A stretch of DNA of 64,000 nucleotides, taken from NCBI GenBank assembly GCA_050115495.1, contig JASFQK010000003.1, positions 96,001 through 160,000 on the forward strand, given 5' to 3'. Source of the DNA: Phycisphaerae bacterium. Lineage in GTDB: Bacteria > Planctomycetota > Phycisphaerae > UBA1845 > Fen-1342. Below are positions 1 through 64,000 of this stretch, in pieces; positions within the stretch are counted from its first letter, which is position 1; every line of letters begins with the position of its first letter. The position numbers and the translations under genes were made by a program. A model generated the notes under the pieces. It saw nothing but the letters and a program-made list of their open reading frames with translations, had not been told where the DNA came from and searched no databases.

Positions 1-636
1 GCCCGCGTGGTGGTCTTTGACGCCGAAGGTCGCGAATTGGCGCGCTTTGGCACCTTTGGCGAGGGGCCCGGCCAGTTCCGCCTCCCGACCGACGTCGCCG
101 TCGACCGGCAGGGGGCCATCTACGTGTCCGAATACGGCGGCAACGACCGGATCAGCAAGTTCTCGCCGGACCGGGAGTACCTGTTCAGCTTCGGCGGCCC
201 GGACGCGGGCGAGGCCACCCTCCGCCGTCCGCAATCGTTAGTGTTCGATAACGACGGGACGTTATGGGTGACCGACGCCGGCAATCACCGAGTGTGCCAC
301 TTTGACGCCGACGGGCGGTTTCTGGGGTCTTTTGGCACGCCGGGCGACGGGGTAGGGGAGCTGCGTTTCCCGTACGGGCTGGATTTCCTGTCCGACGGGA
401 CGCTGGTGGTCACCGAGTTCGGCAACAACCGCCTCCAGCGTTTCGACCGCCAGGGGCATTCCCTGGGGACCTGGGGCTCCGCAGGCCGCAAACCAGGGGA
501 GCTGGCCTATCCCTGGGCGGCCGTTGTCGTCCCGGAGGACCGCATCGTCATCGTAGACTCGGGTAATAATCGTATGCAGGTCATTGCCGGCGGGCGGGCG
601 GATACGTGGCGCCTGGCTACGTCGCCGGATGAATAG
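1..636 (+). CDS. NHL-repeat beta-propeller protein (5' end probably outside window)
   Basis: Repeated FGxxGxGPGxFxxPxxVAVD / VxDxGNxRI NHL units; frame is open from the window edge. Confidence 0.85.
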   Translation, partial: ARVVVFDAEGRELARFGTFGEGPGQFRLPTDVAVDRQGAIYVSEYGGNDRISKFSPDREYLFSFGGPDAGEATLRRPQSLVFDNDGTLWVTDAGNHRVCHFDADGRFLGSFGTPGDGVGELRFPYGLDFLSDGTLVVTEFGNNRLQRFDRQGHSLGTWGSAGRKPGELAYPWAAVVVPEDRIVIVDSGNNRMQVIAGGRADTWRLATSPDE

Positions 637-668
637 GATTCCACTAAGCGTGGATTCGTGCTAACGTT

Positions 669-3600
669 ATGACAATGGCTGCGACCGCCTCGCTGTTGCT
701 GGCGCAGATGCGCTTCGAGACGCCGGCATACCTCGCGCTGCTGGCGGTGTTGCCATTGCTGGTGGCCCTCTCGATCCGCTCGCTCGCCGGACTGGGGCCC
801 GCGCGACGTGTGGCGGCGATCGTGGCCCGTTGCGTCGTCGTGCTCTGCATGATCCTCGCCCTCGCCGGCGCCCAGCGCACGCGCACGAGCGACGCCCTGG
901 CTGTTATCTTCCTACTCGACCGCTCCAACAGCATCCCCCGCCAGTACCAGGAGCAGGCCTTCGATTTCATCCGCCAGTCCGAAGACGGTCGCGGTATCGA
1001 CGACCTCATCGGCGTCGTGGCCTTCGATGGCCAGAGTGCCGTGGAACGCCTCCCGGGCAGCAGCCTCTTCATCGACCACGTCACCGAGTCGCTCGATCCC
1101 GACGAAACCGATCTCGCCGCTGCCCTGCGGCTGGCGATGGCCCTCTTCCCGCCCGAGACCGCCCGCCGCGTCGTCGTCCTCTCCGACGGCAACGAGAACG
1201 TCGGCGCCGCCCTCGAAGAGGCCGAGCACTTCCGCGCCGCTGGCGTGCCGATCGACGTTGTCCCCATCCTCTACGAGCACACCAACGAGGTCGTCTTCGA
1301 GCAGTTGCGCGCCCCGCCCAGTGCCGCCGCCGAAGAGACCATCAACCTGCAAATGGTCCTGCGCTCGCAGCAGCCGGTGACTGGCCGCATCAAGCTCGAA
1401 CAGAACGGGCAGTGGGTGGACCTCGACCCGACGGGGCCGGGCAACGACTATCCGGTGGCTCTGAATCCCGGTGCCAACCGCTTCACGATTCCGGTCCCGC
1501 TGCGCGATACCGGCGCTCATCGCTTCCGCGCCGTCTTCCAGCCGGATGACCCCGACCTCGACACCGTGCCGGCCAACAACGAGGGCTGCGCGTTCACCGT
1601 CGTCTCCGGCCCGGGCAAGGTGCTCATTCTCGCCACCGAGAGGGACCTCGACGCCCCCAATTCCTCGGTGGCCATTCTGGAGCGTGCCCTCGCCGCCGAG
1701 CGGATCAACTACGTGGTCGAGGCGGCCGGTGCGGACCCGCTCACGCAGGTGCGTCTGCTTGACTACTCGTGCGTGGTTCTCTCGAACGTCCCTGCCGGTG
1801 ACCTGTCCGAGGTCGAGCACGGCGTTCTCTCCATCTACGTTCGTGACCTCGGCGGCGGGCTGGTGATGATCGGCGGCGACGACTCCTTCGGCGCCGGCGG
1901 CTGGCTCGGCAGCCCTGTCGAAGAGGTCATGCCCGTCAGCTTCGACGTCAAGAATCTCAAGCAGTTGCCCAAGGGCGCCCTCGTTCTCGTCATGCACGCC
2001 TGCGAGGTGCCGCAGGGCAACTACATCGGCCAGCGCTGCGCCGTCAGCGCCATCAAGACCCTGAGCAGCCGCGACCTCGTCGGCGTCCTCGCCTGGGAAT
2101 ACCGCGGCACACAGCTCGGCTACTGGTCCGTGCCCCTGCAAACCGTCGGCGACAAGACCTCTGTCATCCAGCAGGTCCTTAAGATGCAGATGGGCGACAT
2201 GCCCGACTTCGATCCGGTCATGCGCCCCGGCGTCGACGCTCTCATCGCCCGCACCGACGCCGCCGTCCGCCACATGATCGTCATCTCCGATTTCGACCCC
2301 TCGCGCCCGCAGCCCGATCTGCTCCGCAAAATGAAGGACCACAAGATCACCTGCTCGACCGTCACTATCGGTTACGGCGGCCACCAGATCGACGAGGGTC
2401 TTGCCAACGACATCGCCACCACCACTGGAGGCCGCTTCTATGCCACCGACGACTTCAGCAAGCTGCCGCAGATCTTCATCAAGGAATCGCGCGTCGTGCA
2501 GCGCTCGCTGATCGACGAGAATCCCTTCCATCCGCAACTGGTCGATCGCCTTGCCCAGACCGTCGCCGGTCTGAGTCCCGACGAGATCCCCACTCTCGGC
2601 GGCTACGTCGTGACCACGCCGAAGAAGTTGGCCACCGTCCCGCTGGTTCGCACCGGCAAGGACACGACCGACCCCGTCCTGGCCCACTGGAACGTCGGGC
2701 TCGGCAAGACGGTCGCCTTCACGAGCGGCATGTGGACCGCCTGGGGCGCCGACTGGGCCGGCTGGGTCCAGTTCAGCAAGTTCTGGGGACAGATCGTTCG
2801 CTGGGCGTCGCGCCAGGATGAGGCCGCCGCCCTCGACGTCACCACGTCGGTTCACGGCGGCCGCGGGCAGATTAGCGTCGAGGCGCTGGGCGCCGACGAA
2901 AAGGCCGTTGATTTCATGCGTCTCCGCGGCGTGCTGATTCCGCCGCTGCCGGAAGGCCCGTCTCGCGGCACAGCACCGCCCGCCGCCATCCCCGTCGAAT
3001 TGACGCAGACCGGTCCCGGCCGTTACGAGGGCGAGTTCGACGCCCAGGAGCGGGGCAGCTACGTGCTGAACCTCGAGTACGTGATGGGCGAGGGCCCCGA
3101 CGCCCGCCGCGGCGAGTTGCGCACCGGCGTGGCCGTGGCCTACTCGCCCGAGTACCGCGAACTGCGGCCCAACCTGGCCCTGCTCGAGGCCCTGCGTGAA
3201 CGAACCGCCGGCCGCACGCTCGGTAGCGGACAGGCACCTGCCGCCTTCGCCCGCGCTGCGCTTCCGCTGGCGGAGGCCCAGCGCAGCATCTGGGAGGACC
3301 TCGTCCGCTGGATGCTCGTGCTGTTCCTGATCGATGTGGCCATCCGCCGCATCGCCGTCAGCCCGCACGAAGTATGGCGCAAAGCGCGGCAGTACCTGGC
3401 GGACATGGCCGGTCGCGGCCGCTCGGCCGAGGCCAGCGCCGCCGTGCTGACCACGCTCAAGGGTACCCAGGCCCGGCGGCGCGACGAGCAGCAGGTGCAT
3501 CCGCCGACCGACGCCGGCACGCCGCCCTCGCGTTCCGCTCGCTACGAGGCGCCCACGCCGAGCGGCCAGGCCACCGAAGATCTGGCCCGCGCTCTCGGCG

Positions 3601-3737
3601 GTGCCTCCGAACAGGACAAGCCGGTCGTGGCGCGCCCGACGGGCAAGAAGCCGCCCTCCAGCGAGGGCGATTACACTTCCCGGCTCTTGCAGGCCAAGCG
3701 CCGGGCACGGAAGGACATGAAGGACGAAGAGAGCTGA
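669..3737 (+). CDS. Membrane-anchored VWA-domain protein with glutamine-amidotransferase-like (DUF1355-type) middle domain
   Basis: N-terminal TM pair, MIDAS-like DRSNS, TDLAAAL, VVLSDGNEN; GGGLVMIGGDDSFGAGGW; second degenerate VWA; C-terminal TM. Confidence 0.8.
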   Translation: MTMAATASLLLAQMRFETPAYLALLAVLPLLVALSIRSLAGLGPARRVAAIVARCVVVLCMILALAGAQRTRTSDALAVIFLLDRSNSIPRQYQEQAFDFIRQSEDGRGIDDLIGVVAFDGQSAVERLPGSSLFIDHVTESLDPDETDLAAALRLAMALFPPETARRVVVLSDGNENVGAALEEAEHFRAAGVPIDVVPILYEHTNEVVFEQLRAPPSAAAEETINLQMVLRSQQPVTGRIKLEQNGQWVDLDPTGPGNDYPVALNPGANRFTIPVPLRDTGAHRFRAVFQPDDPDLDTVPANNEGCAFTVVSGPGKVLILATERDLDAPNSSVAILERALAAERINYVVEAAGADPLTQVRLLDYSCVVLSNVPAGDLSEVEHGVLSIYVRDLGGGLVMIGGDDSFGAGGWLGSPVEEVMPVSFDVKNLKQLPKGALVLVMHACEVPQGNYIGQRCAVSAIKTLSSRDLVGVLAWEYRGTQLGYWSVPLQTVGDKTSVIQQVLKMQMGDMPDFDPVMRPGVDALIARTDAAVRHMIVISDFDPSRPQPDLLRKMKDHKITCSTVTIGYGGHQIDEGLANDIATTTGGRFYATDDFSKLPQIFIKESRVVQRSLIDENPFHPQLVDRLAQTVAGLSPDEIPTLGGYVVTTPKKLATVPLVRTGKDTTDPVLAHWNVGLGKTVAFTSGMWTAWGADWAGWVQFSKFWGQIVRWASRQDEAAALDVTTSVHGGRGQISVEALGADEKAVDFMRLRGVLIPPLPEGPSRGTAPPAAIPVELTQTGPGRYEGEFDAQERGSYVLNLEYVMGEGPDARRGELRTGVAVAYSPEYRELRPNLALLEALRERTAGRTLGSGQAPAAFARAALPLAEAQRSIWEDLVRWMLVLFLIDVAIRRIAVSPHEVWRKARQYLADMAGRGRSAEASAAVLTTLKGTQARRRDEQQVHPPTDAGTPPSRSARYEAPTPSGQATEDLARALGGASEQDKPVVARPTGKKPPSSEGDYTSRLLQAKRRARKDMKDEES

Positions 3738-3801
3738 GTTGCTCCGGGCCGCGGTGTGCGTGGCCCGGGCCGGCCGTGAATAGACGGATGGTGAGGAACG
3801 A

Positions 3802-6009
3802 ATGCTGGACGGGCTGCTGGAACTGGTCAAACACGGAGATCTGGACGGGTTCGAGACGCGCTGCCTGGAGTTGCTTGATGCTGGCGAGGTGCCGACCGGC
3901 GCCCTGACCACATGCTTCAAGAAGATGGAAGAGGCCGGCGACGCCCAGCGCGTGGGTACGCTCGCCCAGATGGTGCTTGAGAACATCAACATCGACGCCG
4001 ACCCGCGCGGTGCGCTGGCCGTCGCCCAGTCGGCCCTGCACGCTGTCCCCGACAGTGCCACGTTGCGCCAGCACGTCGTCGATCTCTACCGCCGTGTCCA
4101 CGCCGAGACGGACGGCTTCTCTGCCATCCTCGAATCGTCCGGTTTGGCGGGTACGGCCCCGGCTCGCATGGCCCTGCGCGTGCTGGACTTCTGCCTCGAG
4201 CTGAAGGTCGGCGAAACGCTCATCAGCCGCATGGATGACAAGGTTGCCGAGGTCGCCGAGATCGACCGCGCCCGCGGCCTGTTCACATTGCGGCGCAGCG
4301 CCCGCACCACGACCATTCCGGCCCGCGAGGTCGTCCGCGAATACGAGCGCGTGGACAAGGACGACTTCCGCGTTCTCCGCCAGTTGTACCCCGAGCGCCT
4401 CAACGAGCTCATCGAGAAGGACCCCGTCGCCCTCGTCGTCGGTCTCATCCACGCGCACGGCGGCCTGATCAACGCCGACGAGCTCAAGGCCGAACTCGCT
4501 CCGCGCTACATCGACGATCGCCAGTGGAACAAATGGTGGACGCGAACCCGCTCTCAGCTCAAGCGCTCGCCGCACATCATCATCGAGGGCCGCGCCCCCG
4601 TCGTCCTCCAGTACAACGCCGAAGGCGTCTCGCTCGAAGATGAGACCTGGTCGGCCATCGCCGCCCGCCAGGACCCCGTACAGTGGCTGGCGACCGCCGA
4701 GAACTACCTCCGCGAGATGAAGTCGCGCAAGGAGAAGCCCGACCAGGCCCTGCTCAAGCGCTTCCACAACCACATCGTCGAGCACGTCGAGAAGGTCCGC
4801 CGTCTCCGTCCCGGCGAAGCCCTCGCCTGCGTCCTCGTTCTCAGCCGCCTTGCTGACCAGGGTCTGCCCATCGACGAATCATCGAAGTTGCTCGCCGGCG
4901 AGATCCTGCGCGAGACCCGCGATCCCGTCGCCCTGATCGCCACGCTTTCCGACGACCACCTCTGGGAGCGCGTCTACGACGAGCTCAAGGCCGCGCTGCC
5001 CGACAAGTGGCCCGACGTCGCCCTGGCCCTGCTCAGCCTCGCGCCGGCGTCACAGCTCGACGCCCTCGTCGGCCTGCTCCGCGAGGCCGGCCGGCTCGAC
5101 GGCGCGCAGCGCCTCATCGACGACGTGCTCACCAACCCGCTCGAATCCGTCGAGTTCATCTACTGGTTCTGGAAGGGCCCGCAGGACGCTTCCGGCCTGA
5201 ACCTGCCCGCCGACAGCGAGGTCCTGAGTACCATTCTCGATACGCTCAGCGCTCTCGGCGTGACGCTGAATCCGCCGGCCGACGTCGCCCGTCGTTTCCG
5301 CGGCCGCGTGAAGTCCGCCCTGGCCCTGCGGAACTACGGCCGCGTCGAGGCTTGTCTCAAGGCGTGCAGTGCGGCGGCGGCGGTGCCCCTGCGCCGCCAG
5401 ATCGAACGCCTCGACGAGCTCGGACCGGTCGCCCGCGGCCGGCTGCTCGATCTGCTCCACGACGCCCACCCACAATTGTGGGTCAGGCGCACCGTCCAGC
5501 TCGCCCCGTGGGAGGACCCCGATATCCTCTGGGCCACGCAGGCCGGCCTCGACCGCAAGACCGCCGACCGCGACGACATCCTCAATGTCAAGATGCACGA
5601 GAACGCCATCCGCATCGGCGAGGCCGCTTCGCATGGCGACCTGAGCGAAAACTCCGAGTACAAATTCGCCCTCGAAGAGCGCGATTTCCTCCGCGGCCGC
5701 CTGGCCCAGGCCAACCGCGAGCTCGCTCTCGTTCGCGTGCTCGAGTCCCACGACGTGCCGATCGACAGCGTTGGCGTCGGTTCGCGCGTCACGCTCCGCC
5801 GAACGAGCGACGGCAACGAGCGCGTCATGACCATTCTGGGCCCGTTTGAGGCCGACGTGGACAAAGGCATCTACAGCTACAAGGCCCCCGTTTGCCAGAA
5901 GCTGATGGGCCTCCACGCCAACGAGCACATTACGCTCACCGTGGACGGCTCGGACCAGGAATTCGAGATTATCAAGATCGAGAACAGCTTCACGCCCGCC
6001 GACGGTTAG
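3802..6009 (+). CDS. greA: Long-form GreA/GreB-family transcription elongation factor with ~570-aa N-terminal extension
   Basis: C-terminal AASHGDLSENSEYK motif and VGVGSRV...ISY-like SYKAPV GreA C-domain. Confidence 0.85.
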   Translation: MLDGLLELVKHGDLDGFETRCLELLDAGEVPTGALTTCFKKMEEAGDAQRVGTLAQMVLENINIDADPRGALAVAQSALHAVPDSATLRQHVVDLYRRVHAETDGFSAILESSGLAGTAPARMALRVLDFCLELKVGETLISRMDDKVAEVAEIDRARGLFTLRRSARTTTIPAREVVREYERVDKDDFRVLRQLYPERLNELIEKDPVALVVGLIHAHGGLINADELKAELAPRYIDDRQWNKWWTRTRSQLKRSPHIIIEGRAPVVLQYNAEGVSLEDETWSAIAARQDPVQWLATAENYLREMKSRKEKPDQALLKRFHNHIVEHVEKVRRLRPGEALACVLVLSRLADQGLPIDESSKLLAGEILRETRDPVALIATLSDDHLWERVYDELKAALPDKWPDVALALLSLAPASQLDALVGLLREAGRLDGAQRLIDDVLTNPLESVEFIYWFWKGPQDASGLNLPADSEVLSTILDTLSALGVTLNPPADVARRFRGRVKSALALRNYGRVEACLKACSAAAAVPLRRQIERLDELGPVARGRLLDLLHDAHPQLWVRRTVQLAPWEDPDILWATQAGLDRKTADRDDILNVKMHENAIRIGEAASHGDLSENSEYKFALEERDFLRGRLAQANRELALVRVLESHDVPIDSVGVGSRVTLRRTSDGNERVMTILGPFEADVDKGIYSYKAPVCQKLMGLHANEHITLTVDGSDQEFEIIKIENSFTPADG

Positions 6010-6038
6010 GCAGAGCAGGAGTGCCGGAACCGGTTCCG

Positions 6039-7013
6039 CTAGCCCGTCGTCGCCCGGATGACGGCCCACCCAATGTACCCGGCGTAGAGCAGGAGCAGCG
6101 CTGCGCCTTCGGTCCGGTTGATCTGCTGACCCCGCCGAGCGAGAAGCAGGAAGAGCGCGCTCGTCGCCAGCACGCACGAACCATCCAGGACGAGCACGTC
6201 GCGATCCACGCTCACCGGCCGCACGGTCGCGGTGATGCCGACCACGCTCAGTATGTTGAAGATGTTGCTGCCGACCAGGTTCCCGACCGCGATGTCGGGA
6301 AGCTTCTTTCTGGCGGCGATGATCGAGGTCGCCAGCTCCGGCAGGCTGGTGCCCACCGCGACAATTGTCAGTCCGATAATAGTATGACTGATGCTCAGCA
6401 ACTCAGCCAGACCCGTCGCTCCGTCCACGATCAGCCGGCCGCCGAGCGTCAGCCCCCCAATACCCACGACGATCAGGACTGCGTTTAAGGGAATTCCGCC
6501 GGCGACGCCGATAGCTGTCTCATATTCACCGGCCACCACCGCCGGTTCTGCTCGCGCGAGCCAGTACGTCAGGGCCAGGTAGCTGACCAGTGCGGCGCAC
6601 AAGACGCCGCCTTCCCAACGCGCGATCTCCCCGGTGCCGCCGGCGGCATAGGCCAACAGCACGAAGCCGACGGTGACGGCGACCATGATCGGCCCGTCGA
6701 CGCGCAGCAGCTTCAGCGAGACGTGCAGGGGACGGGCAAGCGCCGCCGCCCCGAGGATCAGCAGGATGTTCGCGATGTTGCTCCCCAGGACGTTTCCGAT
6801 GGCGATGCCCGGCTCATCGCGCAGCGCGGCCTGGAGCGACACGGCCAGTTCTGGTGCCGACGTGCCGAACGCCACGATGGTCAAGCCGACCACGAGGGGC
6901 GGAATACCCAACCGACAGGCCAGCCGGGACGAGCCACGCACCAGTGCCTCGCCGGCGACCCACAGTACGATCAATCCGCCGCCCAGGCTGGCAGCGTGCC
7001 ACAGCGCCTGCAT
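6039..7013 (-). CDS. Calcium/sodium antiporter (CaCA, YrbG-like)
   Basis: Two alpha repeats GTSAPEL and [17 protein letters not shown] / [21 protein letters not shown] before ATG 7013. Confidence 0.92.
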
Positions 7014-7232
7014 GACCTCTTCCGCAACGAACAACGACTGCGGGGCTCGCCCCCGCGACATCAGTCGACTACACTATTTAACCTCGACAGAGCATCGGTC
7101 CCACAGCCCGGGAATGCAAGCCCCCGGCGGAGAAACCGGCCGAGCCTGCCGACGACGGAACACGGTGGCCGCACGCAGCCGGCGCGGGCGCGAGCAGCTA
7201 CCAGACCTCGCCAGAAACAAGGATGTTGCGCC

Positions 7233-8855
7233 ATGCTGCTGACGCTTGGTGTCGCGACGGGTACCGGCGGCGTTCATAACGTGCCGGGGCTGTTCTGGGT
7301 GTGGCCCTTCGTGGCCATTCTGCTGGCCATCGCTATCTTCCCGTTGATGCGCCGCACGCATCACTGGTGGGAGGAAAACAAGAACAAGCTGCTGGTCGCC
7401 CTCGTGCTGGCGTTCATCACGCTGGCCTATTACGGCCTGCGTGGCTACGGCGTTGCCGTTCACCATGAGGACAAGGACGGCGAGGCGCATGCCGCCGAGG
7501 TCGACCACGGCGCGGTTGCGAGCGAGCCTCCGAGCACGGCGTCGGCTCCGGCATCGCAGCCTGGCGAGTCGGACGAGAGTGGACACGACGAGCACGCGAC
7601 CGGCCACGAGCCGCATCACGCCGCCGCCGGCGAATCCGCTGCGGGCGAGCATGAGGCTGGCGAGGAGGCCGCCGCTCACGAGCAGCACTACAGCCCCAAC
7701 GGCCTGCCCACCATTTTCGCCGTCATCGATCACGCCGTGTTGAAGGAATACATCCCCTTCATCGTGCTGCTGTTCAGCCTGTACGTCATCGCCGGCGGCA
7801 TCGTCGTCCGTGGCGATATCCGGGCCACACCGCTGGCCAACACGTGCATCATCGGTGCCGGCGGTCTGCTGGCCAGCTTCATCGGCACGACCGGCGCGGC
7901 GATGCTCCTGATCCGCTTCCTCCTGAAGACGAACTCCGAGCGCCGGCTCAAGGTCCATACCGTCGTCTTTTTCATCTTCATCGCCGCCAACGTCGGCGGC
8001 ACACTGCTGCCCATCGGCGACCCGCCGCTGTTCCTCGGCTACCTCCGTGGCGTGCCGTTCTTCTGGACGCTCCAGTTGTGGAAGTACTGGGTGATCATGC
8101 TCGCCCTGCTGCTCGCGATCTACTACGTCTGGGACACGTGGGCCTATCGCCATGAAGAGAAGGCCGACCTCCGCCTGGACGAGACGCAGATTCAGCCGAT
8201 GCACGTCGCCGGGCTGCTCAACGTCATCTGGATCTTCGGCGTCGTCGCCGCTGTGGCGACGCTCGATCCGGCGAAGCCCTTCCCGGGGACGAACTGGCAC
8301 GCTCCGATGTACCTGCGTGAGGGCGTGCAGCTTCTCATGGCGCTGGCCTCCTGGGTGACGACGTCGATGGTCCTGCGCAAGGAGAACCAGTTCAACTTCG
8401 TCGCTATCGGCGAGGTGGCCTGCCTGTTCATCGGCATCTTCATCACCATGCAGGTGCCGATCGAGATCCTGCGGGCTCGCGGCGCCGAGCTCGGGCTGCA
8501 TGCCCCCTGGCATTTCTTCTGGGCCACGGGCATTCTCAGCAGCTTCCTCGACAACGCTCCGACCTACGTCGTGTACTTCGAGACGGCCAGCTCCCTGCCC
8601 GCCGAGGCCGGTGTAGAGATGATGCACAACCTGGCGACCGGCTCGATCCCGATCCACCTGCTGATCGCGATCAGTTGCGGTGCCGTCTTCATGGGTGCCA
8701 ACACGTACATTGGCAATGGCCCCAACTTCATGGTGAAGGCCATCGCCGAGCAATCCGGCGTGAAGATGCCCAGCTTCTTCGGCTACATGATGTATTCCGG
8801 GCTCATCCTGATCCCGACGTTCGTGGTCCTGACGCTGATCTTCTTCCGCTCGTAG
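7233..8855 (+). CDS. Putative Na+/H+ antiporter (IT superfamily) with His/Glu-rich inserted loop
   Basis: ASFIGTTGAAM, ANVGGTLLPIGDPPLFLG, SSFLDNAPTY, GANTYIGNGPNFMVK motifs; start set at ATG 7233 after AAGGA. Confidence 0.85.
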   Translation: MLLTLGVATGTGGVHNVPGLFWVWPFVAILLAIAIFPLMRRTHHWWEENKNKLLVALVLAFITLAYYGLRGYGVAVHHEDKDGEAHAAEVDHGAVASEPPSTASAPASQPGESDESGHDEHATGHEPHHAAAGESAAGEHEAGEEAAAHEQHYSPNGLPTIFAVIDHAVLKEYIPFIVLLFSLYVIAGGIVVRGDIRATPLANTCIIGAGGLLASFIGTTGAAMLLIRFLLKTNSERRLKVHTVVFFIFIAANVGGTLLPIGDPPLFLGYLRGVPFFWTLQLWKYWVIMLALLLAIYYVWDTWAYRHEEKADLRLDETQIQPMHVAGLLNVIWIFGVVAAVATLDPAKPFPGTNWHAPMYLREGVQLLMALASWVTTSMVLRKENQFNFVAIGEVACLFIGIFITMQVPIEILRARGAELGLHAPWHFFWATGILSSFLDNAPTYVVYFETASSLPAEAGVEMMHNLATGSIPIHLLIAISCGAVFMGANTYIGNGPNFMVKAIAEQSGVKMPSFFGYMMYSGLILIPTFVVLTLIFFRS

Positions 8856-8858
8856 GCT

Positions 8859-9302
8859 GTAGCGTCCGGGCTCCGTACCGGACGTCTTGCAGCGGTCGAT
8901 CCCGGCGGGCCGAGATGTCGGCCATCGAATGTCGAACCGCTCACGCCCCGGCGTGTAGCGTCGGCCCCCCGTGGCCGACGTCGAACGCTGAGAGACGCAC
9001 GACCCGCCACGTAGCGGCCGATTCCGGTGCGCCGGAATGTCGGCCGTCGAATGCTGCATGCCACTGGTGGCTTGCCCGCCAGCGCTAGCATGGACCTCGG
9101 CAGCCGCCACGCGCAGCACGGCCTTCTTAGTCCCGTAGGGACGGCTGATTGTAGCCCAGCACGAAGTGCTGGGACTCGACCCGGCAACGCGTTGGGAAGT
9201 CCCGTAGGGACGACTGAACGCTTCGCCGCGGAACCGCCCGCCGTTCCACGTCGATCATGGGAGCCCGACGCGGCGTGCCACTGGTGGCTTGCCCACCAGT
9301 GC
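8859..9302. repeat. Cluster of REP-like palindromes (GTAG-hairpins, 2x AGTCCCGTAGGGACG, 2x TGCCACTGGTGGCTTGCCC(A/G)CCAG)
   Basis: GTAG+hairpin at 8859, 8955, 9011, 9151; direct copies at 9129/9198 and 9059/9275; related copies elsewhere in the window. Confidence 0.8.
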
Positions 9303-9313
9303 TGGAACGGGCT

Positions 9314-10558
9314 TCACGCGCCCCGCCGCGCCCCGCGCACCAAAACCAACCAGACAATCCCCAACGCAAAGATCTGTGCTCCCGCCGCCCGCGCCGCGGG
9401 CCACACCAGCAACACCGCCCCCAGTCCCCACACAACCACCGCTCCCACATCCACCCACCGCCGGCGCGTCGCTCGTTCCGCCACCACCGCCAGCGGCCAA
9501 TACACCATCGGCAGGTAATGCACCCACAGCAGCGGCGACGCCAGCAACATCGCCGCACACCACACCCCGAACTGCGCCCGCAACCCATTTACTTCCGCTG
9601 GCGACTTCGCTGCCCACCGCGGCGGCCGCAGACCGGCCATCACGCTCCCCACGAGGATCACTGCCAGCAGCCCCGCATACACCGCGAACACCCGCGACCT
9701 CGGCCAGTCCACCACGTTCACGTACGTCACCGACCCCCGCTCGTCCGGCGTCGCGTTGATATGCGTGCCGAGTCGGCGGAGCACCGCCGGCAGGGCGTTG
9801 TTCTTGTAATAGATCTTCCGCGGCTGGTCGGCGGTGATCGTGTTCCACGCCGAGTGCCCCTGCGCTGCACGTTCAAAGAACGCTGTGTGCTGCCGCTTCG
9901 TCTCTGCCACACCCAGCGAGATCAGCGGCATCCCCAGCCCAAACACAACCGTCACCGCCGCCGCCGCGAGCGCCACCCGCCACCGCCCCTTGAGCAGGAA
10001 GAAGATAACCAGCAGCCCCGGCACGAGCTTGATGAGCGTCGCCAGTCCGAGCACCGCCCCCGCTTCCCACTCGTACCGCCGTTCGAACAGGAACCAGACG
10101 GCCACGAGCAGGAACATCATCATCAGCCCGACCGCCCCGAGCACGCTCGCCGAATAGAGGTAAGGCAGCATGAGCCCCAGCGCCAGCCACGTCGCCGCCC
10201 GCGGCCGCGGCGCGAGCCCGCCGGCCAGCAGGATCTCCACCATAACGACCGCCAGCGCCACCAATCCCAGCGACAGCGCCGTAAACGCGACGGCCGCCAC
10301 CTTCAGCGGCAGCAGGCTCCACGGCAGCATGAAGATCGTGAAGAACGGCAGGTAGTTGTGCACGCCGAGTTCCGCCGAGATCTCGCCCGTCTCACGGAAG
10401 TGCTTCGCCGTCTGCCAGTAGTCGCGGAAATCCGTGCTGCTCTCAGCGCGATGTGCGAGAACGACGCCGATGAAGACCGTGTACGCGACGGCCGCGATCA
10501 GCAGCGGCAGCCACCCGCGCAGCTTCGCTCGCCTGCCATCGCCGCGCTCGCCGCTCAT
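9314..10558 (-). CDS. GT87/DUF2029-family polyprenol-phosphate-sugar glycosyltransferase (GT-C)
   Basis: TM then DFRDYW, NYLPFF, LATLIKLVPG, LLASPLLWVHY; ATGA overlap with upstream GT2 stop. Confidence 0.8.
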   Translation of the reverse strand: MSGERGDGRRAKLRGWLPLLIAAVAYTVFIGVVLAHRAESSTDFRDYWQTAKHFRETGEISAELGVHNYLPFFTIFMLPWSLLPLKVAAVAFTALSLGLVALAVVMVEILLAGGLAPRPRAATWLALGLMLPYLYSASVLGAVGLMMMFLLVAVWFLFERRYEWEAGAVLGLATLIKLVPGLLVIFFLLKGRWRVALAAAAVTVVFGLGMPLISLGVAETKRQHTAFFERAAQGHSAWNTITADQPRKIYYKNNALPAVLRRLGTHINATPDERGSVTYVNVVDWPRSRVFAVYAGLLAVILVGSVMAGLRPPRWAAKSPAEVNGLRAQFGVWCAAMLLASPLLWVHYLPMVYWPLAVVAERATRRRWVDVGAVVVWGLGAVLLVWPAARAAGAQIFALGIVWLVLVRGARRGA

Positions 10559-11274
10559 GGCTGCCCCCGCCGCCCGAACAGCACGAACCCGTACAGCCGC
10601 GCCAGGTGCCGCAGGTAGCGAAGCTGCTCTCCGACGTTCAATTTCGTCTGTCCGGCCTGCCGATCGGCGAATGTGATCGGCACCTCGACCACATTCCGCC
10701 ACCGGTGCCGCACGATCAATTCGAGCGCGATCTTGTATCCCACCGGCCGCAGCCCACCAAGCCGCAGCTCCGCCCGCCGCACCGCGAAGAACCCCGCCAT
10801 CATGTCTCGCACCGGCGTCAGCGGCCGCGCCAGCAGCCGCGCCACGAAGCTGTTCAACCGCCGATGCAATGGCCAGCGCAGATCCACGCGCCCGCCGGGG
10901 ACGAACCGGCTGCCGATCGTCATCTGCACCGCCGGATCGGACAGCGGCGCGAGCAGACTGGGTATCGCCTCCGGCGGATGCGACAGGTCGGCGTCCATGG
11001 CGACGACCAGCGTCCCGCGCGCCTCGCGCAATCCCGCAATCACCGCCGTCGCCAGCCCGCGTTCACCCCGCCGGACGAGGCATCGCACCGGGTATTGCTC
11101 GGCCAGGGCGCGCGCCACATCCGCCGTCCCGTCCGGCGAGTCATCATCGACAATGAGAAGTTCGCTCTGCTGCGAATCGAGCGTGTGGAACACCCGCTCG
11201 GCGAGCGGCCGCAGGTTAGCCTGCTCGTTGTACGTCGGCACGACCACGCTGACGGATGGCGGCGGTTGCTCCAT
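10555..11274 (-). CDS. Polyprenol monophosphomannose synthase (DPM1-like GT2)
   Basis: VVPTYNE, VDDDSPDGT, MDADLSHPPE, GSRFVPGG, GYKIALEL. Confidence 0.9.
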   Translation of the reverse strand: MEQPPPSVSVVVPTYNEQANLRPLAERVFHTLDSQQSELLIVDDDSPDGTADVARALAEQYPVRCLVRRGERGLATAVIAGLREARGTLVVAMDADLSHPPEAIPSLLAPLSDPAVQMTIGSRFVPGGRVDLRWPLHRRLNSFVARLLARPLTPVRDMMAGFFAVRRAELRLGGLRPVGYKIALELIVRHRWRNVVEVPITFADRQAGQTKLNVGEQLRYLRHLARLYGFVLFGRRGQP

Positions 11275-11307
11275 GGGCACTCACGTGGCGGCGCCGGCCG
11301 GCGGCCC

Positions 11308-12009
11308 TCAGTCGGCCAGGGCGTAGCGGATGATGCAGAAGATGGCCTTGCAGCCGTCACGCCAGGTGATCTTCTTGCCCTCTTCGTACGACCGGCCGGC
11401 GTAGCTGATTCCCACCTCGTAAATACGCCACCGCCCGCGGGCCACCTTGGCCGTCACCTCCGGCTCGATCCCGAACCGGTCCGACCGCAGCCGGATGTTC
11501 TTGATCACCTCCGCCTTGAAGACCTTGTAGCAGGTCTCCATGTCGGTCAGGTTCAGGTTGGTGAACATGTTGCTCAGCAGCGTGAGCAGGCGGTTGCCGA
11601 CGTAATGCCAGTAATACAGCACGCGGTGCGCGTCGCCCCCGACGAACCGCGAGCCGTACACCACGTCCGCCTTGCCGTCCAGGATCGGCTGCAGCAGTTG
11701 CGGGTAGTCTTGCGGGTCGTATTCGAGGTCGGCGTCCTGCACCAGGATGATGTCGCCCTGGGCGGCGGCGAAACCCGTCCGCAGCGCGGCACCCTTGCCC
11801 TGGTTCTTCGCGTGCTTGATCACGCGCAGCCGAGCCTCGGGAAACTCCTGCGGCAGCTTCTCGTACAGATCGAGCGTCCCGTCGCGCGAGCAGTCGTCAA
11901 CCAGGACGAGCTCCCGGTCGAGCGTGATCGGCGCGGCCAGCACGCGGCGGATGATTTCGAAAAGGGTGTTTTTCTCGTTGTAGACGGGGATAACGACGGA
12001 CAACAGCAT
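11308..12009 (-). CDS. GT2 glycosyltransferase (DPM/DPG synthase-like)
   Basis: [48 protein letters not shown]. Confidence 0.9.
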
Positions 12010-12037
12010 CGTTTCGTACACTCCCGCGCAGACCGCG

Positions 12038-12550
12038 TCAGACGGTCGCCGTCAGCAGGCGGCACAGGTCGGCGTCTCGCGACAGAATCGCCTCCCGAAT
12101 CTGCGCCCGCAGCGTTTGAATCGGCAGCCGCCACAACGCCCGCGCCAACGGCGAAACCTGCTGCAACCCCGGCTGGGGCTCGGCGAAGGCATCGAGCAGC
12201 GTCCGCTCCAGTCGCAGCCGGTCGAATTCCGGCCGCCGAAATTCCTCCCAGGTCTCCAGCAACACCGGCAGCAGCGCCGACCCACGCCGCGGAATCCAGT
12301 TCAAACCGGCGAATACCAACAGTGCCGCCGACTCGAACTGTGGCTGGGCATGGTGGGCGACCATCATGTGCCGCACCGCCTGCGCCGACCGCCCGCGGTC
12401 GAAGCATTGGCACGCCAGCAGATATCGCGTCACCGCGCAGCGCGGATTATCCGCCAGACCCGCCGCCAGCCGTTCGGCCAGCCTCTCGGGGGCGCAGCGC
12501 GCATACAATGATATGGTGCTCGCCAGCCGGCGACGCTGCATGTTCAGCAC
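12038..12550 (-). CDS. Hypothetical helical (TPR-like) protein
   Basis: ORF co-directional and close to the GT2 operon, helical Leu/Ala pattern; start uncertain. Confidence 0.5.
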
Positions 12551-12682
12551 GTTCCGTCAACCCGTACCGCTTAAACGATACCCCACGCTACGCGGACCTG
12601 CGTTTCTCGTCAACTGCTGCGGTCCGTCGGCTATACTCCCGGTTCGGCATGACGGCGGTCCGCCTGCGGAGCAGCACCGGCC

Positions 12683-13759
12683 ATGACGGCCAACCGACAC
12701 CATCCGGACAACGCGCCCCCGAATGATTCCACGGGAGATCTGGCCCCTTGGGAATATGCCGGCCTGCTCCTGACCTATTGGTGCAACGCCCGCTGCGCCT
12801 TCTGCTACGTGCACAGTGGCCCCGACCGCGGCGGACAAATGCCCGTCGAGACCGCCTGCAAGCTCTGGCGCGAACTCGACACCCTCGCCGCCCGCCACGG
12901 CCGGCAGATGCGCATCCATCTCGCCGGCGGCGAGCCGTTCCGCGACTGGCCGCATCTGGCGGCGATCGTTCGCACCGCCCGCGACGCCGGCCTCTCCCCG
13001 CTCGAAAAGATCGAGACCAACGCTTTCTGGGCGACCTCCGACGGCCTCGTGCGGGCCCGCCTCGAATTGCTGGACGCCCTCGGCATGGAGCTGCTCGTCG
13101 TCAGCACCGACGTCTATCACCAGGCCTTCATCCCCTTCGACCGGGTACAGCGCTGCGTCGAGATCGCTCGTCAGATCCTCGGCCGCGGCCGCGTACGCGT
13201 ACGCTGGTGGGATTTCTACAACAGCCCGGTCAACCTGCGTGGCGCGACGCCCGCGACCCGCGAGATCGCCTATCGCGCGGCCCTCGCTCGCCACCACGAC
13301 CGTCTCACCGGCCGTGCCGCCCAGGAGCTGGTCGCATTCCTGCCGCTCCATCCGCCGGAGCACTTCCGCGGCGACGATTGCCGCCGGCCGCTCCTCGGCA
13401 GCAAGCACGTCCACATCGACCCCTTCGGCCACATCTTCCCCGGCGTCTGCAACGGCATCATCCTCGGCACCGCCGGCCCGCGAACCGTCGGCGAGATCTG
13501 GGACGACCTCGCCACCGGCTGGCCGGCGATCCCGGTCGTTTCCGCCCTCGTCGCCGGCGGCAGCTTCGAGTTGATGCAGCGGGCCATCCCCCTCGGCTAC
13601 CGCCCCGCGCCCGAGGGCTACGCCGACAAGTGCCACCTCTGCACGCACGTCCGGCAGTTCCTCGTCGAGCACGGCCACTGGCCGCAGCACGTCGGCCCCG
13701 CCGAGTGCTACGCCCGCCCGCCGGCACAGCGGGGTTCCCCGTCGTGTCCCGGCGAGTAG
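12683..13759 (+). CDS. Radical SAM enzyme with C-terminal Cys-rich (SPASM/twitch-like) extension
   Basis: CNARCAFC CX3CX2C motif, GGEP, C...HVHIDPFGHIFPGVC, DKCHLC. Confidence 0.9.
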   Translation: MTANRHHPDNAPPNDSTGDLAPWEYAGLLLTYWCNARCAFCYVHSGPDRGGQMPVETACKLWRELDTLAARHGRQMRIHLAGGEPFRDWPHLAAIVRTARDAGLSPLEKIETNAFWATSDGLVRARLELLDALGMELLVVSTDVYHQAFIPFDRVQRCVEIARQILGRGRVRVRWWDFYNSPVNLRGATPATREIAYRAALARHHDRLTGRAAQELVAFLPLHPPEHFRGDDCRRPLLGSKHVHIDPFGHIFPGVCNGIILGTAGPRTVGEIWDDLATGWPAIPVVSALVAGGSFELMQRAIPLGYRPAPEGYADKCHLCTHVRQFLVEHGHWPQHVGPAECYARPPAQRGSPSCPGE

Positions 13760-13832
13760 AATGGTTACTGGGCCGTGGCCGGGTGCGGCTGCAAGTCGGG
13801 CCCCTTGGAGCGGTGCAGGAGAGCCAGACGCG

Positions 13833-14402
13833 ATGAGCAAGCACGATATCGGCAGGCAGGCGGGCAGAGCGACGGGGCATCATCTCGGCGGTGCCGCGGT
13901 CCGCATCATGGTAGCGGCCCTGGTGGCGGTCGGGCTGGGCGCCTGCGACCGCTCGCCCAATACGCCGGGTGCGGGCACGTCGGGGCAGGGCGTGCAGCGG
14001 ACGCTCGTCCTCCACACGATCGTCGTGACCTACCCCACGCCGCCGGCGAAGCATACCTTCGAGCAGCCCGCCGACGCCCTGGCGCGGCCGGGCGCGAAGA
14101 CGATCCTGGACAGCGATCTCGAGCTCAAGCCCGAACTGAAGCTCGATTTCGGCTACGAATGCAACGGCGAGACCTACCCGGTGACGTTCACCCTGACGAA
14201 CGTCACGGCCTACGGCGGTGGCGTCAGCTTCGACTTCGAACCCAGCACCAAGCCCGGCAACGGGGCCTTCAACGGCGGCACCCGGACAGCCACCCTGAAC
14301 AAATTCACCGTCCTCGGCCGCGCCCTGCGCCTCATCGAGGGCGAGAAGGGCGTCGACGTCTGGTGCTTCACCGAGCTCCGCTACCGCGAAGACAAACCCT
14401 GA
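13833..14402 (+). CDS. Hypothetical lipoprotein
   Basis: Hydrophobic stretch ending in LGAC lipobox; beta-rich mature part; AGGAG upstream. Confidence 0.6.
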   Translation: MSKHDIGRQAGRATGHHLGGAAVRIMVAALVAVGLGACDRSPNTPGAGTSGQGVQRTLVLHTIVVTYPTPPAKHTFEQPADALARPGAKTILDSDLELKPELKLDFGYECNGETYPVTFTLTNVTAYGGGVSFDFEPSTKPGNGAFNGGTRTATLNKFTVLGRALRLIEGEKGVDVWCFTELRYREDKP

Positions 14403-14429
14403 CCTCGCCTCGCGTAAGCGGCGCCTGAC

Positions 14430-14712
14430 GGTGCGTGCCACCGTTGGCTCGCCCACCGGAGTGTGGCATGCCGAAGCTCTAAGGCGCCGGCATGTCTTCT
14501 CCTCGTGTCGGGGAAAACATGCCGGCGCTGCGCTTCGGCATGCCACACACCGCGACGTAGCGTCGGCCCCCCGTGGCCGACGTCGACCACCGAACAACGC
14601 CCCGGTGTGCCGCTGCTCTTGAGCAGTGTCTTCCGACCCCGAGCCATCTCCATCTCTCGCCACGACCCACGGATCGCCGGGTGCCACTGCTGGCTTTTCC
14701 ACCAGTGCCATG
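14430..14712. repeat. Cluster of palindromic repeats including an 88-bp MITE-like element (14461-14548)
   Basis: 17-bp perfect terminal inverted repeat GTGTGGCATGCCGAAGC; copies of the 8955, 9275 and 52357 elements. Confidence 0.8.
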
Positions 14713-14773
14713 CCACGCCAACGCCTCTCCAAGCCCTTGACGTCCGCCACCCGCCGCCCGAACGTGTCCAGCA

Positions 14774-16801
14774 ATGAACCGTCCGCCTGACACGTCAGAC
14801 GCCGGCCCGAGCTTGCCGCTCACCCGCGTGACGATCGCCGTCCTGCTCGTCGGCACACTTCTGGTCAGCCTCGCGCTCAGCCCGCGCACCGCGCTGATCG
14901 CCACCGTCGACGGCGTCTACGTCCTGCTACTGCTGCTCGCCGCCGCCGGCTGGGGCGCCTGGCCCGCGAGAGGTCTTCGCGGCGAGCCCGGCCGTCCCGG
15001 CCGTGAGCTCCTGCTCGCTATCGCCCTCGGCCTGGGCATCATGGCTCCGCTCGCCCTCCTGCTCGGAATGAACGGTGCCCTCACCGGCCCGACAACCTGG
15101 GCCTTGCTCGCTGGCGGCGGCGGCCTGGGACTGGTGCGAATCGTTCCGGCCCTGACGCGACCGACTCAACCTGACGCGTCCCCATCGTCGCCCCGGCGAA
15201 ACCTCCTCTGGTCCGCACTCCCGCTCCTCGCCCTCTGCCCACTGCTCGGCATGAGCCTCTTCGGCGCGACGCTACCCCCCGGCATCCTCTGGCCCGCCGA
15301 GGCTCGCGGCTACGATGTCCTCGAGTACCACCTCCAGGCCCCGCGCGAGTACTACGAAGATGGCCACTTCACCTTTCTTCCGTACAACGTTTACGCCTCC
15401 TTCCCCCAGCAGGTCGAGATCCTCTACCTGCTGCTGATGTATATGATGGGCGGCCCGCTGTCGGCGGCCATCGCCGCGCAACTACTGCACCTCGCCCTCG
15501 GCGTCCTGGCGGTGGCAGCACCGGCCGCATGGTCACCACCCGGCTGGCCACGCACGCTCGTGGCCCTCGTCGCCGGCGGCGTGACGTGGATGGCGTACCT
15601 CGGCTGCCTCGCCTACGTCGAGCTCGGCCTGCTCTTCTTCGCCGCCGTCGCCGGCGGAATCGCCTGCCGCCAGGCCGACGCCACTGCGCCCGGCGGTTGG
15701 CGTGGCGCGCTGGCTGCCGGCCTCTGCGCCGGATTGGCAGGGGGGTGCAAGTACACCGCCCTGATCCTCGTCGCCGCCGGCCTCGGCTTCGCCTGGCTCA
15801 TCGCCATGCGCGCCGACCTACGGACGAGAGCCGTTCGCGCCCTCCTCTTCGGCGTCGGCGTCATCGTCGCCTTCAGCCCCTGGCTGATCCGCAACGCCGT
15901 CCAGACCGGCAACCCCGTCTACCCCTTCGCGTATCACGAGTTCGGCGGCGCCGCCTGGAGCGACGAGCAGGCCGCACAATGGTCCCACGGCCACCGCATC
16001 CCCGCCGACAAGGACTCCGTCACCGGCCGCGCCCAGATCCTCGCCGACGAGCTCTTCGTCTCGCCGCAGTTCGGCCCCGCCCTGTGGCTCGTCCCGGCGA
16101 TCGGCCTCCTCGCCTTTCCCCGCCGCCGACACTGGCTCACCGGCATCTGGCTCATCGTGACGGTCGCCGCCTGGGCAACACTCACGCACATGCCCGGCCG
16201 CTTCGCCGTCCCGATCATCGTCCCACTGGCGCTGATGCTGGGCAGTATCCCCGAGACCGGCGTACGCGGCTGGCGGCGAACACTGCTCATCGTCCTGCTC
16301 GTCTGTGCGGCAGGGGGGGCCGTCTGGAACGGCACCCGTCTACTGCGGGCCCTGGGCAACGAGGACGCCCACTGGCGGCGTCTGACGGGCGCGCATCTCC
16401 GCGACCTCGTCGGTGCGACCGAGGCTCGCGCCGCCGCCGATCCGATCAACCTCGCCATCCCCGACGCCGGCCCCACAACGACCGTCTGGCTCGTCGGCGA
16501 CGCCGCCGTCTTCTACGTGCAACCCCGCTGCCATTACACCGTTACTTTCAGCCGTGACCCCTGGCTGACCTTCGCCGAATCCGGAGCCACCGCCCCGGAA
16601 TGCGTGGACTGGCTGCGCAGCCGAAACGTGACGCATGTGGTATTCTCCTGGTCCGAAGTGGATCGGCTGCGGGACACCTACGGCTTCTCGCCGGTGGTGA
16701 CGCCGGCCTGGGTCGAGCAGCTCGAACAAGCCGGCCTCGAGCGTGTCATCACGCCCGATACCGCTCCGAGCATGGCAGTGTACGAGGTTCCGGCGGAATG
16801 A
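14774..16801 (+). CDS. Multi-pass membrane protein, ArnT/PMT-like GT-C glycosyltransferase
   Basis: YDVLEYHLQAP, YASFP, YVE, GCKYTA, PWLIRN..TGNPVYPF, RFAVP motifs. Confidence 0.7.
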   Translation: MNRPPDTSDAGPSLPLTRVTIAVLLVGTLLVSLALSPRTALIATVDGVYVLLLLLAAAGWGAWPARGLRGEPGRPGRELLLAIALGLGIMAPLALLLGMNGALTGPTTWALLAGGGGLGLVRIVPALTRPTQPDASPSSPRRNLLWSALPLLALCPLLGMSLFGATLPPGILWPAEARGYDVLEYHLQAPREYYEDGHFTFLPYNVYASFPQQVEILYLLLMYMMGGPLSAAIAAQLLHLALGVLAVAAPAAWSPPGWPRTLVALVAGGVTWMAYLGCLAYVELGLLFFAAVAGGIACRQADATAPGGWRGALAAGLCAGLAGGCKYTALILVAAGLGFAWLIAMRADLRTRAVRALLFGVGVIVAFSPWLIRNAVQTGNPVYPFAYHEFGGAAWSDEQAAQWSHGHRIPADKDSVTGRAQILADELFVSPQFGPALWLVPAIGLLAFPRRRHWLTGIWLIVTVAAWATLTHMPGRFAVPIIVPLALMLGSIPETGVRGWRRTLLIVLLVCAAGGAVWNGTRLLRALGNEDAHWRRLTGAHLRDLVGATEARAAADPINLAIPDAGPTTTVWLVGDAAVFYVQPRCHYTVTFSRDPWLTFAESGATAPECVDWLRSRNVTHVVFSWSEVDRLRDTYGFSPVVTPAWVEQLEQAGLERVITPDTAPSMAVYEVPAE

Positions 16802-16859
16802 CGGTTCAAGACATCAAACGGACGGCCGCCCGGCCGGCAGCAGGGGGGTGGACACGGGC

Positions 16860-18098
16860 ATGAAGTCCAACCGGTCTCGCTGGATCTCGCGCATCCTGCG
16901 CCTCGCCCTGTGCGTCGGGGCCATCGGCTTTCTCGTCTACAGCGTGCCCTGGCACGACCGTGTTCATCTCAACGACAAGGACAAAACCGCCGTTCGCCTC
17001 ATCGAGCAGCGCGGCGACGAGTTCGTCGTCCTCCGCGACGGCGTCGAGGTGACCCTTCCCGCGAGTGAGATCCACTTCGCCGATCTCAATGGCGAGCGCG
17101 TCCCCGACATCGAGTACGGCATCCCTCGCGTCATCAACCAGACCAACCACGTCTGGGCCCTGTGGGCCGTGCTAATCTTCATCCCGGTCCCGCTTATGAG
17201 CGCTGTCCGGCTCGTGTGGATGCTGGCCATCCAGCAGGTGCGTCTGTCCTTCTGGGAGGCGACCAAGCTCACCTTCGCCGGCAACTTCTTCAATTTCGCT
17301 TTGCCCGGCACCACCGGCGGCGACGTTATCAAAGCCTACTACATCACCCGGTTCACGCACCGCAAGACCGAGGCGGTGACCACCGTCTTCCTCGACCGCG
17401 CCGTCGGCCTGCTGAGCTTGGTGATCATGGCCGGTGTGGCCATCATCCTTACGCGCGACCCGTCGCAGTTTTCGCAGTTCGGTCTGCCGCTCACGCTGTC
17501 GGTGATCTGCGGCGTCCTGGCCGTTGGCGGCATCATCGTCTTCAGCCGCCGCGTGCGCCGCTTCCTGCACCTGCGTTACCTCGTTTCGCTGCTGCCGATG
17601 AGTGACCAGTTGCAGCGCATCGGCCATGCCACGCTCGCCATGCGCCAGCACAAAGGGCTCATGACGATCTCGCTCCTGATCACCTTCGCGCTCCAGTCCA
17701 TCACGATGACCGGCGGCGCGATCATGGCCTGGGCCCTGGGCATGCAGGGCACCTTCGACTATTTCTTCATCTACATTGCCATCGGTTTCCTTATCGCCGC
17801 CGTTCCCACCACACCCCAGGGACTCGGCGTCGTCGAGGCGGCCTACGTGCTCTTCTTCACACACAACGGCCAGAACGCCGCCTCCCAGGCCCTCGCTCTC
17901 GCCCTCGCCATCCGCCTCATCCAGCTCATCTGGTCCTTGCCAGGCGTGCTCGTGCCGCTGCTCGGCGCGCACATGCCCAGCCGCGACGAACTCCGCGCCA
18001 TCGAGACCGCCGGCGAGTCGAACGCTGACGCCGCCGTCGGTGGCGCCACAGACCGTGACGAGGCGAGCGGCTACGAGTCGGCGACGCCCAGCTCATGA
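16860..18098 (+). CDS. Lysylphosphatidylglycerol-synthase TM / flippase-like (UPF0104) protein
   Basis: GNFFNFALPGTTGGDVIKAY, VFLDRAVG, PTTPQGLGVVE. Confidence 0.88.
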   Translation: MKSNRSRWISRILRLALCVGAIGFLVYSVPWHDRVHLNDKDKTAVRLIEQRGDEFVVLRDGVEVTLPASEIHFADLNGERVPDIEYGIPRVINQTNHVWALWAVLIFIPVPLMSAVRLVWMLAIQQVRLSFWEATKLTFAGNFFNFALPGTTGGDVIKAYYITRFTHRKTEAVTTVFLDRAVGLLSLVIMAGVAIILTRDPSQFSQFGLPLTLSVICGVLAVGGIIVFSRRVRRFLHLRYLVSLLPMSDQLQRIGHATLAMRQHKGLMTISLLITFALQSITMTGGAIMAWALGMQGTFDYFFIYIAIGFLIAAVPTTPQGLGVVEAAYVLFFTHNGQNAASQALALALAIRLIQLIWSLPGVLVPLLGAHMPSRDELRAIETAGESNADAAVGGATDRDEASGYESATPSS

Positions 18099-19870
18099 AC
18101 GCCGGCTCGCCACAGCAGCCGCGCCAGCTCCATCCTGCCCTCCGCGGCGCGGCGGCCCTGATCGGTCTCATTGCCCTCATCTACCTCTGTCACGCCGGCT
18201 CGCTGCACTACGGCCTCTTCATGGACGACCACGTCCATTTCCAGCAATTGCGCGAATGCGATTGGTCGCCCGCTGGCCTGACCGGCGCCTGTCGCCTCGA
18301 GCTCGTCGGCGGCATCGTTGACGTCTGGTTCCTCCCCGACTGCACGCTCCGTTTCTTCCGCCCGCTGGCTTTCGGCCTGATGAAGCTGACCTACACGCTC
18401 ACCGGCTGGGACCCGGTCGGCATGCACGCGGCGTCACTGGCGTGGCACACGCTCGTCTGCATCCTGCTGATGTTGCTTCTGCGGCAGCTCGGCGCCGGAG
18501 CGCTTCTCGCCTGGGGCGTCGCCGCCTTGTTCGCCGTCCATCCCGGCCACGTCGCTACCGTGCAATGGATCGCCTGCCAGACTGAGTTGATGGGAACGGC
18601 GTTCATCCTTGCCGCTGCGCTCTGCTACCTGCGTTTTCGCGGATGGTCCACTGAGGGTGACGACAATCGCTCGCTCCGGCAGCGACTGCCGTGGGCGATC
18701 GCCTGTCTGTTGTTTTTCGTCGCCGCCCTCGGCTGCCGCGAGAACACCCTCTTGCTCCCCGTGGTGCTCGTCAGCGTCGAGCTCCTCCTCTGGCGCCGGC
18801 GACGGCGTGAGATCGGCGGCGTCTACGCGGCGTTCGCGCTCGTCGCCGTAGCGTATCTCGTACTTCGCTGGCAGATGCTCGGCCCGGGAGCGGTTCCGCC
18901 CAAGCCCTACGTCTTCGGCCCCACCGACGCCGGCTTCATCCGCCACGTCGTCGACAAGGCCTGCTACTACCTGCTCGGCGAGTTCCTGCTCGTCCCATGT
19001 GTGCCCTTCGCCGGCCTCGCGTACCTGCGTGAACGTCCGCTCGTTCTCTACGGCCTCACGCTCGTCGTCCTTGCCGCCCTCGTCCTGATCTACTGGGGTT
19101 GCTGGCGGAAACGACCCGGCCTGCTCGGACCGGCGTGGCTCTTCGGCTTCATGCTGCCCGTCCTGCCCGTCTTCGCCGCCCCGCATCACCTCTACATGCC
19201 CGGCATCGGCTGGGCGATCACGGTGATGCTCATCCTGAAGCTCATCGGCGGAGCGGTCACCCGCGTCAACTGGCGTCGCCAGGCCGCGATGTGGACCAGC
19301 CTGATCCTGCTCGGTGCCGCCCTGGGAGCGGTTACGCTCTCCTTCGGCCAAGCCCTCGACGCCGCCCAGCGCGTCGAAGACCTCGTCGTCGATGAGGTCG
19401 TCGCCAACGCGCCCCGCCTCCACGACGGCGACACGCTCTACTTCGTCAACCTCCCCATCATCGCCTACTGCGTCGGCCCCGCGGTCGAACGCGTCACCGG
19501 CCACCACGACCTCGAGATCCGCCCGCTCACGTGGGCGCCGCGCGTTCTCGGCTTCGTCGGCAGCGACGTCGACTGCGAGATCACCTGGCACGACCCACGG
19601 ACGTTCGACGTACGTCTCGCGGGTGATCGCTACTTCGCCGGCCCGCTCGGCGCCATCGTTCGCGCAGCCGGCGTGCGCGATGCCGTCCCCCAGACGCCCG
19701 CTTCACGCGACCAGCACGGCTTCAGCGTGGCTGTAGTCGCGCACGAAGGCATGGAAGTCACAGATTTTCGCTTCACGTTTGAGCGTCCGCTGACCGACAC
19801 GGACGTACACTTGTACTGGGGCTCGCGGGTGCTGTGGGCCTTCGAGCTTGAACCGGAAGCCACACCATGA
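18095..19870 (+). CDS. Multi-pass GT-C-like glycosyltransferase
   Basis: TM then FMDD, FFRPL, LFAVHPGHVATVQWI, ALGCRE, LYMP; ATGA-coupled to both neighbours. Confidence 0.7.
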   Translation: MNAGSPQQPRQLHPALRGAAALIGLIALIYLCHAGSLHYGLFMDDHVHFQQLRECDWSPAGLTGACRLELVGGIVDVWFLPDCTLRFFRPLAFGLMKLTYTLTGWDPVGMHAASLAWHTLVCILLMLLLRQLGAGALLAWGVAALFAVHPGHVATVQWIACQTELMGTAFILAAALCYLRFRGWSTEGDDNRSLRQRLPWAIACLLFFVAALGCRENTLLLPVVLVSVELLLWRRRRREIGGVYAAFALVAVAYLVLRWQMLGPGAVPPKPYVFGPTDAGFIRHVVDKACYYLLGEFLLVPCVPFAGLAYLRERPLVLYGLTLVVLAALVLIYWGCWRKRPGLLGPAWLFGFMLPVLPVFAAPHHLYMPGIGWAITVMLILKLIGGAVTRVNWRRQAAMWTSLILLGAALGAVTLSFGQALDAAQRVEDLVVDEVVANAPRLHDGDTLYFVNLPIIAYCVGPAVERVTGHHDLEIRPLTWAPRVLGFVGSDVDCEITWHDPRTFDVRLAGDRYFAGPLGAIVRAAGVRDAVPQTPASRDQHGFSVAVVAHEGMEVTDFRFTFERPLTDTDVHLYWGSRVLWAFELEPEATP

Positions 19871-21069
19871 ACGACGACGCCACTCTCCCGGCGCTCCGCC
19901 CCCTGGACATCGTTCCGTTTCGCGACGAGCGCGGCGAGCTCTTCTTCCAGCTTCAGGATTCCCTGCGCATCTCGCCCCGCCCGCTGGTGCTTTCCGGCGC
20001 CGGCTACTACATCCTGACGCACCTCGACGGCGCCCACACCCTCACCGACGTCCTGGACACCTACCGCCGCGAGCTGCAGCAGGACGTCCCCGCCGGCGAG
20101 GTGGAGCGCGTCATCGAGGTCCTCGAGCACTACGTCATGCTCGACACGCCACGCTTCACCGCCGCCTACCAGACGCACCGCCAGGAGTACCGCGACGCAC
20201 CGTTCCGGGACAGCCGCGAGCGCTGGCCCGCCGCCGACGCTCTTCGCCAGGAGCTCGACGAACTGCTCAGCAACGAGCGCAAGACGCGTAAGCCCATGCC
20301 CGGGGTCCGCGGCCTCGTCAGCCCCCACCTCGACTACACCCGCGGCGCACCGTGCTACGCGGCGGCGTACAGCGCCCTCGGCGATGGCGCCGGGACGACC
20401 CGTTTCGTCATTCTCGGCACGAACCACTACGGCCGCTGCCCGGCCCCCGTGGCGACCACGAAGGACTTCCAGACGCCGCTCGGCCTCGTCCGGACCGACC
20501 GCGAGTTTATCGGACGGCTGGAGCACCGCCTCGGCTCGCCGATCTGCGACGACGAGTTCGACCACCGCGCCGAGCACTCAATCGATCTCCAGGTCCACGT
20601 GCTGCAAGTGACGCACGCCGATGAGCCGTTCGAGATCGTGCCGATCCTGTGTCCAGACGTCTGTACGCCCGGATCCGAGGCCGACCCGATCGCCGCCCTC
20701 GACGCCCTCGCCGCCGCCCTGGCTCGCGAGTTGGCGGACGACAACGGCCAGACTGTCCTCATCGCCGGCGCCGACCTCAGCCACGTCGGCCAGCGTTTCG
20801 GCGACGAGAGTCCGGCGACGCCCGACGTCCTGGAGAAGGTGCGGGACCTGGACCGCCACGTCCTGGAGCTGCTCCAGCAGAATCGCCCGCAGGAGCTGCT
20901 GGCGGAAATGCGCACAATCCAAAACCCGACAAGCATTTGCAGCCTGGGTTGCCTCTACCTCCTCCGCCGGGCCCTCCCCGGTCGCCCCTGGCGCACCCTC
21001 CGCTACCACCAGGCGGTCGACCAGGAGACCGACACCAACGTCACCTGCGCCGCGGCCGTCATCGCGTAG
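19867..21069 (+). CDS. MEMO1-family protein (AmmeMemoRadiSam protein B, long form)
   Basis: SPHLDY, ILGTNHY, FQTPLG, EHSIDLQ, ADLSHVG, ICS. Confidence 0.88.
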   Translation: MNDDATLPALRPLDIVPFRDERGELFFQLQDSLRISPRPLVLSGAGYYILTHLDGAHTLTDVLDTYRRELQQDVPAGEVERVIEVLEHYVMLDTPRFTAAYQTHRQEYRDAPFRDSRERWPAADALRQELDELLSNERKTRKPMPGVRGLVSPHLDYTRGAPCYAAAYSALGDGAGTTRFVILGTNHYGRCPAPVATTKDFQTPLGLVRTDREFIGRLEHRLGSPICDDEFDHRAEHSIDLQVHVLQVTHADEPFEIVPILCPDVCTPGSEADPIAALDALAAALARELADDNGQTVLIAGADLSHVGQRFGDESPATPDVLEKVRDLDRHVLELLQQNRPQELLAEMRTIQNPTSICSLGCLYLLRRALPGRPWRTLRYHQAVDQETDTNVTCAAAVIA

Positions 21070-21151
21070 CGCGGCCCCCGCCCGCCGTCCTCCCGTTGCG
21101 GTCAAGACACTGATCCCCCCGCGCAAACGTCGATCCCGGCAAAACGCGCGC

Positions 21152-21199
21152 AAAAAAAAGGGCCACCGCTGTGTCCGGGAGGACGACATTCGGTGGCCC
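21152..21199 (-). terminator. Rho-independent terminator-like hairpin with CCUCCC in its loop (possible sRNA 3' end)
   Basis: GGGCCACCG...CGGTGGCCC stem followed by T8 on the minus strand. Confidence 0.7.
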
Positions 21200-21284
21200 A
21201 TGCGCTGGGATGGGCTTTTGAAGCGTTCCACTATGTTGAACCGGCCACCCGCCGAAAGGTGTCACCAAAAAAAGAAACGCTCGC

Positions 21285-21319
21285 AAAAAAAGAGCGCCCG
21301 GCATCCTCGCCGGACGCTC
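21285..21319 (-). terminator. Rho-independent terminator of the PilZ gene pair
   Basis: GAGCGTCCGGC-loop-GCCGGGCGCTC then T7 on the minus strand, 65 nt after the stop codon. Confidence 0.8.
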
Positions 21320-21383
21320 CCCCTCTGCTGTCGGGTCCCTCAGAAGTGCTGTGCTGTTGCGCTCCGCGCTGCTCTCTCGCCTG

Positions 21384-22184
21384 CTACGGCAGTCCCCGCG
21401 GCGGGTCCGACTGCCGGTGCCGTGAGTTAAACCCGTGTCGATGCAGGTGTTGCACGCAGGACGCCAGACGCTGCAGCACCAGCCGCCCGTCCACGGAGAG
21501 TTCGAGTCCGATAAACTGGAACGCCACCCCCATCTGCCCCACTTCGTCGTGACGCACGCCGCGGAAGCAGGCACTGGCCACGAGCGGCGCCTGGCCGTCC
21601 GGCAGTTGCAGCTCCACGCCGAGCGTCGTTTCCTCGGTCCACGTCGGTGGCGAGACCTGGTTCAGCCGGACGAGGGCGCCGCCGCAGGAGATGTCCGCCA
21701 GCGCGCCTGTGATGGTTTGGAGCGAGCGGCCCTGGGCGCTGGTCCGGGCCGCCGGGCCGCCGGGCCACAGCGTCGCCAGGATGGTCATCCCGTCGGGGAT
21801 GGGGGTTCGGTAGTACGACCGGCGTTGCAGCTCGGTGATGCTGTCCGGCCAACGGAAGCGCAGGGCCGGGATGCTCGTGCGGTCGTCGAAGAGGAAGTGT
21901 CCGCGAGCCTCGACGACGGTCGCGAACAGGATCTTGCGGCTACGGTTGCGGAAGCTGACGCCGACGCATTGTCCCGGCAGCAGGTTCGGCATCGTATCCG
22001 TCTTGAACGGCTGATGATCGAGCACAAAGAAACGCTGCGCGGGGTCGCGCTCGAGGAAGCGTGACTTGAAGCTGCGCCAGTCGTCGCCCTGTTGGTACGT
22101 GAGGACGGCCAGGGCGCGTTCGTGCACGGCCTCGTCGAAGAGGCTGGCCGCGTCGTTGCGGGTGAGCGAGCGTCGCGGATTCAT
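21384..22184 (-). CDS. PilZ-domain / YcgR-like c-di-GMP receptor
   Basis: QRRSYYR (RxxxR) and DISCGG (DxSxxG) after a YcgR-N-like domain. Confidence 0.85.
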   Translation of the reverse strand: MNPRRSLTRNDAASLFDEAVHERALAVLTYQQGDDWRSFKSRFLERDPAQRFFVLDHQPFKTDTMPNLLPGQCVGVSFRNRSRKILFATVVEARGHFLFDDRTSIPALRFRWPDSITELQRRSYYRTPIPDGMTILATLWPGGPAARTSAQGRSLQTITGALADISCGGALVRLNQVSPPTWTEETTLGVELQLPDGQAPLVASACFRGVRHDEVGQMGVAFQFIGLELSVDGRLVLQRLASCVQHLHRHGFNSRHRQSDPPRGLP

Positions 22185-22900
22185 GCTTCACCTCCGGTCT
22201 GGGCCTGGTCCAGGTAGCTGCGCGAGAGAGCGGCGCGGAGTCTCTCGACGGCCTGGGTGCCGCTGTTGTCGTGCTGGGGCTCGAGGAACTCGAAGCCGAC
22301 CTCGAGCTGCTCGCCCTGGGGAGCGCGGGTCTTGGTGCACACGACGCAGGTTACCTCGTAGGCTCCTCCGAGCTGCGGGAGCTGGAAGCACACCCGTACC
22401 TCGTCGTCGATCAGCACGTGGGGTTCGAGGTCCGCCCGCGGTGCGCGGCAGCCGAGGCCGGACGAGCTGATCGTCGTCATCGTGGCCAGGACCGGCTGGA
22501 CCGCAGCCGACAGCCAGAGCTGTATGATCGCCGGCGGCTCGGGTGCGAACCGGTCGAACTTCCGCCGATTCGCCACGCGGACCACGTCCGGCGCAGCCAG
22601 CGAAAGCTGCGGCGGCGTCTGGTCGTCGCGGGCGTCCATGATGCAGGTGGAGAAGGTGTACAGGTTGCCGGAGAGGACGGTGCGGATGTCGCAGAACGCC
22701 CCGACCAGGGCGGGCAGCGGGCAATCCTCACCGATCTCTTCGAGCCGGACCGTGAGAGCCTCGCCCTCGCGGCTGATGAGCGTGCCGCTGAGCAACTGCT
22801 CGCGGCAGCGCGTTTCGATGTCCAGGTGTGCCCGGTTGCGCAAGGCTTGTTCGAGCACGCGTTTCGTCTGACGGGGATTGAGGTCAATCGTGGCCAGCAT
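22181..22900 (-). CDS. PilZ-domain / YcgR-like protein
   Basis: NRRKFDR, TISSSG, terminal VGFEF; GAGGAG RBS. Confidence 0.8.
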   Translation of the reverse strand: MLATIDLNPRQTKRVLEQALRNRAHLDIETRCREQLLSGTLISREGEALTVRLEEIGEDCPLPALVGAFCDIRTVLSGNLYTFSTCIMDARDDQTPPQLSLAAPDVVRVANRRKFDRFAPEPPAIIQLWLSAAVQPVLATMTTISSSGLGCRAPRADLEPHVLIDDEVRVCFQLPQLGGAYEVTCVVCTKTRAPQGEQLEVGFEFLEPQHDNSGTQAVERLRAALSRSYLDQAQTGGEA

Positions 22901-23465
22901 GTTCAACTCCTCGTGGCGGGCACGGCTACCCGATGCGCCTGTCGGCGCTCGGTCCTCGCCACGCTAGCCGGTTGTTCTCCGGATCGTTGCTGCCCGTGGC
23001 CAGGAGCGAACGCTGCGTTTCGCGACCCACGAGCGGCGACGCCGGCATGCGGTCTCCTTAGGACAGGCCATCCGCGTAGGAGCGATTCGTCATACCGGGG
23101 CCGGCACTTGATCCACTCATCCGCCCATGAAAAGGGGACGTGGCCCGGACCGCCGCCCATCGCCCGCGGACACCAGCCACGCACCGCCCGCATATGCACG
23201 CCACCCCCGGCGCAGCTACGCGCGACGGACTCAGTCCGGAAACAGATGCGTTGCCCCCGGTCGGCGGCGGCGCTGGTCGAACGGACCACGCGCGCACCTC
23301 ACGTTATCTGCAACGCACGTCGCCGCCGCGTACGATCGCCCCCGGCATGGATAATCGAAACCCCCCGCGCCGCACCTCCCGCGCGGCACTCATAATCGCT
23401 GCACGGGGGCCGATAGCGGGTACTCCCCGCGCTGCACATTCTCTTCGTTTTTCAGTGGATTAACG

Positions 23466-24437
23466 TTACGACAGGGCGGCAGCCGCGGTGAGCGGCAGCT
23501 CGACGGACACCTGCGCCTGGCGGGTGATGTCGCCCGCTCCCCAACGCCGAATCGCTTCTTCCGTGCCGGGGAAATCAACGCACGCCGCACCGCGGGCCGC
23601 GCCGCGAACGGCGACGCTGCGTAGCAGACTGGCAGCGACCGGCGTGTGCGGCTCCGTGCCGAACCACGCCAGCACGTGCACCTGTTCCGCGTGCGTGCAC
23701 CAGACCACGCCGGCCTGTGGACGATCCGTATCATCTGTCCACCCGGCGAACTGAAGCTGGGCGGCGATCGTCCCATGCAGCGCCAGCGACGCCGCAATCG
23801 GGCCAACCGCCGACTCCTGCACACTTCGTCGCGTCGCGGCGTCGAAGGGCACGTGCACAATTTGCGCGTCGTGGTCTTCTTTAGGGCGAACGGTCGCCAA
23901 TAGGGCCGCGATTGGCAGCCGCAGCCACGTCGGCGACGCGGGCTCTACACCCGGCCCCAGCGGCTGCCAGGCCCGCACGAACAGCCCCTCACATCGCCGA
24001 AGTTCGCCCAGCGACAGCGCCCGGCTGTGCAGCAGCCACCGACACGCGACATCATCCGCGAGCGGCCCCGCAACGGGCGTCCCCGGCAGGCTCACCAGCC
24101 GCCGACGTTCCTCGTTGCTGACCGTCTCAAACAGCGGCATCGCCCCAGCCACCTCGTCCCCCAGCATCGCCGCCAGATACAGCGGATGCCCGAAGCCGGC
24201 GACGCTGAGCACGCCCTGCCACGCCAGGCTGTGGTAGAACGTGCTGGCCGGGTGTTCGTTGATGAAGTCGTCGTACGACGGACATTCCGGCTCATCGAGC
24301 AGCCAGACGGTAGGGGGGAGGTCGCGGAAATCCGACCCGTCAGGGGGCAGCGGTTGAAAGTTGGAGGGTGAGAATCCGGACGCACTTTCGTCCACAGGAG
24401 CGTCGATTGTGCGCGTTGTTTGCTCGCCAGGGCTCAT
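23466..24437 (-). CDS. FemAB/GNAT-like protein (divergent)
   Basis: YDDFINEHPASTFYHSLAW and LVSLPGTPVAGPL resemble the N-half of FemAB-like GNATs. Confidence 0.55.
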   Translation of the reverse strand: MSPGEQTTRTIDAPVDESASGFSPSNFQPLPPDGSDFRDLPPTVWLLDEPECPSYDDFINEHPASTFYHSLAWQGVLSVAGFGHPLYLAAMLGDEVAGAMPLFETVSNEERRRLVSLPGTPVAGPLADDVACRWLLHSRALSLGELRRCEGLFVRAWQPLGPGVEPASPTWLRLPIAALLATVRPKEDHDAQIVHVPFDAATRRSVQESAVGPIAASLALHGTIAAQLQFAGWTDDTDRPQAGVVWCTHAEQVHVLAWFGTEPHTPVAASLLRSVAVRGAARGAACVDFPGTEEAIRRWGAGDITRQAQVSVELPLTAAAALS

Positions 24438-24574
24438 CTTACGCTCACCCGCGGTCGGGGGATGGCCATCTGTGAGCGGTTACTGATGGCAGGCCGCTGT
24501 AATGACTATCGGACGGCGGCGGTTTATAATTCACCGCCAATGCCGGCGGGCGCGGTGCCGGCGAGGTATGCCCT

Positions 24575-25054
24575 ATGCTGATCGGCCTGATGTCGGATAC
24601 GCACGACCGCATGCCGGCAATCCGGGCAGCGCTTGACCTCTTTCACAAGCGCAACGTGGACATGGTCATCCACGCCGGCGACGTCGTCGCCCCCTTCGCC
24701 GCCCGGCTGCTGGCCGACTATCCCGGCCAAGTGCACGTGCTGTACGGCAACAACGACGGCGAACGCCGCGGCCTCAAGCAGGTTCTGCCGCAGATCCAGG
24801 ACGGGCCCCTGTGGCTCGACCTGGCAGGGCATCGCGTCCTGGTGCACCACTACCTTCAGTGGTGCAGCGCGGCGGATCTGGCCCGGGCCGACGTCGTCAT
24901 CAGCGGCCACACGCACGAATGCGTCGTGGAAGAGCGCGACGGCCGGCTGCTGGTCAACCCGGGCGAGTGCTGCGGTTGGATCACCGGGCATTGCCGCGTC
25001 GCCTTGCTGGAACTGGAGACGCACGAGGTCGAGTCGATCGAGGTCCTGCCATGA
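24575..25054 (+). CDS. YfcE/MJ0936-family metallophosphoesterase
   Basis: SDTHD, HAGD, GNND, GHTH, NPGE. Confidence 0.92.
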   Translation: MLIGLMSDTHDRMPAIRAALDLFHKRNVDMVIHAGDVVAPFAARLLADYPGQVHVLYGNNDGERRGLKQVLPQIQDGPLWLDLAGHRVLVHHYLQWCSAADLARADVVISGHTHECVVEERDGRLLVNPGECCGWITGHCRVALLELETHEVESIEVLP

Positions 25055-25467
25055 AACGACGAAGCGGCGGAAGATGGTGGTGGATGCTCAGCCTGGTGCT
25101 GGCCGTGCCGCTGTGCGGATGCGTCGAGCGGACGATGAAGATCCAGACCGATCCGCCCGGGGCGCTGGTTCTCGTCAACGACGAGGAGGTCGGCGTCTCG
25201 CCGGTGACCTGCTCGTTCCTCTGGTACGGCGACTACGACATCATCCTGCGGAAACCCGGATACCAGACGTTGAAGACCCACTACCGCGTCCCGGCACCGT
25301 GGTATCAGTGGCCGCCGTTCGACCTCGTCGCCGAGACGATGGTTCCGGCGCAGATCCACGACGAGCACGTGCTGCCCACGTTCGTGCTCGAGCCTGCCGA
25401 AGACCCGGCGGTCAGCGACGTCGTCGAGCGGGCCGTCGAGCTTCGCGGCCGCACACTACGCGATTAG
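25051..25467 (+). CDS. PEGA-domain lipoprotein
   Basis: LCGC lipobox, IQTDPPGALVLVNDEEVGVSPV, LRKPGY. Confidence 0.85.
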   Translation: MKRRSGGRWWWMLSLVLAVPLCGCVERTMKIQTDPPGALVLVNDEEVGVSPVTCSFLWYGDYDIILRKPGYQTLKTHYRVPAPWYQWPPFDLVAETMVPAQIHDEHVLPTFVLEPAEDPAVSDVVERAVELRGRTLRD

Positions 25468-25533
25468 CGATCGCTAAAGGGGGCCCGCCGGCGACGAGCC
25501 GGCAGGCCGAGGCCCCCCCGTGACAGTGGTAGA

Positions 25534-26202
25534 TCAAGGATCGACGATGCGCTCGCGAATCGCGTAGCGGGCCAGGTCCACGCGATCACGCAGACCCAGC
25601 TTCCGCAACAGACTCGTGCGGTACGAATCCGCCGTCTTGTAGCTCACAGCCATGCGCTGCGCCGCCTCGCGCAGCGTCATCCCGCGAGCCAGCAGCGGCA
25701 GCAGCTCTGACTCCCGTCGCGACAGCACCAGTCGCCCGTTGGACGTGGCGCTGGCCGGACGACGCACCGCATTGCGCACCCCCTCGCTGAAATACTGGCG
25801 ATTGTCGGCCACGGCCCGCAATGCCTGCCGCAATTCCTCGAGGCCGCCATCCTTGACCACGTACCCGTGGATCGTGCAGCGGCTCCACGCCTGGATGTGC
25901 GCCGGATCAACCGCTGCCCCGACGACCAGCACACGCGTGCCCGGCCGCAGACGCGTGATCATCTGCACGGCATCGAGCGCCGCCGGTGTGGCTTGGTCCG
26001 CGTCGACGATCGCCACCGCGGGCTGCTCGCGCATGGCCGACCAGACGGACGTCGGCGCGAAGTCCGCCTCGGCGACGATCTCGACGTCGAGCTCTTGTCG
26101 CAGCAACAGCCGATAGGCCGCGCGGTCCAGGACCGACGCCCCCAATAGGCAGAACGTCGGCGGTGATGGTGGTGCCCCGTTGGTAGCAGGTTCGACCGAC
26201 AT
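25534..26202 (-). CDS. NarL/LuxR-family response regulator
   Basis: REC-like domain (AIVD, GYVVKD) plus LSRRE..LLARG..SYKTADSYRTSLLRKLG HTH. Confidence 0.88.
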   Translation of the reverse strand: MSVEPATNGAPPSPPTFCLLGASVLDRAAYRLLLRQELDVEIVAEADFAPTSVWSAMREQPAVAIVDADQATPAALDAVQMITRLRPGTRVLVVGAAVDPAHIQAWSRCTIHGYVVKDGGLEELRQALRAVADNRQYFSEGVRNAVRRPASATSNGRLVLSRRESELLPLLARGMTLREAAQRMAVSYKTADSYRTSLLRKLGLRDRVDLARYAIRERIVDP

Positions 26203-26481
26203 GCTCCGCCCCGCTAAGCTCCTTTGCCTCGTTCGGCCACGGGCCGCACCGCGCGGCGGCCCGGACGTCGTGCGCACCTCAACGGCGTCCCCAAAATGCC
26301 CGCCTGTTGAACGCGACGCCCCTCTGCTCGTCGCGGCGCCCGTGTGTGCTGAGAATTTGGACGTTCACTGTACGTTGACTCCAGTGGTGGGAGTAAAGCG
26401 TTCTTACGGGGGTTTGCCCATTAGGCATTCACCTGAACTTTGCAGATCGCGCGAAATAGTGTCGGCGGAGATCATGTCGGC

Positions 26482-27312
26482 CTAGCGGCCTCGCCGAGGC
26501 AGGGCGATGCCCAGGAAGCGCATGACTTCCTGCAAATCCTCCCAGGCCTTTCCCTTCTCGCCGGGGCTCCGCAGGAGGTAGGCCGGGTGAAACGTGGGCA
26601 TCAGCTTCGCCGACGGCAGGCCCAGGTGAGCCAGGGCCGGTGGAGGGAAGTCGTGGAAATGGCCGCGGAGCCGGCCGATCGCTTCTTTGGTGGCCAGCAG
26701 CGATTGCGCGGCGGGCCGGCCGAGGGCGACGATGACCTTGGGCCGCAGAATCGCCAGTTGCCGGTACAGGTAGGGGCCGCAGATCTCCATCTCCGTCACC
26801 TCAGGGGTTCGGTTACCCGGGGGACGGCATTTAACGACATTCGCGATGTAGACCTGCTCCCGCGTCAGCGACATCGCCGCGATCATGCGCGTCAGAAGCT
26901 GGCCGGCTCGGCCGACGAACGGGATCCCCTCGCGATCTTCATCCGCCCCCGGGCCCTCGCCGACGAAAAGCAACTCCGGCCGCGGGGCTCCCGCGCCAAA
27001 GACCGTCTTCGTCCGGTTGGCGTGTAGGCCGCAACGCGTGCAGTTGCGCACATGCTGCGCGTCAATCATGTCCAGCGCCGCCTGCGCCTGCTCCGCCGAC
27101 AACTCCTCCCGGCAGATCGGCGGGAGGTCGGGGTCGTCGACGAAGAACGAGCCAGTAACGGGAGCGGTTCCGGGTCGTGCGCGCTCACGCGGAGGGGGAG
27201 CCGCGACGGGCTGCGCCGCGGGCGGCGCGACAGCGGCCGGCGGGGACACAGGCCGTCGGCAATGGCGGATCCCGAGCCGGCGCTCACTGCGCAGCCAGGT
27301 CGCCAACGTCAT
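26482..27312 (-). CDS. Uracil-DNA glycosylase family 4 (Fe-S)
   Basis: CTRCGL, GEGPG, PFVGRAG, NVVKCRPP, TFHPAYLLR; start uncertain. Confidence 0.93.
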   Translation of the reverse strand: MTLATWLRSERRLGIRHCRRPVSPPAAVAPPAAQPVAAPPPRERARPGTAPVTGSFFVDDPDLPPICREELSAEQAQAALDMIDAQHVRNCTRCGLHANRTKTVFGAGAPRPELLFVGEGPGADEDREGIPFVGRAGQLLTRMIAAMSLTREQVYIANVVKCRPPGNRTPEVTEMEICGPYLYRQLAILRPKVIVALGRPAAQSLLATKEAIGRLRGHFHDFPPPALAHLGLPSAKLMPTFHPAYLLRSPGEKGKAWEDLQEVMRFLGIALPRRGR

Positions 27313-27386
27313 TTTGCCTGTGCCGGGGTCGCGTCTTGTCACGATGACAAGATACGGGGGCGAACGGTTGGCGGCAAGGTTGCGCC

Positions 27387-29195
27387 ATGACGAGCAAGGA
27401 TGTGCCCACAGCTTTACTGCTGTGGTCGATGATGGCGGCGAGCATGCTGGTGGTCGCCGGCCTTGCTGCGGAACCGGTTCCGAAATCGGACACCGGCGCG
27501 GCAACGGCTGCGGCGCCCGCTGAGCCCAGAATGCTTGCGCCGACACTCGGACGCCCAGAGTTCGTCCAGCCGGGGGGGAACCTGAACGTCGTCGCCGTCA
27601 TTCCCGACGCCGACATCGTCCCCACCGTCGAGCTCGTCAGCACGCGCTTCCCGCCACGCCGCTACACGCTGACCACCGGTGCCGGGGTCGGTGGCCGCCT
27701 GCGGCAGGGCCTGCCCATCGCCGTTCGCGTGCCCCAGGACATGCCGGCGGCGACGTACGACCTCGAGTTATCCTGCGGCGGTGTGCGGCTCAGTGCACCG
27801 CACTGCGTGGCTGTCGGCAGCGTGCCGGCCCGCGTGCGGCTCGTGCATCTCTCGGACATGAACATTGGGGAGTTGGGGGCGCCGGGCTTCGATGAGCGCC
27901 TCATCAGCGAAATAAACCTGGTCGCGCCGACGCTCGTGCTCGCCACCGGCGATTTCCTCGACCTGACCTGCGAAGATCGGGAAGGGGGCTGGCAGCGCGT
28001 CGTGGACTTCTTCACGCGATTGGACGCACCGGCCCTGATCGCCTGCGGAGATCACGACGACCTGTCCCAATACTGCCGGTGGATCGCCCCGAGTCCGGTC
28101 GGTGAGATCAGCGTCGGGCCGTTGCGTGGCGTCGTGCTGTACGACTCGCCGAGCCGGCCCATCGGCGGCGACGCCGAACAGGTCACCTGGTTCGAGCGGA
28201 CGCTCGCCGTGCCGAACGAGACGCGCTCGACGTTCGTGCTGAGCCCCGACGAGTGCCCGAACCTGCTGCGCGTGTGGCAGAACCGCGGCGTTCTATCGCA
28301 GATGGTGCAGGCCACGCGACTGGGCGCCTGGTTCGCCGGCGGATCCCGGGATTGGGACGGCGTCGAGTATCGCGTGCTGATCGACGCGGCGGCGCCGATG
28401 TTGTACGTCCGCACGCACGAGTCGAGCACGGCGACGCGGGGCGGCGCGAGCGGCGTCAGTCATTTCCGCATCGTGGATCTCGAAGGCGAACGGGCCTGGC
28501 TGCCCGGGGCGTTGGCGGACGAGACCAACCCGCCGTCGCTGCCCGTGGGCCGCTTGCGCCTTTCCTTCAACGACCCGAACGACGGCACACAGGATCGTGT
28601 CAGCTTCACGGCGGTGAACAGCCACGACTGCCGGCTGGATCGGCTGGGCGCACGCGTGGTGCTGCGGCGGAGCGGGCCGACGCCGCCGTGGTGCCTCGGC
28701 GCCGAGCTGGTTCAGGCGGTGGACCTGGGGGAGTACTGGGACTGCCGCGTCGCGTTCGATCTGCCGGACCGCGGAGCGCTGCGGGCGGTCGTGGGCACGG
28801 GGCCGCCGCCGCGGCAGCCGGACATCGAGGTCGTCTTCGACGCGACGGCGCAGCTTCCACTGATGAGGCAGGTGGGCAAGGATGGGCTGAGCTACGTGAC
28901 CTCCCGCGGCGCCATCGTGCTCGTCCACCTGCGGAACCGGGGCACGACGCCGGCGGACTTCTCGCCGCTGATCCGCCTCGACGGCCAGACGCTGGGTTAC
29001 GTTGTGCTGGACGAGCCGGGGCCGACGGCGACGGCGTACCGGCTGCGGCTGGGCGCGGGACGCACGCTGACGTTGCACGTGGACCTGACGGCGGCTAGAG
29101 TCACGCCCGGCCGGCGCGAGCTCCAGGTGTACCTGAAGGGCGGCGAGGCCTGGTGGCCGGCGTGTTACCCGCTCGAGGTCACCATCGAGGAATAG
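27387..29195 (+). CDS. Secreted protein with degenerate metallophosphoesterase domain
   Basis: Signal peptide; HLSDMN, TGDFLD, CGDHD variants of calcineurin-like motifs. Confidence 0.65.
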   Translation: MTSKDVPTALLLWSMMAASMLVVAGLAAEPVPKSDTGAATAAAPAEPRMLAPTLGRPEFVQPGGNLNVVAVIPDADIVPTVELVSTRFPPRRYTLTTGAGVGGRLRQGLPIAVRVPQDMPAATYDLELSCGGVRLSAPHCVAVGSVPARVRLVHLSDMNIGELGAPGFDERLISEINLVAPTLVLATGDFLDLTCEDREGGWQRVVDFFTRLDAPALIACGDHDDLSQYCRWIAPSPVGEISVGPLRGVVLYDSPSRPIGGDAEQVTWFERTLAVPNETRSTFVLSPDECPNLLRVWQNRGVLSQMVQATRLGAWFAGGSRDWDGVEYRVLIDAAAPMLYVRTHESSTATRGGASGVSHFRIVDLEGERAWLPGALADETNPPSLPVGRLRLSFNDPNDGTQDRVSFTAVNSHDCRLDRLGARVVLRRSGPTPPWCLGAELVQAVDLGEYWDCRVAFDLPDRGALRAVVGTGPPPRQPDIEVVFDATAQLPLMRQVGKDGLSYVTSRGAIVLVHLRNRGTTPADFSPLIRLDGQTLGYVVLDEPGPTATAYRLRLGAGRTLTLHVDLTAARVTPGRRELQVYLKGGEAWWPACYPLEVTIEE

Positions 29196-29232
29196 GCCGG
29201 ACGCCGAGACGAGCCGGTCGGAGGGTAGGTCC

Positions 29233-29964
29233 GTGGAGCGTCCGCCGCTCAAACCGCTATCGCTGACGATCTTCTTCCCCTGCTACAACGAGGAGGCGAA
29301 CGTCGAACGCGTCACGCAGTCGGCGGTCGAGGTTGGCCGGAAGGTGGCCGAGGACCTCGAGGTGCTGATCGTCAACGACGGCAGCCGCGACCGCACGGGC
29401 GAGATCGCCGACCGGCTGGCCGCAGAGATCCCCGAGGTCCGGGCGGTGCACAACCGGCCGAACCGCGGCTATGGCGGGGCGTTGCAGCGCGGCTTCCGCG
29501 AGGCGACGAAGGACTGGATCTTCTACACCGATGGTGACGGGCAGTTCGACCTGGGCGAGTTGCCGCGGCTGCTGCCGTTGCTGGAGACGCACGACATCGT
29601 TTCGTGCTACCGGCTGGACCGCAAGGACCCGCTGCCGCGCAAGCTCAACGCGTTCGCCTGGTCGACGCTGGTGAACCTGCTCTTCCGCATCGGCCTGCGC
29701 GACATCGACGGGGCGTTCAAGATCTACCCGCGCACGTTCATCGAGCGGATCACGCTGCACAGCACGGGCGCCTTGATCGACACGGAGATGTTGGCCAAGG
29801 CGCGGAACATGGGCTGCTCGATCGCCCAGTTGGGCGTGCACCACTACCCGCGCACCGCCGGCCAGCAGACGGGTGCGAACCTCCGCGTGATCCTCCGCGC
29901 CTTCCGCGAGCTCTTCAGGCTCTACCGCCAGATCCGCACCGAAGGCCGCCAGCAATCCCGTTGA
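29233..29964 (+). CDS. GT2 glycosyltransferase (DPM/DPG synthase-like)
   Basis: FFPCYNEE, VNDGSRDRT, YTDGDGQFD. Confidence 0.9.
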   Translation: MERPPLKPLSLTIFFPCYNEEANVERVTQSAVEVGRKVAEDLEVLIVNDGSRDRTGEIADRLAAEIPEVRAVHNRPNRGYGGALQRGFREATKDWIFYTDGDGQFDLGELPRLLPLLETHDIVSCYRLDRKDPLPRKLNAFAWSTLVNLLFRIGLRDIDGAFKIYPRTFIERITLHSTGALIDTEMLAKARNMGCSIAQLGVHHYPRTAGQQTGANLRVILRAFRELFRLYRQIRTEGRQQSR

Positions 29965-30295
29965 AAAAGGGGACTGGCTCCGAGCACCCAACGAAGCGCA
30001 CGTCCACAGCATTCGCTCGCCGCTCGGTGCCTGTCCCCTTTCTCAACGGCGACCCGCCAACCCGCGTTCGATGCCGAACACACAGGGCGGATTTTACCCG
30101 CCGTTCGCCGTTGCGCCAAACCACCGTTCATTCGCGAGAGAAGCACAATCTGTGTGTGTGGCATGCCGAAGCTATCAGGCGCCGGCAGGTCTTCTCCGCG
30201 TGTCGGCAACAACATGCCCGCGCCTGACAGCGTGGGCATGCCACCCCCACGCGTGATTCGCCAACCGAGCGATCGGCGGGCCAAGCCTACCCTGC
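29960..30295. repeat. Nested palindromic repeats: AAAGGGGAC..GTCCCCTTT hairpin, then a REP doublet interrupted by a MITE-like element (30156-30245)
   Basis: Long inverted repeat 29960-30047; 30083-30144 matches 30838-30899; 30156-30245 resembles 14461-14548. Confidence 0.8.
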
Positions 30296-30297
30296 GC

Positions 30298-30810
30298 TCA
30301 CTCCCCGCCTTCCCGCTCATCCCCGTGGTAGTCGTACATGTCTCTCCCCAGTTCCATCTCGTATTCCAGCCACTCGATCATTGTGGACCAGCGAGACTCT
30401 ACCTTCCTCTCGTCGACTGACCAGCGCACCACAGAAGGCGGCTCACTGAAGTCGAGGCAGGTGAGATCACCACCCCCATCTTGTGCAATGCCCAGCAAAT
30501 GGGCCGGGAGGCCGTATTCAGCATGTTGCTTAGTATTCTCTCGAACGGCCTCTGTGTTGTATTCCAGCATATCTCGCGTGGCCTCGTCATCCACGCTCCA
30601 GATCAGCAGGTCAAAGAACTCCTTCGCGAACATCAGTCCACCGTTCCAGCGGTGCAGAAACGCTTTGTAGTCCTCAAAGAACGTCACCCCGAGCGCTCGT
30701 TCCGCCACCGCGATCGCCTCCTCGGAGGCACCGGGAATCAGACGGTGCACTCCACAGTCGTACTTGGCGAGCTCCGCCGCGAACTCGTCGAATCGCGAAC
30801 CCAGTCTCAT
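30298..30810 (-). CDS. SMI1/KNR4 (SUKH) family immunity protein
   Basis: PGASEEAIAVAERALGVTFFEDYKAFLHRWNGG, IAQDGGGDLTCLD; more AT-rich than flanks. Confidence 0.9.
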   Translation of the reverse strand: MRLGSRFDEFAAELAKYDCGVHRLIPGASEEAIAVAERALGVTFFEDYKAFLHRWNGGLMFAKEFFDLLIWSVDDEATRDMLEYNTEAVRENTKQHAEYGLPAHLLGIAQDGGGDLTCLDFSEPPSVVRWSVDERKVESRWSTMIEWLEYEMELGRDMYDYHGDEREGGE

Positions 30811-30836
30811 GCTTGCGTCCCCTTGCGATCGAGGCC

Positions 30837-30934
30837 GTAGGGCGGGTTTCACCCGCCGTTTGCTCCTGCGCCAAACCACCGTCCATTTGCGAGAAGAGCG
30901 CGGGTCGCCGATCGACGGGCGAAGCCCGCCCTGC
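30837..30934. repeat. REP doublet (REPIN-like): GTAGGGCGGG-hairpin ... hairpin-CCCGCCCTGC
   Basis: Inverted GTAG-type hairpins; relatives at 30083, 36279, 48640, 48669. Confidence 0.75.
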
Positions 30935-30942
30935 CGGCGTCA

Positions 30943-33147
30943 CTACGGCGCCGGTGCTGTCGTTGTTGCAGTTTCTCGGTAAACCTGCCCGGCGCTGTAC
31001 AGCGCCACCCGCGCCTCGATCGCCTGCGCCATGGCATCCAGCTTGTGCTGCCGGGCGACGGCCAGAGCGCGTTGCGCGATCTCCACGGCCTGCGCAAAGT
31101 CGCCCGACTCGGCACAGGCGGCGGCCAGGGCATCGAGCGCGTATGGGTGCTGGTTCCCGGAGAGCGCGCAGGCCCGCTGCGCCAGGGCCAGCGCTTTGCT
31201 GCCGCTGCGGTGCTGCGAGTCGGAATCCGTAGCCAGAGTCCAGGCCAAACCGGCGAGCGCCTCGACATTGTCCGGCACCGTCTGCAGGCACGCCCGATAC
31301 TGCGCGATCGCGTCGGGAGCACGATGCAGCGCGGCCAGAGCCGTGGCATAGCGCAGCCGCGTGCGCCAGTCATCCGGCATCATCCGCAGCGCCTCGGCGC
31401 AGTGCTGACAGGCTTCGTCGAACCGGCGGGCGGCAAGCAGGAGGTGGGCCAGCATGGCGTGGCCTTCGGCGAAATCCGGCAGGCGGTCGAGGATGGTGTT
31501 CAGGGCGCCGATTGCCTCGTTGATACGACCGGTGCGCATATGGCTATCGACCGCCGGCTTGATCGTCGCCAGGAGGGCGGTACGGATGTCGCGGAAGCTG
31601 GGATCGAGCTGGGCGCCGAGGATCAGCTCGTCGACCGCGTCGGCCGGCCGGCCGGCGCGCTGGAGCGTGAGGCCGTAGTTGTAGTGCGTGACGGCGTCAT
31701 CCGGCATGACTTCGACGGCTTTCTCATAGACGCGCAGGGCGTCCGCGGTTCGGCCCACCTGGGCATAGCCGTTGGCCAGCAGCGTGCTCAGGGCGGGCAT
31801 GTCAGGCTGAAGCCGGAAGGCGGTCTCGAGATAGGGAATCGCCTCGGCAATCTCTCCGGCATGAAACAGTGTGTTGCCGAGGTACTCATTGCCCCAGACG
31901 TTCTCCGGATACTTCGCCACCACGTCGCGGTACAGCGTCTCGCTGTTTTCGAACACGCGGGCCCGCTGGTAGGTCAGCACGCTCAGCGCGACGACGAAAA
32001 CCGCGCCGGCTACACGTGCCACCGTGCGGCCGGTCGGCTTCCAGCGCTCCAACCCGCCGGCCGCCAGCGCCACGATCGCAGCGACGATTGCCATGCTCGG
32101 CACATACAGGAAACGGTCAGCAACCAGCGAATAGGCCATGTAGTAGAAATTGATGAACCCCAGAACCGGGCCCAGCGTGACAGCGAAGCACAGCACGGCG
32201 AGCAGCGGGCCGATCCCCACGCGTCGCCGCAGTAGCCACAGCGCCGGCAGCAGCACGACCGCCGCTGCGGGATAGAGGTACTGCACCCAGTTCGCCGCGT
32301 CGATCGCCCAGCGCGGATAGATGAACGACAACCCCGCGGGCCAGACGACCCTGCCGACGTAGAACCAGAAGGCCTGACCGGCGATGAGGATACGCTGCGG
32401 CAGCGACAGCTCGGCGCCCCACTGCTCGCGCCCGATCTCGACGAGTGTCGATTCGAACCAGATCGTGACGCACGCCATGGCCGCCCCGAGCACCAGGAAC
32501 GGTACGACCCGCAGTACATCCCGCGCGGTCAGCCGCCGGTGTTGCCACCAGATCAGCAGAACCAGTACCACGGGCAGCGTTACCGTCACCGTCTTGCTCA
32601 GTAGGGCGGCCAGGAAAGCAGCGCAACTCAGCCCGTAATAGAGCCAGCGGCGCGGCGGACGCTCGTTCGCAGCGTCGTCCCCCGCGAAACGCAGGTACGC
32701 GAGGATGGCGAGCAGGTAGAAGAGCGTGGATAGCACATTCCGCCGCTCTGTGACGAAGGCGACGCTCTCCACGTTGGCCGGATGGATGGCGAAGATGGCG
32801 GCGGCGAGCCAGGCGCCGGGCACGGCCAGTCGTCGCAGCACCAGCCACAGCAGCAGAGCGTTGGCGGCGTGCAGCAGCACATTGACCACGTGGTAGCCCA
32901 GCGGCTTCACGCCCCAGAGCTGATGCTCGATCCAGAACGTCGTGAAGGTCAGTGGGTAATAGACACCCTGCTCTTCGGGATGGCCGAACCAGATGCGCCA
33001 CAGACCTTCGGCCTTCTTCAGCCGCTGGTTCTCGAGCAGGTGCGTGTTGTCGTCGGAGACGAAGTTGCCCCGCCGCACGGGCGCGTAGGCCGCTACGACC
33101 AGGGCGACCAGCGCGAGGGCGGCAAGCAAACGACAGGGTCCGGACAT
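30943..33147 (-). CDS. TMTC-like GT-C glycosyltransferase with C-terminal TPRs
   Basis: FVSDD, YYPLT, YHVVNVLLH, FAIHPANVESVAFVTERRNVLS, ADRFLY, then multiple TPRs. Confidence 0.85.
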   Translation of the reverse strand: MSGPCRLLAALALVALVVAAYAPVRRGNFVSDDNTHLLENQRLKKAEGLWRIWFGHPEEQGVYYPLTFTTFWIEHQLWGVKPLGYHVVNVLLHAANALLLWLVLRRLAVPGAWLAAAIFAIHPANVESVAFVTERRNVLSTLFYLLAILAYLRFAGDDAANERPPRRWLYYGLSCAAFLAALLSKTVTVTLPVVLVLLIWWQHRRLTARDVLRVVPFLVLGAAMACVTIWFESTLVEIGREQWGAELSLPQRILIAGQAFWFYVGRVVWPAGLSFIYPRWAIDAANWVQYLYPAAAVVLLPALWLLRRRVGIGPLLAVLCFAVTLGPVLGFINFYYMAYSLVADRFLYVPSMAIVAAIVALAAGGLERWKPTGRTVARVAGAVFVVALSVLTYQRARVFENSETLYRDVVAKYPENVWGNEYLGNTLFHAGEIAEAIPYLETAFRLQPDMPALSTLLANGYAQVGRTADALRVYEKAVEVMPDDAVTHYNYGLTLQRAGRPADAVDELILGAQLDPSFRDIRTALLATIKPAVDSHMRTGRINEAIGALNTILDRLPDFAEGHAMLAHLLLAARRFDEACQHCAEALRMMPDDWRTRLRYATALAALHRAPDAIAQYRACLQTVPDNVEALAGLAWTLATDSDSQHRSGSKALALAQRACALSGNQHPYALDALAAACAESGDFAQAVEIAQRALAVARQHKLDAMAQAIEARVALYSAGQVYRETATTTAPAP

Positions 33148-33364
33148 GGCGGGCGTACGTGCCTCCAGAGAGAGTGAGGTCCGCTCGGGCTCCGTCAGCC
33201 GCGGGGCGGAGCGTCCGCGAACCGGACGTTTGCGGGGCAGTATACCACGTCGCGAGGATGTCAGGACGTGGCCAATGCGGTTTGCGACGGTGGCCTCGCG
33301 CGCTATGATACGAGTGTTGTCGCTGGCGATGGGCGCTGGGCGGCGAGAAGCCGATAACGCGGAC

Positions 33365-34780
33365 ATGAACGGGAGAGGCACGTTGCGACTCAGCATCGGG
33401 CTTTGGTTGGTGTTGGCCGCGCTGGTGATCGCCGGCTGTGACCGCAAAGAGCCGCCGGCACCATCTGCCGCGTCACGACCGTCGGGACCGAACGTCCTCT
33501 GGATCGCCGTCGACACCCTGCGGGCGGACAAGCTGGGCTGCTACGGCGGCACCGGCGGGCTGACGCCGAACATCGACGCTCTCGCCGCCGAGAGCCTCCG
33601 TTTCGAGCACGCGTACGGGGCGGCGCCCTGGACGCTGCCGTCGTTCGCCACCATGTACACGTCGCAGGCACCCGTGCAGCACGGGGCCGACGGGCGGATG
33701 GACAAGGACTGGACGCTCAAGATCAACGGCCTGCGCAGTGGGGCGCGGACCGTCGCCGAGTGCTTCCACGATGCCGGCTATGCCACCGCATCCGTGATCA
33801 ACGTCGACTGGCTGACGAAGTCGTTCGGCATGACGCAGGGGTTCGCCAACGTTGATTTCGAGGTGTACACGGACAACGTGCACGTGCGGCCGGCGGTGCG
33901 CACGACCGATGCGGCCCTCAAGTGGTTGAACGAGCGGCCGGCCGGGCCGTTCTTCCTGCTCGTGCACTACTTCGATCCGCACCTCGTGTACGACCCGCCG
34001 TCGCCGTTTCGCGAGCGTTTCGCCGCTCCGCCCGACCGCCAGCCGAGCGAGAAGCCGTTCGGCACGGCCAAGCAGATTTTGCGCTATCGGCAGGGAAAGA
34101 TCGGTCTAGAGCCGGACATGATCCGCCGCAGCGAGAAGCTCTACGACGGCGAGGTGGCCTACACGGACAGCGAGGTCGGCCGGCTGCTGGCGGCCGTCGC
34201 GGAGATGGGCCTGGCGGACGACACGATCGTCATCTTCGTCGCCGATCACGGCGAGGAGTTCTACGACCACAACGGGTTCGAGCACGGTCATACGTTGTAT
34301 AACGAGCTCGTGCACGTGCCGCTGATGATCCGCTGGCCGGGGCACGTCGCTCCCGGCGAGGTCGGCGCGACCGCTTCGTTGATGGACGTGGCCCCGACGT
34401 TGTGCGCCCTCAGCGGCGTCACGCCGGAGCCGACCTTCACCGGACGCGATCTGCTCGCGCTGCGGGACGAGCCCGTCGAGCGCCCGCTCCTCATGCACGG
34501 CAACCTGTGGGGCCCGGCGCACTGGGGTTGGCTGCAGGATGGCTACAAGCTGATCCGCACCGGCGACGGGCAGGTGCTGCTGTTCAACATTCGCGAAGAC
34601 CCCCACGAACAGAACAACCTCGCCACCGCCGAGCCCGAGCGTGTGCAGCAGATGAGCGAGGACATGCGGCTGGCCTACGAGGCGGCGGTCGCCGGGGCGC
34701 AGAACGCCCCGGCGGATTCCGGCGTGAACCTCACGCCCGAGCAACTGGAGCGGCTGCGCTCACTGGGGTACGTGGAATGA
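33365..34780 (+). CDS. Sulfatase-fold (alkaline phosphatase superfamily) lipoprotein
   Basis: IAGC lipobox, VDTLRAD, WTLPSF, HYFDPH, ADHGEEF, C-terminal LRSLGY. Confidence 0.88.
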   Translation: MNGRGTLRLSIGLWLVLAALVIAGCDRKEPPAPSAASRPSGPNVLWIAVDTLRADKLGCYGGTGGLTPNIDALAAESLRFEHAYGAAPWTLPSFATMYTSQAPVQHGADGRMDKDWTLKINGLRSGARTVAECFHDAGYATASVINVDWLTKSFGMTQGFANVDFEVYTDNVHVRPAVRTTDAALKWLNERPAGPFFLLVHYFDPHLVYDPPSPFRERFAAPPDRQPSEKPFGTAKQILRYRQGKIGLEPDMIRRSEKLYDGEVAYTDSEVGRLLAAVAEMGLADDTIVIFVADHGEEFYDHNGFEHGHTLYNELVHVPLMIRWPGHVAPGEVGATASLMDVAPTLCALSGVTPEPTFTGRDLLALRDEPVERPLLMHGNLWGPAHWGWLQDGYKLIRTGDGQVLLFNIREDPHEQNNLATAEPERVQQMSEDMRLAYEAAVAGAQNAPADSGVNLTPEQLERLRSLGYVE

Positions 34781-36282
34781 GCCGTCGCCGACGGAAGACG
34801 CCGCCGGAGACGCGCGAGCCGCCCCGTCGCCGCTTGCCGTTGCTGATCGGGCTCGTCGTAGTCGTCGTCATCGCGGTCGGGGCGACGGTGCTGTGGCTGA
34901 ACCGGCAGCCGGCGTATACCGGACCGGCTCGCCACGTGATCGTCATCTCCCTCGACACCACCCGGGCGGACTACCTCGGCTGCTACGGCCATCCGTGGAT
35001 CAAGACGCCGAACCTGGACAAGCTCGCCGGCGAGTCCATTCTGCTGACCGACTACCTGACCGCGGCGACCACCACGCTCGCCTCGCACGTCTCGCTGCTC
35101 ACCGGCAAATACCCCCACTCACACGGCGTACCGCGCAACGGCTTCATGGTCAGCCGCGACAACGTCATGCTGCCGGAGCTGCTGCACGAAGTCGGCTTCA
35201 CGACGGCGGGGTTTATTGCCTCGTTCTCCCTGGACCAGCGGTTCGACTTCGCCCAGGGGTACGACCACTGGGATCAGCAGTACGAGATCCGCGTCGGCGA
35301 CAGCGGGGCGGACCAGAACCAGCGCCGGGCGGACGCGGTCACTGATGCCGTGCTGAGCTACCTCGATCAGCAGGGCGTGCCCGAGCACCTGTTCCTGTTC
35401 GTGCACTACTTCGACCCGCACCTGCCCTACACGCCGCCGGCACCGTATGACCGCGAGTACCTGTCGCGGGTGCCGGAGGTCAAGCTGCGCCCGGACGTCT
35501 ACCCGGAGCTCTCCAACCCGCGGACGCGGCGGGCGGCGCAGCTCTCGGTGACGCAGCACGCCGGCGAGATCTCGTACATGGACGAGCACCTCGGCCGGCT
35601 GCTCGACGAGCTTCGCCGGCGGGGCGTGCTCGATGATGCGCTGCTCGTATTGACCAGCGATCACGGCGAGAACCTCGGCGACGCGCCGGGGACGCTGTTC
35701 GACCACGGCTGGACGGTATACCAGACCGAAGCCCACTGCGTCGGCATGATCCGCCTGCCCAAAGCGGCGCAGGCCGGCACGCGTTGCGAAGCGCTCGTCG
35801 GCAGCCCGGACCTATTACCAACGATCACCACATACCTCGGCCTCACCACACCGGCCGGCGTCGACGGCGAGCCGCTCGATCTGGCGCACCTGCCGGCGGC
35901 GGACGTCGTGCGTCCTCGTTTCTCCGAAGCGACGAAGCCGTGGGAAGAGGTCGAGACGGATCCGCGCTGGCTGAACGCCCGCAAGGCCTGTTGTGTCCGC
36001 AGCGGGCCCTACAAGTACATTCGCACCGACTATCGCAATCTGGTGGAGTTGTACAACCTCGCGGCGGACCCGCAGGAGCGGAAGAACCTGCTCGCCGGCC
36101 CGCAGAGCGAAGCGACGGCAACGATCGCCGCGGACCTCGCCCGCCTGCTCGACGCCTGGTGCGCGGCGGCTGCGCCGCTGCCGTCGAGTTTCGAGCCAGG
36201 CCAGATGTCCGAAACCATGGCCCGTCTCCGCTCGCTCGGCTACCTGGGGCCGGAGCCGGAAGAAGACGACGGCAACAAGTAG
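34777..36282 (+). CDS. Membrane-anchored sulfatase-fold protein
   Basis: N-terminal TM, LDTTRAD, TTLASH, HYFDPH, SDHGE, LRSLGY; ATGA overlap. Confidence 0.88.
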   Translation: MSRRRRKTPPETREPPRRRLPLLIGLVVVVVIAVGATVLWLNRQPAYTGPARHVIVISLDTTRADYLGCYGHPWIKTPNLDKLAGESILLTDYLTAATTTLASHVSLLTGKYPHSHGVPRNGFMVSRDNVMLPELLHEVGFTTAGFIASFSLDQRFDFAQGYDHWDQQYEIRVGDSGADQNQRRADAVTDAVLSYLDQQGVPEHLFLFVHYFDPHLPYTPPAPYDREYLSRVPEVKLRPDVYPELSNPRTRRAAQLSVTQHAGEISYMDEHLGRLLDELRRRGVLDDALLVLTSDHGENLGDAPGTLFDHGWTVYQTEAHCVGMIRLPKAAQAGTRCEALVGSPDLLPTITTYLGLTTPAGVDGEPLDLAHLPAADVVRPRFSEATKPWEEVETDPRWLNARKACCVRSGPYKYIRTDYRNLVELYNLAADPQERKNLLAGPQSEATATIAADLARLLDAWCAAAAPLPSSFEPGQMSETMARLRSLGYLGPEPEEDDGNK

Positions 36283-36380
36283 GGTGGGTTCCACCCGCCG
36301 ATTCGTCGCGGCTGCCGGGTGCTGCTGGCGGACGTGGGCGAGCCTTGCGCTTTGGGCCGGAGGGGGCGTCTCTCGGTTTC

Positions 36381-36481
36381 CAACGCCGCCCCGCCCGCTG
36401 GTGTCTCTTCGGTGGTGGACCCGCCACGTATCTCGCGTCGCCGCTTTCGAAGGCTGGTGTGGCATAGGCCAATGGCCTGTG
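36381..36481 (+). repeat. Left copy of ~100-bp inverted repeat flanking the NLR-like locus
   Basis: 36453-36481 is the exact reverse complement of 39451-39479; similarity extends ~70 bp outward. Confidence 0.85.
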
Positions 36482-36626
36482 ATCTTCATGCGGGGGCGGG
36501 GGTCAAGAGTCTCAAGGGGCTCATGCTGGCGCGCGCCGTAAATGAGACTCTTGGCGGTTCGGTGGCGGCGGTGGGGCGTTGCGGGAGGCGCTGGGTTGAG
36601 CGGGTGTGTGTTGGTCATTGTGGGCG

Positions 36627-36693
36627 AGCCATCAGCCTTCAGCCGTCAGCCTTCAGCAACAAGCCTTGAGCCTTGAGCCTTGAGCCGTGAGCC
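36627..36693. repeat. Heptamer tandem repeats (AGCCNTC / AGCCTTG)
   Basis: 7-bp periodicity; the first 31 bp are identical to 52271-52301. Confidence 0.85.
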
Positions 36694-36861
36694 GGAAACG
36701 GTTGCCTGCAAGCCTGACACACAGGCGGTCATCCATGGTCAGTATAGGACACGAAGACGCGCGGCGACGGAGGGGTGGGGGGGATTGGCGGAGTCTGGCG
36801 CGTTCTGGCGGATTCTGGCGGGGATTGGGCGGGATGTGGTGGGCGCGAAGGGTGGCGGCGT

Positions 36862-39238
36862 TCACGCCTTGAGCCGCGCGCGAATAGCGTCTACGTAGGC
36901 AGCGTCCTTCTCGGCGTCGGGGTGCCCGACCTCACGCTCGTAGTCCACGCAGACTTGCATCAGCTCGATCGCCCGGGGCGAATCGCCGAGCTTCTCGCAC
37001 GCCAAACCCGCGTTCCAGGAGGCAACGGCCTCGCCACGCCGATCGCCGATCTCGCGGGCGATGGCCAGTTGCTGCTCGTAGAACGTGATGGCCCGGCGGG
37101 GCTCGCCCAAGGCGGCGTAGGCGATGCCCAGGTTGCCCAAGGCGGTGGCCTCGCCCCGCCGGTCGCCGATCTCACGCATGATTCTCAGTTGATGCTCGCA
37201 GAACTCGATGGCTCGGCGAGGCTCTCCCAAGGCGGCGTAGGCGATGCCCAGGCTGCCCAAGGCGTTGCCCTCGCCGCGCCGGTCGCCGATTTCGCGTGTG
37301 ATCGTCAGTTGTTGTTCGTAGAACTCGATGGCGCGACGGGGCTCGCCCAAGCTGTAATAGGCGTTGCCCAGGTTGCCTGAGTCGGCGCCCTCGCCGCGTC
37401 GGTCGTCGATCTCGCGATCAATCGCCAGGGCCTGCTCGTAGACCTCGATGGCCCGGCGGGGCTCGCCCAAGTCGGCGTAGGCGAGACCAAGGCTGCCGAG
37501 ATGCACGCTCTCCGCGCGCCTGTCAGCGAGTCGCCGGGCAGCGGAGAGGGCTGCTTCACGCCACACGATCTGCTTGCGGCCATGTTGGCGTAGATCGAGG
37601 CAATAGGCACCGGCGTTTGGGTAGTCGCTGCACAGGCGCGCGGCCGCATCATCCGCGGCGGCATGCGCCTGGGCCCAGGCGAACCCGGCTGCGATGTTCG
37701 GCCACTCCACGTCGAACAGCGCCAGTCCCTTGGTCACGCCTTCAGCGCTGCCGAGGTAGAGACGCTTGGCCGCCGCGGCGACTCCGTAGTAGTGCGCCGC
37801 GTGACGCTGCTGGGCCGCCGACCGCTCGTCATCCGCGAGTTGCTCGCCGGCGTAGAGGCGGACGAGGTCGTGCAGCCGGTAGCGTCCAGTGGCTTCGTTC
37901 AGATTGAGCACGCTGTAGTGCAGCAGATCGCCGAGCATGTTCTGCGCGCGGTCCGTCTCCACGCCCCAGACGGCCGCCGCCGCTGGCAGGTCGAACGTGC
38001 CGGGGAAGATGGACAACGCATACCATGCACGACGCAGTTCATCCGGCAACGGCGCGTCGCTCAAACGAAGCGAGGCGGCCACCTTGTCCAGGTGCTTGAG
38101 CCGCTGCTGTTCGTCGGTCAGCCGGCGCACGTAGTCGTCGGGCGACAGGTTTCGCCGTCCGGCCAGCGCGCTGCCGGCCAGCCGCAGGGCCAGCGGCAGA
38201 CAGCCGCATAGCTCCGCGATCTGCTCCGCAGCATCGCCGATACGCGGGCAGATGCGCAGCAGCAGGTCGCGTGCGTCCTCCGGTGACAACGTATCCAGGT
38301 TCTTCACATACAGACCGGGTAACGTGAACTGCTGCCGCGATGTGACCAGCAGCACGCACCCCGCCGGCGGTGGCGCCAGCGGCTCAAGCTGCTCCGCTTC
38401 GGCGGCGTTGTCCATCAGCAGAAGGACACGCTTCTCGTGTAGCGTGGAGCGGTAGAGCCCCTGTAAGGCCGACACGTCGTCCGGCAGCTTCGCCTCAGGT
38501 GTGAAGCTGAGAATCACGTGCCGCAGTGCGTCGGCCGGCGACACCGGCGTTTCCTGCGTGCCGCGGAGATCGAGGTAGATCTGTGCGTCGGGGTGCTGGC
38601 CGTCCAGCCGCTCGGCGAGCGCGAAAGCCAATTCGGTCTTGCCGATTCCGCCGAGCCCTTGCACGCCGGTGATGGCCACGCCGCCGGATTGCAGCTTTTC
38701 GAGCAGCTCGTCGATTTCGGCGGTGCGGCCGGTGAAGTCCGTCACGGGGGGGGCGGAGTTGGTGCAGGGTCTGAGTGGGGAGGTCGAACGAGTAGTGGTG
38801 CCTGAAGATATCCGGGTGTTGGCCGTACAGGGTGAGGATGTCATCCCAGAAGGCGACTTCCACGGTGAAGGGCTTGCGTTCATCCTCGTTGAACTGCCGG
38901 ACGAATGCCTGGATCGTTGCGTCACGGGGGGCCGTAGTAGCCAGAATGAAGCGAGCGATGCGAGGCTCGAACTGGGTGGCCTTCTTGATTTCGCCCCGTA
39001 GTTCCTTCTCTGCGGCGGCAGCGCTGAGATTGCCCTCGTGTAGCTTGCATTGGACGCCGTGATAGTCGTCGCCATGCGGCTGGCCGTAGATGTCCACGCC
39101 GTGCTGCGGCTGGCCGGTGCGGCCGTGCATGGAGGCTCTGGTTCCCCAGTAAGCCTCGTATAGATCGCGCATGTTGCGTTCGAAGCGCTGCCAGTTTTTC
39201 GGCGGTGGGACCTGCATGGAAGACGAACGAACACCCAT
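36862..39238 (-). pseudogene. NLR-like STAND protein (Mrr-like nuclease + NB-ARC + TPR), frameshifted at a C8 tract (38746-38753)
   Basis: Frame 1: PPPKNWQRFE..GRTGQPQHGVDIYG..GVQCK..TLHQLRPP. Frame 2: PPVTDFTGR, GLGGIGKT, LLLMDNA, GCLPLAL, LHDLVR, TPRs. Removing one C fuses the two frames. Confidence 0.85.
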
Positions 39239-39359
39239 GAGAGACCTGCCCTCAGATCGCCCCGCGTGGTCGAAGCAGAATGACAATCGTCCCGGAAGAT
39301 AGGCCCTGCCGACCCGCGGCTCGGCGAAGGGTAGTGTAGCGTGTTTGTGCGGGGAGGGA

Positions 39360-39396
<37 letters not shown>

Positions 39397-39450
39397 GTTG
39401 CGGGGCGGGAGTGGGGAGGGGGGCGTGGGGTTGCGCCGCGGCGGGTGGAA

Positions 39451-39586
39451 CACAGGCCATTGGCCTATGCCACACCAGCGGCCACGCGGCGATGCGAGAG
39501 ATCAGGCCGGCCCCGCGGCGAAGAGACACAGGCGGATGGGGCCGGGTTGCGCCGGCACTGGTGGGCAAGCCACCAGTGGCACCCGG
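39451..39586 (-). repeat. Right copy of the inverted repeat flanking the NLR-like locus, followed by a TGCCACTGGTGGCTTGCCCACCAGTGC element
   Basis: Reverse complement match to 36381-36481, and of 39555-39582 to 9275-9302. Confidence 0.85.
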
Positions 39587-39746
39587 CGCTGCGCGAGAGA
39601 GGAGAGCAGGAGAGAGTGGAGAGTGGAACGGGAGATTGCGCGGTGTGGGTTGGGCGGGGAGCGCGGGAGTGGTGACCCACCGGATGCAATCCGGTGCCAC
39701 AACAGGAGACCGGACGGTGTGGGACGGCCGGCACGGAGACCGGCCG

Positions 39747-41207
39747 CTACGGCGTGTCGCCAAGGCGGGGGCGTTCGAGACGGTTGACGACTACGGCGCC
39801 GATCGCGTCGCCCAGGACGTTCGTCGACGTGCGGAACATGTCCAGAATGGCGTCGACCGCGAAGATCAGCGGGATGTAGTAGATAGGCAGGTTCACCGCG
39901 CTCGCCACAATCACCATCGTTACCAGACCGGCGTTGGGAACCGCCGCCGCACCGATCGAGGCCAGGACCGCCGTGATGAAGATGAGAAACGTCGTCATCG
40001 CCGTCAGGGCAATGGGTACGTCGTCCAGGGCGCCGAAGATCTGGATCAGGAAGATGACGGCGACGCCTTCGTAGAGCGCCGTGCCGTCCATGTTCATTGT
40101 CGCCCCGAGCGGCAGCGAGAAGTTCGCCACCTTCGGCGAGACGTTCAGGTTCTGCGTGACGTTGGTGATCGTCACCGGCAGCGTCGCCGCACTGGACCGC
40201 GTGGAGAAGGCGATCATCCACGCTTCGCGGATACCGCGCCAGAGGTTCCAGGGCGATACGCCGCCAACGACGGCACAGATCGCCAGCAGGGCGCAGATGT
40301 GCACGAGAATGCCGCCGATGACGGTTGCGCAATACCAGCCGAGCGACGTGAAGACCCCCGGTCCCGTGTCGGCGACGAGCTGGGCGACGATACATCCAAT
40401 AGCCACCGGCGAGATCTGCATCAACCAGTGCGTGATGCGCATCATCACCGCGTTGAGCCCCTGGAAGAACGAGATGACCGGACCGGCGGAACTGCCCACG
40501 ATCGTGCAGGCCACGCCCAACAGCAGGGCGAAGAAGATAATGCCCAGCGCATTCGGCGGATCGGCGGCCAGCGATGTGAACGGGTTCATCAGCAGCGGGC
40601 GGATGATGTCGTTGGTGAAGATCTCGCCGGGCTTGCGGCCCTCGGCGCCGGTGATGGTCTCAATTTTGGACTCGTACCGTGAGCTCTCCTGGCCGGCGGC
40701 GAGACGCTTCTCGCCACGGAGCCAGGCGACGTACTCGGGCCGCGGCGTCTGGCGGGCGTCGAGGGCCGGGCGGCCGGCGATCGTCTCGTACTTCGTGCGG
40801 TACTCGTCCTGCTTGGCCTGGGCCTTGGCGCGAATCTCCCGTGACGCCGGCTTGTCGCCCGGTTGAATGATCAGCACGGCAGCGAGCCCGATGGCCACCG
40901 CCACCGTCGTCGTGCTGAAGTAGTACAGGAGCGTTTTCCAGCCGATCGCGCCGAGCTCTCTCATGTTCGGCAGACTGGTCACGCCGGCGACGATGCTGGC
41001 CAGGATCAGCGGGGCGATGATCATCTTCAGCGCCCCCATGAACAGCGTCGGCCCGAGTAGGTCGAGCAGCCACATCACATAGCCGTACCAGCCCGGCGGC
41101 GCCGCGGCGTGCGGGTCGTTCGGATCGTGGACCAGGTACAGCGCGTAGCCGACCACGAGGCCCATCACCATAGCCAGGAAGATCAGGTTGTGGAGCTTGA
41201 AGCGCAT
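39747..41207 (-). CDS. Dicarboxylate/amino acid:cation symporter (DAACS, GltP/GltT-like)
   Basis: FSTRSSAATLP, PLGATMNMDGTALYE, SIGAAAVP, DMFRTSTNVLGD. Confidence 0.95.
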   Translation of the reverse strand: MRFKLHNLIFLAMVMGLVVGYALYLVHDPNDPHAAAPPGWYGYVMWLLDLLGPTLFMGALKMIIAPLILASIVAGVTSLPNMRELGAIGWKTLLYYFSTTTVAVAIGLAAVLIIQPGDKPASREIRAKAQAKQDEYRTKYETIAGRPALDARQTPRPEYVAWLRGEKRLAAGQESSRYESKIETITGAEGRKPGEIFTNDIIRPLLMNPFTSLAADPPNALGIIFFALLLGVACTIVGSSAGPVISFFQGLNAVMMRITHWLMQISPVAIGCIVAQLVADTGPGVFTSLGWYCATVIGGILVHICALLAICAVVGGVSPWNLWRGIREAWMIAFSTRSSAATLPVTITNVTQNLNVSPKVANFSLPLGATMNMDGTALYEGVAVIFLIQIFGALDDVPIALTAMTTFLIFITAVLASIGAAAVPNAGLVTMVIVASAVNLPIYYIPLIFAVDAILDMFRTSTNVLGDAIGAVVVNRLERPRLGDTP

Positions 41208-41282
41208 GAGACCCTCGCCGGGAGAAGCAGGTGATTTGCGAAGTCTAGCCGCCTGGGCCGACGCTGTCAGCGCCGCGCCGCG

Positions 41283-41681
41283 TCACGGGCGCTCATCCGC
41301 CGGCACTTCGATCAGGTCGAAAGCGTTGCCGTCCGGGTCGGCGAGCGTGACCATGCGCAGGCCTTCGTAGGCCTCGATCTCGCTCTCCTGTCGGCCGCCG
41401 CGCTCGAGCAGACGTACCAGCACGGCGTCGAACTGATCGGTGGTCACGTCGAAGGCGACGCCGGGCAGCGTGCCCGGCTCCGGCCGCGTACCGGGTGCCC
41501 ACGGGGCGACGGGAGCCAGCAGCCGCAACGACGGCCCGCCGTCGGGGAAGTCCAGCCGAGCTGAGGCGGCGTAGCGGCTGCTCTGCCGCTCGGCGACGGA
41601 CAAACCGAGGCCCTCGGCCCAGAAACGGAGTCCCGCGTCGAAGTCGCTGACGTAGACGTGGATGTCGCCGATGCCGAGCAT
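41283..41681 (-). CDS. VOC/glyoxalase family protein
   Basis: IHVYVSDFDAGLRFWAEGLG ... ADPDGNAFDL. Confidence 0.85.
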   Translation of the reverse strand: MLGIGDIHVYVSDFDAGLRFWAEGLGLSVAERQSSRYAASARLDFPDGGPSLRLLAPVAPWAPGTRPEPGTLPGVAFDVTTDQFDAVLVRLLERGGRQESEIEAYEGLRMVTLADPDGNAFDLIEVPADERP

Positions 41682-41686
41682 GGCGC

Positions 41687-42955
41687 CTACCCGCCGGTTG
41701 CAGCCCCCAAGTCGCGCCGATATTGCGCACCGTCAAAGTGAATCTGCTCGACGACCTCGTACGCCCGCCGACGGGCGTCCGCGAGGTCGTCGCCCAATGC
41801 CGTCACGCCCAGTACACGCCCGCCCGCGGTCACGAGCTGGTCGCCTTCACGCTTCGTGCCGGCGTGGTAGACGGCCAGATCGTCTCGGCCGGCGTCGTTC
41901 GGCAGACCCGTGATGGGCAGGCCGGTGGGGTACTTGTCCGGATACCCGCCCGAGGCCATCACGACGCACAACGCCGGCCGCGGGTCCCAGGTCACCTCAG
42001 CGCTGTCCAGCCGGCCGCTGACCGCCGCATCGAGCAGGTCGAGCAGGTCGGAGCGGAGGCGGAGGAGGATGGCCTGCGTTTCGGGATCGCCGAAGCGGCA
42101 GTTGAATTCGAGGACTTTCGGTCCGCCGGTGGTGAGCATCAGGCCGGCGTAGAGGACGCCGCGATAGTGGATGCCTTCGCGGACGAGGGCGTCGAGGACG
42201 GGGACGAGGACGCGCCGCTGAACGTCGAGGAGCGTGGCGTCGTCGATGGCGGGCGTGGGGCAGTAGGCGCCCATGCCGCCCGTGTTCGGGCCTTCGTCGT
42301 TGTCGCGCAGGCGTTTGTGGTCCTGGGCGGGTTCGAGCAGGAAGAGCGTGTGGCCGTCGACGATGGCCAGCACGGAGGCTTCGCGGCCCTCCAGCCGTTC
42401 CTCGACGACGATCTGCCGGCCGGCGTCGCCGAAGACGCGGTCAACGAGGATCCTCTCGGCGACGAGGATGGCGTCGGCGGGATCGTCACAGACGATGGCA
42501 CCCTTGCCCTTAGCCAGGCCGGCGGCCTTGACCACCAGCGGCTGATCGCGTGTGGCGATGTACTCACGGGCCTGCTGGTAGTCGCTGAAGGTGCGGGCCT
42601 CCGCCGTCGGGACGGCGTGCTGCCGCATGAGCTGCTTGGCGAAGACCTTGTCGGATTCGAGGCGGGCGGCGGCGGCCGTGGGGCCGAAGATGCGCAGATC
42701 CGCTTCCTCGAAGGCGTCGACCATACCAGCGGCGAGGGGATCCTCCGGACCGACGATGGTGAGGTCGATGGCCTCGCGGCGGACGAAGTTCAGGGCGAGG
42801 TCGATATCGTCCGGATCGCCCGGGATGTTGGTGGCAATGGAGGCCGTGCCGGGGTTGCCGGGCAGGGCGTAGAGCTTCTGAAGTCGTGGCGAGCGCGCCA
42901 GGCAGCGACAGAGGGCGTGCTCGCGTCCGCCGGAGCCGATCACCAGAACGTTCAT
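41687..42955 (-). CDS. purD: Phosphoribosylamine--glycine ligase
   Basis: GSGGREHAL, VGPEDPL, GPNTGGMGAY, EFNCRFGDPE, TAGGRVL. Confidence 0.97.
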   Translation of the reverse strand: MNVLVIGSGGREHALCRCLARSPRLQKLYALPGNPGTASIATNIPGDPDDIDLALNFVRREAIDLTIVGPEDPLAAGMVDAFEEADLRIFGPTAAAARLESDKVFAKQLMRQHAVPTAEARTFSDYQQAREYIATRDQPLVVKAAGLAKGKGAIVCDDPADAILVAERILVDRVFGDAGRQIVVEERLEGREASVLAIVDGHTLFLLEPAQDHKRLRDNDEGPNTGGMGAYCPTPAIDDATLLDVQRRVLVPVLDALVREGIHYRGVLYAGLMLTTGGPKVLEFNCRFGDPETQAILLRLRSDLLDLLDAAVSGRLDSAEVTWDPRPALCVVMASGGYPDKYPTGLPITGLPNDAGRDDLAVYHAGTKREGDQLVTAGGRVLGVTALGDDLADARRRAYEVVEQIHFDGAQYRRDLGAATGG

Positions 42956-42970
42956 GCGCGGCAGGGTAGC

Positions 42971-45900
42971 CTACTGGAGGCCGCGTGACAATTGCCGGAG
43001 GCGATAGCGGGCCCAGTTCGCGGGCCAGATGTCCTGCTGATCGTGGGTGAGGTCGATGCAGCGCTGGTAGGCGGCGGCGGCGGCGCTGACGCGTTCCTGC
43101 TGGCGGGCGAGCTCGCCGGCGAAGAAGGGCGTGTCGTTCTGCAGGCGGAGGGCGGCGTGGGAGTCGACGAAGGTGCTGGTCAGCTCATGGACGATGCCGG
43201 CTGCGGGGTTGTCGCTCTCCAGGCCGGTCAGGGCCCGCAGGATGAACTCGGCGGTGGGCAGCTCGGACTCGAGGCCGGTGAGATAGCGGGCGATGCCTCG
43301 GGCCGACGTGGTGGCGAGGAGGTCCAGGCGGAACTGCTCGTCGTCGCCGGCGCCGATGTGGGCGGTCGTATCGCGGGCTTCGGGCAGGCGGCCGGCCATC
43401 ACGAGGGCGGCCACCTGCTGCAACTGGACGTTCGGGGCGTCGTGCAGGTTGAAATCGGAACGGGCCTGCACGGCGGCGAAGAGGTCGGCGGCCTCGGCGT
43501 ACTCGCCGGAGAGGTACGCACACTGGGCGAGCAGCAGGGCGGTGCGGGCGTCGATGTTGTCGGCCAGGGCCTTCTGGCCGGTCGTCAGCAGCCGGTGGGC
43601 CAGTTCGAACCGCTCGCCTGCATACGCCGCTGTGCCCAGACGCAGCCACACGGGCGGGGCCGCGGATTCGAGGGCCGTTTCGACCCAGTCATCGGGCAGG
43701 TCTTGCCCCGGACGGGACAGGGCGGCTTCGACGATCATCCGTCGCATATCCCGCAGCGATTGTGGATCGAGGGGTTCGAGCAGATTGGCCGCGGTCCAGG
43801 CCGAGGCGGGGTCGCCGTCGGCCAGGTGACGGGCGACGGCTCGCTGCCGGGCGTAGACGCGGTTCTGTTGCAGGCGCTGGTCGGTGATGTCGAAGGCATG
43901 CTCCTGCACGCCGCTTTCGGAGCCGAGCAGCACGCGGTCGCCGCCGCCGATCCAGGTGCCGAATCCAGGTTGTTCGGCAGCGGGTGGAGCCATCTGGGCG
44001 AGGTGTTCACCGGCGGCGAGCTCGTAGAGGCTGGCGCTGCCGTCCGTGAGGCAGGCGAGGAGCGTGTCGCCGGCGGGATCGAAGGCCAGCATGCGGGCGG
44101 GGCCATCGAGGCGCAGGCGGAGGAGTTCGTGGCCATCGCTGGTCCGCAGGAGGCGGACGAAGCCATCGGCGCAGGCCGCCGCCAACCGCTGCCCGCGACG
44201 GTCAAAGGCCATGCACAGCGGCGGGGAGTCGAAGCGCAGCCAGGCTGGCGGGGACGCGTCGGCGTCGTGGTTGCCACCGGCGCCGTCCAGCCACAGCAAT
44301 TCACCGTTGGAGCGAGCCACCAGCAGCCGGTTCGTGCCGGGCCGGAAGGCAATCTGCCGGATGAGACTGCCCACGAACTCGACGGGGGGCCGGCTCGGCG
44401 GCAGGGCAGTGTCGAGGGTGACGTTCATGGCGCCGGGCGCCGTCGGCTGCCATCGCCGGAAGCTCACCCGCTGCTGATCGCCGGCGGGGGTCTGCGCGGC
44501 GAAGGCGACCAATTGGCCGTCGCCGGTGATGGCGACCTGCTGCAACTGGTGGCTGTCGGGCGCGGGCCAGTCGGTCGTGACGGTCGTGCCGGTGACGGTG
44601 TCGCGCAGGCGGATCACATCGCCCGTGCAGATGACGGAGTGGCGATCGAGGTTGCTGACCGCCATGAGCAGGGTGTCGGGCGTCGTGCTGAGCCGCAGGG
44701 AGAAGGGCCGCCGGGCGCTGAACATTTCCGTGGTGGTCGAGCGAGACGGCGTGTAGGCGGCGACGCGCTGCCGGGCGTTGGCCACCAGCACGCTCGAACC
44801 GTCCTCGGCGCAGGCCCAGGCCGCGGGGAGTCCGTCGGTGATGCGGCGGTAGGTCTGGCGCTGGCGCAGAGGCAGCCAGCGGCTGACGATGCCGCGCTGA
44901 TCCAGTGTGGTGACCACGTCGCCGCCGCCGGCCAGGCGCAGGGTGCGCAGTTCGCCGAGTCGTCCGTCCCAGATCTCTTCGAGCTCGCCGGGACGCTGCA
45001 CGGCTACCTGGCCGTCGTGTGTGCCGAACAGCAGCGTCTGGCCGGCGGCGTCGGCATCGAAGAAGTCCCATTCGCGACTGGTGTTGCAGACCCGCGTCCA
45101 GGCACGCGGGCCGGTACCGGCGGTCGCAGCCCGGTAGACCGCACCTTCGGTCATCGCCAGCAGATCGGTGCCGGCGAAGCACAGGAGCCGCGGGCGCAGC
45201 TTTTCGAGGCCGATGAGATCTGTGTGCGGCGTACCGTCGTCCGCGATCTGGATGCGCTGCACGCCGCCCACGGTGGGAATGGCCACTTGGTCGAGCACCG
45301 GCGAGTAGACTGGCGGGCCGTTCGCGTCGCGGAGCAGGCTGGTCGTCGATCGCACCGTGCCGGTTCGCCCCTCGAAGCACATGACTCGGCCCGAGCCGAC
45401 CGCGAGCAGTCGTCGGCCTCCCGATACCGCCTGCACCAGGGTCACGTCGACGTCCAGGCCGAATTCGCCGGAGACGGCGGCGATGGTCTGGCTGGGTGCC
45501 CAGAGCCGCGCCCAGCCGCGGCCGGCGGCGGAGACGGTGCCGGTCTCGTCCACGCTCAACGCCGTTACGGGGCCGGGAGCCTGCACCCAGTGGCGCACGC
45601 CCCCGGTGGCCAAATCGTGAATCGTGATCCCCGCCGGCGTGTGGCAGACCGCGGCGATTTGCTCGTCCGGCGAGAAGGCGACCGGACCGCCATTGCGCGG
45701 TTGCAGAACCGTGGCGGTGAGGTCGCCGCTGCGGTCGTAGTACTGCCGCAGGGCCCAGCGTGTGGCGGGCGTGTCGGACTGCTCGCGGGCTTGCCAGTAG
45801 AGATCGCGAGCGGCGGTCAGGTCGCCCTGGGCAAAGGCCAGATCGCCGCGCTGGATCGTCTGACCGACCAGGGCACGGCGGAGCTCCTCGCGGGCTCGTT

Positions 45901-47176
45901 CCGAGGCGTTCTGAGCCTGGCGGGCATCCCGGGCGCTGTCCTGCGCGCTCTTCCGCTCTTCATCGGCTCGGTAGGCGGACTCGCGCTCCGCCTGCCACAG
46001 AAAGGCGAACGCCACCAGGAACAGCACCATCGTCAACAGCAGGACGGCTGCGGCCGTTGCCTGGAGGCGATAACGCCCCAGCGTCTTGCGCAGCATGTAC
46101 AAACCGCTGGCCCGCTTGGCCTCGATGGGCTCACCACGCACCAGGTGGGTCAGATCGCGGGCGAGGTCGCCGGCGGTCTGGTAGCGGCGGACGGGGTGCT
46201 TCTCGAGTGCCTTGAGCAGGATCGTTTCGAGCTCGTCGTCGAGCAGGCGGCCGAAACGGCTCTGCCCGCGCAGGCTCCGCGGGCGGATCGGGTCGGCCTG
46301 GGCGATTCGTTGCAGGACCTCACCGAGCGGCCCGTCCACCGAGTAGGGCAATTGCCCGAGCAGGGCCTCGTAGAAGACCACGCCCAGCGAATACACGTCA
46401 CTACGGACGTCCACGTCCATCGAGCCCTGCGTCTGCTCTGGCGACATGTAGGCCACCGTGCCCAGCAGTTCGCCGGCGGTGGAGAGCGCCTGGATCGTGC
46501 TCTTGTCGCCGGGCACGTGCTGCACCGGCTTGGCCAGGCCGAAGTCGAGGATGTGCGGCTCGCCGGCCTGGTCGACCAGGATGTTCGGGGGTTTGAGGTC
46601 GCGGTGGATGACGCCACGCTGGTGGGCGAAGTTGACCGCGTTGGCGATGGTGGTGAACAGCCGGAGGGTGTCCTTCAACGGCGGACGCACCTTGGCCAGG
46701 TAGCGGTCGAGCCGCAGGCCGTCCACGAACTCCATGGCGAAGTAATAGCGGCCGCGGCTGATGCCGGAATCGAGGATGGTGACAATCGCCGGATGCAGGA
46801 GCGAGGCGGCCAGCTCGATCTCGCGTTCGAAGCGGCGGCGGGCGGCATCGCTGGCGAAGGGGCCTTCGAGGAGGACTTTGAGCGCTACCTGGCGCTTGGT
46901 GCCGAGCTGGACGGCGCGGTAGACAACGCCCTGGCCGCCGCGGTGGATCTCCTCGATCAGTTGGTAGCCCTCGATGGCGTTCTCATCGGGGCGCGGGGCG
47001 TCGGGGGCGATGGGCGGGCGGCGGGAAACGCGCGTCGGCTCGTCGGGGGAGTAGTCCTCTGAATCGGACGCACTGGAATCGGCGTCCTGCCAGGCGCGCA
47101 GGGGTGCTGGGCGCTCGCCATCGGGTGGGCGCGGAACGGGGTCCGGTCCGGGATAGGGGGGCAGAGAGGCAGCCAT
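42971..47176 (-). CDS. Hanks-type Ser/Thr kinase with TM, WD40-like propeller region and TPR-like C-terminus
   Basis: GGQGVVY, VALK, HRDLKPPN, DFGLAK, YMSPEQ, SDVYSLG. Confidence 0.92.
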   Translation of the reverse strand: MAASLPPYPGPDPVPRPPDGERPAPLRAWQDADSSASDSEDYSPDEPTRVSRRPPIAPDAPRPDENAIEGYQLIEEIHRGGQGVVYRAVQLGTKRQVALKVLLEGPFASDAARRRFEREIELAASLLHPAIVTILDSGISRGRYYFAMEFVDGLRLDRYLAKVRPPLKDTLRLFTTIANAVNFAHQRGVIHRDLKPPNILVDQAGEPHILDFGLAKPVQHVPGDKSTIQALSTAGELLGTVAYMSPEQTQGSMDVDVRSDVYSLGVVFYEALLGQLPYSVDGPLGEVLQRIAQADPIRPRSLRGQSRFGRLLDDELETILLKALEKHPVRRYQTAGDLARDLTHLVRGEPIEAKRASGLYMLRKTLGRYRLQATAAAVLLLTMVLFLVAFAFLWQAERESAYRADEERKSAQDSARDARQAQNASERAREELRRALVGQTIQRGDLAFAQGDLTAARDLYWQAREQSDTPATRWALRQYYDRSGDLTATVLQPRNGGPVAFSPDEQIAAVCHTPAGITIHDLATGGVRHWVQAPGPVTALSVDETGTVSAAGRGWARLWAPSQTIAAVSGEFGLDVDVTLVQAVSGGRRLLAVGSGRVMCFEGRTGTVRSTTSLLRDANGPPVYSPVLDQVAIPTVGGVQRIQIADDGTPHTDLIGLEKLRPRLLCFAGTDLLAMTEGAVYRAATAGTGPRAWTRVCNTSREWDFFDADAAGQTLLFGTHDGQVAVQRPGELEEIWDGRLGELRTLRLAGGGDVVTTLDQRGIVSRWLPLRQRQTYRRITDGLPAAWACAEDGSSVLVANARQRVAAYTPSRSTTTEMFSARRPFSLRLSTTPDTLLMAVSNLDRHSVICTGDVIRLRDTVTGTTVTTDWPAPDSHQLQQVAITGDGQLVAFAAQTPAGDQQRVSFRRWQPTAPGAMNVTLDTALPPSRPPVEFVGSLIRQIAFRPGTNRLLVARSNGELLWLDGAGGNHDADASPPAWLRFDSPPLCMAFDRRGQRLAAACADGFVRLLRTSDGHELLRLRLDGPARMLAFDPAGDTLLACLTDGSASLYELAAGEHLAQMAPPAAEQPGFGTWIGGGDRVLLGSESGVQEHAFDITDQRLQQNRVYARQRAVARHLADGDPASAWTAANLLEPLDPQSLRDMRRMIVEAALSRPGQDLPDDWVETALESAAPPVWLRLGTAAYAGERFELAHRLLTTGQKALADNIDARTALLLAQCAYLSGEYAEAADLFAAVQARSDFNLHDAPNVQLQQVAALVMAGRLPEARDTTAHIGAGDDEQFRLDLLATTSARGIARYLTGLESELPTAEFILRALTGLESDNPAAGIVHELTSTFVDSHAALRLQNDTPFFAGELARQQERVSAAAAAYQRCIDLTHDQQDIWPANWARYRLRQLSRGLQ

Positions 47177-47407
47177 CGCTCCTGCTGCTCACCTGGCCGC
47201 CGACGGCAGGTTGCCACGCCGGCAGCGGGATTCTACACTACGTAGTCGAGCCTGAACAAACAGACGTCGAGGGTACTCGGGCACTGCCGGAAACGCAGTT
47301 ACAAACCGCGGGATTCTTTCGAACATCGCCGTGTCCCGGGCGCGTGGGACGGTCCCCGAGGGGTTTCGTGTTTACTCGACGAGTATTCCAACAGGAAGGC
47401 GAATCAG

Positions 47408-48643
47408 ATGGTGACACGCGTTTGCTCGTTGTTCGGTTTGTTGTCGGCCGCGGTTCTGCTGTTCGCGGTCGGTGCGGCACCGGCCCAGGATTCCCAGCCC
47501 GCCCATGACGAGGGCCAGTGGTTCCGCAACGTCCGCCAACTCACCTCGGTCGACATGGGTCTGGCCCGTTCCGGGGAGGCTTATTTCTCGCCCGATTGCC
47601 GGCGGATCAGCTTCCAGGCCTTTCCCACCGGCAAGAAGGACTACCAGATCTACGTCATGAACTTCGACGGCACGGGCCTGAAGATGGTCAGCACCGGCGA
47701 AGGGGCGACGACCTGCTCGTATTTCCATCCGAGCAACAGGAAGATGATCTTCGCGGCGAACCACCACGACCAGCGGCCACCGGCGGCTGACGAGATCGAG
47801 CGCATGCGCCCGCGTGGCGAAGGCCGTCCCCCAACCGGCGGACACCCGGGTGGCCGTCCTGGTGGGCACCCCGGTGGACATCCGGGCGGCCATCCGGGTG
47901 GGCAAGCAGGCGAGACCGGCGGTCAGCCGCCGCGACATCCCGCCGGCGCCGGCGGACACCACGGCGGCGGCGTCGCCTGGAACTACTACCCCGGCATGGA
48001 GATTTACGAGTACACCTTCGCCACGGGTGACCTCAAACGCTTGACGGACAGCGACGGCTACGACGCCGAATGTGCGTATGCTCCCGACGGCAAGCACATC
48101 GTTTTCAGCTCGCTGCGTGACGGCGACCAGGAAATCTACATTTGCGACGCCGACGGGCAAAATCCCTATCGCGTCACGAATGCCCCGGGCAAGGACGGCG
48201 GGCCGTTCTTCAGCCCTGACGGCAAGCGCGTCGTCTACCGCTCGGAGCGGCACGGCGACGGGAACCTGCAAATCTTCGTGAACAATATCGAGGGCACGGA
48301 CGAGCGGGCCGTCACCGGCCACGACGTGTTCAACTGGTGCCCGTTCTGGCATCCGTCGGGCCGCTGGCTGATCTTCACTCGCGCCGACTTCCGGGGCCGG
48401 CCGAACTTCGACCTGTACCTCATCCGCGACGACGGGTCGGAAACGTACCGCGTGACCAGCGACCAGGCGTTCGACGGGCTGCCGGTCTTCTCGCCGGACG
48501 GAAAGTACCTGATGTGGACGTCGCGTCGTAACGGCATTGAGTCGCCACAGATCTTCGTGGCCGAGTTCGTCGGCCTGACGCCGTCGGGCGAATTGCGGGC
48601 GAAGGCGACGCCCGTGTCGACGGAGCCGCCGGTCAAGCAGTAG
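47408..48643 (+). CDS. Secreted TolB-like PD40 beta-propeller protein
   Basis: Signal peptide, GEAYFSPD, GYDAECAYAPDGK, PFFSPDGK, PVFSPDGK. Confidence 0.88.
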   Translation: MVTRVCSLFGLLSAAVLLFAVGAAPAQDSQPAHDEGQWFRNVRQLTSVDMGLARSGEAYFSPDCRRISFQAFPTGKKDYQIYVMNFDGTGLKMVSTGEGATTCSYFHPSNRKMIFAANHHDQRPPAADEIERMRPRGEGRPPTGGHPGGRPGGHPGGHPGGHPGGQAGETGGQPPRHPAGAGGHHGGGVAWNYYPGMEIYEYTFATGDLKRLTDSDGYDAECAYAPDGKHIVFSSLRDGDQEIYICDADGQNPYRVTNAPGKDGGPFFSPDGKRVVYRSERHGDGNLQIFVNNIEGTDERAVTGHDVFNWCPFWHPSGRWLIFTRADFRGRPNFDLYLIRDDGSETYRVTSDQAFDGLPVFSPDGKYLMWTSRRNGIESPQIFVAEFVGLTPSGELRAKATPVSTEPPVKQ

Positions 48644-48757
48644 GGCGGATTACGCCCGCTGGCGGCGTGGTAGGACGGATTCCACCCGCCGCCGGCGTTC
48701 ACGGCGAACCGGCGTCCGTTGCGCAGACGGACAGACGGCGGGCCGAGCCCGCCCCAC
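48640..48757. repeat. GTAG-type REP hairpins / doublet
   Basis: GTAGGGCGGATT.., GTAGGACGGATTCCACCCGCC, inverted GGCGGGCCGAGCCCGCCCCAC. Confidence 0.7.
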
Positions 48758-48787
48758 GGTGCGCACGTCCCGCGCGGAAAAAGAGGC

Positions 48788-48847
48788 TGGACACGGGCGG
48801 CCGCGCGCGGCAGAATAGAGCCGTCTAGAAATCATCACCTTTCTTGA
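48788..48847 (+). promoter_or_regulatory. Possible sigma70 promoter and palindromic operator
   Basis: TGGACA-N17-CAGAAT followed by TCTAGAAA-N8-TTTCTTGA. Confidence 0.4.
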
Positions 48848-48860
48848 AAGGATGCGGACC

Positions 48861-49175
48861 ATGCCCGAACGCCGGCCGCAGATCAACTTCCAGGTCGATC
48901 AGGCGATGAAGTATCTGTACGAGGAGGCGCGTGCCCAGGGTCACTGGGTTACCCGCTTCTGTGCCGCCGGTCTGCTGCTGATGGTCGAGGACCCGCGGGC
49001 GCGGGCCAAGGCGATCAACCGGTTGCGCGAGTGGGAGGCCGAGTACGAGAGCGCCTCGCCCGAGCAGGTGCGGTCTTTCGTGGAAGGCGCGCAAGACGCG
49101 ATGCGGCGGCCTGCTCCAGGTAGTCGGCCAGCCCCGCGAGCTCGCGCCAAGAAAAAAACGGCAAAACGCCGTTGA
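48861..49175 (+). CDS. Small hypothetical protein, possible ribbon-helix-helix DNA-binding protein
   Basis: GAAAGGA RBS; alternating QINFQVD strand followed by two helices. Confidence 0.55.
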   Translation: MPERRPQINFQVDQAMKYLYEEARAQGHWVTRFCAAGLLLMVEDPRARAKAINRLREWEAEYESASPEQVRSFVEGAQDAMRRPAPGSRPAPRARAKKKTAKRR

Positions 49176-49230
49176 TCCGGATCATCTCCGCGGTCAGCTT
49201 TTCCCCTTGCGTCGCGATGTTCCTGGACAT
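49015..49230 (-). CDS. Small hypothetical protein overlapping the previous gene tail-to-tail
   Basis: GGAGGT RBS 6 nt before ATG; helical-looking N-half. Confidence 0.35.
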   Translation of the reverse strand: MSRNIATQGEKLTAEMIRINGVLPFFSWRELAGLADYLEQAAASRLARLPRKTAPARARRSRTRPPTRATG

Positions 49231-49676
49231 GAGTCTACCTCCAGTAAGCGGCCGCGCTCGCGCCGAGCGTGCCCCGGTACCGCCCGTGGGCGTGACGTGG
49301 CGAAAGCGGTGTGGCCGTGTGGGTGCCATCGCTGGTGCTCCATTCCCTCACCGGCCGGCCGCGGCCTTGCGGATGGCATCTGCCTGGGGGAAGCCCCCGC
49401 GTGAACCGGGCTGGCGGCAGGCCGCCGCACGTCTCCGATCGCCGCGCTATCCCCTGCCGTCTGGTGCGTCGCGGGCGGCGTTTGCGTGAGACGCGCCATC
49501 ACGTTGCGTCCATGAGTTTCATCGGGGGAAGCGGGCTCAGGCAAACACCTGAAAGTCGGTGAATCCCTGTCGGTTTCTCCCCGGGGGGATCTACCTGTCA
49601 GGCCTTAACGCCGTGCTCCGGCCGCCAAGCGTCATCGCCGCTTGGTTCGCCGCCACGCCTGCGGTACGCTGGCGGC

Positions 49677-50543
49677 ATGAACTCATGGGTTCGGCTGCAC
49701 CGCTGGCGATGGTGGATCCGGTGGCCGTTCAAGGTCATCGCGTTCGTTGTCGTGGTCGCGTTCGTCCTGTACCCGAAGATCTGGCTGCTGCCGCGGACGC
49801 TCGACCGGCTGCAGAACCTGGACTCGACGCTGGAGCCCGGCAATCCCGGGCTGGCGGATCTGGAGGCGGAAGTCCGCACCGCGGCCGGCGAGGGGCTCGA
49901 CGCCCGCAAGATGCTGCCGTTCGTCGAGCGGGTGGTCTACCGGCATATCCCCTATGCGTGGGACTGGGACGTTTGGGGCGTCATGGACTACCTGCCCACG
50001 ACCGCCGAGGTCCTGGAGAAGGGGCGGGAGGATTGCGATGGACGGGCGGTGGTGGCCGCGTCGCTACTGCGGCGAATGGGGTACAAGGCGTGGCTGGCGT
50101 CTGACCTGAAGCACACCTGGGTCGTGACACCCGCCGGTGAGACGATGTCGCCGGGCAAGGGGCGGAAGTCGATCGCCGGCGGGCCGAAGGGCACACGGTT
50201 TCAGATCGACTGGGGGATGGTCGCGAACGTCGGGCGGAGCATGACGTACGGCGTGGCGGTCTTTCCGCTGACCCGCGAGCTGCTGATTCTGGGGGCGTTG
50301 TGCGGCCTGACAATGCACCCGCGGTCGGGCACGCGGCGGAGAGTCGCCGGCTGCCTCGTGCTGCTGCTGGCGCTGGGCCTGATGCGGGACAGCGGGGCGG
50401 TGGGGAGCGGTCTGGCGGCGCATCCGGCGTGGTTATGGGTTGGCCTGGTGCTGGGCGTCGCCGGCTGGTTGCTGCTGGCGATCAGAGGGGAAGGTCGCCG
50501 TTCTTCTTCAGGGCCGTCTGAATCGTGCGAAGCGGGTGCGTAG
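49677..50543 (+). CDS. Membrane protein with transglutaminase-like cysteine-protease domain
   Basis: EDCDGRAVVAASLLRRMG and HTWV motifs; N- and C-terminal TMs. Confidence 0.7.
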   Translation: MNSWVRLHRWRWWIRWPFKVIAFVVVVAFVLYPKIWLLPRTLDRLQNLDSTLEPGNPGLADLEAEVRTAAGEGLDARKMLPFVERVVYRHIPYAWDWDVWGVMDYLPTTAEVLEKGREDCDGRAVVAASLLRRMGYKAWLASDLKHTWVVTPAGETMSPGKGRKSIAGGPKGTRFQIDWGMVANVGRSMTYGVAVFPLTRELLILGALCGLTMHPRSGTRRRVAGCLVLLLALGLMRDSGAVGSGLAAHPAWLWVGLVLGVAGWLLLAIRGEGRRSSSGPSESCEAGA

Positions 50544-50928
50544 TGCCCTGGTTTATGCCGGGGCAGTCCTCGCCGACAGCGTCCCAAGTCTCGGGGGATT
50601 CAAGGTTTGAGGCCCAGAAGGGCCACGTCCGGCACTGAACCGGGCGAACGGGGTGTATTGCGCAGCCCGTCAAGCCGATCTTTTCACGAAGCAGGAAGTC
50701 GCAATCGCCGTTCTTGCGTTCCAGCAGGCTCAGGCGGGTGCCGACGCGGCGGACGTGCCGCTTGGTGAAGTCGGCGACGGCCATATGGAGGTGCTCAGCG
50801 ATCTTGCGGCATTCTTCGAGGGAGACCCAGACGTGTCCGGGCGCACCGCTACAGCAGTTGCCGCAGCGAGTGCAGGCGAAGCGGAGGCCGTCGGCGTACC
50901 AGGGTGCGAGGTGCCCGGAACCGCTCAC
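50482..50928 (-). CDS. YkgJ/UPF0153 CxxCxxCC metal-cluster protein
   Basis: [35 protein letters not shown]. Confidence 0.92.
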
Positions 50929-51131
50929 GACTCCTTCCCACAGCACTTCTTGTATTTCTTTCCGGACCCACAGGGGCAGGGGTCGTTGCGGCCGACCGTG
51001 TGCTCTTTCTTGGCCTGCTCGACGGGAACGTCCGGTATCGGAGCATCGTCGTCGGAGACGATGTCCTGGGTCCGGCGTTTCTCTTCCTGCTTGCGTTCGA
51101 ACCGCTTGGAGAACCGATCAAATATGCCCAT
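50925..51131 (-). CDS. Small stand-alone SEC-C motif protein (68 aa)
   Basis: [23 protein letters not shown] overlap with the YkgJ gene. Confidence 0.85.
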
Positions 51132-51305
51132 GAGAATTCCCTTTACCAATGCCCAGGAGAGCAGTATACGCTGCGCACGGAGTCCCGCGAAGGCGGCAAA
51201 TGGACCGTCTGGCCGCGGGTGTAAAAAAGGGCCTTGACGAGCGAACGAACTCCCAGTATTTAGCCGCGCGTTTGGCGGAACGAGTCCATCAACAGGAGCA
51301 TCGAC

Positions 51306-51650
51306 ATGTTCCAGCCCGAAGAATTGCCCGAGCTTATGACCCCCGACGTTGAATCGGGCGTGCTCGTCGCTGACGACGATCGCCCGTCCGCCGCGACGGC
51401 CACCTTGGACGCGGTCGAGGACGGCGAAGAGAGCCAGGAATCCTGGTTGTTGCCGGACGGTGCGCTGGGGCTGTGTGCGGACGGCCGGCGTCGCGGCGAC
51501 GACGAGGATGAAGACCTCGATGCCGGGGACGACGAAGAAGACGAGGAAGTCGACGACGAAGACGACTTCTACGACGACGACTTCGACGAGGAGGAAGAGG
51601 ACGACGACGACGACGAGTTCGACGCCTTCGTCGACGACGACGACGAGTAG
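51306..51650 (+). CDS. Highly acidic hypothetical protein
   Basis: AGGAG RBS; C-terminal ~50 residues almost all Asp/Glu. Confidence 0.65.
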
Positions 51651-51779
51651 TCGTCCGACGGTGGGGTAGCACCCGCGGACCAAAATCCTGCGTTCGTCCG
51701 GCTGCGGGGAACGCAGCCGGACCCGGGGGTACTGTCTGCCCCGGGGGCCGGTCCGGCCGGCCGAAGCCCCGCCGGTAAC

Positions 51780-51807
51780 TACAGGGGTACGGGTCGGTCG
51801 CCGATAT
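51780..51807 (+). promoter_or_regulatory. Putative sigma28 (FliA-type) promoter
   Basis: TACA-N16-GCCGATAT ending 7 nt before ATG 51815. Confidence 0.45.
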
Positions 51808-51814
51808 CGGGGGT

Positions 51815-52192
51815 ATGAAGCGAAACCCAGCCCCACCGAAGAATGAGCAGGACGAGGCCGGCTCGGGAGAGCCTGCTGCGCTGGCCGAAGAACGCCGTGG
51901 CGGCGAGGATCGTCGCTCGCAGTTTGACCGTCGCCGGGGTCCAGGCCGGAGGCGGACCGACTATCGTCGGGCCGCCGAAGAAGGCCACATGAACGAGGAG
52001 CAGCTGGATTTCCTGCGGGCGATGGACGAGTACAAGCGTGTGAATAACCGTCCGTTCCCGACGTGGACCGAGGTGCTGGACCTGGTTCTGTACCTGGGTT
52101 ACCGGCGGGTGGCGGACGTGGGGGAGTTCAAGCTGAGCAAGGGTCGACAGACGCCGTTGCCGGGACAGGACGGGGAGGAAGAGGGGGAGTAG
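51815..52192 (+). CDS. Hypothetical protein with ERR/DRR repeats and [23 protein letters not shown] motif
   Basis: Resembles a conserved planctomycete hypothetical family (from recall); plausible codon use. Confidence 0.75.
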
Positions 52193-52270
52193 GGGGAGGT
52201 TGGGGGATTCGTCCGATAATGTTCGAGAGGGGGTTCGAAGGTCGGGAGGGGACTGCGCGGGCGGGGCGGT

Positions 52271-52380
52271 AGCCATCAGCCTTCAGCCGTCAGCCTTCAG
52301 CTTCCAGCCGCCGTCCGTCGGCCTTCGTGTTCGGGAGCGGGGTGAGCGTACGGCTGCACTGCTCAAGAGCAGTGGCACAC
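52271..52380. repeat. Heptamer repeat plus CACTGCTCAAGAGCAGTG palindrome
   Basis: Matches 36627-36657 and, inverted with 1 mismatch, 14605-14628. Confidence 0.75.
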
Positions 52381-52522
52381 GGGGGCGGGGTTGGGCTGGT
52401 CGGTAGCCCTGCGCGCATGCGGACGTTGTTTGGGCGGGTGACGACCGATGCGGAGGTTGGTTGTTGCGGGGGGTGGATAGACGGCGCGCGGGGTGGCCGG
52501 TGGGGGCGGGTGGTTTTGCGGC

Positions 52523-52550
52523 TTGACACCGGCGGGGCGGGGGCGTAGCT
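52523..52550 (+). promoter_or_regulatory. Putative sigma70 promoter of the rpmF-fab operon
   Basis: TTGACA-N16-TAGCTT. Confidence 0.55.
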
Positions 52551-52653
52551 TGAGAAGCTCGTCGGTGAGCTAAGTTGCGTACTGGCTTGGGTCTACCCGC
52601 GCGAGCGGGGGCGGTCGCGCTTGGGTCCGGGATCCGTGCAATCGGGAGCAGGC

Positions 52654-52839
52654 ATGTTACCGGTTACAAAGAAATCGAAATCACGCAAACGCACCCGCCG
52701 GTCTCATCTGGCGCTGCGTGGCGTGCAGTTGTCTGCGTGCCCGCAATGCGGGCAGGCCAAGCGGACGCATGCCGCATGCGCTAACTGCGGCTATGTGAAC
52801 GCGCATACCAAGATCAAGGTCGGGACCGAGGAGTCTTAA
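52654..52839 (+). CDS. rpmF: 50S ribosomal protein L32 (zinc-ribbon form)
   Basis: KKSKSRKRTRRSH, CPQCG..HAACANCGY; directly upstream of plsX. Confidence 0.95.
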   Translation: MLPVTKKSKSRKRTRRSHLALRGVQLSACPQCGQAKRTHAACANCGYVNAHTKIKVGTEES

Positions 52840-52844
52840 CCACC

Positions 52845-53831
52845 ATGCGGATCGCCGTGGACGCGATGGGGGGAGATCACGCGCCGCGGGAGACTGTCCG
52901 GGGCGCAGGCCGAGGGCTCACGTTCCTGGCCGACAACGACGAGCTGATCCTGTACGGGCCGCAGGAGCGCGTCGAGCAGGAATGCCGCGAACTCGGTCTG
53001 TCCGACCGTCGCCTGCGCGTTGAACCGTGCTCTGAAGTCATCGGGATGGATGAGCCGCCGATCGAGGCCCTGCGCCACAAGCGGGACTCGACCATCTACC
53101 GTATGGCCCAGGCTGCGGCCCAGGGCGAGGTGGACGCGATCATCTCGGCGGGCAACACGGGGGCGTTCGCCGCAGCGTGCCAGCTCAAGATCGGCACCCT
53201 GCCGGGCGTGTCCCGGCCGGGGATCGCCGTGGCCATTCCCACGTTTCACGGCGCCGTGCTGGTCTGTGACGTCGGGGCCAACGTCGCCCCGAAGCCGCGG
53301 CACCTGTACGAATACGCCTGGATGAGCACGTGCTACGCGCGCGAGCTGCTGAAGGTCAAAGAGCCGCGGGTCGCGATGATGTCCATCGGCGAAGAGGACG
53401 CCAAGGGCAACACGCTGGTCAAGGAAGCCCGGCAGCTCATCAAGCAGGATGAGTCGCTGCGTTTCGTCGGGAACGTCGAGGGACGCGACCTGCTCTCCGG
53501 AGCGTGCGACGTCTGCATCTGCGACGGCTTCGTCGGGAACGTCATTCTGAAACTGACCGAGGGGCTGGCCGAGGGGCTGTTCAAGACGATCGTGCATGAA
53601 ATCAAGGAGGCCTGCGCGGACCTCGTGCCGCGCTTCGAGCCGATCGTGCAGCGCATCTGGGCCCGGCACGACTTCGCCGAGTACGGCGGCGCTCCGCTGC
53701 TGGGCATCAACAGCGTGGCGATCATCTGCCACGGGCGCAGCGACGAACGAGCGATCGGCAACGCCATCCGCGTGGCTCAGGAGGAGATCCGCGTGCGGCT
53801 GAATGAGATTATCGCCAAGGGTGGGCTATGA
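52845..53831 (+). CDS. plsX: Phosphate acyltransferase PlsX
   Basis: MRIAVDAMGGDHAP, SAGNTGA, DGFVGNV, YGGAPLLG, ICHGRS. Confidence 0.97.
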   Translation: MRIAVDAMGGDHAPRETVRGAGRGLTFLADNDELILYGPQERVEQECRELGLSDRRLRVEPCSEVIGMDEPPIEALRHKRDSTIYRMAQAAAQGEVDAIISAGNTGAFAAACQLKIGTLPGVSRPGIAVAIPTFHGAVLVCDVGANVAPKPRHLYEYAWMSTCYARELLKVKEPRVAMMSIGEEDAKGNTLVKEARQLIKQDESLRFVGNVEGRDLLSGACDVCICDGFVGNVILKLTEGLAEGLFKTIVHEIKEACADLVPRFEPIVQRIWARHDFAEYGGAPLLGINSVAIICHGRSDERAIGNAIRVAQEEIRVRLNEIIAKGGL

Positions 53832-54820
53832 AGCTGGGCTGGCCCGTTGAGCTGGCCGGCACCGGCCTGTACGTTCCGGAGCGCGTAGTTACCAACGAAG
53901 ACTTCATGCGGCGGCTCGATACGTCGGACGAGTGGATCGTGCAGCGCACGGGGATCCACGAGCGGCGGATCATCGGGCCGGACGACAGCACGCTGACGAT
54001 GGCCACGGAGGCGTGCAAGGCCGCGCTGGCCGACGCCGGGATAACGCCGGAAGACGTGGACCTGATCATCTGCGGAACGATCACGCCGGAGTACATCCTG
54101 CCGTCGACGGCGTGTCTCCTGCAGGACACGCTGGGTTGCCGCTGGGTGCCGGCGTTCGACCTGTCGGCGGCGTGCAGCGGGTACGTGTGGAGCTTCCTGA
54201 CCGGTGCTCAGTACATCGCCAGTGGCATGGCGCGCAACGTGCTCGTGGTCGGCGCCGAGACGCTGACGGCCATCACCGACATGGAAGACCGGGCTACGGC
54301 GATCCTGTTCGGCGACGGGGCCGGGGCGGCCGTGCTGCGGGCGGCCACCGATCCACAGCGTGGCATTCTGGCGGCGCGGCAGGGGGCCGACGGCAAACGC
54401 GGCATGCTGATCAATATCCCCGCCGGCGGTGCACGCCATCCGGCGTCGGAGAAGACGGTCGCCGAGCGCATGCACTACATGCGCATGCGCGGGCGCGAGG
54501 TCTATAAGTTCGCCGTCACGCAGATGCACGAGATCATCCACGAGACGGCGGCCGATGCCGGTGTCTCGGTGGCTGATCTCGCCCTGGTCGTGCCGCACCA
54601 GTCGAACCTGCGGATCATCGAGTCGGCGTGCGAGCGGGCCGGTGTGCCCGCGGAGCGCGTCCTCGTGAACATCGATCGCTACGGCAACACTTCGGCCGCC
54701 TCGGTGGGCATCGCCCTGCACGAGGCCCGGCGCGACGGACGGATCAAGTCCGGCGACCTGGTGATGCTGGTGGCGTTCGGCGCCGGCCTGACGTGGGGTT
54801 CCGTGCTGATGAGGGTCTAG
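53828..54820 (+). CDS. fabH: 3-oxoacyl-ACP synthase III
   Basis: AACSG, LFGDGAGA, PHQSN, GNTSAAS, FGAGLTW. Confidence 0.96.
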   Translation: MKLGWPVELAGTGLYVPERVVTNEDFMRRLDTSDEWIVQRTGIHERRIIGPDDSTLTMATEACKAALADAGITPEDVDLIICGTITPEYILPSTACLLQDTLGCRWVPAFDLSAACSGYVWSFLTGAQYIASGMARNVLVVGAETLTAITDMEDRATAILFGDGAGAAVLRAATDPQRGILAARQGADGKRGMLINIPAGGARHPASEKTVAERMHYMRMRGREVYKFAVTQMHEIIHETAADAGVSVADLALVVPHQSNLRIIESACERAGVPAERVLVNIDRYGNTSAASVGIALHEARRDGRIKSGDLVMLVAFGAGLTWGSVLMRV

Positions 54821-54822
54821 TG

Positions 54823-55743
54823 ATGAGCGGCAATGCAGCGATATTCCCGGGGCAGGGGGCCCAGGAAGTCGGCATGGGCCAGGATGTGTTCGCAGCCTGC
54901 AACGTGGCGGCGGAGACGTTCGCGGCCGCCGACCAGGTGCTCGGCTTCGAGCTGTCGAAACTCTGCTTCGAGGGCCCGGCCGATCGCCTGAACGCGACAG
55001 ACATCCAGCAGCCGGCGATCTTCACGACGAGCGTGGCGCTGTTTCGGGCGGCGCTGGATCGCGGCTTGCTGAAGGCGGATCAGTTCGCCGCCATGGGTGG
55101 CCTGAGCCTCGGCGAGTACACGGCCCTGCACCTGGCTGGCGCCCTGTCGTTCGAGGCGGCCCTGCGGCTCGTCTATCGCCGGGGGCAGCTCATGCAGCAG
55201 GCCTGCGAGGCCAGCCCCGGCGGCATGGTCTCGCTGATGGGCATGAACGAGGAGCAGGTGCTGGCCCTCTGTGAGCGCGTGCAAGAGCACGGCCGCGTCG
55301 GGCCGGCGAACTTCAACTGCCCGGGGCAGATCGTGATTTCGGGCGACCGGGCGGCGTGCACGGCGGCCACGGGACAGGCGGAGGCGTTCGGCGGGCGGGC
55401 CATTCCGCTCGACGTCGCCGGCGCCTTCCACAGCGAATTGATGCGGCCGGCGGCGGAGGCCCTGCGCGAGACGCTGGCGGCCAGCGAGTTCCAGACGCCG
55501 CGCGTGCGGGTTATCACCAACGTCAACGCCGAGTATCATGGCGATCCGGCGAGCATCCGCGACGCGCTGTACCAACAGGTGTTCAATCCAGTCCGCTGGC
55601 ACGCCTGCGTGGAGCGGCTGGTGGCGGACGGTTGCGACGCGTTCTGGGAGGTGGGGCCGAAACGCGTCCTGGCCGGCCTGATGCGGAAGATCAACCGCCA
55701 GGTGAAGACCAGCAACGTGGGCAAGCTCTCGGATCTGGGCTGA
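54823..55743 (+). CDS. fabD: Malonyl-CoA:ACP transacylase
   Basis: FPGQGAQ, GLSLGEY, GAFHS, EVGP. Confidence 0.96.
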
Positions 55744-55763
55744 AGCGCACGGGAGGTGCAACG

Positions 55764-56504
55764 GTGAGCTTGAAGGAGCAAGTGGCACTGGTGACCGGCG
55801 GGTCGCGCGGCATCGGCCAGGCGATTTGTGTGGAGCTGGCCCGGCAGGGGGCCACCGTCGTGGCCGCCGCCCGTAACGTGGCCCGTATCCAGGAGTGGAT
55901 CGAGCAGGAGTCAGAGCTGGCCGGCCGTGTCACGGCGGCGAGCGTCGACGTCACCGATCGGGCGGCGGTGGACAGCCTGATCGAGCAGACCGTCGAACAC
56001 GCGGGCCGCATCGATATCCTGGTCAACAACGCCGGCATCACCCGCGATGGGCTGGTCATGAGCATGGAAGATGACCAGTTCGACGACGTGCTGAACACGA
56101 ATCTGCGGGCGGCCTTCTGGACGACGCGGGCGGTGTGCCGGCACATGATCCGGGCCCGCCGCGGGCGCATCATCAACATCTCCAGTGTTTCCGGCATCAT
56201 GGGAAATCCCGGCCAGGCGAACTACGCAGCGGCCAAGGCCGGGCTCATCGGCATGACCAAATCGGTGGCCAAGGAAGTGGCCAAGCGCGGCGTAACCTGT
56301 AACGCCGTGGCACCCGGCTTCATTCAGACCGAGATGGTCGAGACCCTGCCGGAGAAGTACCTGGCCGAGATCACGCCGCTGATTCCGATGCGGCGTATCG
56401 GTCGCCCGGAGGAAGTGGCGGCGCTGGTGGCCTTCCTGGCCAGCCCGGGCGCCAGCTACGTCACCGGGCAGGTCTTCGTCGTCGACGGCGGATTGCATAC
56501 CTAG
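55764..56504 (+). CDS. fabG: 3-oxoacyl-ACP reductase
   Basis: [32 protein letters not shown] before GTG. Confidence 0.96.
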
Positions 56505-56561
56505 TACTCCCGCCGCCGATTCGCGACCACTTCCATCTCATTCGACGAAAGGACGCGTAAC

Positions 56562-57671
56562 GTGCCCGCCCATCCCAAAGCGATCCGACGCATCGGCGTG
56601 TTGACCGGCGGCGGCGACTGCCCCGGGCTCAACGCGGTCATCCGGGTGGTAACCAAGGCGGCCATCTCCAAGCTCGGCTTGCAGGTCGTCGGCATCGAGG
56701 ACGGCTTCCTCGGGCTGATCCGCAACCGCATGCGCATGCTCGATACGACGGCCGTGTCGAACATCCTGGCCACCGGGGGCACGATTCTGGGGACGAGCAA
56801 CAAGGCGAATCCGTCCCGCTTCGCCGTCGGCACCGACGCCGAGGGCAAGCCTATCTTCGAGGACGTCACGCAGCGCGTGCTCGAGCATTTGCAGGAACGC
56901 GAGATCGACGGGCTCATCTGCATCGGCGGCGATGGAACGATGTCCGGGGCGATCAACCTGATCAAGCGCGGCATACCCTGCATCGGCGTGCCGAAGACGA
57001 TCGACAACGACCTGATGCACAGCGACATCACGTTCGGCTTCACGACGGCGGTGGAGACGGCGACGGGGTGCCTGGACCGCATCCACTCGACCGCGTCGAG
57101 CCACCACCGGGTGATGGTGGTCGAGCTGATGGGGCGGAACGCCGGCTGGCTGGCGCTGCACGCTGGCCTGGCCAGCGGATCGGACGTCGTGCTGATTCCG
57201 GAGATTCCCTTCGATATCGAGAAGGTGTGCGAGACGTGCCTGCACCGCTCGAAACACGGTAAGCGTTTCACGCTCGTCGCCGTCTCGGAGGGCGCCCGTC
57301 CGAAGGGTGGCCAGCAGGTTGTCGACAAGATCGTGCACGACAGTCCGGACCCGATTCGTCTCGGCGGTGTGAGCACGGTTCTGGCCGAGCAGATCTCCGC
57401 GCGAACCCACCTGGAAACGCGGGCGACGATCCTGGGACATATTCAGCGCGGCGGCCCGCCCGTTGCCGCGGACCGCGTGCTGGCTACGACGCTGGGGCAC
57501 CGGGCCATTCAGCTCGTCGCCACGGGTGAATGGAACAATGTGGTCGTCGTGCAGGAAGGGGAGACGCGTTTCGTGCCCATCGAATCCGTGGCCGATCAGC
57601 AGCGGTGCGTGCCCGAGGACGATCCACTCATCGGCGTGGCCCGATCCATCGACACCTGCATGGGTGACTGA
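56562..57671 (+). CDS. pfkA: 6-phosphofructokinase (group III type)
   Basis: TGGGDCPGLN, GGDGT, PKTIDND, MGRNAGW, LGHIQRGG. Confidence 0.95.
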   Translation: MPAHPKAIRRIGVLTGGGDCPGLNAVIRVVTKAAISKLGLQVVGIEDGFLGLIRNRMRMLDTTAVSNILATGGTILGTSNKANPSRFAVGTDAEGKPIFEDVTQRVLEHLQEREIDGLICIGGDGTMSGAINLIKRGIPCIGVPKTIDNDLMHSDITFGFTTAVETATGCLDRIHSTASSHHRVMVVELMGRNAGWLALHAGLASGSDVVLIPEIPFDIEKVCETCLHRSKHGKRFTLVAVSEGARPKGGQQVVDKIVHDSPDPIRLGGVSTVLAEQISARTHLETRATILGHIQRGGPPVAADRVLATTLGHRAIQLVATGEWNNVVVVQEGETRFVPIESVADQQRCVPEDDPLIGVARSIDTCMGD

Positions 57672-57722
57672 CGCGGCGCCGGCGGCGGGCCTGACCCGGC
57701 ACGCGGAACGGGAAGGAATCGC

Positions 57723-58163
57723 ATGATCCGGCGACTGGTCAGCGCGGCGCTGCTGGTGGGCGGGTTGCTCGCCCTCGGTCGGGCGCTGTTGACCGAGCCG
57801 CTCGATCAGCGGCGGGCGGTGGCGGTGACGCTGCTGCTGGCGGTGGGGGCCGGGTTGAACGTGATTGGTTTGCTGGGCAGCACGCTGCCCGTGCGGAACT
57901 GGCTGCGTGGACTGGCGGTGGTCGTCGGATTGGCGGCGCTGGCGGCAGTGCTGGGTCTGCGGTGGTCGGCCGAGCGCGTGCTCGATGACGTTTCGCCGGC
58001 CAACCGCGAGGGGCGGGCGTACGTTTCGCAGGTGCTGGGTGGGTCGCAGTGGCACGCCCTGGGTGTGGGTTACGCGACGGTTTCGGTTCTGTTTCTGCCA
58101 CCGTATCGCCGGTCGAAAGCCGCGCCGGCTGCGGATGTTCCGCCGGAGGGTGAGGCGGAGTAG
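57723..58163 (+). CDS. Hypothetical membrane protein
   Basis: Several hydrophobic segments; GGAAGGA RBS. Confidence 0.6.
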   Translation: MIRRLVSAALLVGGLLALGRALLTEPLDQRRAVAVTLLLAVGAGLNVIGLLGSTLPVRNWLRGLAVVVGLAALAAVLGLRWSAERVLDDVSPANREGRAYVSQVLGGSQWHALGVGYATVSVLFLPPYRRSKAAPAADVPPEGEAE

Positions 58164-58270
58164 GGGGGGGGCGGGGTTTGCCGCTGATGAGCGAGCGGCT
58201 ATCGTAGCCGGGGCGAGCCGCGGAGTGGTGCGGCTGGCGCCGGTTGGCTATGACGGAAGGATGGATGCCG

Positions 58271-58816
58271 ATGTCGGGCAACCTGTGTGAACATTGCACG
58301 GGCGTGTGCTGCAAGTACATCGCCCTGCCGATCGATACGCCGGAGACGAAGGCCGATTTCGACGATGTGCGGTGGTATCTGCTGCACGAGAACGTGTCGG
58401 TGTTCGTGGAGGACGGGTCGTGGTACATCAACATGGCGACGCCATGCCGGCATTTGCAGGCGGACAATCGTTGTGGGATTTACGCGACGCGGCCGCGGAT
58501 TTGCCGGAAGTACACGACCGATAACTGCGACTACCATTCGGGTGATTACGGGTGGGAGCAGCATTTCACCTGCCCCGAGCATCTGGATGTCTATGTAACC
58601 GAGAAAGTCTCGAAGTCCGGGAATCGCAAGGTTAGAAATGGATCCTCGAATACACGGGGATCCGAGAAATCCTCGAAGAGCAAGATACACTTGAATAGGA
58701 AGATGCCCGGTCCCGGCAGCGGCGTGATCGGGCGTGATCCAGCGGGGGCGCGGCTGGCCGAGGCGCGGACGGATATCGCCGGCGTGAACCTGCCCGTGCT
58801 GGGAGACGGCGCATGA
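58271..58816 (+). CDS. YkgJ-like Cys-rich metal-cluster protein
   Basis: CEHCTGVCCKY, CRHL..CGIYATRPRICRKY..CDY. Confidence 0.88.
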   Translation: MSGNLCEHCTGVCCKYIALPIDTPETKADFDDVRWYLLHENVSVFVEDGSWYINMATPCRHLQADNRCGIYATRPRICRKYTTDNCDYHSGDYGWEQHFTCPEHLDVYVTEKVSKSGNRKVRNGSSNTRGSEKSSKSKIHLNRKMPGPGSGVIGRDPAGARLAEARTDIAGVNLPVLGDGA

Positions 58817-60114
58817 AGATCCAGTCCCCGCCGGGAATGCGTGATTTCTACCCCGACGACATGCGCCGGCAGCGCTGGCTGTTCGACCTGTGGCGCGACG
58901 TGTCACTGGCCTGCGGCTGTGAGGAGTACGAAGGGCCCATCTTCGAATATCTCGACCTGTACACGGTCAAGAGCGGAGAGGGCATCGTCTCGGAGCTGTT
59001 CAATTTCACCGATCGCGGCGAGCGGCGGTTCGCCATCCGGCCGGAGATGACGCCGACGCTGGCTCGCATGGTGGCGGCGCGGGCGAACGCGCTGTCGCGG
59101 CCGATCAAGTGGTTCAGCGTGCCGCGGATGTGCCGGGCGGAGAAGCCGCAGCGGGGTCGGCTGCGCGAGTTCTTCCAGTGGAACGTGGACATCCTGGGTG
59201 TCGACGACGTGCTGGCCGACGCCGAGGTGATTGCGGTCGCCGTCGAGTTTCTGCGGCGGGTCGGGCTCACGCCGGCGGACGTGGTGATGCGGATCAGCAG
59301 CCGGCCGCTGGCGACGGCGGTGCTGGGGGCGCTGGGTGTCGAGCGCGAGCAGGTCGGCAGGGCGTTCGAGCTGATCGACCGGTTCGACAAGCTGGGCGTG
59401 GAGGAGTTTCGGCGGCAGTGGCAGGAGTTCGCGCCGCGCGTTTCGCCGGATGGACTGCTGGAGCAGCTCGAACGGACGGACCTGGCGGGTTGTTTGCGCC
59501 TCCTGGAGAAGGAGGGCGATGCGGGGACGGCGGCGCGGCAGCAGTTCGAGGAGTTATGGGAGCGGCTGCGGGCGCTCGACGTGGTCGAGTATTGCGCGTT
59601 CGACCTGAAGGTCGTGCGCGGCCTCGCGTACTACACCGGGCCCGTCTTCGAGGTCACCGCCCAGCGCGGCGGCCTGCGGGCGCTGCTCGGCGGCGGACGC
59701 TACGACAACCTGACCGAATTGCTCGATGGGCCACGCGTCTCGGGCGTCGGTTTCGGCATGGGCGACGCTCCGGTCCTGGAGTGCTTGCGAGAACTCAGCA
59801 AGTTGCCGGATCTCAGCCAGACGCTCGATCTGTTCGTGATGGACGCGGGCGGCGAGTACTTCGACCGCGTGCTCGAAATCGCCACGCAGCTTCGGCGGGC
59901 GGGGCTGACGGTGGATTTCTCGTACAAGCGGCAGGCGATCGGGAAGCAGTTCAAGCAGGCGTCGGGCCGTGGAGCCCGGTATGCGATCGTCGTCGGCGGC
60001 GAATACGACGAAAAACGACAGTTGACGGTGAAGAACCTATCCACGGGCGAGCAGGAGGCGGTGTCGGCCGAGAAGCTCCTGGCGGACCCGCGTGCGCTGC
60101 TGGCGAGCATTTGA
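58813..60114 (+). CDS. hisS: Histidine--tRNA ligase
   Basis: GMRDFYP, RPEMT, PQRGRLREFFQ, RGLAYYTG, GGGRYD. Confidence 0.97.
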   Translation: MKIQSPPGMRDFYPDDMRRQRWLFDLWRDVSLACGCEEYEGPIFEYLDLYTVKSGEGIVSELFNFTDRGERRFAIRPEMTPTLARMVAARANALSRPIKWFSVPRMCRAEKPQRGRLREFFQWNVDILGVDDVLADAEVIAVAVEFLRRVGLTPADVVMRISSRPLATAVLGALGVEREQVGRAFELIDRFDKLGVEEFRRQWQEFAPRVSPDGLLEQLERTDLAGCLRLLEKEGDAGTAARQQFEELWERLRALDVVEYCAFDLKVVRGLAYYTGPVFEVTAQRGGLRALLGGGRYDNLTELLDGPRVSGVGFGMGDAPVLECLRELSKLPDLSQTLDLFVMDAGGEYFDRVLEIATQLRRAGLTVDFSYKRQAIGKQFKQASGRGARYAIVVGGEYDEKRQLTVKNLSTGEQEAVSAEKLLADPRALLASI

Positions 60115-60293
60115 ACGAGCGCGGACACGGGGTGGGAGAGAACAGGGGGGCGGGCGGTGCAGCTCGAAGGAGAGCGGGCACACAGGGCTCGCACGGGCTT
60201 TCACCCTCCGCCGCGACGCGTGACGCCGCACTGGGCGGCGTCACACGCCACGGCCGGAATTACCCGGCGCGGGAGGGGAGAGGAGGCCACCAA

Positions 60294-62897
60294 TCAACCG
60301 CCGGTCAGCAGGTCGATGAAGGGGGAGATGTCGAAGTTGTTCAGAGTACCGTCGCTGTTGATGTCTCCGTTAAGCAAGTCGCAATCGGGGTACTGCTCGG
60401 CGTAGGCGGTCGGGTTGGTGAGAGCCTGGACAAACGGGCTGATGTCGAAGTTGTTGACCACACCGTCGCAGTTGAGGTCGCCGAGCGCGTGGCCGACTGA
60501 GAAGAGCATCAGCCCGTCGATGAAGGGGCTGGGGGCGAGGGCGCGGGCGGTGGCCTCGTTGAACACGAGCATGCCGGCCGGCAGTTGCGTATCGACCTGG
60601 TCGGTCACCGTGTTAGTCGCCGTGTCGATCACCAGGAACTCGCCAGCTACGTCGATGTTGAAAGCGGGGCCGGGCCCGACCGTCACGGAGAACGAGCCGG
60701 TTGCGGCGTAGAGGTGCTCGCCGGCGGCGTCGAGCGCCAAGCCCTGGGCGGCGTTGTCACCGGTGGAGATGGTCGACGTCATGACCCGTGCGGAGACATC
60801 AACGACAGCGATGTTATTGGAATTGCCGTTGATGACGTACAGTGTCTGCCCGTCTGGCGAGACCGCCATCTCGTAGGGCATGTCACCGACGTCGACGGTA
60901 CCGGTGATTGCTGAGTCGGAGCCGGCGTTGTCCACGATGGCCACGAGGTCGTTGTTCTTGTTGCTGACGAAGATGGTGGAGTCGTCAGCGGAGAAGATCG
61001 CCCGCACCGGGAAATCGACCATGCTCAGGTCCTTGACGACGGACCAGGACACGGTATTGATGATCGTTAGAACATCATCGTAGCTACCGCACACCACGAG
61101 CGTGTTGCCGTCATGGCTGAGCGTCATGCCGCTTGCTTGGTTGTACATGTAGTAGATGTTTCCCATATTGCCGCTCGGCAGTTTGGCGCCCTCGACGCTA
61201 AGCGTGTCCAGGTTGATGCGATACACGCCATCGCCGTCCGCCACGACAGCCACGTAGGCGTACTGCCCGTCGGGTGACACCTCGACCTCGCTCCCACGGC
61301 GGCCGAGAGGGACGTTCGTCACGGTGTGGCTGGCGATGTCGATGACCGAAACGAAGTAGGAATCGAGGTTGGCGACAACCGCAGTGGTGCTGTCCGGCGT
61401 GATCTCCACACCGGCGGGTCGATCCCCGACGTCCAGGGTTGCTGTTACGGTCTTCGTGGTCAGGTCGACGATTGAGACGGTGTCGCTGAGGATATTCACC
61501 GCGACGGCGGTGGTGCCGTCAGGGGAGATGGCGACGGTGCGACAACTGTCGGCTTCGGGTGCCGGCCCGGAGGGCATCACCGCCTCGACGTGCCCTGCGG
61601 TGCCGTTCGTGTTCACCACGATCAGGTCCTCGCCGGTGAGGCAGGCGGCCATCGCTGCCCGGGGGCCGATCGGTGACACACCGCCGACATCCGTCGAAAC
61701 GACACCGTTCAGGCTGGCGACGATGCTCTCGGTGGAGTAGTCGATCAGGCTACCGTTGTAGCCCACGCCGAGGCAGCAATTGCCGTCGGCCGTCGTCAGG
61801 AGCTGGGTAACGCTGGCGGTATTCAGATTGCCGGATACGGCGTCGGTGATGAGGTTGACGACCCGGCAGGCGTTCGAGATGGAGACCACCGCTTTCGTTC
61901 CGGCCGGGTTGATGGCGACCGGCCCCCGGCCGTTCGCGCCGACGTCAATCGTCTTGGTGATGGTCTGGGCGGTCGTGTCGATTACCGTGATGAGGCTGCT
62001 GCTGGCGTGCGAACAGACTGCCTTCGTACGGTCCGAAGTAATGGCGATACCGCGTGGTCTACTGGTGCAGGCTACGTCGGTCGCGGAGCCGGTCGTAATG
62101 TCGATGAAGCGAATGCGGGCGTTGTAGTAATCCACGTTCAGCAGCGTGGCATTGTCGACGCACTCGAAGCCGGTAAAGGCAGCGATCACGGCGGCCGACT
62201 CGAAGTTCATCGATATGGTCGCGGAGTACGCGACACCGTCGATCTGACGCAGCTCGGTTGCCGCGGCAATATCAATCACGGATACCGTGCCGTCAGCGGT
62301 GTTGCCGACGATGGCAGTGCTGTTGTCGGGCGTGATACGCACCATGCCTGGCTGGTTCCCGACGGTGACGACGGCGGTCTCAGTATTGGTCTGCAGGTCC
62401 ACGATCGACGCCGTATCCTCGAAGATGTTGGCCGTCACGGCGTAGTGGCCGTCGGTCGTGAGCGCCAACTCGTTCGGCGAGCCTGAGAGCTGGATCTCGC
62501 CGAGAAAGGCGCGGGTGTTCGCGTCGTAGATGATCAGGTTCTGCGTATCGCGATGAGCGACGATGATCTTCGCACCGTCGGGCGTGAACGCAATCCCCGA
62601 AGGCACATCACCCTCGGGCAGTTCACCGAGGAACATGGTCTCAAATGAGGCGCTGCGCAGCGACAGATTGCGTACGAGCCCGGCCAGGTCGAGCTCCCCG
62701 CCGGGCAGATCGAAACGCTGGATCCAGGCATCGCCGTCCGGTTGGTCCAGCGTGCCGGGATACGGCGTCATCTGTCCATGGGCGTCGATCACGACATGGT
62801 CGAGTTGGGCTGAGGCACTGGCGACACCAAACAGCGCGAGGCACGCCACGACGACGCCCATGGTGAGCCGCTGTCCATCTCGTTTCCTGCGATTCAT
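60294..62897 (-). CDS. Secreted YVTN/YncE multi-beta-propeller protein with C-terminal dockerin-like domain
   Basis: Signal peptide; many VGxxPxxxxxxPDG / VSIVD repeats; GDLNCDGVVNNFDISPF..GDINSDGTLNNFDISPF; AGGAG RBS. Confidence 0.88.
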   Translation of the reverse strand: MNRRKRDGQRLTMGVVVACLALFGVASASAQLDHVVIDAHGQMTPYPGTLDQPDGDAWIQRFDLPGGELDLAGLVRNLSLRSASFETMFLGELPEGDVPSGIAFTPDGAKIIVAHRDTQNLIIYDANTRAFLGEIQLSGSPNELALTTDGHYAVTANIFEDTASIVDLQTNTETAVVTVGNQPGMVRITPDNSTAIVGNTADGTVSVIDIAAATELRQIDGVAYSATISMNFESAAVIAAFTGFECVDNATLLNVDYYNARIRFIDITTGSATDVACTSRPRGIAITSDRTKAVCSHASSSLITVIDTTAQTITKTIDVGANGRGPVAINPAGTKAVVSISNACRVVNLITDAVSGNLNTASVTQLLTTADGNCCLGVGYNGSLIDYSTESIVASLNGVVSTDVGGVSPIGPRAAMAACLTGEDLIVVNTNGTAGHVEAVMPSGPAPEADSCRTVAISPDGTTAVAVNILSDTVSIVDLTTKTVTATLDVGDRPAGVEITPDSTTAVVANLDSYFVSVIDIASHTVTNVPLGRRGSEVEVSPDGQYAYVAVVADGDGVYRINLDTLSVEGAKLPSGNMGNIYYMYNQASGMTLSHDGNTLVVCGSYDDVLTIINTVSWSVVKDLSMVDFPVRAIFSADDSTIFVSNKNNDLVAIVDNAGSDSAITGTVDVGDMPYEMAVSPDGQTLYVINGNSNNIAVVDVSARVMTSTISTGDNAAQGLALDAAGEHLYAATGSFSVTVGPGPAFNIDVAGEFLVIDTATNTVTDQVDTQLPAGMLVFNEATARALAPSPFIDGLMLFSVGHALGDLNCDGVVNNFDISPFVQALTNPTAYAEQYPDCDLLNGDINSDGTLNNFDISPFIDLLTGG

Positions 62898-63303
62898 GCT
62901 TGCGCTCCTGTCCGACACTCTCCGGATAACAGGGGCCCAACAGACCTTGTCGGGCCACCACAACACGCCGATCTGCAGTATCCGCCGGCGAGCCTGAGCG
63001 GTCGGTACTCTCTGTCCGCCGACGGATGTCGTCGCCACGTCCGAACTGGCCGCGGCAGCGCCGCCGTGGCCCGGTGCACCTTCCTTTCCGGCCTTCGAGG
63101 GAGCCTCACTCACCGGGGAGGGTTTCATCCCTGCTTTGCGGCCCAGGAGCAGCAGGGAGAGCCGAATCCCGCGGCACCGGGTCCAATATAGCCCTCAGCT
63201 GTCCGTGTTTCAAGATTACTTCAGAGAAATCATCGGAGATATTGGCGGCGTCGTTGCGAAAAAGGCGGTGGGCTAGTAGAATTCCCATTATCAAGGTACT
63301 CAG

Positions 63304-64000
63304 ATGGCCGACACCGACGTAGAAAAGCTGGAGCCGACAGCCGAGTCATTCCAAGACCATGCTACGTCTGTACTTAGAAGGATTCAGGGGGCGATAAGCC
63401 GGATCGTGGCGCTCCTGCACCCCGGCCCGGTTCGCCCGCGAGACGTCGCCCAACGCCTGAAGCTGGATAAGTCGCTGGCGTGGAAGGTGGCCCGCATCGC
63501 CCAGGCGCGTGACCCGCGCGACGTGATGGAGTACGTGCCTGGTTCCGGCGGGATCGAGATCGTCCTCTCCGCCGCCGAGAGCGCTGGCGTTGGGCGCGAG
63601 GTCATTGACAGCGCCCGGCAAGCGTTCCAGGACTTCGAGCGGATGATCGGCCAGCAGGCAAGCGATCGGGCGACGCTGGAACTCATGATCCGGGGGATGG
63701 GGGGGCCGGGCGAGCCGGTCGTGGATGAGACGCAGCGAAAGCTGTTGTACCACGGCAGCCGCGCTGTGTGGGGAACGCACACGCGCGTTCATATCAAGGC
63801 GGACTTTCTCGCGCCGAGTCAGCGTGCCGGGTTCTTCGACCTGGCGGTGCTGAGCGGTTTTGTCGACTTCGAACGCCTCCGACCGGGTGTGTTGTGGGCG
63901 TTCGCCCGAAAGCGGGTCACCGATGACGAGGGTTGCGCTCACGGGTACATGAAGGTCGAATCACTCGACCCGGCGTTCCCGGTGGCAGGCGGCGTGCCAC
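63304..64000 (+). CDS. Hypothetical protein with N-terminal HTH-like motif (runs off the window; absent from the ORF track)
   Basis: Open frame MADTDVEKLEP..RPRDVAQRLKLDKSLAWKVARI..; no stop seen in the part I translated. Confidence 0.7.
   Translation, partial: MADTDVEKLEPTAESFQDHATSVLRRIQGAISRIVALLHPGPVRPRDVAQRLKLDKSLAWKVARIAQARDPRDVMEYVPGSGGIEIVLSAAESAGVGREVIDSARQAFQDFERMIGQQASDRATLELMIRGMGGPGEPVVDETQRKLLYHGSRAVWGTHTRVHIKADFLAPSQRAGFFDLAVLSGFVDFERLRPGVLWAFARKRVTDDEGCAHGYMKVESLDPAFPVAGGVP

Follow-up and report, generated by a model that had tools for sequence, protein, structure and literature searches.

A C8 frameshift has probably inactivated one of two copies of an Avs-like nuclease/NB-ARC/TPR gene in a Phycisphaerae bacterium

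Two adjacent gene calls in the window (the whole stretch of 64,000 nucleotides that was analysed) are one frameshifted Avs-like gene, broken at a run of eight C residues (C8), and we consider it probable that a recent replication-slippage mutation inactivated one of two redundant copies of this gene. The original prediction held that a single ancestral fused gene has had its nuclease effector parted from its NB-ARC/TPR sensor by a homopolymer frameshift, and both homology and an intact paralog in the same genome bear this out. The source genome is a 5.97-Mb draft metagenome-assembled genome (MAG) in 85 contigs, 92% complete and with 66.7% GC, and the public runs holding the gene are wetland metagenomes.

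On the minus strand the junction reads CAACTCCG-CCCCCCCC-GTGACGGAC, in which the C8 run (G8 on the plus strand) occupies 38753..38746 of the window and is the site of a +1 frame change. The nuclease frame begins with an ATG at 39238, aligned with the start of the paralog, and its 164 codons (38747..39238, minus strand) cover the linker LHQLRPP and an N-terminal domain predicted, from Mrr_cat matches and its modelled fold, to be an Mrr-like PD-(D/E)xK nuclease. This frame reads TLHQLRPP across the C8 run and continues out of frame for another 83 codons until the stop at 38495-38497. The ORF containing it (38495..39286, minus strand) reads FDLPTQTLHQLRPP and then an Arg-rich stretch without homology; this tail (38495..38746, minus strand, including the stop) extends over the beginning of the NB-ARC coding sequence, including the P-loop region, and has no coding signal in its own frame. 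The second ORF (36862..39234, minus strand, +1 frame) reads APPVTDFTGRTAEIDELL at the junction and is open from PPVTDFTGR onward until the stop at 36862-36864. It contains an NB-ARC (STAND) NTPase (38068..38724, minus strand) with the P-loop GLGGIGKT and the Walker B motif LLLMDN, and a TPR sensor region of 120-nt (40-aa) tandem units ending in the stop codon (36862..37497, minus strand), where a tandem repeat with a period of 120 nt extends over 3.8 copies at 37029-37484. According to a codon-usage frame model, the coding potential moves to the +1 frame at the C8 tract. At the 67% GC of this genome, even incorrect frames stay open for hundreds of codons.

It had been proposed that the nuclease frame ends exactly where the NB-ARC frame begins; this describes the homology, which switches there, but the frame itself runs on for 83 codons. 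The expectation that a C7 tract would give one protein of about 790 aa was accurate, as the computed deletion of one C from the C8 run results in a single product of 791 aa with the junction peptide LHQLRPPVTDFTGR. On the record for the source contig, the gene call P0001 (627 aa, beginning MTDFTGR) starts at the GTG just after the tract (38743..38745, minus strand), where translation of an NB-ARC/TPR protein without the effector might restart. A scan for promoters and terminators at the locus gave nothing informative, and the neighbours of the split gene are housekeeping genes (sulfatase, Na+:dicarboxylate symporter, glyoxalase-like and purD). A flanking inverted repeat was considered as the mark of a mobile cassette and rejected, its elements being dispersed over many contigs.

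Two further genes with the same type of N-domain are present in the genome, on contigs C1 and C30, and a whole-genome scan returned three NB-ARC matches, all carrying this N-domain type (the one in the window is at G000:C3:134065-134724). The C30 gene has an N-domain 29% identical to that of the window copy and an open frame of 843 codons. The C1 paralog has an N-domain 85% identical to that of the window copy and an open frame of 880 codons, and it is one ORF of 831 aa with the junction SLHQLRPPVADFTGRTAEIDELL, in which HQLRPPVADFTGR is encoded by CGC CCG CCC GTG. The linker DNA is CTC CGC CCG CCC GTG in the paralog, with CCCGCCC (7 nt) in the place of the tract, versus CTC CGC CCC CCC C GTG in the window. 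In a global alignment of the two genes (~90% identity over about 2.4 kb), the sole uncompensated frame-changing gap is 1 nt long and lies within the C8 run. The remaining gaps are a compensated pair of 1-nt gaps, 4 nt apart, and an in-frame difference of 120 nt, corresponding to one extra 40-aa TPR unit in the paralog. This alignment agrees with the earlier statement that both halves are otherwise intact, with no extra stops, although open frames are weak evidence for this at 67% GC.

In Pfam, the 629-residue C-half matches NB-ARC (PF00931, E 5.5e-10, above the gathering score, residues 10-228), TPR_12 (3e-35) and many other TPR families. The NB-ARC/TPR module also resembles AfsR-, HaaT- and FxSxx-type models in NCBIfam, all far below their cut-offs. 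For the first 164 residues, the Pfam match to Mrr_cat has an E-value of 0.0097 and 16.5 bits against a gathering cut-off of 21, but at E<=0.01 Mrr_cat matches 31 of 47 aligned homologues (best 5.2e-06) and Mrr_cat_2 matches 27 of the 47. The residues G42, P44, Q45, H46, G47, D49, I50, Q63, C64, K65 and W131 are invariant in this 47-sequence alignment of the N-domain, and D49 with Q63-C64-K65 gives a D...QxK pattern of the PD-(D/E)xK type, predicting a nuclease.

The AlphaFold model of the N-domain (mean pLDDT 84.4, pTM 0.80) points in the same direction. Its top Foldseek rows are proteins with the restriction-endonuclease fold, MspJI and Avs4, at E-values of at least 2.5e-3. By VIA-align, the model superimposes on AF1548 (Z 11.6, rmsd 3.0 A, 117 residues aligned), on residues 2-185 of Avs4 (8dgf_B; Z 11.6, rmsd 4.3 A, 144 residues aligned, 17% identity) and on the cleavage domains of AspBHI, MspJI and FokI (Z 9-10). 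The N-domain is thus predicted from its model to have a restriction-endonuclease-like fold with D...(E/Q)xK residues and to be a nuclease. A profile search of PDB sequences with the N-domain returned LOV-domain rows at chance level only, and NCBIfam has no model for it.

The intact protein shares the three-part layout of Avs4 (PDB 8dgf): an Mrr-like PD-(D/E)xK nuclease at the N-terminus, then a STAND NTPase, and a TPR sensor at the C-terminus. The window copy has the STAND features, namely an NTPase with Walker A and Walker B motifs and a C-terminal TPR sensor. An effector fused in the same polypeptide is present in the paralog and in six homologues, but absent in the window copy, where it lies in the other frame. 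Avs4 has 1534 aa, about twice the 791-831 aa found here. The present protein also differs from Avs proteins in that its NTPase is of the NB-ARC type and its neighbours are housekeeping genes, and it is known from sequence and a model. With the 2023 library, PADLOC gave generic TPR models only, whether for the two halves or for the two intact paralogs, with no curated Avs/AVAST match. We therefore describe the intact protein, by analogy, as Avs-like and assign it to no named Avs family. A mechanism of the same kind, in which the nuclease is activated by oligomerisation, may be supposed from the layout, the fold and the Avs literature (including PMC13581612). In the intact protein, the TPR sensor would bind a phage protein, the NB-ARC domain would oligomerise, and the nuclease domains would be brought together, resulting in the cutting of DNA.

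The homologue set, collected with the N-domain as the query, consists of 78 loci: 18 in species-representative genomes, 58 in metagenomes and the 2 paralog loci of the same genome. The best N-domain identities were 71% in the species-representative genomes and 66% in the metagenomes, neither scan containing a near-identical copy of the gene, and the named relatives closest to the gene come from Phycisphaerae MAGs. In the best 120 of 5328 hits of a protein search, only the genome's own two proteins exceeded 71% identity. The N-domain is fused in frame to NB-ARC through the linker in 6 of the 78 loci (L005, L008, L026, L027, L028 and L029), where the linker motif is [LI]HQL(R/P)..P..DFTGR. All six read the linker in one frame, with no frame break there. 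Their Pro codons are mixed (CCG, CCC and CCT) and the longest C run at the linker is 2-5 nt, so that the search for a conserved tract in homologues, suggested together with the switch, gave none in the six. These unbroken, tract-free linkers show that the fused single-frame protein is the ancestral form and that the tract is new to the window copy. The first Pro codon is CCG in three relatives (the C1 paralog, L008 and L026), therefore the CCC of the window copy is derived. Across 1061 long ORFs of this genome, CCC-CCC is avoided as a Pro-Pro dicodon (2.4% observed versus 8.1% expected).

These proteins form a compact, uncatalogued nuclease/NB-ARC/TPR group in Phycisphaerae-like bacteria with a conserved LHQL(R/P)PP..DFTGR linker. 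Another protein, P0008, is 70% identical in the NB-ARC/TPR part and has its LHQLRPP linker joined to a different N-terminal module that is not a nuclease, which shows that the linker is a module boundary where effectors swap. At other loci the same N-domain is followed by quite different C-termini or stands nearly alone, for example in open frames of 196 aa (L015) and 261 aa (L010). The metagenome homologue L029 is itself decayed: further along the gene it has a frameshift and lacks a segment. Searches with this query located the N-domain in none of 6 genomes of the same genus and in 1 of 24 of the same family; the gene family comes and goes.

The knockout was probably reached in two steps. 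A synonymous change from CCG to CCC at the first Pro codon would have made a C7 run, and one C would then have been gained to give C8; alternatively, both changes may have occurred in one event. The broken copy would express a nuclease with a nonsense tail of 83 residues and without the sensor, and the sensor, if made at all, would lack the effector, leaving the copy non-functional. The C8 run would be hypermutable like any 8-nt run of G or C, and reversion to C7 would be possible; we infer, however, that nothing here indicates selected switching. Recent inactivation, which had been offered as an alternative to the switch, is the best fit to the intact paralog, the single uncompensated indel and the new tract.

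The age of the break was approached by comparing the window copy with the paralog, for which dN/dS is 0.37 in the N-domain, 0.86 in NB-ARC and 1.09 in the TPR region. A high dN/dS in the sensor half is usual for immune receptors, in which diversifying selection is common. The high values of the C-half could therefore reflect relaxed constraint or, equally, diversifying selection, and are no proof of decay alone. Amino-acid differences were also polarised with the outgroups L008, L026 and L027 and counted where at least one outgroup agreed with one copy. The ratio of window-specific to paralog-specific changes was 12:13 in NB-ARC, 18:12 in the TPR region and 13:4 in the N-domain. As there is no excess of lineage-specific changes downstream of the break, in the NB-ARC/TPR half, the frameshift is either of recent date or sits in an allele that has stayed in use; the undecayed state fits both equally well.

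An unlikely alternative, although the best placed of the competing ones, is that the tract is a contingency locus: a selected, reversible slipped-strand switch of a costly or autotoxic Avs-like protein, with C8 being OFF and C7 or C10 being ON in subpopulations. A C8 run within an ORF is a classic slippage substrate and a hypermutable simple repeat. The break falls exactly at the effector/sensor linker, and the halves are intact without excess changes in the C-half. Against the switch, the tract was born of a lineage-specific synonymous change, is found neither in the paralog nor in any of the 6 fused homologues, and lies ~490 nt into the gene rather than near the 5' end. It is the lack of conservation that disfavours switching, conservation being the testable criterion that parts a contingency locus from an accident. 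The contigs of two public runs (X1 and X2) contain no length variant, and the best 120 of 5328 protein hits include no fused allele of at least 85% identity other than the genome's own paralog. Furthermore, the intact C1 paralog makes the loss of the window copy tolerable without any switch. The claim of an ON/OFF switch in the original prediction is therefore not upheld.

There is a precedent for such a switch in Streptomyces coelicolor, in which changes between G8 and G7 in pglX toggle the Pgl defence at ~1e-2 to 1e-4, as described in PMC4365076. The pglX gene (Pgl / BREX type 2) shares with the present gene an 8-nt run of G or C in a phage-defence ORF of a high-GC host, where 8 versus 7 nt toggles the frame. 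In that source, however, G8 is the ON state and rates were measured, whereas here C8 would be OFF, the contigs show no length variation and the tract is missing from the relatives examined. Reversible frameshifts in a homopolymeric tract, with a transient loss of function, are also described for glpK of Mycobacterium tuberculosis in 10.1101/717272. The likeness is a coding homopolymer in a high-GC genome, but glpK is a metabolic gene with variants seen in isolates, whereas the window tract is known from contigs. A literature search on homopolymeric phase variation together with STAND or anti-phage genes had no STAND or Avs gene among the matches listed, which is no proof of absence in print; 'phase vari' and 'pseudogene' occur 0 times in PMC13581612.

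We regard it as quite improbable that the extra C is a sequencing or assembly artefact and that the true sequence is C7 with the gene intact. Homopolymers are the commonest site of indel errors, and the genome is a metagenome-assembled draft of 85 contigs. The tract length was read from Logan contigs of the runs X1, X2 and X3; such contigs drop rare variants, so that a minority of C7 or C9 molecules may have escaped, and no indel variant at the tract was listed in them at a minimum share of 1%. Run X1, with 81% of the sampled words, gave a 198-nt contig (depth 17.2) that spans 38676-38873 with 0 differences, 0 gaps and C8. Over this interval there are 24 differences between the window and the paralog, located to either side of the run, and the contig therefore represents the window copy and not a chimera with the paralog. 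Paralog-type contigs have depths of 24.4 and 23.7 and window-copy contigs 22.1 and 17.2, as expected for two genes in one genome. Run X2, from another study, gave a 401-nt contig (depth 4) that reads the full C8 and ends 7 nt beyond, and was not counted as bridging; the X3 contigs do not cover the tract, leaving the X1 contig as the only proper bridge. As X1 may be the source sample of the assembly, this sole bridging contig may share reads with it, so that it checks the assembler but not the reads. The record lengths of 151, however, point to short reads, in which a majority miscall of an 8-mer is rare.

The assembly as a whole was used as a control, in which a codon-usage frame model trained on 1061 long ORFs scored both flanks of every run of at least 6 nt. 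This model was used instead of a GC3-phase frame test, which left most runs unclassified, and a listing of the 'best ORF covering the run' was unfit as a control because it is blind to hidden frameshifts in a GC-rich genome. Among 431 runs of at least 6 nt with a clear same-strand coding signal and open flank frames, 414 keep the frame and 17 change it; at random positions the same model gave 69 frame changes versus 9255 positions with the frame kept. Gene junctions account for 14 of the 17, the upstream frame ending no more than 37 nt after the run. The other three are the window site, a C6 run on contig C15 in a split Peptidase_C1/lectin gene (confirmed by Pfam), which as a second run-associated frameshift speaks for error, and one site without support. 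Widespread homopolymer frameshift errors in the assembly are argued against, although the window site is not its only frameshift of this kind. Together with the C8 of the X1 contig, this control makes the sequencing indel, the other alternative named at the outset, unlikely.

An extension of the switch, which we find very doubtful, is that the C8 tract not only makes the Avs-like receptor phase-variable but that its OFF state is active: the effector-less sensor would co-assemble with the paralog and tune or poison its nuclease activation in a dominant-negative manner. The effector-less product, the NB-ARC/TPR half of the window copy, is 84% identical to the intact paralog.

Recoding is a slimmer prospect again, namely that the full-length protein is made from the C8 template by +1 slippage of tRNA-Pro on CCC-C or by transcriptional slippage. 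The sequence CCC-C is a +1-prone site in the literature on EF-P and m1G37, and the codon after the shift at CCC CCC C would be the minor Arg codon CGT (9.4% of all Arg codons). However, the two-frame layout with its slippery site is conserved in 0 of 6 homologues, so that neither conservation nor programming is in evidence, no stimulatory element emerged at the locus, and any product would be a low-level by-product.

Least credible of all is a working two-protein system, a free nuclease assembling in trans with a separate NB-ARC/TPR sensor made from the GTG at 38745: the gene call P0001 and the stand-alone N-domains of L015 and L010 would suit it, but the nuclease would carry the 83-codon out-of-frame tail without coding signal over the P-loop region, the sequence before the GTG holds no Shine-Dalgarno-like purine run as a ribosome-binding motif, and no homologue is split at the linker.

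The data show no difference between the window copy and ordinary homopolymer-frameshift pseudogenes of accessory or defence genes, with which the window copy shares the single indel, the redundant paralog, the patchy distribution and a decayed relative (L029). Events of this sort, in which an accessory gene of defence type suffers a homopolymer frameshift while a paralog stays intact, are ordinary.

If switching were true, homopolymer phase variation would extend from restriction-modification and BREX/Pgl systems to STAND receptors, which the present data do not support, and if the dominant-negative reading were true, there would be a slippage-controlled layer on a bacterial NLR-like system. 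The main yield is a cleared annotation, in which two gene calls become one frameshifted gene and the intact twin shows the native protein. In a high-GC genome, a single synonymous change can turn a Pro-Pro linker into a slippery C run, and such a linker is therefore a plausible weak point for the loss, and in principle the toggling, of such genes.

The window gene, a minus-strand nuclease/NB-ARC/TPR gene, lies between the arms of an imperfect inverted repeat (window 36381-36498 and 39434-39549, 73-85% complementary), and tandem heptamer arrays are located downstream, (GAGCCTT)x9.7 at 36626-36693, and upstream, (AGTCAGG)x4.9 at 39360-39393. A gene-specific cassette bounded by these elements seems unlikely, as both types were found again on many contigs of the source genome (blastn, 297 rows). 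In the wetland metagenome run X1, the depth was ~446x at the upstream heptamer stretch versus ~20x for the gene. The inverted repeat and heptamer arrays look like an intergenic repeat family spread genome-wide.

The TPR sensor consists of tandem 120-nt (40-aa) units at window 37029-37497, and the paralog on contig C1 of the same genome carries one additional unit (40 aa). Identity between the two copies is uneven, ranging from 79 to 98% per 100 nt, which suggests gene conversion or recombination between them. The metagenome homologue L029 (1766-3528), with an N-domain identity of 51%, is a decayed copy, because it has a frameshift within the NB-ARC region and is missing ~200 residues.

A second frameshifted gene was observed in the source genome, a peptidase gene at C15:26735-29226 (locus L084). 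One frame matches Peptidase_C1 profile positions 1-43 and the other matches positions 123-206 together with a Lectin_like domain, with a C6 run (C15:27148-27153) between the two frames.

Both the nuclease domain and the NB-ARC/TPR module were also found with other partners. In a related genus (loci L004/L007, G009:C9), a nuclease domain 69% identical to that of the window gene is joined to a different, unannotated C-terminus of ~130 residues. This fusion immediately follows a P-loop protein that is putatively RepA-like from its sequence, an assignment that hints at a mobile-element context. The database protein P0008 (845 aa) shares both its NB-ARC/TPR module, at 70% identity, and its LHQLRPP..DFTGR linker with the window gene, while an unrelated helical module, possibly membrane-associated, replaces the nuclease at its N-terminus. 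P0008 and the nuclease-bearing gene differ by an effector swap at the linker.
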